A DNA stretch of 63,974 nucleotides, the filler included, from Cercozoa sp. M6MM (Eukaryota > Protista > Endomyxa: Ascetosporea), in NCBI GenBank assembly GCA_040357565.1. It is 15 parts of 15 records of this genome, joined end to end, with 100 filler letters (N's around TTAATTAATTAA, not from the genome) between each part and the next. Parts side by side here need not be neighbours in the genome. Positions count along the whole stretch, not along the records: positions 23,339 to 28,479 come from JBDODJ010000966.1; 14 more parts are not named here. One strand, given 5' to 3'. Made by a program: the position numbers and the translations under genes. Shown here in pieces: positions 1-63,974 of this stretch. The notes beneath the pieces were generated by a model. That model made no database searches, was not told the DNA's origin, and worked only from the letters and a program-made list of their open reading frames with translations. Every line of letters starts with the position of its first letter. Positions within the stretch are counted from its first letter, which is position 1.

Positions 1-867
1 CACACTGTGTGAGCAGCAGAATCTGGCGGCGGCGGCCGTGTCGGATGACAAGTCGCTGCGCGTGTGGTCCATGCGGAGCGGCCGTCTGCTGGCCACGCTG
101 ACCGGGCACACCAACAAAGTCTACTCGCTCGCCTTTGTGCCGCCGGCCGATGCCTCGGTGGCGTCGCCTGTGCCGCGTGTGCCGCCCACGTCGTCGTCGT
201 CGTCGTCCGGCAAAAAACCGTCGCTGTTCCGCCGCATGCGGTCGCGTACCTCGTCCATTGCCTCGTCGCGCGACGACGACACCGACGACCTGGGCGGCTG
301 TAATGCCCCTCTTTATATCTATACTACATCTCTAGTGTAACTATAACTACTTTCCATACTATGTATACTGTATTACTATCTATACTATATATCTATATAT
401 GATAGATAACTATAGACTATCTATACTATATATCTATCCATGATAAATAAGTATATACTATATATACTATCCATACTATATATATCTCTAGATATATATA
501 TATGTATAAATGTATGCTGTGGGTGTGCACAGACGAAGCAGGCTCGCTGCTGGTGAGCGGCAGCAACGACCGCACCATCCGCATCTGGGACATTGAGCGC
601 GCCGCCGTGCGACGCAAGCTGCCGTGCAGCAGCAGCTGCAACGCCGTCGCTCTCATGCGCGACGGCGACACCATCGCCAGTGCGCACCTCGACTCCACGT
701 ACGCCTCCCTTCCTCTCCTTCTGCTATGCTGTATATGCCCACACACAGCGTGTGCATCTGGTCGCGCAAGACCGGCGAGACGGTCGCCAAGCTGTCGCAC
801 CTGCACACCGGGCAGACCACGTGCGTCGACTTTGCGCGCGACGGCTCTCTGTGTATACATTAATCTG

Positions 868-898
<31 letters not shown>

Positions 899-1310
899 AC
901 ATACAGATATATATTATATCTCGATAATAATGCACACAGTGGCCGTGAACTCGCGCGACAACTCGATCTCGATCGTCGACACGCGCACCTGGCGGCAGAT
1001 GTACCGACTCACGGCGCGCGGCTTCTCGACGCGCCTTAAGTGGTCCCAGGTCTCGCTGTCGCCCTGCGCGCGCTACGTCTGCGCCGGCAGCGGCAATGGC
1101 CGCGTCTATGTCTGGCGCATCGACGGGCAGGCACCCGGTGGCACCTCCATCTCCGTGCAGGGCCAGCACGGCACCAACTCTGTCACGCTCCTGCAGCAAG
1201 CGCACTCGCAGCTCGCGCTGCCCGACGCTGTCACCTACACGCGCTGGTCGCCGCTGTCATCTACCATAGCCGCCGCCTGCAAGGGCAAGCCCGTCGTGCT
1301 TTTCGAGTAA
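1..1310 (+). CDS. ATG16: ATG16L1-like WD40-repeat autophagy protein, C-terminal part (5' truncated, 4 exons visible)
   Basis: Spliced exons give ...TLTGHTNKV..., VSGSNDRTIRIWD...SSSCN...SAHLD, NSRDNSISIVD...GFSTRLKWSQVSLSPCARYVCAGSGNGRVYVW...KGKPVVLFE*. This follows the ATG16L1 WD40 motifs in order (SGSHDRTLKLWD, SSCND, SGHFD, SRDD, GFK..DWT..FSPDG.YVAAGS). GT-AG introns restore the frame. Confidence 0.8.
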
Positions 1311-1581
1311 CGCCACTTGGCTGCCATGGAGCTCTAGCGTAGCTAGCCGCCTGGCCCGAAGATAGGCTTGTGTAACAATAGTTGCTACCCCGCTCATAGC
1401 CTGGTCTGTGCTGTGCTTGACGTGAACAAAGTAAGTTTACGTTGAACCGAACGCAACGAATTCTCATCGCCAACGTGGGGCCGATCAGATTTAGATTCAA
1501 CTGCCTTCAGTTTGGCAGTCAAGTGACTGCTAGTGAGTGCCGAACCGAGACCACCCATAAAAGGGGTATGAGAAGGAAAGA

Positions 1582-2830
1582 TCACTGGAGCGCCGACCGG
1601 GCGCGTGGCGACGGTTCGTCTCGCGTGTTCTTGCGGGTGCCCGATCGTGACATGGAACGCGAGCCTTGGGTAGCACTAGCACCGGTGGCCGCGAGAGGCT
1701 TCGGGTGCTTGCGCGGCCGTCCGCGCGGACGCTTGGCGGGCCGTGCGGCAGTGTCGGCGGTGCCGTCAATGTCGCGGCGACTGCGGCGTCCAAGTTGTAC
1801 GGCAGTGTCCGCGGACAGCTCGTCGCCCGGCAGCAGGCCACAGCGCTCGCGGATGCGCGTCATGTGCTGCGCCATGCGTCGCGCCGCTTGCTCCTGCCGC
1901 TGGCGTCGCTCCTTCCGCGCGGACGCTCGGTCGGCCTACGGATCAGCCCACAGAGTAACCTTTCATACCCTTCCACACACACACACACACACACACCCAC
2001 ACCCACACCCACACACACACACACAGACACAGACACAGACACAGACACAGACACAGACACAGACACANNNNNNNNNNACACAGACACAGACACAGACACA
2101 GACACAGACACAGACACAGACACACACATAGACACACACAGAGACACAGAGGAAAGTCAAAACACACCTCAATGTCCTGTAGCATCTGGGCAGAGATCGT
2201 AGACACGGCACGACCTGGACATGGGGCAGGATAGGATAGGATAGGGTAGGGTAGGGTAGGGTAGAGACTACCCCTGGCATCGAATGCCAGCAAGGCGAGT
2301 GACGGGTTGCGTCGCTGTTGCCGCGTGTACCGTGTCTGCGGCGCCGGCGCGTTCTCCTGCTCCGTGCGCGGGTGGGCGGCACCCTCGACGATGCGCACCT
2401 CGTGCTGCTCGGCCAGCGCCGTCAGCGACTCGTCCGTGATGCGACGCAACACATCGTTGAACGAACTCATGGCGCGCTTCAACTCTTGCGACGACATACG
2501 CGGTATCTGCTCCACCTCAGGCAGGCCCGTGCGATCTGCAGACGGCGGCGGAAAATGGCACAACTAGTGCCCCCCCCCCCCCCCCCCGCAATGCATTCAT
2601 TTTGTACCAAACACATCTATGTCGCTGAAAATGTCCTCCATTCTGTATGATACAAAATCAAAACCAACAAAGTGACCGGATGAGCTAAGCGTGCTGCCAA
2701 GCAGCAATCCTTGACCCTAAAATTGGGAGTTTTGGGCCGTTTTTAAGCGCGCGAGCCGGACACGAGTGAGCCGGCAACCGGACACGCGAGCGATACTGTA
2801 GAGCTGCTTGCCTGTCAGATCCAAAGGCAT
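1582..2830 (-). CDS. Hypothetical AT-hook protein (multi-exon; start uncertain)
   Basis: The last exon encodes PAKRPRGRPRKHP, a canonical AT-hook. Upstream exons (..LPEVEQIPRMSSQELKRA.., GRAVSTISAQMLQDIE, ADRASARKERRQ..) join in frame over GT-AG introns. Confidence 0.5.
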
Positions 2831-3012
2831 AGAGTTCAGTGCACAGCGTTGTGCAGCAGGTGCGTTGGTGCACTGGTTGTTGTGACAACAAAGGGCGTCT
2901 TCCTTCTCAACAAAAGCGAGACACACGTGATCACAAAAGCAGCAGCAGCAGCAAGGGGAAACACAAGAAGTCAGTTGTGTTCCTGTCTCGGCAGTCAGTC
3001 AAACATACAGTC

Positions 3013-4195
3013 ATGGGTCTTGTTGCCTCAGTCTTTAGACGCGATCCCGTAGGGCCTGCTTTGTGTGGGTGTGCCAGAGTCCGGGGGGTGTTTGCATGTG
3101 CGTGCATGTGCATGTGTGTCGATACGGGGGCAGTTGCGCGACGTCGTGATCGACTTTGACGGCGCGCGGCCGGCGTCGAGTGACCAGGGACTGTACGACC
3201 TGGCTACGGAGCTGCTGGAGCGCGGCGCCGAGCTGCTGGCGCAGGTGCAGCACTACGAGCCCAAGCCCGAGTATATCCGGCGCGCGCTGAGCGACAATTC
3301 TGCCGTGGCCGAGGCCGAGGCGTTCGAGGCCGTGCGGCCCAACGTGGACCTCGTGGCTGGTTGGTGGCGTTTCTCCAAGGAACTGGAGGAGGTGATGCCG
3401 CGCATGTTCGGCGCCATGGTGCCATCCGACTCGTCGCAGTCGGCAGCGGCTGCCATTGCTGCCAAGCAGGTAGTGTTTACCCCCTGCCCCCGGCCCCCTG
3501 CCTCCTGCCTCACTCCTACCCGACCCCTACCTCTGCCCCTACCCCTTAGCCTTTACCTCCCTACCCCACAGGCACTGGGCCGCCGACTGGCGGAACTGCT
3601 CGAGTTCGTGATTCGCTTCGATGAGCTCAAGATGGGTCAGCCCGGCATTCAGAACGACATGTCCTTCTACCGCCGCTCGCTCGGCAAGCACGCGCACGAA
3701 CAGGTGGGGCACTGTTTTACCCCTTACCCCCTAACCCCAGCCTTACCCCCTGTTACAGCTCACGGTGCGCGAGGACGATGCGTCCTTCATCTCGCTGTTC
3801 CTGGCGAACCACATTCCTTTCATGACCGCGACGGCCAAGGCCATGGCGGTAGACTTTCCCCCCCCCCCCCGTTACCCCTGGTTAACCCCCCCCCCCACCA
3901 CCACCACACAGGAGGCGTCGAGGGAACGTCAGGAGTTGCTACAGAGTGTGAGTGACTTCACTAACGCCTGCACATCCATTGTGCGTCTCGGCAAGTTCGA
4001 TCCCGAGTCGCCGCACAACCTCCTGTGTAGGCTTGTCTGACCCCTGACCCCTGACCCCTGACCCCTGACCCCCTAACCCCTCTGACCTCTCCCCTTGACC
4101 CTTTGACATCTCCCCATTGACCCTGACCGCTAACCCGCCCTTTGCCTCGTAGGCCTGCGAGCAATGGCGGCCGGTATCGTGCTGTTCGACCACTG
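3013..4195 (+). CDS. CYRI: CYRI/FAM49 (CYFIP-related Rac1 interactor), 3' truncated
   Basis: MG N-terminus (myristoylation-like), DVVIDFDGARP, KQALGRRLAELLEFVIRFDELKMGQPGIQNDMSFYRR (family hallmark QNDFSYYRR), ISLFLA..PFM, LRAMAAGIVLFDH. Confidence 0.9.
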
Positions 4196-4300
4196 TGTAT
4201 GTCTCTGCTTGACCTCTAACCCCCTGACCTCTAACCCCCTGACCTCTAACCCCCTGNNNNNNNNNNNNNNNNNNNNNNNNNNNNNNNNNNNNNNNNNNNN

Positions 4301-4312
4301 TTAATTAATTAA
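4301..4312. other. Artificial contig linker TTAATTAATTAA flanked by N runs. Also at 5717, 12428, 18557, 23283, 28524, 29834, 38200, 41366, 44164, 51775, 53841, 61503 and 62874.
   Basis: An identical 12-mer with stops in all six frames, always embedded in N runs. Genes are truncated at these points. Confidence 0.97.
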
Positions 4313-4544
4313 NNNNNNNNNNNNNNNNNNNNNNNNNNNNNNNNNNNNNNNNNNNNCCCCCCCCCCAGGACGTATCCCGATGGAGCTGCCGCCGGCGCTG
4401 AGCAGTCAGCGCTCGCGACTGCGACTGCGCGGCGATCGCGTCCACGTGGCGCAGAGCGACGTCACGTTGGCCGAGGCTGATGTAGGACTTTGGCTGTGTC
4501 GCTTTCTCACTCAAGCGAAGCAACTCGACTCGGTTGAGTCGACT

Positions 4545-4766
4545 TGAGTTGAGTTGAGTTGAGTTGAGTTGAGTTGGGTTGAGTTGAGTTGAGTTGAGTT
4601 GAAATTCTTTGCTTTCAGTTGGGTTGAGTTGCTTTGAGTTGAGTTGAGTTGGGTTGAGTTGAGTTGAGTTGGGTTGAGTTGAGTTGGGTTGAGTTGCTTT
4701 GAGTTGAGTTGCTTTGAGTTGAGTTGAGTTGCTTTGAGTTGAGTTGAGTTGCTTTGAGTTGAGTTG
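4545..4766 (+). repeat. (GAGTT)n pentanucleotide microsatellite in an intron; second copy at about 5450-5672
   Basis: Direct reading: GAGTT tandem with GGGTT and GCTTT variants. Confidence 0.95.
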
Positions 4767-4915
4767 NNNNNNNNNNNNNNNNNNNNNNNNNNNNNNNNNN
4801 NNNNNNNNNNNNNNNNNNNNNNNNNNNNNNNNNNNNNNNNNNNNNNNNNNNNNNNNNNNNNNNNNNCCCCCCTGTTTACCCCCCTTACCCCCTTACCCCC
4901 TGTGTTGTTGCGACA

Positions 4916-5387
4916 GTCGCGCGACGCTTTTTTCGGCGCAGCGCGCCGTTTTGGTGCCGGCGCGACTGATCGTTAGTGAGACACGTGTCAGTGAGGGGAC
5001 ACGTGCCAGTGGGACACGTGCCAGTGGGACACGTGCCAGCGACTCGTGGACACTGGTGGCGGCGCAGGAAATCTCGCTGACGCAGTGCAACGTTTTGCGC
5101 ATCTCCGACACGGCCAGTGGTAGTTTTACCCCCCTGTTTACCCCCCTGTTTACCCCCCCCCCNNNNNNNNNNNNNNNNNNNNNNNNNNNNNNNNNNNNNN
5201 NNNNNNNNNNNNNNNNNNNNNNNNNNNNNNNNNNNNNNNNNNNNNNNNNNNNNNNNNNNNNNCCCCCCCCCCAGGACGTATCCCGATGGAGCTGCCGCCG
5301 GCGCTGAGCAGTCAGCGCTCGCGACTGCGACTGCGCGGCGATCGCGTCCACGTGGCGCAGAGCGACGTCACGTTGGCCGAGGCTGAT
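4916..5387 (+). CDS. Two internal exons of a hypothetical protein
   Basis: Exon SRATLFSAQ...RISDTAS-G joins in phase 1 across the gap to G-RIPMELPPALSSQRSRLRLRGDRVHVAQSDVTLAEAD, with AG/GT boundaries. Confidence 0.45.
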
Positions 5388-5793
5388 GTAGGACTTTGGC
5401 TGTGTCGCTTTCTCACTCAAGCGAAGCAACTCGACTCGGTTGAGTCGACTTGAGTTGAGTTGAGTTGAGTTGAGTTGAGTTGGGTTGAGTTGAGTTGAGT
5501 TGAGTTGAAATTCTTTGCTTTCAGTTGGGTTGAGTTGCTTTGAGTTGAGTTGAGTTGGGTTGAGTTGAGTTGAGTTGGGTTGAGTTGAGTTGGGTTGAGT
5601 TGCTTTGAGTTGAGTTGCTTTGAGTTGAGTTGAGTTGCTTTGAGTTGAGTTGAGTTGCTTTGAGTTGAGTTGNNNNNNNNNNNNNNNNNNNNNNNNNNNN
5701 NNNNNNNNNNNNNNNNTTAATTAATTAANNNNNNNNNNNNNNNNNNNNNNNNNNNNNNNNNNNNNNNNNNNNCCCCCCCCCCCCCCGCGCAGA

Positions 5794-6050
5794 GTTTCCT
5801 GGCCGTGATGCTGCTGGTGTTTGCGTTGCTGGTGCCTGCGCAACGCTTCCAGCCGCGCAAGACTTTTGTACTTCCCTCTTACCCCCCTACCTACCCCCTC
5901 CCCTACCTACCCGCTCCCCTACTTACCCCCTTCTTACCCTAACCCCTGCAGGCACTGGCACTGGTGTGTCTGTACCTGGTGTTCTTCCTGCTGCAAGTGG
6001 CGCACTCCATCTGGTCCGTCGATGACGACTTCTCTGTGCACGGGCGGTGA
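5794..6050 (+). CDS. Cation/Ca2+ exchanger (NCLX/CCX-like) C-terminus
   Basis: FLAVMLLVFALLVPAQRFQPRKTF|ALALVCLYLVFFLLQV...* resembles the last two TM helices of NCLX/CCX (VP...F.L.R..G..L...Y). Confidence 0.6.
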
Positions 6051-6450
6051 CTTTGGAGGATCCGACTGGCTGGCACGTGCACTGATCGATCATGAGCCGA
6101 CTGGTCACGTGCGCTATTAGCAGGCTTTTGCTTTTCTTTGATACCGTATTGTAGCAAGAGGAACTTATCGTATGACCGACCAGTTCCGTTCATCAACTGC
6201 AAAGCACTGTAGTGAATCAACTAGTACTCAGTCCTAGTTGTACTCAGTCCTGGTACAGTAGAGAGGGTGTACTACCCTAAGCGGGCGGTAGATACCCATC
6301 CCACCAGATTGAACTAGTACTTGACCTCCGTGAGTTGGTTACTATCTAACGAGTAAGGTGATCAAACAATAGGCCGCGCCAGTCAACCAAGGCAGTGCTA
6401 GTAACGTAATTTGAATATTTCTTTAAAGACGAGACAAGGCATGTTGAAGC

Positions 6451-7703
6451 TCATGCGATGCGCTCGATGATGTGCAGGCCGCTGGCGGTGTCGACAATGC
6501 CGCTGATCTCGCCGACAGCGAGAGCGAAGGAGGCCTCTTCGAAGGCGGGCTGCATCTGGCCGCGCTGGAAGAAGCCGAGGTCGCCACCTCGGTGAGCCGA
6601 GTTGCAGTGCGACCGCTTGCGCGCGATCTCGTCGAAGCGCGCGCCGTCCTGCACGAGCTGCTCGCGAATGGCAGTCAGTGCCTCGCGTGCCTCCTCCTTG
6701 CTCCGTGTGACGCGCTTCTCGAGCCACGACTGTACTCATCAGTCAAGCACACGTGACATAACACAAAAGCAAGACTTTGCAAAGCTTGACGCACACTGGG
6801 TCGGCGCGAGTCGCGGTGCTTGATTAGAATGTGTCGCACCCGCACCTGCGTCACCTGAGCCAACGAGAAGCACTTTCAGATACAAGAAAGTTGAGTTGAA
6901 AGCAAGCTCAATTGAAAGCAAGTTGAGTTAAGCAAGCTCAGTTGAAGCAAACTGAACTCGTTCAGTAAAGAGTCCAGGAGAAAACTGGAGCAAAAACGGA
7001 CCTTTTGCTTTTTCAGGGCGGGCTCACTTGAGGAAGCATCTGGTTTCGGCTGTCTTCGTCGCACCACGGTTCGATAGACTCGTTCCGACGCAGCGAATCG
7101 AATCCTGATCCACAGGCAGAAACACATCAAAGGACAGGAAACAGAAGAAGGTGTCTCCCATTTCGGCAGAGCTCACCTTGCACCGTTCCGCAGGAGATAC
7201 CGCTCATGCGGCTTGAGTCGTTGGTTGTCCAGGAAGGTGCCGTGTCTGCTGCCTTTGCATTTCACAAGCCACAGTGACTCATCAAAAATACAAGAAACGT
7301 CAAAAATGCAAGAAGGATATACAGAAGCTAGAAAACAAAAAAAAAAACAAACCGAGATCGACGACGTAAACGTTGCCGCTTTTGCCGTGCAGCACCATGG
7401 CGTGCAATCGCGACAAGGTTTCGTTCTCACATACCTAGATTTTCAAGACTCCTGTAGTCAAACAGGAACTGTAAAAAAACGTACAACGTCGCATTTGTCG
7501 TCTCTGCCAAAGATGGTCACTTTCTTCTCTGACTGCAAGTGTCACTGCCACTCAAAGGTCCTCCCAGCTACCTCCAGTTAAAGACCAAACACCAACTCGA
7601 TCGTCTCAATGTCTTCGCCATCTTTGGTGACCTGGAAACGCGCCAGAATCCTGGGCGAAGGTTCGGCGCTCCAATCGGGAATCTCGGGCAACTCGACGGC
7701 CAT
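6451..7703 (-). CDS. FHA domain + Pin1-type parvulin peptidyl-prolyl isomerase
   Basis: FHA motifs IFGR, LSRLHA, DL-GSRHGTFLD. PPIase VRVRHILIKHRDSRRPSSW...SHCNSAHRGGDLGFFQRGQMQPAFEEASFALAVGEISGIVDTASGLHIIERIA*. Complete gene, about 6 introns. Confidence 0.92.
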
Positions 7704-7967
7704 TGCGAACGCTTGAATTCCAGACCCAGCTTCACAAAAGCAAAAATAAATGCAACGTTCGGCAACGCAAACGCCAGATGATTGGCAAAAAATACCAGCC
7801 CAACGAAACAAGCGAAAGAGTGTCTTACGCAAACTCTGACGTTTCGTGCTACGCTTTCAAAATGGTGGTCGTTGCTGGGGCTCAATGAAGCCATGAGCCC
7901 ATGGCTTGCTGGGTTTTTGTGGGCTATCGGCATTCAGAGTGGCGTAGGACTGTGTGCACAGTTTTAG

Positions 7968-10900
7968 ATGAAGGCCAGAGCATCAGATGTGCTCGATCTG
8001 CTTCATGCAGAGTTCGAACGCGACACAGCAATCAATGAAAAAGTCAGTTTTGTTTGCTTTTGCTTTGGACTCAAATATCTGTGTCCGCGCGTAGGAGAGC
8101 AGAGAAACGCCGCAAACCAAGGTCGGCCAGTTATTGAAAAGATCGAAGAAGTCTCGCCGATGGAAAGCGATCGAGTACTCTGTCTGTTTGTGCATCGGTG
8201 CTGTCATAAGTTGGTTGGTTGCAGCTGCACACTCCAGCAAGGCAGATTGGTGCTACACAAGCGAGGAAAGAATGTTACGATTGTTCTAAACTCCGAAACG
8301 CGTGTTGCTCCCGTTCCTGTACCAGTTCCCTGTGTTCGCGCCATGGTGGACTGATGTGCATGGGAGGTGTACTGCATGCAGAAAGACAAGTACGGCAGGG
8401 AAGGCGTCTTCAAGATCGAAACTGGCAGCGAAAAGATTGTTCTACAAGCCAACGCGACTGAGGTGTTTTCTTTCCTCTGTTCTTTTGCTTGTTCTTGTTT
8501 GTTTTGTTTGAAAAATGCGTGCAAATGCAGGCGCAACAGTGGGTGCGTGCACTGCAAGAGAGCGCGATTTTCGGCACCAGCAAGCGACCGTAGTTTTTGT
8601 TTCGATCTAATCTGACGCATGCTTACTTATTTTCTAGTCGACTGGGGGATTCGAAAGTGCAAGAAAAATACGAGCGACTGTGCGCTGCCATGGAAGGCTC
8701 CGTTATCGACTGTACTGTTCAGTTGTTCAGTTCGTCTTACAACAAACTTGTGATGCCTGTGTTTGTACAGTGGAGGAGGAAGACCAGCAGATCGCGACGT
8801 TTTCTTCGATGAACGCTGCTGTAACTCGCAGTTTCGTTTTGTTCTTGCTTTACCCTTTTTATTGTTTGAACTTTGAACAAAGGTGCTGGACGCTCGCGCG
8901 GACTACTTTGACAGCACGCAACTGGTACCGAGGCTGAGACACTAAAATGTCACTGTGTAGGCATGCTCCCTGTCAGTAGCACATTAACCTGACTGCCGGT
9001 GCCGACACTTTAACCTGCAGTTCGGTGCTGCCGCAGCTGCAGCAGGCCGTGTGTGCCACGTCGGACGCTCTCACCAGTCGCATACACACCATGTCGTTCT
9101 CCAACTGTGTGTTGCCTGTGGAATTTTATTGTGTTTAGACCATGTTTAGTGTGTGCGAATAGTATCTTCTCGCGAGTGCGCAAGAACTGATGGCGAAATC
9201 ACTGCATTGCACGCTTTCTTGGATTGTAAGCTTTCTTCAGTTCGTTCTTTTTTCAGTCTTTGAAAATCAGTGTTTTTTGAATCAATCGGTCTTTTTAACT
9301 CAGACCAAAACCAAGCTCAGTGCTGCGTCGGAAAGAGCGATGGAACACTGGCATTCTGCGATCTGCAAACAGGTTTGTTTTTGCAAACAAGGTTGTTTCT
9401 TTTTGTGAAATTTAATGTGGGTCCAACAGGAAATTTTACGCCAGTTGATATGGGCTCAGACGACCTGTGTAAAGCACTTTTATTTGACCAGTTTCTCGTT
9501 TTTTAGCAGTTAAACACAGTCAGGTTTGATGGAGCACCTCTACCTGGCACCTGGGTGTCCAAACAGTAGGTTTTCCTGTGTTTTTCGGTATGATCAACTG
9601 ATTCTTTCTTTTTTTTTCTAGGCGAGTCTGGGACGTCAGCGGCAACACTGGCGGGCGGCACGTGGCGGCTTGTGTTCGCGGCAATGTGGTGCTGTGTGAT
9701 GTGCAGCAGCAGCGCGGTATCACCGATTTGGTTGGTCTAACTGGCTGCTCAGTTTTTGTTCATTCAGTTTTTTCATTCAGTTTTTTCTTTCAGTCTTTGT
9801 TCGTTCAGTTTTTGTTCAGTCGCTTTTCCATTCAATTCAGTTTCTTTCGTTGAGTTTTTTCACATTCAATTTTCTCAGTCACGTTTTTGTTTTCTGTTTT
9901 TTCCATCGGTTTTTGACTGAGTTTGCATTCCCTATTTTCGTCCAGTTTATTCATACATTTTCTTCACTCAGTTTTGCTTCAGTTGTCGTATTTCGTTGCT
10001 TTTCAATACTCTTGTAGTCAGTGGATTGTTGATTCAGATCGTTTCTTCTGTTTGCTTCATTTTAACCCGTGTGTGGCAGTGTGGTGGCGAAACCCAGTGT
10101 CGTCGGCCGACGTGCTGTGTCTCGCCTGGGGCAGCACGACCACACTGGCTACTGTACCTTTTTGTTTAAGGCTGCGAATGTGTCCATTTGTACCAAACAT
10201 GGAAGGCCGGCAACTCTCAAGTGGTCAAGGTGCTCGACGTGCGCACGCGAAAGGCGACGTTTTCCGCTCTGGCTCACGGCGCTCCGGTACGTCCAGTCTG
10301 TACCATTGTCGAGGTCCATGTGTATCGTCCTGGTGTCTGTTCTGGTGTACCGTCCGAGTATACCGTCCGTCTTGTACAGGTGCGCAAGGTGGCCTGGAGT
10401 CCGGCCGAGTCGTACCTGCTTGCCAGTGCCGGCGATGACATGGTACACTCTCTCTCTCTCTCTCTCTCTGTATGTACTACCTGTACTGTCCATATGAACG
10501 GTTCGTATGGACGGTCCATGATGAACGGTTCGTATGGACGGTTCGTATGTAGGACATTTGCATCTGGGACGTGCGCGCCGGCGGCGAAAAAGCGCTGCTG
10601 CAGCGCGTGGCTGCGCACTCGGTGCGGTACCTTCTGGGGGGGTAAAGGGTAGGGGGTAAAACGGGGCTACGTAGGCACCGGTGACGGCACTAGCATTCGC
10701 GCCGTCGCACAGCGATCTACTCGTGTCGGGTGCACAGGATCGCACCTTCCGCTGGATCAACTGGTGTGTGTGTGTATGTGTGTATATGTGTGTTGTATAT
10801 GTGATGTGTATGTGTATGTGTATGTTTATGTTTATGTATGTGTATGTGTGTTATGTATGTGATGTGTATGTGTATGTGTATGTGTATGTATGTCTGTGTG

Positions 10901-12363
10901 TGTGTATACGTGTGCGCGTGTGTGTGTCTATACATTGGTATAGTATGTGTGTGAACGTATATGTATGTGTGTGGACGTATATGTATGTGTATTTCTGAAC
11001 TGAAATGTGTGTATGTATGTATCAATGTCTATCAGATACCTCCATCTGTATGTGTTCTGTAGATGTATCTATATATATATATATAAACATATATATGTAT
11101 TTATATGTATATTCCCAGAGACTTATGTGTACTAACAGGAGAGAAGACCTGGCGCCCCGTCACATTGTCGCCTCCGTGTCGGTATCCACGAATTCTCGTA
11201 TTTTCCCAGTCACTCGGTCAGAGAGAAAGATACGGGAAATCGGCAGACCACGTGGCCCGTCGTCGGCGTCGATTTCTGTGACGATTTCGGCGTTTGCGCC
11301 GCCGCTGCCGACGGCACGCTGCACCTGCAGGTTTACCCCCCCCCCCCCCCCACCCCTTTACCCTGCTTACCTTCCTCTTCGCCCCCATTTACCCCCTTCC
11401 CCCAGAGAGTGAGACCGGAGCTGGTGGACGCCATGGCACCGCGTGTGCCGCCTTCTGGTTCGTCTTTGTCTCTGCCTGTGTCTGTACATGTATAGATATA
11501 TTTGTGTATGTCGATATGTATATATGTATATGTGTATATGTATGTGTATATGTGTATATGTATATGTGTGTATATATGCATGTATGGATGTATGTCTTGA
11601 CAGACCAGGCCACCGACGACCACGCTGAACAGCAAGGTAGCCATATATACATACACATGTGTATATATGTATCCTTATTCATATACACTATGTGCATATA
11701 ATGTAATATATATGATGCAGTCGTGAGTGCGCAATACCGACGCGACATTGCCGCCGCCGGTGCCTTCTCTTATCTATACATATAAGGATATATGCATATA
11801 AGGATATATGCATATAAGGATGTATGCATATATAGGGGTATCTGCATTTATAGTGATATACATATAAGAATAAGGACATATAGATAATGTAATATACATA
11901 CATGTATGTATGTATACATGTCTATATGCACATATATGTGTGCATGCATGTACATGGCAGTTCTGGCGGCCACACGTTGCTGCGAAAACTGGTGGAAACG
12001 CCTCCTGCTGCAAGATAGGTGTCTTGCTCTATGGGGGGGGTGAATAGGGCGTGTGAATAGGGAGAGGGGGGTAAAACCGTGGCCAGTAGCGAGGAGCTGC
12101 AGTGCCGCAGCGAGCGCGTCTTGGCGTTGCTGCAGACTTCGCTGGACGACTTCTGGCGTCTCCTGAGTGACGACGCCGATTTCGATCTCGGTAACTTTTT
12201 CACACATCACTTGACACGTGCCAACTGAGCACACGTGTGTCCACTGAACACGTGCCAACTGAGTGAATGAAAGCAGAGGTGCCACACAGCACAATGGCGC
12301 GTCTGGCGGCGGCGAATTTTCGCATTCGACTGCGGCGACATCTCCTGCTCGAGAATGTTCAAG
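7968..12363 (+). CDS. PH-domain + WD40-repeat protein, many exons, 3' truncated
   Basis: PH-like: GQLLKRSKKSRRWK..., FKIETGSEKIVLQA..., AQQWVRAL. WD40: VRKVAWSPAESYLLASAGDDM|DICIWDVR, VTALAFAPSHSDLLVSGAQDRTFR. Start could be slightly upstream. Confidence 0.7.
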
Positions 12364-12523
12364 GTTCGTTCTGGGGGGGGGGGNNNNNNNNNNNNNNNNN
12401 NNNNNNNNNNNNNNNNNNNNNNNNNNNTTAATTAATTAANNNNNNNNNNNNNNNNNNNNNNNNNNNNNNNNNNNNNNNNNNNNCCTACCCCCTACCCCCT
12501 ACCCCTACCCCTACCCCCGGGCA

Positions 12524-13296
12524 GCACTCGAACGACCTGCTGAACGAGTTTCGTGGCGTCAGTGCGACGAAACTCGATTTCGACCTTTCTGTCAGTGTGC
12601 GTTTTCTTGTGTGTGTGTGTGTGTGTGTCTGTGTGTCTGTGTGTCTGTGTCTGTGTCTGTGTCTGTGTCTGTCTGTGTTTGTGTCTGTGTGTGTGTAAGG
12701 GGGGGTAAAGGAGGATACAACTGAGATTGTGCGCAGGTGCTGCAGCAGGGCGCTTGGCCCTTCCGCGCGGACCGAGTGCCGGTCAATCTGCCGCCGACGG
12801 TGCGCGACTGCTTCGAGCACTACCGTCACTTCTACTGTCAGCAGGTGTGTTTAACCCCCCCCTCATCCCTCTCTTACCCCACCCACTCCCCTTCGCAGAA
12901 GCATCCGAACCGTCGGTTGAAACTGGCGACTGGACGCGGTCAAGCCGAGGTAGATTCGTTCTTTGTCCGTGTTTTTTTTTGTGTATTTGTGTTGTGTGTC
13001 CGCGCGGACAGGTGTTGATCCGATTCCCAACAAAGGCCAAGCTGCTGGTGGTGTCGACTTGGCAGATGTGCGTCCTGTCGCTCTTCAATCACAAGACCGT
13101 GTGGTCCTTTGGCGACATCTGCGCGCAATTACAGGTAGGCTGGGGAGGAGAGGGGGCAAAGAGGGTAACATGGGGGGTATAATTGTGTGTGTATGTCATG
13201 TAGATCCCGGCGGAGGCACTAGAGCCGCACCTGTTGTCACTTGTGCATCCTGACGTCGCCATTCTACTCAAGCGGCCCGGTGGTCGGTCACTGGAG
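12524..13296 (+). CDS. Cullin (CUL3/CUL1-like), cullin-homology region exons
   Basis: VQVLQQGAWP, FEHYRHFY..HPNRRLKL..G.AE, LVVSTWQMCVLSLFN, LEPHLLSLV...LLKRP. Confidence 0.9.
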
Positions 13297-13431
13297 GTTT
13301 GCCTTCCTCTTTACCCCCTCCCTCCTCCCTCNNNNNNNNNNNNNNNNNNNNNNNNNNNNNNNNNNNNNNNNNNNNNNNNNNNNNNNNNNNNNNNNNNNNN
13401 NNNNNNNNNNNNNNNNNNNNNNNNNNNNNNN

Positions 13432-13479
<48 letters not shown>

Positions 13480-13509
13480 GCACAGAAGGAAAAGAAGAAG
13501 CCAGAGTGT

Positions 13510-14592
13510 ACCTGCACACAACTCGTCGAGAGCGAGCGAGATCTCCTGCGTGATGCCGTGCGACAAGTCGGCATCGTCGCCGAACAACGAGACGAAGCGA
13601 CCGCGAAACTCCAAGGGCAGCGGCAACTTGTCCAGGTTGTTCGTGTCCGCGTCATCGTCCGCGTGGACCGGATCGGGACCGGCGTAGCTGAAGGAAGAGT
13701 TCAACATGCGCACCGAGCGACGCGGCGACTGCGGCAGCTCGCTGATCTCCGGGTTCGACTGCGTGCTCTGCAGCTCGGGCCAGTAGGCGCGCTCCATCAC
13801 GCCGAGCGACGACGAGCGGCGCAGCAACTCGGGCACCTCGAACGACAGCTGCTGCCGCTCCGGCGGAGCCATTCTCAGCGACATGGGTCGGTCCTCGTCG
13901 GCTATGGCAGCAGTGCTGTCTGTGGTGTCAATTGATGCTTGCGCTTCTTCTTCTTCTCCTTCTTCTTCTTGTTCTCCTTCTTCTTCTTCTCCTTCTTCTT
14001 CTTCGGCACACGGAACTGTGGCTTCGTTCGACAGGACTGACATGTTCTCGATCGATGTGGCCTCAGTGGCAACATCCTCCGACTGCAGTGCGAAGACATC
14101 ATCGATGGGCAGCTCGCTTGCTTCTTCGACAGGTTCGACCTTCATTCGAAGCAAAGTAGGCGGTGCTATTGGCCTTAAAGTGTCCTACAAACACACAAAC
14201 AGACACATCTGTTTCAGATCAAGCAGACAGACTAATGGGAGAGCAGCAGACCACTTCTACATCGCTGTCTTCGCACAAATCAATAACGTCGTCGTCGTGA
14301 TTGGCAGTAGCAACAGCAGCAACTGGAGCAGCAACTGGAGCAGCAACAGGAACGGCAGCAGCAGCAGTTACTGCGGCCTCATCGCAGAAGTGCTGCATCA
14401 CCGTGGCAGGAACGACATCGCAGCTGCGCCACGCCTGACTGCCATCGCTAAGTCCTAAGAGAGACATACCAACCAAGATAGATGAGAACAACACAGTTTC
14501 AACACACTGCACATCCAGAAGCCCGAAGTACGGCAGCAAAACAGCGTTTCGTCGAAGGCCGACTGTCTCAGAATTCGAACGACATCGGCCAT
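13510..14592 (-). CDS. Hypothetical acidic, disordered protein with SUMO-interacting-like motif (3' truncated)
   Basis: Long exon 13510-14170 is Glu-rich and open. The upstream exon contains DDDVIDLCEDSDVEV. Confidence 0.5.
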
Positions 14593-14821
14593 GCTTGGCC
14601 CAGTGCTAGAACAATGAGCGCTTGCCGATTTCAGACAGCCCTCGGGTCTACCACATATGGGCACTAAATGTTGGCGTGCAATAGCACCTTGCCACTGGCT
14701 CAGGAGACTAGTGGCTCAGCTGAGCCGGACTGAACTGCCCTCATATCATCACGATCCAACAAACTGAACGCGTTTAAACAACTCGGCGCGAACTAGTGTT
14801 TCAGTTGGCTAAGCGACAGTT

Positions 14822-16382
14822 TTATTGCTGGCTCGATGCACCTCGCGACCGAAAGGCAAAGTAGGCGCAACCCAGCACCGCCACGGCACCTGAGACAGCG
14901 AGATAAAAACTGAATTGAAGGAGGATGGAAGGAGAAAAGAACATGCTACCAAAACCAACGGCCAAGTCGACAGCAGCTTCGTAGAGTGGGTTTCGCTTCT
15001 TTCGCGAAGTGCGGGAACTCGTGATCGGCGTGTCCTTGCTCGTGCTGTTGCTGGCTGGGAAGCCACTCGGATAGCCTTCATCCTTCTCCTCTTCGGTTTC
15101 TTCCTGCAGTGATATGGGTAAGGAAGAACAGGGGTTGAGGGTGGAAAGGTGGCGAGAGTACCTCATCAGGAAAGACGGCATCGTCATCGAGGCCTTGGTG
15201 AAAATGTTCGGCAATGAGACCCATCACGTCCTCGCTCACTCGCTCGACGTCTCTCTGCAGTGGGACAGGGAATAGAAGCGGTAAACAGGAGATAAAGGGA
15301 AGAAGGGCAGCTACATCGGCATCGACGGTGACCACGGTGACACCAGCGGCACGACACGCCTTGACGACGCTCTGCTCGTGAAGCTCGAACTCATCCAGTC
15401 GTCTCGTGATTGCCTCCTGCCGATAGAGGTAAAGCAGTGAAGGTATGGTGGGAGGGGTAAACGCAAGGGGGCTACCTCGTTTCTGTCGTCCTCCTCGATG
15501 AAGACACTCGCGCCTACCGGCGGTCGCAGCGGACCGTAATTTTCAGACCACACCTGCGCTCACACCATCGGTTCTCCGCGGGGAAGGAGGGGTAAGAGCC
15601 GAAGGAAAAGTATGAGTTTGCACCTGCTTACGGCAGTCGTCGACGACGCGGTGACGAATACGCTCAGCGGCTTTCTCACGTGACAGTCGCATCAGCAGCA
15701 CCTGCTTTCAGTTTGACATTTTGCATGAGTTAATGTGGACAAATGCAAGGCCTTCTTCTGCACCAAATCGGGCTGCAGTTTTCGCTCTCGAAGAAGAAAC
15801 GATGCCTGCTCGCCTGTTCTCGGGAACTGCAGAGCACGGGATTGCCACATGCATACAGTACATACTACATACAGGTAGTAGTGATATACCCCATCTAGGA
15901 CCCAACCACGGTCAAGCAAGTCGTCCTCTGTCGAAAGTTGCGTTTTCACAATTTCGTTGACTGTTGCAACAACGGGTAAGCAACGGTGAAGTGCGGAAAA
16001 GCAAGAAAAAACTGCGTACCCAATGAGTCCGGAACCAGGCGGCCGTTGCAAACCATGGGTCGCACCTTCTCGCCGAGTTCAGTGCCCTGCTGCATCTCGC
16101 GGTGCAGCAACTGACCCGTGGACACGTGCAGCACATGAAAGCGCTCCTACAAAGCACGTGTCCATATTCAGTACACTGGCCGGCAGTGGGGGAATTTATC
16201 GAATGCTAACCTGAATTCTCGCACACTGCGTCCCTTTGCCTGCCCCGGGAGGCCCCAAAACTACGAGCTTGATGATGTCTTCACTCTGTCCAGCACGAAG
16301 CAAGCAATCACAAAGTGCAACCCCAAGGATAGGAGAGAATCGCCTGCGAAGCCAGAAACAGAAAAAAGCGCACATCGGACAT
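14822..16382 (-). CDS. Adenylate kinase with C-terminal transmembrane tail
   Basis: MSD|SEDIIKLVVLGPPGAGKGTQC, HVSTGQLL..E...GTELG, GRLVPD, GWVLDG|.PRT.EQA, EDDR.E.I.RRL. Ends LAVGF|GAVAVLGCAYFAFRSRGASSQQ*. Confidence 0.88.
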
Positions 16383-16716
16383 CTTGCACTGGACCCTCCT
16401 CGATCTGCAAGCTATCTGGGCGGATTAAACGACGCACAAACAACGGTAGTCACTGCAGATGACACTGCTAGCGTCAAAGGGCCGAATTCGGGCAAAAAAT
16501 TCCGCAGGCCAGCAAAAATTCTGTTGTGGCCACCAAAAACAACCGATCACAATGATAATTCGTTACAGTACAGTATGGGATAACAGTCGTCCAAATGGAC
16601 GTCTTGATAAAAGACAAAAAAGCGTCCTAACAGCATAAGAAGGCTGCCCTGCGTGTGCAGATTGTAGTGGCGAGGGATTGCGCTTATTTCGGCAGTGCCG
16701 CAAATCAAAATCAGCC

Positions 16717-17466
16717 ATGAGCGGTGTTCTGATGCGCGCGGTATCAATTCTTTTGGCACATGCTGGTGCGCAATTCGCACAAAACACATGGCTTTGTAAA
16801 ATGTCTTGTTTCCGTTTGCGCAGATCATTCAGGTCGCGGTCGTGTCATCGCAGTACTTTCTCAAGGCTTTCACACAGGCCTACCAGATTCATGTGGCTCG
16901 TACACTGACACATAAATACACAGGGTGTAATAGACATGGTGTGTCTGTGTGTGCACAGGCATGAAAATGGGCGGACAGGCCGCCAAACAAGCCGCTGCTG
17001 CTCAAGAGAGAGCAACGGAGGACGTCGTGAGGCGGACACTGACTGGCGGTCGCATGTCCTACAAGGAGGCCACGATGGTCCTTAATCTCAGCAAACAAGG
17101 CGAGGTATTTCCTTTCTCTTCTGCCTGAACGAGGAGGATCCTCTGTCATGAACTTTGTGTTGCCACAGGAAGTGAAACTCGGCCAAATCGACCTCCAGCA
17201 GATGCAAGAGTACGCGCAGAAAATGTTCGAAAAGAACGACCCGAAACACGGCGGCTCGCTCTACTTGCAGTCCAAGTTTAAGGTGCTTTCTTTTTTTGCG
17301 ATCTCAGCAGTGCCACTTCTGAGCACTCTTATTCTGGGCGGGTTGGCTACAGGAGGCGCGCGAGGTCATCGACGACGCTGCCGAGGAGCTTAGCAAGAGC
17401 GGTGTGGATCCCACGGCTTCGGATGCCGCCAAGCACGCCGATGCCGAGGCCAGAACACCCGAGTAG
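16717..17466 (+). CDS. PAM16: Mitochondrial import motor subunit Pam16/Tim16
   Basis: KAFTQAY, MSYKEATMVLNL, MFEKNDPKHGGSLYLQSK|.EARE (Pam16 J-like domain signature GGS.YLQSK). Confidence 0.9.
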
Positions 17467-17910
17467 TGTCGCCCGGCCTGACGAACTCCCTGCTTTTTTT
17501 TATTTTATCTGCCAGTTTTATCCTTTGTTAACTCAACATCTAGCGTTAACGAGGACACGCGCTAAAACTGCATCATACAACAAGAACTTGAGCTGCTCTG
17601 CTGCCAGCGCAGGTGAGTGACTTGAACGTTTCGTGCGCTCGGAGCACCAAGACCTTTCACTGTTGGGACTTCGGGGTGCAGGTGTTTTCGCTGCCGTGTA
17701 CAAACGCGGGTTCTTTCTGTCTACCAAAACAACAGCGCAGCTGTGCGCGTGCATTAGCTAACTGAAGTCAAAATGACACTGCAGACTGCAGGGCCCATGC
17801 ACGGACTGACTGACTGACTCAACTAAACGACAATCAATTAGTCACAACTACAGCAGGCGCGACGCGAGCAGGTGAGACCTAGACCTAGTAGTACAAGCTG
17901 CGGCAAGCGA

Positions 17911-18493
17911 CTAGGCGCAGTAGTGGTACTTGCGTCGGTCCTGCTCGTCGCGTCGCAAGAACTCCTGCTCGATGAGTTCCTCGATGCGTTTCTTGATCAG
18001 TGCGATCTCGACCTGTGTCAGTCACAGGGGATATGAGGTACGAGTGGGAGAGGGGGTGAAACACACCTGGAACTTGGTGCTCAACTGTCGCAGCACCTCG
18101 CCCACGAGGTCCTGGTGCATCATCGTCTTGCGCGACTTCATGATGCGCACAACGGCCGCATCACACCTGAGGGATGGGGGAAGGGTAAAGGGTTACGGGG
18201 GGGGAGGGGGGTAAGAACACGGTACACGTGCCGCCGCTGCAGCTTGATCGACCGGTCGACTTTCTTTTGCTCCTGCTGTCGCTGTCGCGCGAAGGTCAAC
18301 AGTGGCACCTACACACACACAATACTTGCCCTTAAACACACACAACAGCCCCCTTAATTAACCAGCTTATTGCCCCTGTAACTAAACAACCAGTGCTCCC
18401 TTAACACACACAGTCAAAGAAGTGAGAAATCGTACGGGCACGCGGTAACGCGGATTCTCGAACTTTGCGTTCAGTTTGAGCTCGTGTGATGAC
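17911..18493 (-). CDS. Cullin C-terminal neddylation (WHB) domain exons; continuation of 12524-13296
   Basis: [55 protein letters not shown]. Confidence 0.92.
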
Positions 18494-18612
18494 TACGGGG
18501 GGGGGGGGGGGGNNNNNNNNNNNNNNNNNNNNNNNNNNNNNNNNNNNNNNNNNNNNTTAATTAATTAANNNNNNNNNNNNNNNNNNNNNNNNNNNNNNNN
18601 NNNNNNNNNNNN

Positions 18613-18693
<81 letters not shown>

Positions 18694-19237
18694 TGCTATT
18701 CAGGACCGCGAAGACAACATTGAGCGTCTTGGTCTGGGCGGTTCGAAACTCGCGCAATCCCGTAGAGGTAAGTTTCAGCCACCGAATAGCTACTGCGAAC
18801 CCGTTCGATCGGTTTTTTGGTGAACAGCCCAGACAGGAATGCGACGACGCGGAAGGAGAACGCCCGAGTACGTCAAGCCAGAGTAACTTCGTCCAGCCTT
18901 CGTTTCTGCACCGGTGCACGAGCGTGAGCGGCCATGAGCTCCTGAGTATTGATCGCCAGCCTCTTTTTAATCCCAAGTTTATGATCTCGTCTTCCGATTG
19001 TCTTAGGTTTAAACCCGGATCAGATCCACCACTCAGCTAAGATCTACTTACAAGTCGTACATATCACAATACTCACGGTCGCAATCGATAACCGACAGTC
19101 TGTACATCGATACTGCGGAAGTAAGATTCTATTGTTGAGAAACGCGTCCTTAAAAGCGTTGCACCAGAACTTGCTGCAGTACTTGTAGAGTCGCGCGTGC
19201 ATACCAGATACTTTAAAATTGTGCATAACGTTGTATT

Positions 19238-21164
<1,927 letters not shown>

Positions 21165-21584
21165 GTTTCGATCGGATCGAGTTGGCGCACTTTGGCGCGG
21201 TGTTTAACTTCCGTGACGATTGTCGACGTGTACTGTTAACAGCTCGAGTTGCCACGGCACGTGTACCGATTTCCGTTTCGACTTTGTATGCACTCATATT
21301 TACTTAGTTTGTTAGTTAGTTCAGTCTACTAGAAACCAGCTATGTGTTACGGCACAGCGTTTCTCAACCAGTCAAGTTGTCATCTGACTACTCGTCAGCG
21401 CGGACGATCAAATCTAAACCAGTATGGTTAACAGTGAAGGATTTGTTTGTTAGACCGGACTTCTTAGCTTGGGTCAAGCTTTCTACAGCTCACGCACTTT
21501 AACTGCAGTGCTTGGGCTGCTCTTTTAATTGCCATCAAGCATTCGAGCTTTCGACGACCTTTTCTAGAAGGTCGTCTCAATACC

Positions 21585-22060
21585 TTAGTTACTGGTTTCC
21601 ATACCGTAACATATGTGGTTTCCCTGCACCAGTCCGGAGAGGTGGGTCACGGCTATAGTGTTATCCATCCCTCTCAGATAGGTATCAGGCCTTGGTAATT
21701 GAGGGTACCTTGCCAGTGATACAAAAAAACTAAGGAACGTAAGAAAGTCTGTTCTCGGAGGTAGAGTGGCCAAGTGTCAGTTTGAAAGAGTGAGTTACCC
21801 CAACGATTCAGTTGGGCGGCAAAGCACTGATGGACGGGAAAGTCACCCGTCAGATGGTAATTTTCCCACAGTCTGGACTGAAGCTCTCAGTAGGTCACGT
21901 CAAAATCTTCTACACCCCTCCTGGGGATTTTTGTAAGTTGCAGGGTTGCTTCCGCGCGGATACAGTAGTTCATGCTGTAACAATAGTCCACCAGCCGGCC
22001 AGGGGCCATCCAACTCCGCTTTTGCAGTACTGCAGGAGACCATACTTACTCAGCTGTCAA
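21585..22060 (-). mobile_element. Probable decayed non-LTR retroelement 3' end
   Basis: Stop-interrupted frame with HLTGDFPVHQCFAAQLNRWG, weakly like the LTGH..F..YL.R.G motif near LINE ORF2 ends. The terminal segment shares GTGACCCACC...GACTGGTGCAGGG with 31370-31396 and ends in AACTAA. Confidence 0.35.
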
Positions 22061-22229
22061 TGATCAATCATAAAGTGCCCATGGACGGATGGGAAAATCC
22101 GGTCTTTCTTTGATATACGTTCGTCCGATCCCTCTCACACACGTGCCGTCGCGTCGGCTCATCTCAGTCGAAATTTTCGCTGCCAGCTTCGGCTGGAGAC
22201 TCAGTTTCAGACTGTGTGATATACACGGT

Positions 22230-23186
22230 GGGTTTAAACGAGTATCAACACGAATTGGACGGTTAGAGATACCTTGGGATTCTTGTTGACCGACTCGAGT
22301 TCTGAAGTGAAATTGCGTCGATTCAACTTGACCGGCACAGGCGGCTTGAACTCGCTGTGGTGCTGCCACCAACTGCATGCACAAAATAATTAGCATGCAG
22401 TGTTTTGATATGTGAGCAGATAGTGGTACACATTGAGCATGTCCATGAGCCACGAATTGGCCGGATTCGTCGACCAGTTGAAGAAGCTGCACACCACCGG
22501 AGGAAGGTACAAAGGCACAAGAAGGACAGTATATCAGCAACACAGGGTACTACCGAGCGAGTTGGACTGGCTGCGCCACCGAAATGGCAGCGTTGTTGAA
22601 GTTTCTCACTGCCACACGATCAATGAATCAATCTAATCATGGCTCAACTTTGCTGACAAAAAAGGTACGTTCGATCATGTGTTCACGCACGTCGTGTCTC
22701 AGTTGCGCAATCTGCGCACACAAAGATTTTGAGTAAGGTGTTGAACTAGTTCAAATGAATGGTCAGTGCTACCTTGGCCATGATTCGATCGAGATTCTCG
22801 CGGTCTTGCCGCAGCACCTGCTGCTTCTGCTCAAGCAGATTGCGCTGCTCGTTCGTGAGACCGACTTGTTCCCTGTGAGGCAGCACAAACATATATCTCG
22901 AACAACAAGATATTGGATGCCGTAGTATCACTGGAAGTACATGATCTTGCGAAGACGATCGTCCTCTAGCCACTGCGTCGATGACCGATCGGCCAACCAC
23001 AACAAGAACTGCACCTGACGTCCTGCCCAGGAGAGGGACATACACATACATACACTATACAGTACAGATGCAAGACAATGTCGACACACCGGGCCAACAG
23101 CAGTCGGCCACACGGTCCAGCAGGTAGTCGATCTGGATGAGTCGATCCGTCGGATCGTCGACAAATCCAACGGCCAACCGCATGAT
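22230..23186 (-). CDS. C-terminal helical region of a putative bZIP-type transcription factor (5' truncated; stop uncertain)
   Basis: QVQFLLWL, VGLTNEQRNLL..., QPVQLA-RFFNWSTNP..LMDMLN resembles the L.LT.EQ...LTP.Q.AKF..W..N..ML (DOG1-like) region of protist bZIP proteins. Confidence 0.45.
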
Positions 23187-23206
23187 CTGAGAGAAGCATG
23201 GAGACA

Positions 23207-23238
<32 letters not shown>

Positions 23239-23338
23239 NNNNNNNNNNNNNNNNNNNNNNNNNNNNNNNNNNNNNNNNNNNNTTAATTAATTAANNNNNN
23301 NNNNNNNNNNNNNNNNNNNNNNNNNNNNNNNNNNNNNN

Positions 23339-23394
<56 letters not shown>

Positions 23395-23406
23395 TTGTTT
23401 TGCAGG

Positions 23407-24597
23407 TCGGCACAAGATGTTAGGATAGCTGCGCACCGCTTGGCGTGGGGCAAATGGACTCACTGTGGTCAGGTACGTTCTTGAATTTCTCTTAATCTTC
23501 CTATTGACACACCTCCATTATACACAGTCATGTGTGGCGCCTGACTACGTGCTTGTTCACGTACCATTGACTACTCCTCTGAGGTGCTTTAGTCTGTAGA
23601 ATTGAGTCGTTCAGCGAGATGTGCAAGCGAAACTGCTGCGTGAAATTCGACGAGTTTACCGCGAGTTTTATCGGATAGATCAGGATGCTGATATTGGTAC
23701 ATGCGTGTCTCGTTGTGTTGTGTTAAAGATTGTGGGTTGTTGCCTGTCTGCCTTCTTCAGTTGATGAAGGCGGTGATGACATCAGCAGCAGTAGCGACTT
23801 TGGGCGCATCGTCAATGTGCGGCACTGCGATCGACTAGCGTTGCTGCTGCGCGAGACCAAAGGCCGCATCGTTCTCGGTGGCCGCGTGCGAGTGGCTGAC
23901 AAGTACGTCGCGCCGACTATCGTCCTGCTCGAGGACGCGAACGACCCGCTGTAATGGTTTCTCCTGTACTGTTCTGTGTCTGCTGGTCTCATGTCAGCTG
24001 TTGCTCTCTCAGAATGGAAGAGGAGCTCCTGGGTCCGATTCTGCCAGTCATCTGCTACGACACGCTGCAGGAGGCAGTGGACGTCGTCAATTCGCGCGGT
24101 GCGCCTCTCGCATTGTACGTGTTCGCTTCGAACACACGGGCGGCCGATTTCGTACTCTACGCTTGTTGTACTGTATCATAGTTAGTACCGCATGTGTGTT
24201 GGACAGGTGATCTCGAGAACGCAGAGTGGCGGCGTGTGCGTCAACGACACTGGAGTGCACGTGGCCGCTCCAACCTTGCCTTTTGGTGGTACTGGCGCGA
24301 GTGGCTACGGCTACTTGCACGGCAGGGCTGGTTTCGACGAGTTGTCCCACCTGCGAGGAGTGCTGCGACGCAAACTGCGTGATGAGGCTGTGTTTGGTAC
24401 TCGCCTTTGTCTCTCCCTCCCACGTCTCTTTCGACTCTGGTACAGGTGTGCGGTACCCTCCCTTCACGCGTGGCAAGGTGAACGTTATGCGACACGCCTG
24501 GCGCAGCGGTCCTGGTCAGTCGCCTCTCATGCACGTGCTTGGCACAACGCGCGCCTTCCTGCAGTACCAGCTCGGTCAGGGAGCTTCCGCTCTTTAG
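23407..24597 (+). CDS. ALDH3: Aldehyde dehydrogenase, ALDH3 family (5' truncated)
   Basis: RLAWGKWTHCGQ|SCVAPDYVL (catalytic Cys), DFGRIVNVRH, EELLGPILP, PLALYVF, LPFGGTGASGYGYLHG..FDELSH, RYPPFT. Confidence 0.93.
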
Positions 24598-24939
24598 CGT
24601 AGCATTTGCTTTCTATAAAGTCAACTTCGACCTTGTTTCTGGGAGAGTTGGGATTGCTGGGCCTCGGCCCTGGCCTGTGCGCTTGGTCAGAAGAAAAAAT
24701 CTCCTTTTTTCGTGCAACAGACCTTTGTGCGCTGCTTTAATGTCCAAAATTCGGCCCAAATCGCATGAGCGATCGGCGCCCTGCTATGATCGATCAATGA
24801 CCCAGTCACCACCTCCGCTTTGCTTTGGGTCCGTTGCCCTCTTGCTTTGTGAGAAGTTCGTTCAGACCCAGCACCGTCACTTCTATTGCACTTGAATTGC
24901 TGTCCCTGCCAATAAAATAAACTGCACCAATTCAGTACC

Positions 24940-26196
24940 ATGCCCATTCTTGTATATCACATTCTCAAGCTGTTTTCCCAGTATCGTATTGATCAATAAA
25001 TACTGTAAATTTACCTCGGTATCAATATCTTAATATCAGGGAGAAATTAAGCCGTTTTCTGGGAACTACGCACCAGTCGGATACGCGTTCTGCCATGGCC
25101 AGATCGTTTTAATCAACGAATATCCGGTAAATCTTGTCGATTCAGTGTGAGAAATTGTGGATTTGCTAACACGCAAAGAAAGTACAGGGTGTATACGTAC
25201 CCTACAGGCACTCCACAGCGTCCTCGGCTCATCTTTTGGCGGCGACGGCATTTCTTACTTTCAACTGCCGGACCTTCGTTACCGAGTAGCCGTTGGCGCA
25301 GGTGCCGAGCCCGGACACATTCGTAAGTTCCAACTCAACCAATAGACTTCCACTACGTTTGTACTGTACAATACAGTGTTTTATTTCTAAATTTACAAGT
25401 AGCCGTGCCGCTCGGAGCCTACTTTGGATTAGACCAACATACTTATGGCGTGCAAGTTAGCTCGAGCCAGACACTGGACATTGACATCCCCGCCACAGCG
25501 GTTCCGTCGTTTACGCCACAGGTAACATTCGCCGGAGACAGCACCAACCCCACAGGTAAAGTTCGCTGCTGCTGTTAGATATTTCAAAGAATATATTTAG
25601 TCAATTATTTTATATCATTCATATAAACTTATGTACCTCAATATAATATACTCTGTAACTTTACAGTAAAGTTGAGATACTATTGTATACCCCTGTACTA
25701 TATATGTCCTAATTTATATCTAAATTTACTTTGACCAGGTAGAATTAACATTTAAATTTTATTGAGAGCATGTAAATTTAAATTTAAAAACAGGCAGTTT
25801 CTCACCTGGTCGAATTCTGCTCGACACTGGTCTGAGCTTCTCCGACCCGTGCGTTTTGTTTAGCTTCGCCTTTACAGACAGGAAGTACTATGTTGTGTTT
25901 AGTGCTGATGCCGTGGGTACCCAAGCGATGGACCTGAACACGTTCCCCGGTGTCACTCCGACTGATGCCAGTGCTCGCACGACTGTGGAGGTAGAATTTA
26001 AAATCAAATTTACTGTAGATGTCAAAATCAGTCAAATATCTATGTGTGAGTAGAACCCAGTATGCTCTTTAATTTTTCTTTAATTTGGCAGGTGACCATA
26101 GGTCTGACGGGCGAAATCACCGTGGACAAGCACCAGCCTTCTCTTGGCGTCTCGTACATCATTGCGATGGAAGGCGACTACCCGATGCGCAGCTGA
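24940..26196 (+). CDS. Phage tail-collar domain protein (bacterial 'microcystin-dependent'/tail-fibre family) with spliceosomal introns, about 222 aa
   Basis: Exons 24940-24951, 25040-25126, 25208-25322, ~25403-25555, 25794-25990, 26092-26196 total 669 nt, all GT-AG and in frame. They give MPILGEIKPFSGNYAPVGYAFCHGQIVLINEYPALHSVLGSSFGGDGISYFQLPDLRYRVAVGAG...HQPSLGVSYIIAMEGDYPMRS*. This matches the collar pattern GEI..F.G..AP.G...C.GQ......ALF..LG..YGGDG...F.LPDLRGR and the family C-terminal QP.L...IIA.EG..P.R. Confidence 0.9.
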
Positions 26197-26249
26197 ACTA
26201 CTGACCTCAACCGACTGTTATAGATAAACTTATATAATTAAATTTACTA

Positions 26250-28468
26250 TCAGTGTTTCGACAAATTTCCGTTTTCGCCACGGTTCCCCAGGTGTGTGGT
26301 GATTCTCCCCAACGCTTCTGCGGGGGGTTTGCGACAGATTGCGCAATGCGACAGAACGAGGCGAGACATCTCAACAAGCACGGTATCTGTTGAGGTACCT
26401 GCTTTCGGTAAGCGGGTTTTTCTTGAAGCAGTTTTGAGCTGCTCGCCACCCTACCAAACACAGGGTATGCAAAGCTAGGCTACCCCCTTGGTGAAGCACT
26501 TTGCATCTTTTTCTCTGGCCGAAAGAAAATCTGTTATTTCCGTGGCCAATGTAAACTTAGATAAACCAGGCATTTGATGGGTTTCGAAACATTGTTTAGA
26601 CGCCTTTAATGGCTTTTAAAAGAGCAACAGAGTAACATTCCGAACCCTCAATTTCAGATACGATTTGTTCGCATATTATGTGGAAACCAGTTCCCCTTTG
26701 TCTTGTGAATGGTTTTGTCTTGTGCATTAGCCTGGAATGCTAGCTGCTGTGACCCGCCGCGTTGGTCTAATCATTTCGGAGAAAATGGACCTGCGCGCAC
26801 TTTCACCTCCATTCGGCTGCTTTTGGAGGGAGTGTACGTTTCGAATCGGCTGCTTGAATAAAAATCCACTTCTATCGTCAGTGACAAACTCAGCAAAGAA
26901 GGTGTATTAACCTTGTAGGCGTCGCTGTTGCTACAAAAATGTCCGTAAAACACCGCCAAAACACCGGAAACACTCATACAGCAGGCCAGGGTACATATGC
27001 CACGAGAACGCGATGTCACGGCAGGCGCAGAATCGATCCAGTTCATTCCGAAAACAATCGTTCCCTGTGCAGAATTCATAAAGCTAGCAGCAACAACACG
27101 CATACTGTCCAAGTAACGAAAGTAGAGACCATCTTGGGAACGAAGAGCAGCACTGCCACATGCATATATCAGTCCGCGATACCATGGACAGGAGAAGGTT
27201 TAGTGAATGAAGATACCGAGAACGACAGTACAGAGTATCCATATTGCTGCTTGTTCGATAACTTGCACCTGAATCGCCACCGAGGACATTAGTGCACTTG
27301 CGATGGAAACGAGCGACAAGAATGCAACGCCAACGATGAGAGCAGCGATCTGCTTTGATTCTCTGAAGTCTTCCCAGGGATAATATACCGACATGAAGGA
27401 CACAGTGTATACTGTACTAGTGCTGTATCATTTTTAGACAAGAAAGTATACTCGCAAACGCTTTTCGAGTAGACCAACTCAATCCGAGCGAGTACAAGAC
27501 AATGCAGGCGCCAAACATCACGTTTCCCATGAAGAAAATGTCTGTTCAGGGGTGATCAGTACAGTACTGATACTTCAACTGGTAACATCGGCATGTCGAC
27601 TTGATAGAACTCACTCACCCCAATTGTCTGCGCGACAAGCGAGCCTTCCGACGTTTGAAGACTCGTCTTGTCTCTATACAGTTTCAGTTTTGACCCCCAA
27701 TTTCCGAAGTTACGAATATTACAGGTATATTCTGACTGTGAAATTGTTACCTTTGCCACGATTTTCAGAGGAGACACGATCGCCCACATTACGTTCAGCG
27801 CCAAACTCAGCACTACAACTGCGAGTACGATTTTCACCAAGCGACCATCCCTAATAATCACCGTTTTCAGTTTTTTTCGGCGGAAAATCTTGTCGATGCG
27901 CCAAGCTTTAGCAGTGATGGGCACAAAGGCCAGAACAAAGCCAGTTCCCAAGAGAAACGGCAGCGATTGACACGCTGCGTTCAACTGCCCGCGCGTGTTC
28001 AGTCCAAGAGTGTCATCTAAGCCGATCACGATAGCGGAGGTGTAGCCGACTAAGAGTCCTACTAAAGTGAATGACAGCATCTTTGGCGACGCTGCTTTTA
28101 TTGATTGCTCCTGCAGAAAGGCAGAAATACAGAGCAGACAGTATAACAAACAGGGTAAATTTACTGTACATTTCGGTGTGCATAGACGATATACAAGTTC
28201 GCCAAAGTGACTGCCATTCTGGATCAGGACACACAACAGCCTGTATGTAAGGGCACTAAATTCAGTGTTTGCATCTTACCCGACGATAGAAAGAGCCGTG
28301 AAGGTTGCCCAGACTCCGACAGAGGAGCGTTTCACGTCGACTTGCACTGATGCAAGATCTTAGGGGATGAATCTAAGTTTAGAGCACCGCAAACTTACTA
28401 TCAGGTTTTAACGCAAACACCGACACAGTTTTTGGGTCGCTGTCAGACCTTTGTAGAACGCATTTCCT
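26250..28468 (-). CDS. Class C (GABA-B-like, 7tm_3) G-protein-coupled receptor; 5' truncated, 3' end approximate
   Basis: TM1 ..LSIVG|MAVTLANLYIVYAHR|EQSIKAASPKM...; C...FLLGTGFVLAFVPITAKAWRIDKIF...VIIRD..L; FRESKQI; LFVPK. Confidence 0.85.
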
Positions 28469-28619
28469 GGGGGGGGGGGNNNNNNNNNNNNNNNNNNNNN
28501 NNNNNNNNNNNNNNNNNNNNNNNTTAATTAATTAANNNNNNNNNNNNNNNNNNNNNNNNNNNNNNNNNNNNNNNNNNNNGGTAAAGAGGGGGGTAAAGGG
28601 GGGTAAACTGCAATGGCGA

Positions 28620-29330
28620 GCACCCAGTGGCGTCGGCGCCTCGTCCGCGCGGACGTCCGAGGTCCGCGCGGACGTCTCCTGGGTCGGCCCAGGTTGTTGT
28701 TGTTGTTGTTGTTGTTTTTCGTCGTCGGCGTCGTCGCGCATGGCCTCGCGTTCGCGTCTGCACACACACACACGCACCCTTAATAAACCTCCCCCTCAGC
28801 CAACCCCCTTAACCAACCTCCCCCTTAATAAACCTCCCCCTTAAGTTAATGCACCGAGCGGCCGCTTCCTGTCGCTGTCGCTGCTGCCGCTCGTAGGTCT
28901 CCACCATCTCGCGCATGCCTGCGGGGGGGGGGGGNNNNNNNNNNNNNNNNNNNNNNNNNNNNNNNNNNNNNNNNNNNNNNNNNNNNNNNNNNNNNNNNNN
29001 NNNNNNNNNNNNNNNNNNNNNNNNNNNNNNNNNNAAGGGGGGGCAGCCACCGAGTCGCTCCAGCATGCGGCGCCACTGCTGCGTCACGTGCAACTGCGCA
29101 CACTCACACTCACACTCACACAGTCCAGTGAGACACGTGGTCACTCAGTGGGACACGTGCTCACTCAGTGGGACACGTGGTCACTCAGTGAGACTCAGTC
29201 AAGTGGGACACGTGGTCACTCAGTGAGACACGTGGCCATGTGTGTGTACCTCGTCGATGTCGTCCATGTTGATCTCGCCCGTCAGCAGCGCATTCACGGC
29301 CAGGTTGATCTCCATGCGTGCGCGCATCCT
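28620..29330 (-). CDS. Internal exons of a hypothetical protein
   Basis: Exons RMRARMEINLAVNALLTGEINMDDIDE, ..QWRRMLERL-G|MREMVETYERQQRQRQEAAAR|RREREAMRDD.. join with compatible phases. Confidence 0.45.
29126..29236. repeat. About 20-bp intronic minisatellite with GACACGTG core
   Basis: About 5 degenerate copies of GACACGTGGTCACTCAGTGR. Confidence 0.9.
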
Positions 29331-29892
29331 GGGGNNNNNNNNNNNNNNNNNNNNNNNNNNNNNNNNNNNNNNNNNNNNNNNNNNNNNNNNNNNNNNNNNN
29401 NNNNNNNNNNNNNNNNNNNNNNNNNNNNNNNNNNGGTAAAGAGGGGGGTAAAGGGGGGTAAACTGCAATGGCGAGCACCCAGTGGCGTCGGCGCCTCGTC
29501 CGCGCGGACGTCCGAGGTCCGCGCGGACGTCTCCTGGGTCGGCCCAGGTTGTTGTTGTTGTTGTTGTTGTTTTTCGTCGTCGGCGTCGTCGCGCATGGCC
29601 TCGCGTTCGCGTCTGCACACACACACACGCACCCTTAATAAACCTCCCCCTCAGCCAACCCCCTTAACCAACCTCCCCCTTAATAAACCTCCCCCTTAAG
29701 TTAATGCACCGAGCGGCCGCTTCCTGTCGCTGTCGCTGCTGCCGCTCGTAGGTCTCCACCATCTCGCGCATGCCTGCGGGGGGGGGGGGNNNNNNNNNNN
29801 NNNNNNNNNNNNNNNNNNNNNNNNNNNNNNNNNTTAATTAATTAANNNNNNNNNNNNNNNNNNNNNNNNNNNNNNNNNNNNNNNNNNNNGAC

Positions 29893-29957
<65 letters not shown>

Positions 29958-30232
29958 CGGGCACGGCGCTCGAAGCAGGGCCGTGTACAGACCTGTTCAA
30001 CGAGCTGCCGGTACCGGAAGAAGTTAGTCTAAAGAAGTGAAAGATCGATTGCAATTGCAAAACCTACACCAATACTACAGTACAGTCAGGCAAGGTCCAC
30101 GCGCGACTCGGACGAGTCGCACTCCTAGTATGCTATATAGAGTGTAATGTAGGTTCAGTTTCGAGAGGCGGAAGCAGACTGTGTTCAGTTGACTGGACGA
30201 AGAGATTAGGTCAGTATTTGAGACCGAGTAGT

Positions 30233-30932
30233 TCAGTTGCACGCGCACGAGGACGGCAGGTCGTCTTGCTCTTGAGCGAGCTTGACGGCGAAGCAGACGC
30301 GAGCAGCGCGTTCACCAGCCGTGTCGCCAGCGCGCACGACTTGCGTGCGTCTGCTCAAAGTGGCGGGTTCGCATAGCGGCACTTCGCTTGCGTAGTTGCG
30401 GTACTCGGCGAGCACCGCGACGCATAGAGTGCACACGTGCAAGTCGTGCGCGTTCCTTCACGATGGGGATGGACACCAGGCGCACCGCGAGGACGCACTT
30501 GCCGGTCTTGAGGAGCATGCCTCCGTCGAAGATCGGGGTGACACGTGCTGCCGCTTTGGGCTTCGCGATCAGCATCGGCTTCACCAGCTCCGGCGTCAGC
30601 TCCGGCGTGAGCACGTGGCTGTTGCGCACGCAGATCACTTTGGCCCAGCGGCCCTTCGAGTCGATCTGGAGTTCTGTGGGCTCACGGGCCACCGACTCGC
30701 TCGTCTGCTCCACGGGGTTCTCCAGCTCGAGCGTACCGTGCAGCGCGATGGCGTTGATGATCTCGGACAGCTCCTTGTGGCCCTTCTCCGTGTCCTCGGA
30801 GACGGCCAGCATCACGGGTTGGAAGTCGAGGGCCTCAATGGTGGTGAGCTCGTCCTCGCGGGGGCTGAGCTTCTTGGGCTGGGCTGCTTGCTCCACGTGA
30901 TCGCAGATCTCGCCGAAGCCGATGCCGTCCAT
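30233..30932 (-). CDS. Intronless hypothetical ORF, possibly frameshifted near its 3' end
   Basis: Protein-like, high-GC3 frame from MDGIGFGEIC to about VSIPIVKE. After that a second frame (HVCTLCVAVLAEY...) looks more protein-like. Confidence 0.4.
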
Positions 30933-31337
30933 CGTGGTCTTCTGCACGAGTGATAGCTGTTTTGTGTTTGTTGGTGGGTTCCCTGGCGGGTGGCCGGAGA
31001 CCGGCAATGGCTGACGCCTGTATGCATAGCATCCAGTGCCGAGGCACTCCGCCCCCCCCCCATCCTGCGAGTGGGGTAGGCCAGGGCGTGAAAACACGCC
31101 GAGACGAAAACAGAAAAGAGAACGCAGAAAACAAGAAACAACAAAAAGTTGGGGCAGCTTCGTTGGGGCTCTAACTTTGCATGGGCCTCGTTAGTGCCTT
31201 CTGGCGGGCCATAGGGACAGGGCCCACCCAGCCAGAAAGTGGGGTTGCGCACCTTAGTGGGGTCGATATGGGGCTCTAACCGGAGCTGACAACTTGAGCA
31301 GTGCAGTGCACACACTGGTGACTCTAAGTAAGTTTGG

Positions 31338-31440
31338 CTTAAGCGGGTGGTAGACACGGCCATGCTCTTGTGACCCACCCCAGACTGGTGCAGGGGAACT
31401 AAATTTACTAGTTGGTTTCCTATAGGACTCAACTAACTAA
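31338..31440 (+). repeat. Dispersed repeat 3' segment with hairpin and (AACT)n tail
   Basis: Shares exact 10-nt and 13-nt blocks with the reverse complement of 21620-21650. Confidence 0.55.
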
Positions 31441-31539
31441 CAGCCTGCGCTGCCTAAACCCCATAACGTCAAGGCAGTCGTCACGATGACATGATCTACC
31501 ATACTGTCCGCCGCGCTTACAGTACTCAGTGCAGTCGAG

Positions 31540-33480
31540 TCAATCTTGATGGATCGGAACGAAGACGAAACAACGACACTGCGCAGTGTGGTCCTGTGCA
31601 CACACGACATCCAATCGAACACACAGCTACTGTACACTCACTGGACAGCACTGAATAGGTGCAGGCTGCAGTGCTTGAACACACAAAGGTTTCTGGTACC
31701 CCATCAACCACAAGAGGCTCATCGATCGCAACGATCGCAGTGACAGTCGTCGTTTGTATCTGCATTGGAGTCGTTGAAGAATACTCTGTATCACAGGAAC
31801 AGGACGAAAGGTAGTATACGGGTGCCTCATCATCCTGCGACAGCCACCGAAAGGCAGCACACTCGGCCAAGTGGTCCTTGTTGTGACCCAATCGCGGCAG
31901 TGTTTTCTCCTGCGTGGCAACGACGAACCTGCCTCTTGCGGACAGAGGCATTCGTGTGTCCACGGCATCATAGGCACAAGTGCCACTGCCCCAGCTCTTG
32001 GCGGCCGCGACACACTGAAGTGCCGCAGGTAATGCCACTGCCGGGACTACAATAAACACAGGCATGGGCAGTGATTCCAAGCTGCAGAGAGTCCTTTTTA
32101 AAGATCGAAAGTACAGATGGCGATGCCCTCACGATCACCCGAGTACCTGAAGTTGCCCATGCGAGTGAGATAACGGTGCGGCTGCCCCGTTTCCTGCTCA
32201 CAACAGTGTCCAGTGAGCGCCACAGGCACAATTTAGCAACCACGGAGCAGGCAAAGTTACCGACAGGAGTCGCCACGCGAGTCCGTACACAACGGCGTGG
32301 ACGTGCTCGTACGAAGCCGAGTGGAAGAACTCGGCAAACATTCGTGGAAACTGCACGGAGCACTCGACGACACTCGCGCAGTGCCCCGAAGAAATCGCAT
32401 GCACTGTCGCTCTGTCGCCGATGCTCACGGGAACGAGCGACATGCTGTTCTCTGCTGCCTGCTCCAGAACCGGCCGCGCTGAAGTGACATAAAAGTAACA
32501 CACACAAATATGACACCCAGATAATGCGCACACAAACTGACGACTGGTACCGTACATTTCGCCACAACTGTGGGCGCAATAGTAACTGCGCAATGAAGTA
32601 ACTTACATTTTTTCGGTTAGGTGCTGCAGAAATATGATGAGAACGCACCTATCGTAGCGCGCAAAAGACTCGTCGTTCACATTCGCGAAGAGGTCGTCGA
32701 AAACTGGAACGCGGGAGATGACAATGACTTCCAGTTCGCAAACAGCGAGAACCCAACACGCAAAAACGCTATTCTGTTGATACCTTGTTGTTCCTCAGTA
32801 TCAGACATGTCGGGTACGCAGTAGTCTTTGACGACACTGCAAGGATCGTCGCCAATGATGTCACTGCTTGGGCAGACAGACCTCAATTCTTTCATACGCA
32901 CTGAGTGCAAGAAGGAACGGAAAGCCTTACGCCAGTCGTTCGAACACCGGCGAGGACACGGCCATCTGCTGCTCCCGCTTGTACGCCAAAACGGCAATCC
33001 GTGCCAGCAAGTACTGTCCCATAGTCCAGGGCTACGAGAACCAGAGGCTTCAAATTTACACCACACCGTAACATATCCTTGTGTGGGAGGTTGCCACCTC
33101 AAAGTTGCATTGCTCGTGATACTGTTGCAGCTTGAGTTGCAAAGCGCAAAGCGCAAGAGACTGCTCGCTCTCGGCGTCAATAAAGTAGAGACGCGACCCA
33201 ACTTCCTGCGGCAAGACAAGTATTGCCACTTAAAAAAAAAACACACTGACTGAGTCAGGTCATACCTTGAGAGGGTATCCACCAACAAAGTCGCGCAATT
33301 CGTCAAAACTGTCAAATTTCACCTGGACACATGTACAAGACAGGGGGCGGGGGTATCCTTTCAACTGACTGCTTTACAGCCAAACTCACCTCCACGAAAT
33401 CTCCGACAGATGCGAGCGTAGCGTCGTCCAAACCGTCTTCCAGACCTGCAGAGATGCCTCGCTACACAATAATGCAGCGC
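31540..33480 (-). CDS. Hypothetical multi-exon protein (boundaries approximate)
   Basis: A series of protein-like exons bounded by AG/GT (VKFDSFDELRDFVGGYPLK, AILVLPQEVGSRLYFIDAESE, LEVIVISRVPVFDDLF, PVFIVVPAVALPAAL). No family recognised. Confidence 0.5.
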
Positions 33481-33649
33481 ACAACATGAAAAACATTGGC
33501 CTGGCGCCCCCTGAAGCAGACAGCTACAAGATAAATTACATCACGCCACTTCAAGCACTTGGTCGATACGCCAAGTGTAAACGCCATCCCTGATTCTGAA
33601 TTACAAATGTCGCAGCACTGTCTGTACCACGTGATATTTACCTAAGATT

Positions 33650-35082
33650 GTTGCCGTTTTTGTGACTTAGACTTATAACAACAGCCGTGTCGTCGGCTGT
33701 CGGGTTTTGCGCAATTTCACCGAACGGACGTCGCTTATTGTAGCCAGGATCGATGATGTTTGCTGACTTTAACCGCTGTTAAGCTCTTCATGATTGTCCT
33801 AAGCGAAGGAGGTAGTCACGAAGCCAGCCGACGCGCGTATTTTGGTCCAGTGGTTCCGAACGCGACACGGGAAAGCCGCTGTCCAGCACCGAAAGGAGCA
33901 CAGTGGTTTCCTTGAACGTCGATCGGACTGCTTGGTCGGCCAGCGCTCTGTGCGCTACCTACACAAGCCGAACACCGATATTTTTGCGCTTGGGCCAGCA
34001 GAGAAACGCGTTTTTTTGAATCACCTGGGCGGTGCACTGCATCACTTCCGAGTGCATCGTGAAGGAAGCGATTTCAGCCAGTAACTCGACGGGCACGTTC
34101 ATGTTCTTGCTGTGTCAAACACGAAGTGTACTTGCACAGTGTGATCATTTTTAATTGGACACCAAGCGGGGTACCGCCGAAACGAAGACAACGCACAAAC
34201 GATATCGGCGAACATGGCTCGTGCACTGAGTCTGCCCACAAACGCTGCAGCAAACACAATAGCTGTCGGTTGTTTCTGTTACCGCGCGAGTTGCGGGCCA
34301 AGTGCAGCTCTCAGACGAGAGGCATCCTCGTCAACTGTTGCCACAAAACAGTGCTCTCTGTAGATTTAAAGTCAAGTCAAGCACGGCGCAGGACAAGCAA
34401 ACAAACACTTTGACTGAGGCGAATCTGAGGCGTGTCCGAGTGCTTGCTTGTGCGTCTGATTCATCGGGCAATCGTACGCCACCAAGAGAGCCAAGATTCG
34501 CCTAAACAAAACAAATAAAATCAGGATATATATATATCCACACAGATACCTCCTATCAAGACTTTGGATCGCCGACTGTCGATGTCGCCACGGCAAGTCC
34601 AAGAAGCTCTCAAGCGAAGCGTCCTGTGACAGGACACATCCTATTGAATTCAGTCGGTAGCCAACAAGAAAAATTCACCCAGAGCTGCTGGTTCAACTGG
34701 AAACCGCACTGGCACCAGAGTTCAAAAACGCGGCATTGACGCCGTGTACACGTCATCACAAAGGCGGTCAGAACGTTGCCAAACACTTCCCAGCCATCAC
34801 ACGTATCTTCCTTTGCATGCGCACATACACAGTATGTGAAAATAAAAGCAGAGTAAAGGTAAAGCTACCGCAGGGTTCGGATTGGCCAACCAGCGATCGA
34901 ACACAGAGGCCACCTCATCGATGGAACCTCTCCTCATACAGCACACCATTGCCTATGCACAAACTAAACTCTCCTTCCAGACAATGGTGTGCTCGGGTTT
35001 ACCGACGGAGTGATCGGCAACGGCAACTGCAGAATCATCTGACGAAACTGCACAACACACACATACACACACACACACACAC

Positions 35083-35119
<37 letters not shown>

Positions 35120-36017
35120 ACGAAAGCAACACACCGAACTGGTGCAATCGTTAACTGCGTCGAAACTGAGTTCGAGACAGTTTCGAAACAAGGCAGCGCA
35201 ACCGGGCAGTTGCACAACATATCGCACAGTCTCCTCCATGCAGTGCTGCGTGGCCACTTCCATGGGATTCTCCACGTGCTGCCTCTCCATGTACCGAGAA
35301 GTCTCCAGCATTACGTCTGCCACGCTTTGCTGTCTGCTGCACTGCGGCAACTCGCGTCCAAAGTACTCCAGCACGACGGGGAACAACTCGTGCGCACGCG
35401 GCCACCAGGACTGCCGCTGCTGCACTGCGTACACAGCCAGCACGAGCGGGTGCATCGAGAACTTACTACCGGGAATACACATGCGTGAGTTCACGTTGGC
35501 ACCAGCCTCGAGCAGCGTTCTGACCTGTGTGATCGAGTGTGCAAAACAATGCTCGGTCAGTCAGTCAGTTAGTCCGTCAGAGAAAGCAAGGACAGCGTTA
35601 CAATAGCAGGAGAGTCAGAGAACAACAGCGCCAGTCCCAGAGCATTCTCTTTCATGTCGCACTCTACACACAAATACACAGATAGATGTGGATATAGATG
35701 TGAATATATGAGTGGATATAGGTACAAGCAGTACCTTTAGCTATTCTGTGCACAAGATTGACGTCAGCACCAAAGTGTTCAATCAGTAGTTTCACGCAGC
35801 GCACTTGCGTCTCCTCGGGTCGGACTCGACGTGACACAACAGACAGCAGTGGCAGGAAGCCTCTGTTCTTGTTGCTGTGGTCTGCGAGCGAGTGAAACGC
35901 CGTGTTGACCACCTTGCCTTGTCGCAATGCGTCGACGCGCGACAAGAGCACGAGCACATCGTGGAATGCGTCGATACGCGTCGGCTGCTTGCTCCTGCCG
36001 TGCACCAAAAACTATCC

Positions 36018-36093
<76 letters not shown>

Positions 36094-36400
36094 AACGTTT
36101 CTGGTACCACGCAGCTGTTGCTTCGTGAAGCAGCGAGTACTTCCTACCTTGCTACGACACACAACTAACACATAGAGTGGGAGGGGCAGGAACGATCGAT
36201 GTACCCGCTCGATCACACTGGGGCACGAAGTGTTCCGTGCCAACGCCGCCTCAGTGCTCGGTGCGTCCAGTCGAGAAACCGCTTGCACTAACTCATTTCG
36301 CTGCCTGCGACGATTGCGACGACAGAATCAAAATACTCCGCCTAGATAAAAATCTGGGACGATATATCTCACCAATGTGACGGGAGGGGGACTCGCCCCA
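33650..36400 (-). CDS. Ankyrin-repeat-like protein (possibly one gene with the exons at 33650-34650)
   Basis: CVKLLIEHFGADVN and VRTLLEAGANVNS..HPLVLAV. A downstream exon has NVPVELLAEIASF. Confidence 0.55.
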
Positions 36401-36968
36401 TCTACGCTGGGCGATACAGTACTGTGTTAACACACGTGGGCACGCTGTTACTGCACATTTTCAGTAATCATTGCTCTGACTCGTCCGCGTGGAGGTCATA
36501 ACTTATGTCTCAACAAGTTTGAGAAAGGAAGAAGTTTAAGAGTGTTTTGGCTTGATCTTGCCTGGACAGAGTCCTTGCAGAGAAGCAGAAAGCTCCGTCA
36601 CGGCTTCAGCCTGGTCAGTTGGCTCATTGGCTGGTTTCCATTCCACTCACTTCGTCGTGTGTTCACAGGCGGAGTTTTTCTTCCATAAACGCATTGTTAC
36701 GACCAAGGACGTCTGCCTTCGGTCGAGATCCAGTGGATCACTTCGAGACCCAGTAGGGGTATTTCACCTACAGTTCTAACGTTGACTCAACTGAGTGACG
36801 ACTTATCTAATTGAATGATTTATTTAGTCTCTCCTTTCCCTTACTGATTGGGCCATTGAGCCCCAGTAACAACGCACTCGCTAGTAAAACAGTCGAAGTT
36901 TTACTACAGTACTTGGTGACCACTCTCATTTTTCTGAGGCCGGACAGGGGACTGGACGAAGAAAAAAC

Positions 36969-37814
36969 TTAGGCGACGCTGGCGTATTTGGACATCTGTC
37001 GCCTCAACTTGCGCGCGAGAGGGGTCACGTCGACACCGCCGCTGCTTGTGCTGCTAGTGACAGGGACAGGGAGAGTCGGCACAGCCCGTTCTCCTGACCT
37101 CGATGAGACATCACCGTCGGCCTGCCGGTGCGAATCATCTGGGTCGAAATTCACACTGCTGCTGCGACTGCTGGACGGACGCGTGCGACCAGGCACCTGT
37201 TTTGTAAATGGACAGCTTATAGCCACCTCGGTACTCCCCAACCCATCCAGTGTTGACTGAGTACGAGATAGCTCGCACTGAGCGCGTCTTCGCTGCTACT
37301 GTCGTCGTTGCTAGTGTACTCACGATTCGCAGCCACTGAACACACACACACACACAAACACAGACACATCTGCTGAGTACTGACTCACTCAGATATATAA
37401 AACGTACGGTCGGCACGGCGTTGCGTCTCTTGTGTCTGCAGCTGCTCCAGCAGTGTCCTGCTATCACCTGTCCAAACACACAGAGATACAGCGACGTACT
37501 TGCACAATATGACTGTACTCAATTGTACCTTGAAGAGAGGGCGCCAGTGCACTCACAAAGTCGTCGAAAACACCGCGCTCTGCCGACAGCGCGAGTTCCA
37601 GGTGCTACAAACATGTGCCACTCACTTCTTTGGTTGCGTGTGTGCGTGTTGGGTAGGTAGATAGGGAGGCAGGAAAGTAGGTAGGTAGGTAAGCAGGTAG
37701 GTAGGTAAGCAGGTAGGTAGGTAGGTAGGTAGGCAGGTACCTCGCAACGACGCAACTCGCGCGCCTTATCGCGCAGCAGTTTGCGACAGCAGCGTTCGAC
37801 GTGACCAGTCAACT

Positions 37815-37863
<49 letters not shown>

Positions 37864-37873
37864 NNNNNNNNNN

Positions 37874-37922
<49 letters not shown>

Positions 37923-38155
37923 AAGTAATTCCGTGTACTATGTGAGGGACAACTGTACGTACCCGAAGCAAGCGAGCGAACCGTCGTTCCAACTGTACTG
38001 ACTGCGCACGAAGAAAAACGATACAGGACACCGCCAGGACGGCGACAACCTACTGACCCTTTGGATAACAGGATCCTCGTGACTCTGCTGCTGGAGTCGT
38101 TCCTGGTGTCGCCGACACGCAGTGCTCGCTCTTTGTAGATCAAAGTGCGCAGTCG
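36969..38155 (-). CDS. Hypothetical protein, 3' part
   Basis: Exons separated by CA and GGTA microsatellite introns. The terminal exon ends ...VTPLARKLRRQMSKYASVA*. Confidence 0.5.
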
Positions 38156-38255
38156 NNNNNNNNNNNNNNNNNNNNNNNNNNNNNNNNNNNNNNNNNNNNT
38201 TAATTAATTAANNNNNNNNNNNNNNNNNNNNNNNNNNNNNNNNNNNNNNNNNNNN

Positions 38256-38298
<43 letters not shown>

Positions 38299-38305
38299 GC
38301 TAGTT

Positions 38306-38381
<76 letters not shown>

Positions 38382-38395
38382 CAGCGAGAAGGGAT

Positions 38396-39992
38396 ACCGA
38401 GCCAGCAGCATGATGGGCACGTACAGCACGTGCTGTCGCGACACAAAGAAGCGAGCGATCTGTACACAGGCCCATGAAATACATGAGGAGTATCTCAGAA
38501 TAGGAAGACCAATAGGTAGGAAGGGAAGGTACGGCATCGAACGGCATCTGACGCTCGTAGTACTGCGAGAACAGGTGGCCGAACAGACGCCTATGGGGGT
38601 AAGCAACGTAAAAACAGAAAGCAGTTGTGACAGACAGCACTGAAGGTACGGGTTCACGGCAAAGAAGGGCAGGTGCTGAATGTCCGGGTCAAAGTCAACC
38701 GAGTTGGTCACCACGTGGTGCGCATTGTGGTTGTGTCGCCACCACTGGCCGCACACTCCTGCAGTCCCACACCCGTACACACAGACATATACACATACAT
38801 ACACCACCTCCCCGATGAATTTACCGAAGAAAGCCGTCACGAGGCAGCCGTAGTAGCTGTCCTGGATGCGGCAGTGCGTGAGCTGGTTGTGACCAAAGTC
38901 GTGACCGAAGAAGGCCTGCAGCACACACAAATTATAATACTTAGGTATATTGGATCATGTATAGGTACAAATTATATCAGGTATATTATATATAGGTAGA
39001 TATTATATAGGTATCTTATATATAGGTACATATAATATAGGTATATTATATATAGGTACATATTATACATAGGTATACATATATATATGTATACATATAG
39101 GTATACACTATTTATAGGCATATATGTGAGTAGGTAGGTAGGTAGGTGGGTAGATCGGAAGGTAGGGTGAGTAGGTAGACGGTAGGTAGAGGAGAGCGCA
39201 CCAGCTGCTGCCAGAAGACGCCGAGCACGACGGCAGCGATGACCCAGTGACCGCGACTCAGCAGCAGCAGAACACTCAGCAGCATGGCCGCGTACACGGC
39301 GACCTTGCGCACGTAGATGCTTTTGTCCGTCGAGTAGCGACCCTGCAGGAGCAACAGCAACACATAAAAGGGCACACTGTCGTTGGATGGGGTGGGGACA
39401 CGCGGGCCTACCTCGGCCTGGAACTGCTCGCGGATGGCGCGAACGTCCTTCGTGAGCTCGTTCTCGGTCCAGTCGACGCACTTGCCGACCAGCAGCCCCT
39501 TCCACAAGGCACTCTGCCGACACACACACCATGACTCGACTGGTTCATTATCACAGGAACGAGGCACTACAGTACCTTACGGACGCACTCCGGATGGAAG
39601 CCGAGGAATGGGTCAGTAGCGTCGAGGCCCATGACGGCGCGCAGTGCCATGGCACCGCCCGGGTGACGCTTCATAAACTGCGTGACATCCAGCACGTCAC
39701 CTTCCACCACGATCCTGCAGACAGTAGCAATCAATTTAAAAAAAAAAAGTAACTGCGCTTCTCGTTTGAGTGATAGAGACGGATCGATCGAAAGCAGCAG
39801 CGCTTACCATGCGTCTTCTTTAGTATTGTGGCGAGCCACCTACGACAGAAACAGTTCTTTTCTAACAAAAAAGTTCCCGAAACCGAAGAAAATCGAGGCT
39901 GGACCAATCGGTAACAAATAAGTGAACCGGGAATAAAAACAAAAAACACGCACCTCAGCCAGAGTGACTTCACGCACTGACCTGCAACTCAT
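38396..39992 (-). CDS. Cytochrome b5-fused front-end desaturase (delta8-sphingolipid/delta6-like), 3' truncated
   Basis: EVARHNTKEDAW|IVVEG..DVT.F...HPGG; His boxes HDFGH and WWRHNHNAHH; DPDIQHLP. Confidence 0.93.
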
Positions 39993-40147
39993 CCCACACA
40001 GGCCTTGCGCACAATAGAGGTGGGAAAGCGACAGTGATCACGGGCCACCTGCACCCTTAACCGTCCGGGTTGTCAGTAATAGCCAGCCCCAATTGGGGAT
40101 CGCGGCACGGCGAGGTGTCTAAACCAGCGTGCGTGTGGTTACAAACA

Positions 40148-41116
40148 ATGGCGCTGACCACAAAGCAGCTGCGCTCGCTTGAGAGTCGCGTTCTGGCTGA
40201 ACCACTTCAACATGCGACAGAGGTCGACGAGCTGTTGAATGTGTTGACGCCTGAAGCACCTTCCGTAAGCTGTACTTTGTATTGTCAGCGTGCTTGCGAT
40301 ATGAGAGCTAGGGTTATGTTTATGTTGGCGGTTGTAGGCCCAGGTGGCTGCAGCCTGCGTGGCGCTGTCGACGACACTGCCACGAATTGCGTCGGCTGCC
40401 GGCGTGCCTCTGCGTGCCGCCAGTAGTGGCAGCAGTGGCAGCAGTTCCGACAACAACAGCGCGAGCGACAAACTGCCCGTGAAGAAGAAGCGCGTGGTGG
40501 CCAAAGTTGCCATGTCCAGCAGTGGTACCCATGTTCTATCTATCTGCCCATCTATCTACCCATCTATCTATCTTATCTGTCTATCTATTTTTTAAAAACC
40601 TATCTATCTACTTTTTTTTTAAAACCTATCTATCTATTTAGTTACCTATCTGTCTATTTATTTACCTATTTACCTATCTATCTATTTCACCTATCTATTT
40701 TTATCTATCTATCTATTTGTTTACCTATCTATCGATATGATTTATATTGTGTGTAGACAAGAAAGAGGGTGCCGATGCCCTGGCCAAGTTCGGCGACTGG
40801 CTGTAGTTTTTTGCATCTCTGTGTCTGTGTCTCTTGTGGATGTGTTGACTGAGTGACTGGGTGTTGCGGTTGGGTGACTGCGCAGGCAGGGCGTGGTGCA
40901 GGAGACCTGGCAGCGCGCGCTGCAGGTGCTGGCCAAGCACGCCGACATGCGCGCCGTGCTGGCGACACTCACGCTCGCCGTCGACAAGGTAGTCTTGTCA
41001 CAGGCAGGGAGGAGGGCTGTTGTTGTCTGTCATGTGGTCAATAATGCACGCAGATCTGCCGGTGGCAAAGCGATGCCGACAAGGTAGACATATTCTAGAA
41101 TACACATGGGGGCACA

Positions 41117-41194
<78 letters not shown>

Positions 41195-41278
41195 ATCTCT
41201 GACACACTGTTTTGTAAGCAGGGTCGTTTCTGCGTGGCTTCCTTCACGGCAGTCGTGCGTGCATTCCTGAGCAACCCG
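40148..41278 (+). CDS. Probable NOC4-like nucleolar complex protein, N-terminal part
   Basis: LESRVLA..., ADALAKFGDWL..WQRALQVL, GRFCVASFTAVVRAFLS parallel the NOC4 N-terminal helices. The diagnostic C-terminal domain is not in the contig. Confidence 0.45.
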
Positions 41279-41499
41279 GTAGCTGTCCCTTGCCTTCCTG
41301 TTTCTGGTCTGCACCTCCCTTNNNNNNNNNNNNNNNNNNNNNNNNNNNNNNNNNNNNNNNNNNNNTTAATTAATTAANNNNNNNNNNNNNNNNNNNNNNN
41401 NNNNNNNNNNNNNNNNNNNNNTGGTTTCGCGGGCGTAAAAGTGCGAGGCCTCCTTCCATTGTGGTTTGTGCGAGTTGTCTCGAGGCTGCGTCAATCGCT

Positions 41500-43830
41500 T
41501 CACTTTTCAGAGCGGCAAGGGACAGGCCATACGCTCCACGCCTACCGCCAACAGGGCTCGATGCAAGCGAGAAAGGATACTCACCGATATGCACTGTTTA
41601 CTGGCAAGCAGCTGGATTATACTGTACCGTTTGACCAATGCTTTCAGTGCGACCTCGAACAGAGGAGTAGCCCGCAATTCTGGGCGGGCGCCGGCCGTAG
41701 GCAGGCCGCCAAGGTCCGCAATGAGACAAGTGTCCACGATCGAAACGTGATCGGTCACGGAAGACAACGGTTCGGCACCTAGGTGTAAACTTACGTGAAA
41801 CCAAAAATGACGAGTATACATCCCCTTCACGTTGGGGCAAGTACTGTAATTCACCCTTCGGGATGCCACGAGTCAGTCCAAGAACGTGTTTAAACGAGGT
41901 CGAACTGCCAACCACGCGTAGCACGTTTTCCACCGAATCAACGAGGTTCAGCTTTGTCTCTTCCGTCTCATTCTGAGGCTCAGCTGCGACAACTGGCCCG
42001 GGTAATCGGCGCGCGAGATTCGGCACCTGTGTGTTCAACGCATCCTGCAAAGAGACAAGCCACAGACTTTCATTGGCTGACTTGCGAGCTTCACGACACT
42101 CTCGGTCCGCCAGCGCGACCCAGCGCGCTACAGTCGCAACCAACCGGTGCTGCTCAAAGAGGAAGAACAACAACTCTGTCGTTGGGCTGGAGTAATTAAA
42201 CTGGCACTGACAGTACCACGAGTATTCCGCCGTACAGAGTGCACCTTTCTCGAATGTTGAGCCCGAGCTCTGTCAAGTTGTTGACAAGTCCGTGTCTAAA
42301 CGGGTGGTCGCGCACAGTCCAGCCTATCCGCCAGCACAGTTGAACTATCACACAGATCACGGCAGGCAAGGTAGGTACCTTCTCCAGGTTGCAACTCAGG
42401 CATTTGCTGATCACCGCAGTCTGGCACACGTGTACCCATGTCGATTCCTGCAGGCGCAACTTCGAGACGACGCAACACATCGGTGGTTGTTCTCCCTTGA
42501 AACGAGAACGCTTCCACTGGCAGCATGCCCGACATCAAAGCCATCGACGTGGCCGAGAAGTAGAAACTGCTCGTGAAGTGGAACGTCACGCGAGTGCGAC
42601 TGTCGACCAAGTGGCTGCGCGGAAGCACAGAGTAGTGATTGAGGGAAACATCATTGTCGATTCGATTTACAGTGACATAGCAACCATACTGTGGATCAGG
42701 TGATGCTCCCGGGTGCTTGAGGTCGTCGAATCTCGCCGCGACGTAAGCTGCCATCTTGCGTCTAAAAGTGCACCGAAGCGGCGGCAACTCTTGAGCAGGC
42801 TGGTCGGGCGACTTTGCGAATAAGTTAACTGCTCCGGAAACCAGATCACCAAGCCCCCCAAAAACGTTCCATCCATTTGGTGAATCAGGCTCTCCGCTTT
42901 CGATAGCGCTCGCAGCCGACGGAGGCGGAGGCTGCAGTGCAGGCCCTTCTAGAGGAGCAGCGGTCATCCCTGGCATCGTTGAAACATAGAAGCCCTCATC
43001 TAGATACAGCCCTGCGAGCAACTGAGCGAAAAGCCGGTTTGCCTCTTCGTCGTATGCTACGGTACACTCAGATTACCTTAAATATCCATCGTCGCGTCAT
43101 GTACAGTAAATGACGGTACCCATCAAGCGTGCATCAAGTTCAGGAGAAGCCGGCTTTGTGTCCCACATTGGGTTGCCTGGATCCTCGGCAAAGCGGCGAG
43201 CGTTGACACGACGCAGCCAGTAGGCGAACGAAGCTGCAGCAACCACACCTTTTGCACGGGACACAAAAGCACCCAAGGACTGGGGTAAACAATGGTAGAA
43301 CTGTATTTCGTGGCCTCACCATTGTACGCAGCACTCGCGTTGCCTCCGGCCAGAGACACAAACGCAGGCGTGGGTTTGTGGACAAACCGGCGCACGCACT
43401 CGACGGGCAGTCCGCTAAGAACGGCGATCGTAACCGCTTTCGCTTTGGGGAGCGCGTTCAGAAGGAATTCTCCGAACTTTGCGACAGCCATCGGATGGAG
43501 ACCGAATGCTTCGGGTCGCTGCTCGCTATCAAGTCGGGTTTGGCATTTTTCTAAAGTGCGCAGCTTTAATACTACACCTTCAATTGAAAAGGATTAGACG
43601 GCATTGATACGAATGAAGTCGTTGGTATCGAGCAGTCGATCTGCTTCTGCGCCAACGTCGGCCGGGGCTGCCGCAACGACTGCATCGGTGTCATCTGCTG
43701 GACCTGGAAGGAGCGGAAGTTCTGTGGCAGTTGTTGCGAGCGTCTGGACAGCAGGTGTAAATAAGTGGCGAACACAGAGGCGGTGTAAACAAGATACCAG
43801 AGTCGCGAGGAGAAGCCAAAGGAGCGACAT
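41500..43830 (-). CDS. Hypothetical protein with N-terminal signal-peptide-like sequence and long exons
   Basis: Starts MSLLWLLLATL; long open frames at 42296-43021 and 41598-42173. Exon joins not fully resolved. Confidence 0.45.
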
Positions 43831-44896
43831 TTAGCTATTCGCGGCTAGTACGGGTCAGTTTAACAGCAGACAATGGACTAAGCGACCACAGGAAGATCCG
43901 CCTGACAACCGTCAGTCGTTGCTCCCGCGATGCCCGTTGTTGGCAGCTTTTTGCGCTTGGAGTTTGGAAGGCACAACGCTGGCACGTGACAGTGAGAACT
44001 GACTAGCAACACCGACGTACGGACTTCGATCTTCAAAACAATGAGATGCGCGACTTGAATTCTACCCCCTGAGGTTGGGTGGAGGGTGGTGTAAGTAACG
44101 TTTATTCGATGGAATGTCTNNNNNNNNNNNNNNNNNNNNNNNNNNNNNNNNNNNNNNNNNNNNTTAATTAATTAANNNNNNNNNNNNNNNNNNNNNNNNN
44201 NNNNNNNNNNNNNNNNNNNCCCCCCCCCCCCCCCGGCAGCAAATCCTTGTACGCCAACATCATAGGTTTCCAACGCAAGTCCAGCATCTTGGTGTTCCCC
44301 ATACGCTCGCAGGATGGGTCATTGCGCGTACCCACAACAGAACGGAAACAAGTTCTAGCACACGTTGACATCCGTTGCCCGGCCAGTGCGATGGAAACTA
44401 ACTACTGTAAACTGACGGGAACTCCAGCTAGCTTCGCTTGCGTTCAAGTTGGTGGCGTTTACATGAACATCAACGTCAAGTCGAACTGATTCTCGCCAGA
44501 CCGGACTAGTGCTGTAACTACTACGTTAGTAGACGATATATACGCCCATACGATACACATAAGCTATCGAATATATGCTTAAGCCAAACAAACGAAAGAG
44601 AGGGAGTGAGTGCACCGACAAAAAAGGGAAATTTATATTCACCAGAAGTAACACTTCGTGGTGTGGATACGGGACCCCAGACACAGCCACCTCTTCTCTT
44701 CTTTTCTTTCAACTTTCAACAACGCCGAGCCGACAGAAAACAGTATTCTTCTACTTGCAGGTGCAACACGCCGAGTCGAGCAGTGCGGCAGCTGGACGAC
44801 GTGCTGCAGGTCGGTCTACCAGGCCATTCGCTCGTCGAGATGTTCTGGATCTAGTATTGCCTGTACAAGTAGCGCTGCTAACTAACTGACAACTAG

Positions 44897-44957
44897 CACA
44901 CAGCCGCACACAGCCGCACACAGCCGCACACAGCCGCACACAGCAGCACACAGCAGC
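44897..44957. repeat. 10-bp tandem repeat (CACAGCCGCA)n, intergenic
   Basis: Direct reading, about 6 copies. Confidence 0.9.
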
Positions 44958-45533
44958 AAACAAAGTTATAGCTCGAATCAGTTTTCAGTTTTAGCCAAAA
45001 AAATGCCTGTTCCGGTGTTCCTGATCTCGCTGAGCGCAATTAGAGGTTTAGGTACGTCTATTAGGCAGGAAATACTATTGGAGTTTCAGGACTGCCCACA
45101 AAAGTGTCACTAGTCACCGGCGCTGTGGGTGGAGAAACGCGCACCGAGTGACTGGATTTTTGGTTTGCAAACTTGATTTTTGTTGCAGCTCGAGAGCACG
45201 TCGGGAGGTGTGCAACGGCTGTTGTGCAGTTTTGAGACCCCGCTGCACACGTCCCACATCTAATCTAAGCACGTTCTTGCTGTGGGCGCGGCTTCTGGGC
45301 GTTTCAAGTGGGTGTGTGCAGGGTGATGGGGCGAGTGTAGTGACACTCTGGCACACCTTGGAAGGTCGAATGGATTCCGGTGTAGCCATGTGAGTGCTCG
45401 GCACGCGATTTGTACAAAAAATTGGCCCCTTCTTTCACCATGCATTGTGTGAGTTTGAGACTTGTGATACGAGAAACTACCGAACGCCAGAGTGCACTGT
45501 GCACTATAAGAACGCTTTTTTGCGCTTTGTGAA

Positions 45534-46259
45534 ATGGTGAGTTTTCTGTGTGCCTGCATTTCACTGTGCAACACTGTTGTTTGGTGCGTCGATGCACTGT
45601 GGGAGTGGTTTCTGGGCTGCTCCGAGAGTCCGCTTCTCTTTTGTCGTTTTGTCGTTTTGTTTTTTGTTTTTTGTTTTTTGTTTTTGGCCCGTCGTTTTCT
45701 GTCTTTTGTTTTGTCTTTATACAGTCAGTGCATTCACGAGTCTCTGTCTCTGTGTGTGTGTGTGCGCGCGCAGACTTTCCTGCGCAACCTCTTCGGGTGC
45801 CTGCGTGCACCCCGTGACAACGAGACGGCGCCGACGCCTGCAGGCCCTGGGCCGTCGTGCGAGCATGAGAAGCACCTGCTGCTGCTGCTGAACAGCGACG
45901 CGGCCGCTCGCGAGTGCTGGCGTCTGCAGCTGCAGCGCCAGCAGGAGCGAGGCGCGTCTTTCCGCGTTTGCTGGAAGCGCCGGCAGCAGCAGCAGCGCCT
46001 GCAACTCCGCGAACTCGCCGTCGAAGCTGCTGCCGCCGTTCGAGAGCGGCAGGAACGACTCGAGTGCGAGCGTCTGGAGGCACTCGAGCTCGAACGTCAG
46101 GCGCGAGTGCTGCGCGTCGCCCGCCGTGCGCGCGAGCTGTTCCGCCACTTGCTGGAGCTTCGGCTGCAGCACGCCATCGCCGTGCGCTGCAGCAGTGCGC
46201 AGCCTTGCGCGCTCGAAGCGCGCTGCGGCTCGCCTCCTCACTTCCACCGTCGTCGTTGA
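45534..46259 (+). CDS. Small coiled-coil protein with an ATG-only first coding exon
   Basis: ATG|GTGAGT ... CAG|ACTTTCCTG gives MTFLRNLFGCL..., followed by an R/E/Q-rich helix. Confidence 0.5.
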   Translation: MVSFLCACISLCNTVVWCVDALWEWFLGCSESPLLFCRFVVLFFVFCFLFLARRFLSFVLSLYSQCIHESLSLCVCVRAQTFLRNLFGCLRAPRDNETAPTPAGPGPSCEHEKHLLLLLNSDAAARECWRLQLQRQQERGASFRVCWKRRQQQQRLQLRELAVEAAAAVRERQERLECERLEALELERQARVLRVARRARELFRHLLELRLQHAIAVRCSSAQPCALEARCGSPPHFHRRR

Positions 46260-46897
46260 CTGCGACAAAAGGTGACTGCCGGCTGTGACATGTCGCACCC
46301 CTTCCCCCCGGTGTATTTTTACACCACCGTGACCTTCAGTTTGCTTCTTCAACACGACTTTCAACTTTCAACTTTCAAGTTATTCGATTACAATCAGCTG
46401 CCAGTGTCGCGTTTCGGTTGTACTGTCCGTCATAATGAGTGCTAACAACCTAGCACTGTACCGTACAGTGCCAGCATGAGTTTAATTTAATCGTGCCACA
46501 TCATATGTCAATCACGTCAACTTCCGTTCATGACCGGGACGGAGTCGAGTTTGCATTGAGATGGGCAGCACAGCTGGTACTGTACACAGTGCACGCGTGC
46601 ACCGCTGCTTGTTGCAGTATACGATCCTTAGTCGAGTCAGCGCTAGTCGCAGTGTAAATTTACAGTCAGTTTCGATATCCCCATGATCGGATCAGCACAG
46701 CGAGTAGTAACTGAATGCACACGGTGATTCCTTCAAGTTCTAACTATGTTGATCGAAGTCTGGCAAACTAGTGTCGTTTCGATGGCCCGGAACCCGAAAA
46801 AAAGCACCAAAATTTCTGTTTTGCTTCCTTGTTTCTTCTTGTGTTTTTAGAGCTCATCACGTGCACAAACACTTTTACACATAAATTCAGTCTAATA

Positions 46898-48266
46898 ATG
46901 CGGATACGAGGCCCGTTGCTGCTTGCGGCGAGTTTCGCTGTTGGTGCGTTTCTTGTTTCGTTGTCTTCCCTAATTTATTCAATACCAAGACAGCTTCTGC
47001 CCTCGTGTTCGCCGCCATGACGCAGTTTCCGCCTCTCTCAGTGTACGAAATGCATCAAATAATTTGTTGTTAAAGGTGGATGACAAGGAAGCTTTTGATG
47101 CAGCGAAGAGCGCTCAAAACTGCGCTTTCCGACGAATATCGGCGACATTCGCGATGCTCACTCCGTCCTCCATGTGAGCCAGTTGCCTTCTTTCCTGTCT
47201 GTCTTGCACCCTTGGAATGCTTTTTCTGGGAAGACAGAGCTACCAGGAAACCAACGGAAGCGCGGTGATTTTCGCCTTCTGCGTGGCCTACGTTGTGCTG
47301 CAGACCTTTGCCATTCCAGGTATGGTTTCTCGGCAGGAGACACTGTGCCAAGAACATGCTTGTTTGCCTGACATACAGGACCGCTGCTGTTGTCAATTCT
47401 GGCCGGTGCTCTTTTCGATCGTCTGACCGCACTGGTGCTGGTGTCGCTGTGTGCCACCTCGGGCGCCTCGCTGTGCTACCTGCTGTCGCAGCACTCTGCT
47501 TCCGGTGCTCCTTTCTTCTTCTACCTTGCTTCCTTTGATTTGTTCTGACTCTTATGTACTCAATCAGGTCTCGTGAAGAACTACGTGCCCAAGAAGCAGC
47601 TGAACTACCTGAAAACTCAGGTGGAGAAACGTCACAATTTCGACTTGCTCTCTTTCATGCTCTTCTTGCGACTGGTAGTGATAAGCCTTTGTGTCTCAGT
47701 AGCCGTCTGTCTATTACTTGTGCTTATCTCTGTGCTTGTGCAGAGTCCGCTGCTTCCGAACTGGTTGATCAATGTCTCCAGTCCGCACGTTGGTCAGTTC
47801 ATCCTTGTCGTTTGTTGTTGTTTCAGTCGTTTGAACTTTGACTTGTCGATCAGGCGTCCCAATGTGGCTCTTCTTCTCGGCCACCTTCCTGGGACTGGTA
47901 CTTTGTATCCCTTTACTTAATTTTATTCATCTCTATCTTGTCACTCCTGGTGTGGCTAGATTCCGGCCAACGTGGTCCACGTCTCTACAGGAACGCAACT
48001 TCTGCAACTGACCGACGATTCCGTTGGACTCGTACATTCTTGCTTAGTGGGCTAGCGACAGTCCCAAATCACCAAACTGGTTGCAGGACATGTCGACGGT
48101 CGCTCTGTTTGCCGGCTTTGGCTTTGTGCTACTGCTGCCGACTTTGTTAAAGGTGCGTTATACACAGTAAAGTAGGTTGTTGAGTCTTGGGTGTGCTCTG
48201 ACCTCGCTTTTTGCTTGGTTCGATCAGGACTGGTTCCGGCAGAAACTCGGCATGAAGGACGAATGA
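46898..48266 (+). CDS. TMEM41: TMEM41 (VTT/DedA family) ER scramblase
   Basis: KLRFP, YVVLQTFAIPG|PLLLSILAGALF, GASLCYLLS, FLRL|SPLLPNWLINVSSP, FFSATFLGL|IP. Confidence 0.92.
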
Positions 48267-48473
48267 TGACGCGATGCAAGCGCTCGTTCGACGCAATGAA
48301 GCCTCTGCTGTACCTACGCGTTCCCATGCAGTTCAGTTGCTGACTGAATGCTAATGCCGTGTTATGTCGCTCGATGCCTGCGCCTTCTCTCAGGCTACTA
48401 GCTATAGTTATTGTTTAAACATGCATGTACCGTACGTATACGTGCAAATGGCGTGGGTGAAGTGCAGGCGCGG

Positions 48474-50111
48474 TCACAGAGCGTCCTTGACGGCCATGGT
48501 GAGGTAGTTGCAGTCGGTGTCGGCATCGTCCAGGTGACTGCACAGACACGAACACACAGACAGTTCCACTAAGTGTGAGTGTGACCAGGGTGGAACACAG
48601 GGCTACCACTGCGCCAGTGGCGAGTTCTTGGACAGCACGGCCGACAGCAGCGATAGCGGCGTCGGCGGTGTCATCACCATGCCCGTGTGTCGCACCTGCA
48701 GGCAGAGTGGAGGCATTCATACACATACAGATACAGCAAGGTAGGGCACCCTCCGCATGTTGGCACCGAGCAGCATGTTGTCCATCTCCTCTGCAGGTCG
48801 AACAGTTCACACAGATAGGGCACAGTAGTACTAGTCAACGGGTGGTATTAGCAGTAGGGATACCTAGTGTGACAAAGTGGTTCCAGTCGTGCGTGCCGAC
48901 AGGAACGACACGTGCCACGTGCTCGGCACCGACGATGCCGATGAGGTAACTCTTGCTCGTGCGGTTCAGTGTCGACAGGAACATTACTGTGTGTGTGTGT
49001 GTGTGTGTATGTGTGTGTGTTCGTGTGGGTGTGGGTGGGGGGGGGGGGGTAAAGAGCAAAGAAAGGTGGGGTAAAACGACAGAGTACCACCGCCAGGCCG
49101 CAGCAGTTTCGCCAGTGACTTGACAAATTCGGCCGGGTGCTGCACGTGCTCGATCACCTCGAGTGAAACCACCAGGTCGAAATGGCCCGCCTGGACAGAC
49201 CGTCAGGATACGGACAGGTAGGGTAGGGACAGGTAGGGTAGGGACAGGTAGGGTAGGGACAGGTAGGGTAGGGAGAGGTAGGGTAGGGAGAGGTAGGGTA
49301 GGGAGAGGTAGGGTAGGGAGAGGTAGGGTAAGGAGAGGTAGGGTAGGGACAGGTAGGAACAGGCAGGGTAGGTTAGAGACAGGGGGTAGGTGTGTAGATA
49401 CACAGGGAAGAGAGAGAGAGAGAGAGAGAGAGGATACATGTGTCTCGGCCAGTTCCTCGGCCGTGATTCTCTGGTACTCGAGTGCGCCAGTGTCGTCCTC
49501 GTGGTACTGCTGCTGCCGCCAGTGTGTCTGCGCGATTCGCAGCGACTGCTGCGCCATGTCGATGCCCGTTGTGTCGGCGCCTTTGTTGTCACAACAGCCG
49601 TGCAACAACAACCTGTGTGTATACACATAGACACGCATACCCAAACGAGCGAGCGACTCGCTCGCAATGCCGCCGCCGCAGCCGACATCAAGTGCCTTGA
49701 GTCCACGCAGCGGCATGTGCTGCTCCCGGTCGCGTTGGAACCATCGACACGCATTCTTGGACACGAACTCCATTCTGCCCAAAACAGTGCTCCCTTATTC
49801 AGTCAAAACCTAGGCCCGGACAGTCCCTACCTAGTGCCGTGCATCTGGTGCAGTGGTGCCATCACGCCCTGCCACTCAGTTTCATGTAACCCACACTGCA
49901 GCTCAACTACAAAAGCGCTACCTTGGGATCCCACCATTCGCGCGCCATACGACCGAACTTGGCGATCTCATCCTGAAAGAACAGTTGCAAACACTCTTGC
50001 TGCAGCAATCACTTCGCGTCTGCGAGCGATCGGAATTACCTCTTTCACCGAAGACGAGAACCGAGTCCCACGGCGCCCTAAATGCCTCACTGTAATTTGA
50101 AACCCGTTCAT
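48474..50111 (-). CDS. COQ3: Ubiquinone biosynthesis O-methyltransferase
   Basis: Mitochondrial presequence-like N-terminus; EIAKF...[60 protein letters not shown]. Confidence 0.95.
49205..49380. repeat. 15-bp G-rich intronic minisatellite (GGGAVAGGTAGGGTA)n
   Basis: Direct reading, inside a COQ3 intron. Confidence 0.9.
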
Positions 50112-50277
50112 GTGGTCTAGGTGTTGTCGCAAACAGCACACTGCGCGAAACCGGAATTGCAATTTTGCCGAAAGGTACAAATGCTGTCAAACTTGAGCAA
50201 AAGATAAACAAAATCGTCCGGGCGATCGCTGTCTAAGTAGGCAATTAGAGCTCTAACCTGGCGCAAGTGCGGCTAGC

Positions 50278-51686
50278 ATGCGTCAGGACGTGATTAATAG
50301 CGCGGCAGAGTTCCTGCGGGCACCGTCGGTGTCATCGTCGTCGCTGGAGTCGCAGCTGCGTTTCTTGCAGGTCAGTTGCCTTTGACTTCTTTGTTCGAGT
50401 TGATCCAGTTGATCCCGCACCGTCTGTATGTGTACAGGAGAAAGATGTGACGGTGGAAGAGGTGGCCATGGCTCTGGAAACCGTCGGTCGCACCGAGGAC
50501 GCCAAGCGTGTGCGGCAGCAGTCCATGAGCGGCGGCAGCACGGTGCGTTTCTCTCGAGGGCGTTTCTCGGGGAGGGGGCGTTTCTTGAGCGTTTCTCCAA
50601 CTAAAACAACAAGAGCAGAACGCGCGGCAGGACAACAACTGGGTGCAGGCCACGGGCGACACGACGGACGCGTACCCGTACCCGGCGCCGCCGATCCTTG
50701 TGCGCGACGGCGTCTCCTGGTCTGTTCACAGAGGGGGGAGGTTAAGGGGGTTAAGTGGTTAAGGGGGTAAGAGGGTAAGGTAGGGATAAGAGGGGGTAAA
50801 GTAGGGGCTTCCTGGCCTTGTTTGGCGCCGTTGTGACCGCTGCCGGCGGCGTCGGCGCCTTGTTTCTGCGACGCTGGACGCAGGCACAGGAGGTTTGTTT
50901 ACCCCCTTCCCCTACCCCTATCCCCTACCTCCCCTTTACCCCCTTTACCTTCCCTACCCCCTACCCCCTTTACCCTCCCTTTACTCCCTCTTACCCCCTT
51001 GATGTGGGCAGGCGAAAAATGAGCAAACGCAGCAGCGAATTCGGTCGCTTGAGCAGTCGCACGAACGTAGTCTTTCTTGTATTTTCCTGTTGGCAAAAAC
51101 AACAAGAAACAACAACAAAAAACAACAAAAGCAATGGTGTGCGGCAGAGCTGGAGCAGGCGACACAGCAGTCGGCGGAGCGCGAGAAATTGCTGCGCGAC
51201 GCCATCACGCAGCTCAAGGACGAAGCTGCCGTAGCGCTCCTTGCTGTTTCGCTTTGCGCTTCGCTTTCGCCTTGCTTTCGCTCTGTTTCGCTTTGATTTC
51301 GCGTTGTTTCGCTTTTATTTCGCATTGTCTCGCTTTAGCTTCGCAAGTTTCGCTTTGATTTCGCTTTGTCGCTTTGATTTCGCTAAGTTTTCGCTTTAGC
51401 TTCGCAAGTTTCGCTTTTGCTTTCGCTTTTGCTTGGCGAGTTTCGCCTCTCCTCGCTTTGTTTAGCCTCTCCTCGCTTTGTTTCGCCAAGTTTCGCAAGT
51501 TTCGTTTTTGCTTCGCTTTGTTTCGCTTTGTTTCGTCGATTTTCGATTTCGTTCGTTTTGCTGTCGCTTTCGCTTTTTGCTTCTTGGTTTTGTGAGTGCG
51601 TGTGTGAGTGCAGTCGTCGACGCAGGCGCTGCGGAACATTCAGCAGTCGCTGAATCTGCTGAACACGCGCAGTACGCGCATGCTGG
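50278..51686 (+). CDS. PEX14: Peroxin 14, 3' truncated
   Basis: MRQDVINSAAEFLRAPSVSSSSLESQLRFLQ|EKDVTVEEVAMAL (Pex14_N), then a W-preceded hydrophobic segment and a coiled coil. Confidence 0.85.
51250..51590. repeat. Degenerate (TTTCGC)n intronic repeat
   Basis: Direct reading, inside a PEX14 intron. Confidence 0.9.
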
Positions 51687-51691
51687 TAGTT

Positions 51692-51730
<39 letters not shown>

Positions 51731-51867
51731 NNNNNNNNNNNNNNNNNNNNNNNNNNNNNNNNNNNNNNNNNNNNTTAATTAATTAANNNNNNNNNNNNNN
51801 NNNNNNNNNNNNNNNNNNNNNNNNNNNNNNCCCTCTTGCCCCCTACCTCTACCCCCTATTGACACAG

Positions 51868-53763
51868 GAAAGTGGCAGCCACAGCCGGACCCGAAACTGC
51901 TGGATCGAATAGGTACGTTTCTCCTGTTCTGCGTACTCAGATCTGTGTACATGTGTACCGTACAATCTGTGTACATGTGTACCGTACTAACTGTACCCCG
52001 GGTGTAGCCGACAAGGCGGCCGGCTACGCGGGCGCGGACCTGCGCGCGCTGTGTACCGAGGCGGCACTCCGCGCCGTGCGACGCACCTTCCCGCACATCT
52101 ACGTAGGCGTTTACTCTCCTCTTTACCCCCCCTGTTTACCCCCTGTTTACCACCGTGCCTCCCTCTTTTACCCCCTCTTTTACCCCCCCCCCCCCCCAGG
52201 AGTCAGACCAGCGACTGCGCGGAGTCCAGTCGGACAAGGTCGTCGTGTTGGACATTGACTTTGAGGGTACTGACGTGCCGTCCAGATGGACCAGGGTAGT
52301 GTGGACGGGCACAATGTGGTACAAAATGGACAGGCGCGATGCAGCGACTGCTGCCCAGTTCGAAACGTTCGCGCGAGTCGCCGGCGGCGCCGCTGCCGTC
52401 GCACTTGGCGCCGCTGCTGGCGCCGGCCTTGGTTCCCCCCTTTACCCTCCTCCCCGTGCACACACACACACGCACACACACACACACACACGCACACACA
52501 CACAGGAAGCAGCGGACGCAGTGATGCGGCAGCGATTGTTTCCGCTGGACGCGCGACCGCCGTCCTCTCAGGGTACAGAAGTGATTGGCACGTGTGTGAC
52601 TCAGTGACCACCTTGACTGACTACCTTGACTGAGTGACCACGTGACTGGACAGAAAAGACTGGCGGTAGCACGGGTCGCACGCCGCAGAATCCGCGTCTG
52701 CTGCTGCTGCCTGGAGGTAGGGCACCTGCTTGCTTAAGGGGGCTATGATTAAGAGGCTACAGGACTACAATTAAGGGGGCTATAGGCTACAATAAGTTGC
52801 TAGGGGCTACTATTAAGGCAGCTAAAATTAAGGCTGTGTGTAGGCAATGCAGAACGCGTGCTGACGCTGCTGGATCGCGACGAACTCGTGCCTGTGTGTG
52901 GTAGACCCCCTTAACCCCTCCACTCCCATAACCCCTACCCCCTTAGCCCTACCCTACCCCCCTTAACTCCCCTCCCCAGAGGAGGAGACAGAGATCGTGG
53001 ACTGCGGACAACGCTTCGTGGCGGCGGCGCTGCTGCAGCGACTGGAGGAGTTTCCGGTGCACTCGGTGTCGTTCGCGGCACTATGCGGCGACACACGTGC
53101 TCGCTCGGCCGAGGAGTCACTGGTAGTCAGTCCGCGCGGACACGTGTGTGTCTGGACGAGGTTGTACATGTGTGTGTGCGTGTGTCTGAGACAGGTACGG
53201 GTACTGCGCGAGGCGCGCGAGCAGGCGCCGAGTGTGCTGGTGTGGCCGCACGTGTCGGCCTGGTGGCACGCGGCCTCGCCATCGCTGCGACAGTGCATGT
53301 TGCAGCTACTGTCTCAGGTGCTACCTGTCCACTTGTACCTGTCCATGTGTACCTCTTCATATGTACTACCTGTCCATGTGTACTGTCCATGTGTACGCAG
53401 ATTCAGACGGCGCCGATCCTGCTGCTGGCCGTGAGTGACGCACCGAGCGTGTGCGACGAGGTGGCCCGTTTGTTCGTACCGTCCAAAGGGTACACCACCT
53501 GTCCTATTGTACTGTCCAAATGTACCAGATCAATATGGACCGTGGGTGGCTACACACAGAGGCATGTGTCTGCACGTGCACTCGCCGTTGCCGGTGGCAC
53601 GAGAGGCCTTCTGGCGACACTGTCTCTCCGAGGCACTGACCTACACGCCCCATGCCGTCGCCCTACCTCCTGAGGAACCTGAGGAACCAGGCGAACAGGC
53701 TGGGCCGTCTGTCGACGTCGACAGCGAGTACATGCGCGACGTCGCTGCGCTCAACAAACAGCG
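51868..53763 (+). CDS. ATAD2: ATAD2/Yta7-like AAA+ ATPase, internal part
   Basis: GYAGADLRALCTEAALRAVRRTFPHIY; second AAA: PRLLL..G, GQ.FVAAALLQRLE, EESL|VRVLREA...APSVL.WPHV..WW, PILLLA. Confidence 0.85.
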
Positions 53764-53924
53764 GTTTTACCCCCCTGTTTACCCCCTGTTTACCCCNNNN
53801 NNNNNNNNNNNNNNNNNNNNNNNNNNNNNNNNNNNNNNNNTTAATTAATTAANNNNNNNNNNNNNNNNNNNNNNNNNNNNNNNNNNNNNNNNNNNNCCCC
53901 CCCCCCCGTATACCCCCATGCGAG

Positions 53925-54793
53925 GTACCATTGGAGAGTCGCAGGAAGAGGTTCAAGTTGCCGTTCTCATCGCTCGTGTAGGCCAGTGTCTCTGCACACA
54001 CACATCGACAGGCTTGTTCGCCCCCAGTACCAGTTGGGCACTGGGGTAGAAGGTACTGCCATCCGGCGACACTTGCGGAAACACCTGCCAGGCCACGCCG
54101 CCGAGCAACTGCGGGGATAAAGAGGGGGTAAGAGGGGGGCAAAGAAAGGGGCAAAGAAAGGGGCAAAGAGGGGGTATAGAGAGGGGGGGGGGGTAAACCG
54201 GTTGCTGGAGTGTGACGGCGCCGGCCAGAGCATCGGCGATCGAGACGCGAAAAACGTCGCCGAGTGCGTCAAAATACAGGTCGTCGCCATGAACCGACAC
54301 CGTCGACCACGTGACCGAACGCGCATCGATCGACACCGTCTCCGTGTGACTGGCACCGATCTACACGTGCTCACTCTGTCAGTGGCACCGTCGAACACGT
54401 GCCAGCTGAGTCACAGGTACCGAAAAAGGCTCCGGCGCCTTGAGCGGAAAGTCGGGGCTCTCATCCAGCGGGGGTTCAGGCGGCTGCACAGGCGCCGCCT
54501 TGTCCTTGCGTTCCGAGGCCAGCTGAGCGCCCACCACGCCGAGTGCTGTCTCCCCACATGCACAGGTACACTTTACATTACTCTAGGGACTGTAAAACCA
54601 AGCTACCCACGGCCAGACCGACAGTCAAAAAGGCCAAAACGATGGCGGCAATGCGCACATGGCTCCATGTCTTTTGCGCCACCGTCACTGTCTCATCTGC
54701 CGGCTCAGACTCGGGTGCGCTTTGTAAACTCGCCACTGGTGCTTCTTCTTCTCCACTGCTCAGCAGCGGCTCCTCGCCGTCCCGTGCAGCCAT
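53925..54793 (-). CDS. Type II membrane protein with TolB-like (PD40) propeller; N-terminus typical of TolB-propeller amidohydrolases (3' truncated)
   Basis: TM IAAIVLAFLTVG, then TWSTVSV..DDLYFDALGDVFRV...GVAWQVFPQVSPDGS|TLAYTSDENGNLNLF (family pattern GTW...VSPDG...FDLLGD.Y...G.AW..QP.FSPDG..IAF.SDR.G..N). Confidence 0.7.
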
Positions 54794-55269
54794 CTGAAAC
54801 ACAAAAAAATGAACTTGTCGCGGAAAGCAAATCTCTGTCGCAACCACCCCTGATTACCGCAGGTACTGTGCAGTGCTGCTGTACCACTGATGACACACAG
54901 TACAAACGACGCAGATCGAGGTCGCACAACAGCGCGTGCTTTAATTCGGCTGCCAGTTTTTGTTGCGGTGTGATCAACTGTCAGCTGGGATGCTGGATTT
55001 TTGGTATTTTCGGCCCAACCAAAAATACCACGAATCCGATTCTTGCGGCAGTTGCGCGTGATTTTTGCACGTTACACTTGTTATAGTGAGTTTTACGCAC
55101 TGCTTCCGCAGTGTTAGACCGGTTCCCGAACCCGGGAAGTGCGTGATTCGACAACGCCGATCGCTCGCGTTGACCAGTCGGCCGATCACTTTTTCAAACG
55201 GCTTTGTGTGTTTCGTGCATGCAAGGTTTACCAGTGCCTCCGCTGCCCGAGGCGTCACCAAGAAATGCG

Positions 55270-56770
55270 CGCGACGTGGCATGCTGGCACGTGGCGACGT
55301 CGCGCAACGAAACGTTTGGTCCAGTCTCTTTCGCTCGACTGGTACCGCTTGCCGTCAGCTCAGTGTTTCTTCACGCTCTCTTTCTGTTAACGTCTGAAGT
55401 GTTAACAGTGCTAGCCGGCTCTTTTGACCTGTGCGCGTGTTGTTGTAGGAACGACTACTGCTGGCCAACAAGTTAGACCCGCGGACACCTGTATGGGATG
55501 GCCGCACAGTTCGCAAGTGGACGCAGCTGCGCCGTGTGCCGGCTTTCGCAGCGGTGTTGACGCGATCGCGCGTGCTGCCGGCTCCGTCGCCACGCAGGAG
55601 GCCTTTGCCGTCGCCGCGCTCTTTTTTCAACCGGCTGCGCCGCGAGTCTCGTCAGCGTACTTCTATAATATGTTGTCTGTCTCTATCGGCTCAAACAGTG
55701 ATAGACTCAACTTGAATGTTAAAGCAGCCGACGCGAATACAACGTCGTCAGCAGAACTGCGACGCATGATGACCCGCGACTCACCGGCCTCAATGCGCGA
55801 CGTGCGACTGCGGCACGTGGCACCGATGCCCGAGTTGAGTCACTCGCTGGTGCCGCCACCGCTGAGAAAACAGAAGCGGTATTTGTCCCCTCTCTGATTT
55901 AAGAGGAATTTCGGTACTCTGCATGTTCCTGATAGGGCACAAACAGCACCGCTGTCCAAGCACTCGTTCACGCGAGTGGCACCTATTGTGGAAACAGGCT
56001 TGTCGGTCTCGTCATCGGCCTCGTCATCGACATCATCGACGGCGAGCAAGCAGGAGTCGCAGCACCGGCCACTGGCACGTCTGTGTCTCGACGTGTCCGA
56101 CCTGACACTCAACGCCTCCGACGTCAAGCCTCCCGACGACCAAGAACTGGACCCGTTCGCCACGCCGCCCCTGTCGCCAGTGGAGATGCCGGAGCACCTG
56201 CCGACTGAGGTGCCGTCGGAGCCTGGGCCTAAACTGCTCTCCATCGTGGGCGACACTCACCCCGAGAGAAGACGCACCGCTCGCAGTGCCTCTCGCACTG
56301 CACCGCAACGAGAATCCGCTCATGAGTCAAATGACACAAACGAAACCGAGAACTCTGCCATGCACTCTCTTGTGACGAACCTGAGCTCCTCTTTTGCCGA
56401 GGTATCCTCTCTCTTTAAAGTATAATAAGCTGATCAATGGTGTCAATTAGGCCGGCTCTCCCTGTCCTTCCAATGAAGTGGATCAATTGTTGAGCAAGTT
56501 TCGAACTGTCTTGGTGGACTTTGAGGAGCGAGCGCGGCAAGGCGGCGACCAGCGACTCCAGGAGGTTAGGTGGCGACTGCAGGCGGCGACTGACCTGCTT
56601 GCTCAATTGACTTAACTGCACTTTCTTGAATCGTTCGGTCGTCGACCAAACGCAATTACAAAGGGGACCTAAGCGCTAAAGCCTCAAACAACAGACAGTT
56701 TGTAAACTTGGCTACAAAACCCAGCTCAGCTTCCGTGCCAGGAGTCCCGTACTGCGCAGTGGTGTGCCAG
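55270..56770 (+). CDS. Hypothetical Ser/Pro-rich protein (boundaries approximate)
   Basis: Open exon about 55936-56401 and a following exon AGSPCPSNEVDQLLSKFRTVLVDFEERARQ. Confidence 0.4.
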
Positions 56771-56918
56771 TAGTCGATAGTGGCTCTAAGTTGGTAAAAC
56801 GGGTCTATTCGCCTGACCAATCAAAAAATCGGCAGGGCCAGCAGCCGGCGCTTTGTTGGGTTGTCTGAGACGGCAGGTCAGGCGTATTACTAGCAGACCC
56901 GAACACCACAAACTCCGC

Positions 56919-61453
<4,535 letters not shown>

Positions 61454-61619
61454 GTTTTNNNNNNNNNNNNNNNNNNNNNNNNNNNNNNNNNNNNNNNNNN
61501 NNTTAATTAATTAANNNNNNNNNNNNNNNNNNNNNNNNNNNNNNNNNNNNNNNNNNNNGGGGGGTAAACAGGGGGGTAAACAGGGGGGTAAACAGGGGGG
61601 TAAAAAGGGGGGTAAAACT

Positions 61620-62820
61620 ACCAATGCAGCAGCGCGGCGTGCGCATGCAGCAGCGTCGGCGAGGCACGCGACACCACCGACAGCAGCGCCTGCGTCACCG
61701 GTGCCAAACCGTCCCTCAGTCCCGCCGACTGTCCACACAGACACGTGCTCAGCCACCAGTGGACACGTGCTCAGCCACCAGTGGACACGTGCTCAGCCAC
61801 CAGTGGACACGTGTGTCAATTCAGACAGACAGACAGAGGGGGGTATAAACGCACATTGGCACTCACGGTGTCGGCCAGAAGTTGCGTCGCCAATCGCACC
61901 TCCTCGCAACTGAGCGTCACACACATGCAGAGGTTTACCCCCCTTTACCCCCCCCCCCCCACACACACCCTATCTATACCCAAAAACCCTTATCTATACC
62001 CCTTACACCCCCTACACCCCTACCCCTTACCCCTTAGACCCCTATACCCCCTATACCCCCTATACCCCTAGAGCCTTACCCTCCAGGGCGGCAGCAGAGC
62101 GCAGTGACGGCGAGTACAGTGGCGGCGCGAACGACGCGACTGGTGGCTTCCGCGCGGAGGTCCTCTTCGTTGTTGTTGTTGTTGTTGTTGTTGTTGTCGC
62201 TGTTGTTGTTGTTGTGGCAGGCCAGCACGAGTGCCCGCAGCAGTCGCAGTTCCGACCGCGCGTACTGCTGTGGCTACTCAACACACTCCCTTAATCACCC
62301 AACACACCCCCTTAATAAAACTGACCAGTGCCTGTCGGCGAAAGACGTCGGCGGCGTCCTTGAGCGGCCAGAGTCGCTGCGACAGCGACGTCGCCACCGC
62401 GCCTGCGCAGCTTGCCTCGCCTGCACCAGGGGGGTAAACAGGGGGGTAAACAGGGGGGTAAACAGGGGTAAACAGGGGGGTAAACAGGGGGGTAAACCAC
62501 TCAGACGAACGGCGGCATTGACGACCACCTCGTTGTGCGTCTGCGCAGGGGGTAAGGAGGGGGGTAAACAGAGAGGTAAGGGGGTAAACAAAGGGTGAGC
62601 AAGAAATAGGGGTAAACAGGGGGGTAAATAGGAGTAAACAGGGGGGTAAACAAGAAGTAAACAGGGGGGGGGTAAATAGGAGGGTAAACAGGAGGGTAAA
62701 CAGGGGGGGTAAGCAAGGGAGGCCACATGCAGAGCGACATCATCGACAGGCGCCACTCGCAGCACTCGCGCACACAGCAGTCGCACCGAGTCGCTCAGCG
62801 GCGGCGCCAGTGTGCCCATC
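61620..62820 (-). CDS. Internal exons of a hypothetical helical (HEAT-like) protein
   Basis: Leu/Ala-rich exons (LSDSVRLLCARVLRVAPVDDVAL, ELRLLRALVLAC, VTQALLSVVSRASPTLL) separated by C-rich repeat introns. Confidence 0.45.
61740..61813. repeat. 22-bp intronic minisatellite GACACGTGCTCAGCCACCAGTG, 3 full copies plus a partial
   Basis: Exact tandem copies starting at 61740, 61762, 61784 and 61806. Confidence 0.95.
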
Positions 62821-62984
62821 TGGGGGGGGNNNNNNNNNNNNNNNNNNNNNNNNNNNNNNNNNNNNNNNNNNNNTTAATTAATTAANNNNNNNNNNNNNNN
62901 NNNNNNNNNNNNNNNNNNNNNNNNNNNNNGGGGGGTAAACAGGGGGGTAAACAGGGGGGTAAACAGGGGGGTAAAAGCGTAGCT

Positions 62985-63925
62985 ACCGTCGAGTTGAACA
63001 GGTGCACGAACACGTGTCCATCCCTGGCCATGGGTCGCACCACATGCGCCTTGGGCACGCCCTCGAAGAAGATGCGCACTGGGTGGCCCTGCCACCACAC
63101 ACACATGTTCAACAACAACAACACAGAAACAACAACAGAAAATCACAAAAACAACAACAACGAAATAACAAACAGATAAACAAACAACAACAACAACAAC
63201 AAAACAACAACAACAACAACAAAACAACAAAACAACAACAAAAACAACAAAACAAAAAACAACAACAAAACAACAAAACAAAAAACAACAAAACAAAACA
63301 AAAACAGAAATACCGGCGACACGCGGAAGGACAGCGGCCGCGTGCGGTCGCACATGTCGCCGCCCAGGAAGGTCGGCAGCGCGTGCTCGCGCCGCTCGTC
63401 GTCGCCGTCGTCGTCGTCGTCCTCCTCCTCCTCTACAAACATGATCGATCAGTGATCACAAATGATCGATCAGTGATCATCAGTGATCGATCAGTGATCA
63501 CAAATGATCGATCAGAGTCTGAACATGGCTACCCTCTGTCTTCTCGGTGGACAGCACGTCCTTCAGCATCTGATCCGTCAGGTACTCCACGCGCGTGCCG
63601 AACTCGCCGCGAACTGGGGGGGGGGGGAAAGGGGGGTAACAGGGGGGAAAACAGGGGGGTAAAGGGGGTAAAGGGGGGGGGGGTAAAACGCACTGCGCCA
63701 CAAGGAGCCGAACAGCGTCGTCGAGGCACGCTGCGCCAGTTGCGACCACACCTGCCAGTTTTAAGGGGGTGTCATTTCTTGATTAAGAGGGTGCACTTTT
63801 ATTAAGGGGTGCACTCTTAATAAGGGGGTGCACTCTTATGAAGGGGGTAACACATGGTCATTAAGCACTGTCGTACCTCATCAAAGAACTGCGGCAGACG
63901 CGACTCGATGCACGCGTTGACCTAC
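62985..63925 (-). CDS. Internal exons of a hypothetical protein
   Basis: Exons EVNACIESRLPQFFDE, VRGEFGTRVEYLTDQMLKD, HALPTFLGGDMCDRTRPLSF, GHPVRIFFEGVPKAHV bounded by AG/GT. Confidence 0.45.
63110..63305. repeat. (CAA/CAAAA)n intronic microsatellite
   Basis: Direct reading. Confidence 0.95.
63441..63515. repeat. About 21-bp GATC-rich intronic repeat (TGATCGATCAGTGATCACAAA)
   Basis: Direct reading; units are built from short palindromes. Confidence 0.9.
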
Positions 63926-63974
63926 TCGGGGGGTCAGGGGTAAATAGGGGGTAAATAGGGGGGTCAGGGGGGGG

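What the first reader, a model, noticed from the sequence alone, without database searches (positions are those of the whole stretch)
24940..26196. Complete bacterial/phage-type tail-collar protein gene carrying spliceosomal introns in a eukaryote
Seen: six exons join over canonical GT-AG introns into an uninterrupted protein of about 222 aa. The N-terminus is a clear phage tail-collar domain (GEIKPFSGNYAPVGYAFCHGQ...ALHSVLGSSFGGDG...FQLPDLR). The C-terminus is QPSLGVSYIIAMEGDYPMRS. Two introns interrupt the collar domain itself (after MPIL and after NEYP). The gene shares a contig, with no gap, with intron-containing ALDH3 and class C GPCR genes, which argues against bacterial contamination. 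Known: this N- and C-terminal motif pair defines the small bacterial 'microcystin-dependent protein'/tail-fibre family, related to trimeric phage short tail fibres, often in tandem clusters, with unresolved function. Inference: an old horizontal transfer that was kept and intronised. It could serve as a fibre, adhesion or extrusome-like structural protein. No signal peptide is visible. The ORF track shows only fragments of it.
Basis: partly seen in the sequence, partly recalled or inferred. Interest (0 to 1): 0.9.

Follow-up and report, generated by a model that had tools for sequence, protein, structure and literature searches.

The report
Intron-split bacterial tail-fibre gene in a eukaryote
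A small gene of a bacterial and phage family (tail-collar or "microcystin-dependent" proteins) sits between two ordinary eukaryotic genes, is cut by five GT-AG introns and still reads as a complete 223-residue protein, so it is most likely a gene taken from bacteria and kept by a eukaryote.

Summary
Six exons (24940-26196, + strand) join over five GT..AG introns into 223 codons.

- **Domain match.** Exon 2 matches Pfam Collar profile positions 1-29. Exon 3 matches positions 30-56. Each half scores above the gathering threshold on its own.
- **Introns.** Every intron carries an in-frame stop. Intron GC is 0.24-0.41; exon GC is 0.48-0.60, leaving out the 12-nt exon 1 (0.42).
- **Linkage.** An independent contig links ALDH3 exons to collar exons 1-4 with no differences. 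Depth is even across all three genes.
- **Closest relatives.** These are about 220-aa MdpB/"tail fiber" proteins without the HxH motif, of Bacteroidota type (for example Chryseobacterium sp. PS-8, 221 aa). Exon-wise identity is 67%, 58% and 48% for exons 2, 3 and 6. The match is co-linear from the first to the last residue.
- **Central region.** The central 126 residues (exons 4-5) have no detectable relative in 1.84 billion proteins.
- **Trimer.** A model supports a homotrimer for the Chryseobacterium relative (0.85 against 0.04 for the best control). The contact motifs are kept in exons 3 and 6.

My reading is a bacterium-to-eukaryote transfer that later became fully host-like and encodes a trimeric, surface-binding collar-fold protein.

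Not shown: expression (no RNA run exists), the donor, and the host lineage.

The parts
24940..24951 (+). Exon 1: ATG plus 3 codons (MPIL). The donor follows at 24952 (GTATAT).
   Evidence: An in-frame stop lies 9 codons upstream of the ATG (read). The four residues before the conserved G match the bacterial N-termini, which run M-x-x-L/F-I/M-G.
24952..25039 (+). Intron 1: 88 nt, GT..AG, phase 0, GC 0.31. Holds TACTGTAAATTTAC.
25040..25126 (+). Exon 2: 29 aa, the first half of the Collar domain.
   Evidence: PF07484 profile 1-29, 36.2 bits; long-subfamily HMM positions 6-33, 34.2 bits; 18/27 identical to P0123.
25127..25207 (+). Intron 2: 81 nt, GT..AG, phase 0. Its length is a multiple of 3, but it has an in-frame TGA 22 nt past the donor.
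   Evidence: It splits the Collar profile between positions 29 and 30.
25208..25322 (+). Exon 3: 38 codons plus 1 nt. Second half of the Collar domain and the LPDLRYRVAVGAG stretch.
   Evidence: PF07484 profile 30-56, 31.7 bits; positions 35-70, 45.1 bits; 21/36 identical to P0123. Its LR.RV.VG motif matches the best-defined trimer contact of P0123.
25323..25399 (+). Intron 3: 77 nt, GTAAGT..AG, phase 1, GC 0.32.
25400..25555 (+). Exon 4: 156 nt (51 whole codons at 25402-25554). First part of the central region, which cannot be aligned to relatives.
   Evidence: No Pfam, NCBIfam, PHROG or PDB match. Only a non-significant alignment to model positions 71-99.
25556..25793 (+). Intron 4: 238 nt, GTAAAG..AG, phase 1, GC 0.24. 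Its last 55 nt begin with an internal AG|GTAGAA that resembles the donor of intron 5.
   Evidence: (repeat families D1 and D11). The Logan contigs break at an inverted repeat at 25773-25788.
25794..25990 (+). Exon 5: 197 nt (65 whole codons at 25796-25990). Second part of the central region. It is needed to bring exon 6 back into frame.
   Evidence: No relative at E<=1e-3 in 1.84e9 representative proteins apart from one spurious repeat protein. None in metagenome or viral contigs.
25991..26091 (+). Intron 5: 101 nt, GTAGAA..AG, phase 0, GC 0.29. Holds AAATTTACTGTA.
26092..26196 (+). Exon 6: 34 aa plus TGA. Carries the family's conserved C-terminal strand (QPSLGVSYIIAMEGDYPMRS).
   Evidence: positions 193-220 of 220, 27.0 bits, so the match ends at the last model position; 12/25 identical to P0123. 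PSLG..Y corresponds to trimer-contact residues 203-209 of P0123.
23406..24597 (+). Upstream neighbour: 3' part of an ALDH3A2-like aldehyde dehydrogenase gene. At least 7 exons, with introns of 48-64 nt; stop at 24595-24597.
   Evidence: PF00171 profile 358-409 and 410-459 in separate ORFs. Exon boundaries are from my reading; five of the exons were translated.
26771..28279 (-). Downstream neighbour, tail to tail: class C GPCR gene (7tm_3), several exons; stop at 26771.
   Evidence: PF00003, 70.8 bits; the nearest Atlas cluster is eukaryotic 7tm_3, most often Bacillariophyta. Boundaries are from my reading.
26288..26615 (.). Multi-copy repeat in the intergenic space between the collar gene and the GPCR gene.
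   Evidence: depth 6200-12600 against about 875 elsewhere. Several 45-nt contig variants lie at 26420-26464. No Rfam or tRNA match.

Best explanation
This is a nuclear gene of a eukaryote, probably a protist. It came by horizontal transfer from a bacterium, or from that bacterium's phage or prophage. The source family is the small tail-collar proteins (Pfam Collar PF07484; COG4675 'MdpB, microcystin-dependent protein'; annotated 'tail fiber protein').

The closest sampled relatives are the roughly 220-residue forms without the HxH motif, found in Bacteroidota-type genomes.

Since arrival, the gene has taken on the host's coding GC. It has also gained five spliceosomal introns that look like the host's own, and it has kept a complete reading frame.

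By homology, the protein should fold like the receptor-binding tip of a phage tail fibre without the shaft. Three chains intertwine. The N-terminal collar and the last C-terminal strand pack together at the base. The chain runs out and doubles back, so the central region forms the distal, ligand-binding part.

The base motifs are kept here, while the central 126 residues have diverged beyond recognition. That is the pattern expected for a binding tip that has changed its target.

I infer a homotrimeric binding protein for a surface polymer, most likely a glycan such as bacterial LPS or a cell-wall sugar.

- **Shown here:** gene structure, family membership, linkage to host genes, closest subfamily.
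- **Inferred:** splicing, trimer formation by this protein, binding function, donor.
For: Family and completeness
- The two Collar halves score above threshold and are contiguous in the profile.
- Against a 168-position HMM of 224 bacterial members, E2 maps to 7-34, E3 to 36-68 and E6 to 143-167.
- Against a 220-position HMM of 22 long HxH-less members, E2 maps to 6-33 (34.2 bits), E3 to 35-70 (45.1) and E6 to 193-220 (27.0), ending at the model's last position.
- The unaligned stretch is 122 model positions against 126 residues here, so the gene is co-linear and the same size.

Closeness
- Median best-domain scores for E2/E3/E6 are 22.5/29.4/14.3 for the Bacteroidota-type set. They are 16.3/20.4/4.3 for 347 other bacterial and viral members.
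- Identity to Chryseobacterium sp. PS-8 'tail fiber protein' is 67%, 58% and 48%.
- Every hit that NCBI names is bacterial.

Eukaryotic setting
- One Logan contig spans 23500-25788, covering ALDH exons and collar exons 1-4, with 0 differences.
- Depth is 842-1000 across all three genes.
- The neighbours are intron-split Aldedh and 7tm_3 genes.

Introns
- All are GT..AG, and all have in-frame stops.
- Exon GC is 0.48-0.60 (the 12-nt exon 1: 0.42) against intron GC 0.24-0.41. GC3 is 0.50-0.74, against 0.33-0.73 in the host exons.
- The motifs AAATTTAC (8 seen, 0.15 expected) and TACTGTA (8 seen, 0.60 expected; 0 of 1000 within-intron shuffles reach this) are shared with introns of both neighbours.

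Fold and assembly
- A bacterial member matches PDB 8kec long tail fiber (E 1e-8) and T4 gp12 1ocy (E 4e-4).
- In such tips the chain doubles back from the head to the collar (PMC12609058).
- A homotrimer of P0123 scored ipSAE 0.85 against a best control of 0.04. Partner pLDDT was 87-89 and the runs agree in at least 95% of contacts. That mark was reached by 21 of 30 solved homo-pairs and 0 of 23 single chains.
- The lowest-error contacts in that model are residues 57-64 with 203-209 of the next chain. These correspond to LRYRVAVG in E3 and PSLGVSY in E6.

Function of relatives
- Three virophage Collar proteins form a heterotrimer that binds LPS (PMC12724248).
Against: - No RNA run holds this DNA, so no junction is confirmed and expression is unknown.
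- No signal peptide is seen, which fits poorly with a secreted surface binder.
- The central region has no homologue, so its fold and ligand are unknown.
- The His residues invariant in the common bacterial type (H91, H93, H145, and N147) are not kept. E6 has V and K at the last two. Many bacterial members of the closest subfamily lack them too.
- The trimer model is for a bacterial relative, not this protein, and may reflect memory of solved fibre tips.
- 'Closest' rests on three short exons and on samples chosen through two bridging queries. No tree was built.
- The host lineage is only hinted at.
Confidence: 0.7

Rival explanations
1. Same gene and same fate, but the donor was a virus of eukaryotes (a virophage, or a giant virus integrated in the host genome) and not a bacterium or phage.
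For: - Virophages carry Collar-domain tail proteins, often three in a row (PMC12724248, PMC10385804).
- The virophage OLV and its giant-virus host OLPV have them (PMC3671162).
- Virophages can integrate into protist genomes (cited in PMC12724248).
- One of the better single matches (L104/P0002) lies on a 57.8-kb viral contig.
Against: - The 103 family members from viral contigs score lower than the bacterial ones: medians for E2/E3/E6 are 13.3/19.5/1.7 against 19.9/23.1/6.8.
- L104 belongs to the same subfamily as chromosomal Bacteroidota genes.
- The 5.1-kb piece holds no capsid, integrase or other viral gene. The flanking ORFs have no Pfam hit.
- I could not fetch reference virophage proteins, so this rival was tested only weakly.
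Confidence: 0.13
2. A transferred gene that is no longer used: an unexpressed relic, or a model whose central exons 4-5 are not really coding.
For: - No RNA evidence.
- Exons 4-5 have no homologue anywhere.
- GC1/GC2/GC3 periodicity in E5 is weak, at 0.52/0.51/0.58.
- No signal peptide.
- The family's metal-binding His residues are lost.
Against: - The 223 codons stay open across six exons.
- The conserved C-terminal strand comes into frame only if both E4 (156 nt) and E5 (197 nt) are spliced as modelled (my frame arithmetic).
- The central length matches the closest subfamily, 126 against 122.
- The trimer-contact motifs are intact.
- Exon GC stands clearly above intron GC for E4 and E5 (0.56 and 0.54 against 0.24-0.32).
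Confidence: 0.12
3. Not a recent or lineage-specific transfer: a member of a wider, vertically inherited eukaryotic gene family that has gone unnoticed or is already annotated.
For: - My searches could not see eukaryotic full-length relatives. Exon queries are barred from long targets, and hits carry no taxonomy.
- Intron density equals that of the host genes, which fits long residence.
Against: - E5 finds nothing in 1.84e9 representatives, a library built from public genomes and metagenomes.
- No paper in the library links the tail collar family with eukaryotic genes or introns.
- All named relatives are bacterial.
Confidence: 0.04
4. Bacterial contamination or a chimeric assembly join.
For: The family is overwhelmingly bacterial, and only one DNA run holds the stretch. 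That run may be the source of the assembly.
Against: - Five introns with in-frame stops break the ORF. Bacteria have no such introns.
- A single contig joins ALDH exons to collar exons 1-4 with 0 differences, and depth is even.
- The contig breaks lie inside intron 4 and at a repeat, not at the gene's borders.
Confidence: 0.01

Closest known systems
The ~220-aa HxH-less MdpB / 'tail fiber protein' subfamily of Bacteroidota type (e.g. NCBI 'tail fiber protein [Chryseobacterium sp. PS-8]', P0123, 221 aa; JGI 'microcystin-dependent protein' P0070, 222 aa)
   Same: - Same length (223 against 219-222 aa).
- The start lies 4-5 residues before the conserved G.
- The Collar domain is at the very N-terminus.
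- GYAFCHGQ, LPDLR.RV.VG.G and QPSLG..YII..EG.YP.R are kept.
- The match runs to the last residue.
- No HxH motif in most of these bacterial members (4 of the 22 have one) or here.
   Different: - Five spliceosomal introns.
- Eukaryotic neighbours.
- A central 126 residues that cannot be aligned.
- Host-like GC.
Common bacterial MdpB (COG4675) genes: three tandem ~170-aa paralogues (e.g. Deinococcus sp. KNUC1210 plasmid, Paenibacillus sp. 37 plasmid pART37)
   Same: N-terminal Collar and C-terminal strand.
   Different: - Those carry invariant HxH and H.N motifs and are shorter.
- They come as triplets.
- Here there is a single gene, no such His residues, and lower scores.
Receptor-binding tips of phage T4 fibres (gp12, PDB 1ocy; gp37) and PDB 8kec long tail fiber
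   Same: - Collar fold.
- The chain doubles back so that the C-terminus returns to the collar.
- Trimer.
- The variable distal part binds the receptor (PMC12609058).
   Different: - No shaft and no baseplate-binding domain: the protein begins at the collar.
- No HxH metal sites.
- Sequence similarity is limited to the collar.
Virophage tripartite tail proteins (DSLV2; PMC12724248)
   Same: Small Collar-domain proteins in a eukaryote-associated setting, with LPS binding shown for the trimer.
   Different: - Those are three adjacent viral genes forming a heterotrimer.
- Here there is one intron-bearing host gene.
- No direct sequence comparison was possible.

Membership tests
Pfam Collar (PF07484) domain | HMM match above the gathering score (24 bits) over the whole 57-position profile | tested here: met
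   E2 36.2 bits at profile 1-29; E3 31.7 bits at profile 30-56. Each half passes alone, and the two are contiguous.
MdpB / COG4675 small tail-collar proteins | Collar domain at the extreme N-terminus (M plus 4-5 residues, then G-x-I) | tested here: met
   MPIL then GEIK, against MEELMGTIK or MAQPYVGEIR in bacteria.
MdpB / COG4675 small tail-collar proteins | Conserved C-terminal strand (QP.L.LNYII..G.YPSR) ending the protein | tested here: met
   E6 aligns to positions 143-167 of 168 and 193-220 of 220; 12/25 identical.
MdpB / COG4675 small tail-collar proteins | HxH on the outgoing strand and H.N before the C-terminal QP (invariant in the common type) | tested here: not met
   One search gives the invariants H91, H93, H145 and N147. 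One search shows V and K at the last two, and no significant alignment at the first two. The closest subfamily mostly lacks them too, so this argues against the common type, not against the family.
MdpB / COG4675 small tail-collar proteins | Tandem cluster of (usually three) paralogues | tested here: not met
   a single copy between ALDH3 and GPCR genes within the 5.1-kb piece. The rest of the genome was not available.
MdpB / COG4675 small tail-collar proteins | Trimer assembly | tested here: inconclusive
   One search supports a homotrimer of the bacterial relative P0123 (0.85 against 0.04). This protein itself could not be modelled, because the exons were not joined.
Phage tail fibre proper (T4 gp12/gp37 type) | Long N-terminal shaft and baseplate- or fibre-attachment domain ahead of the collar | tested here: not met
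   the ORF starts 4 codons before the collar, with an in-frame stop 9 codons upstream of the ATG. An upstream ATG at 24797 with a GTGAGA donor would be out of frame with E2.
Horizontally acquired eukaryotic gene | Physical linkage to native eukaryotic genes on one molecule | tested here: met
   (contig record 1 spans 23500-25788; even depth).
Horizontally acquired eukaryotic gene | Spliceosomal introns confirmed by transcripts | not testable with these tools
   no RNA run holds the stretch. In silico support only.
Horizontally acquired eukaryotic gene | Nests within donor-domain sequences in a tree and is absent from related eukaryotes | tested here: inconclusive
   Exon-wise scores put Bacteroidota-type proteins closest. 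No tree was built because the spliced row was not made. The eukaryotic distribution could not be searched.

The most novel reading that the evidence does not exclude
A protist has domesticated a phage-tail-fibre-type trimeric receptor-binding protein taken from Bacteroidota that it eats or lives with. It has rebuilt the binding tip and uses the protein to recognise bacterial or other cell surfaces, for prey capture, symbiont handling or defence. The five introns were gained quickly from a genome-specific intron-generating element marked by the AAATTTAC and TACTGTA motifs, with the intron ends copied from one intron to the next.
Probability: 0.12. Interest if true: 0.8.

Novelty: new variant of a known kind. 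Interest (0 to 1): 0.6.

Why it matters
The tail-collar family is known from bacteria, phages, virophages and giant viruses. I found no paper in the held library describing a nuclear, intron-bearing copy in a eukaryote.

If the gene is expressed, it would be a clean case of a phage-style receptor-binding module reused by a eukaryotic cell. The assembly base is conserved and the binding tip has been rewritten.

The gene is also a compact test bed for intron gain. It must have arrived intron-free, yet it now has one intron per 134 coding bases, matching its neighbours. Its introns share sequence blocks with each other and with a neighbour's intron.

The function of the bacterial MdpB family is itself unresolved, so a eukaryotic copy under different constraints could help.

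Tried and rejected
Searches that found nothing useful
- **Exon 5 (65 aa) against 1.84e9 representatives.** The only hit was a 1024-aa repeat protein. It scored 26 bits per repeat by BLASTP and shares no family, so I judged it spurious.
- **Exon 5 in metagenome and viral contigs.** Pattern hits, but no relative.
- **ESM Atlas on exon 5.** Only unnamed clusters, with recognition below the mark.
- **PDB with exons 2, 3, 4 and 5.** Nothing meaningful.
- **NCBIfam.** No hit.
- **PHROGs.** One weak 'tail protein' hit for E3.
- **Dev_Cell_Death hit of E5.** Weak (14.6 bits against a cut-off of 27.8), treated as chance.

Models
- **AF2 monomer of the closest bacterial relative.** Poor (pLDDT 54), so no fold search was run on it.

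Host lineage
- The GPCR ORF found no relative within the length window. Only the Atlas hint remains.

Other checks
- **DSLV2 virophage record.** Not in the phage collection.
- **Alternative gene models.** The second donor at 25522 (repeat D6), skipping E5, or joining E3 or E4 straight to E6 all put E6 out of frame. An upstream ATG at 24797 followed by a hydrophobic stretch and a GTGAGA donor at 24849 would be phase 1 and runs into a stop in E2.
- **Flanking ORFs between the genes.** No Pfam match.
- **Rfam and tRNA scans.** Empty.

Joined step left out
There is therefore no whole-protein search, tree, fold or complex of the spliced product.
Full report
**What is there**

The piece 23339-28479 holds three genes. 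On the + strand, the 3' part of an ALDH3A2-like gene ends at 24597. Pfam Aldedh matches profile 358-409 and 410-459 in separate ORFs. Reading, I find at least six short introns of 48-64 nt.

On the minus strand, a class C GPCR gene ends at 26771. Its 7tm_3 match (70.8 bits) is again split over exons.

Between them lies the reported gene. From the sequence and exon-by-exon translation, the model is:
- E1 24940-24951
- E2 25040-25126
- E3 25208-25322
- E4 25400-25555
- E5 25794-25990
- E6 26092-26196

This gives 672 nt, or 223 codons. There are five GT..AG introns of 88, 81, 77, 238 and 101 nt, in phases 0, 0, 1, 1 and 0. The two split codons give Leu and Gly.

**Is it more than chance?**

Yes, for four reasons.

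- *The domain join is seamless.* Exon 2 alone matches Pfam Collar at profile 1-29 (36.2 bits). Exon 3 alone matches profile 30-56 (31.7 bits). Both exceed the gathering score of 24, and the two pieces abut exactly in the profile.
- *The frame only works with all exons.* The family's conserved C-terminal strand in exon 6 comes into frame only if E4 (156 nt) and E5 (197 nt) are both spliced as modelled. Other donor and acceptor choices that I checked break the frame.
- *The introns interrupt the ORF.* Each exon's frame hits a stop 21-61 nt into the following intron, so there is no uninterrupted ORF.
- *Composition separates exons from introns.* Exon GC is 0.48-0.60 (the 12-nt exon 1: 0.42) and intron GC is 0.24-0.41. 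GC3 is 0.50-0.74, inside the range of the neighbours' exons.

**Is it in the eukaryotic genome?**

The only public run holding the stretch is a DNA run that may be the assembly's source. Its Logan contigs are still a separate assembly of the reads:
- One contig covers 23500-25788, from ALDH exons to collar exon 4, with no differences.
- Depth is 842-1000 over all three genes.
- The contig breaks lie at an inverted repeat inside intron 4 and at a multi-copy repeat at about 26288-26615, not at the gene's borders.

Contamination or a chimeric join is therefore very unlikely. No RNA run exists, so splicing and expression are untested.

**Which family, and how close?**

Bacterial relatives on plasmids are the classic triplets of about 170-aa 'tail fiber protein' genes.

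I built an HMM of 224 such proteins from 80 bacterial genomes. It aligns E2 to positions 7-34, E3 to 36-68 and E6 to 143-167. E4 and E5 do not align. The invariant His and Asn positions of this common type are not kept.

Ranking 347 bacterial and viral members exon by exon showed none that stood out, except one protein without HxH on a viral contig (L104).

I used that protein, and then a 222-aa relative (P0070), as bridging queries. They led to a subfamily that is clearly closer. Best-domain medians for E2/E3/E6 are 22.5/29.4/14.3, against 16.3/20.4/4.3 for the earlier sets.

A 220-position HMM of 22 'long' members, most of them without HxH, gives 34.2, 45.1 and 27.0 bits. E6 ends at the model's last position. 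The unaligned gap is 122 positions, against 126 residues here.

So the eukaryotic gene is a full-length, co-linear, same-size homologue of this subfamily. Identity to the named member, Chryseobacterium sp. PS-8 'tail fiber protein' (221 aa), is 18/27, 21/36 and 12/25 for E2, E3 and E6.

All hits that NCBI names are bacterial. Among the closest and in the first list they are mostly Bacteroidota; the second list also names Caldilineaceae, Paenibacillus and Allosphingosinicella.

The central part (E4 and E5) has no detectable relative:
- in 1.84 billion representative proteins;
- in metagenome or viral contigs;
- in the PDB;
- even against the subfamily profile.

**How it probably works**

A common-type bacterial member matches solved fibre tips: 8kec (E 1e-8) and T4 gp12 1ocy (E 4e-4). 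In these tips the chain leaves the collar, runs out to a small head that touches the receptor, and doubles back to the collar (PMC12609058). From memory, Pfam's own note on this family says the same: a conserved third strand about 100 residues downstream, with the function residing in the variable stretch between.

The pattern here matches that layout. The N-terminal collar and the last strand are conserved, and the middle is not.

A three-copy model of the Chryseobacterium protein scored ipSAE 0.85, against 0.04 for the best of three controls. Partner pLDDT was 87-89, and the runs agree in at least 95% of contacts. That mark was reached by 21 of 30 solved homo-pairs and 0 of 23 single chains. 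The job differs from the calibration, which used two copies, and the score may partly reflect memory of solved fibres.

The lowest-error contacts in the model join residues 57-64 to 203-209 of the next chain. These are the LR.RV.VG and PSLG..F/Y motifs that exons 3 and 6 keep.

I therefore expect a homotrimer whose distal, lineage-specific part binds some surface polymer. The one biochemical precedent in a eukaryote-linked setting is the virophage DSLV2 trimer, which binds cyanobacterial LPS (PMC12724248).

Three things speak against a simple secreted lectin:
- no signal peptide is visible;
- the metal-binding His residues are absent;
- the ligand is unknown.

**Origin**

I favour transfer from a bacterium, or its prophage, of Bacteroidota type.

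A eukaryotic-virus donor is a real rival. Virophages and giant viruses carry this domain (PMC3671162, PMC10385804, PMC12724248). However, the viral-contig members I sampled are on the whole more distant, and no viral gene lies nearby. I could not fetch reference virophage proteins.

The host is unknown. The GPCR exon's nearest Atlas cluster is eukaryotic, most often diatoms. The high intron density of the ALDH gene, though, does not look diatom-like (my own knowledge).

**Introns**

The gene must have arrived without introns. It now has one per 134 coding bases, similar to its ALDH neighbour.

Four of its five introns carry AAATTTAC and/or TACTGTA. AAATTTAC occurs 8 times against 0.15 expected, and TACTGTA 8 times against 0.60. 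None of 1000 within-intron dinucleotide shuffles reaches either count. The motifs also occur in introns of both neighbours.

Intron ends also resemble one another. The 3' end of intron 3 resembles an inner site of intron 4. The 5' end of intron 5 resembles an internal AG|GTAGAA in intron 4 (families D1 and D11).

This shows the introns are of the host's kind. It also hints at copying or a mobile source, which I could not test without the genome.

**Limits**

There is no whole-protein search, tree, fold or complex of the spliced product, and closeness rests on three short exons.

**Verdict**

Horizontal transfer followed by intron gain is well supported in silico. Expression, donor, host and function remain open.

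This is a new variant of a known family in an unexpected setting, and I score its interest at 0.6.

Noticed in passing
window 25001-25014, 25389-25396, 25722-25729, 25772-25779, 26006-26017, 26240-26247, 28155-28168; TACTGTA also at 24169, 25362, 25662, 27410, 27560: Two short motifs, AAATTTAC (GTAAATTTAC is a palindrome) and TACTGTA, recur in introns of all three genes and just after the collar stop codon. They are far more frequent than within-intron shuffles give: 8 against 0.15 and 8 against 0.60. On the gene strand, TACTGTA lies 18-32 nt before the acceptor in four introns. It may be a branch-site-like signal or a trace of a common intron source.
   Followed up: partly
window 25737-25793 and 25989-26011; 25380-25396 and 25713-25729: Intron 4 looks composite. 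Its last 55 nt start with an internal AG|GTAGAATT, which is 83% like the donor region of intron 5. An inner 17-mer is 94% like the 3' end of intron 3. This suggests tandem or copied intron units, or a recursive splice site.
   Followed up: no
window 26288-26615: A multi-copy dispersed repeat lies between the collar gene and the GPCR gene. Depth is 6200-12600 against about 875, with several variant 45-mers at 26420-26464. No Rfam, tRNA or Pfam match.
   Followed up: partly
window 25513-25532 and 25547-25566: A 20-nt near-duplicate (85%) lies 34 nt apart, and each copy holds CAG|GTAA. The second copy is the donor of intron 4. The first would be an out-of-frame alternative donor.
   Followed up: partly
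window 24598-24939: Only 342 nt separate the ALDH stop from the collar ATG. An AATAAA lies at 24911-24916, 24 nt before the ATG. The 3' end of one gene and the promoter and 5' UTR of the next must therefore share this short space.
   Followed up: no
window 23339-23390: A (CA)n microsatellite lies at the left edge of the piece, inside an ALDH intron.
   Followed up: no
P0022, P0064, P0086, P0135, P0209: Some bacterial members of the closest subfamily carry an N-terminal signal-peptide-like or membrane-anchor-like extension ahead of the collar. Most members, and the eukaryotic gene, do not. Many others in the hit lists are two or three collar units fused in one protein.
   Followed up: no
L104 (IMG/VR contig of 57.8 kb), 5989-6438: A 150-aa collar protein without the HxH motif lies on a viral contig. 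This shows that HxH-less forms also travel on viruses or prophages.
   Followed up: partly
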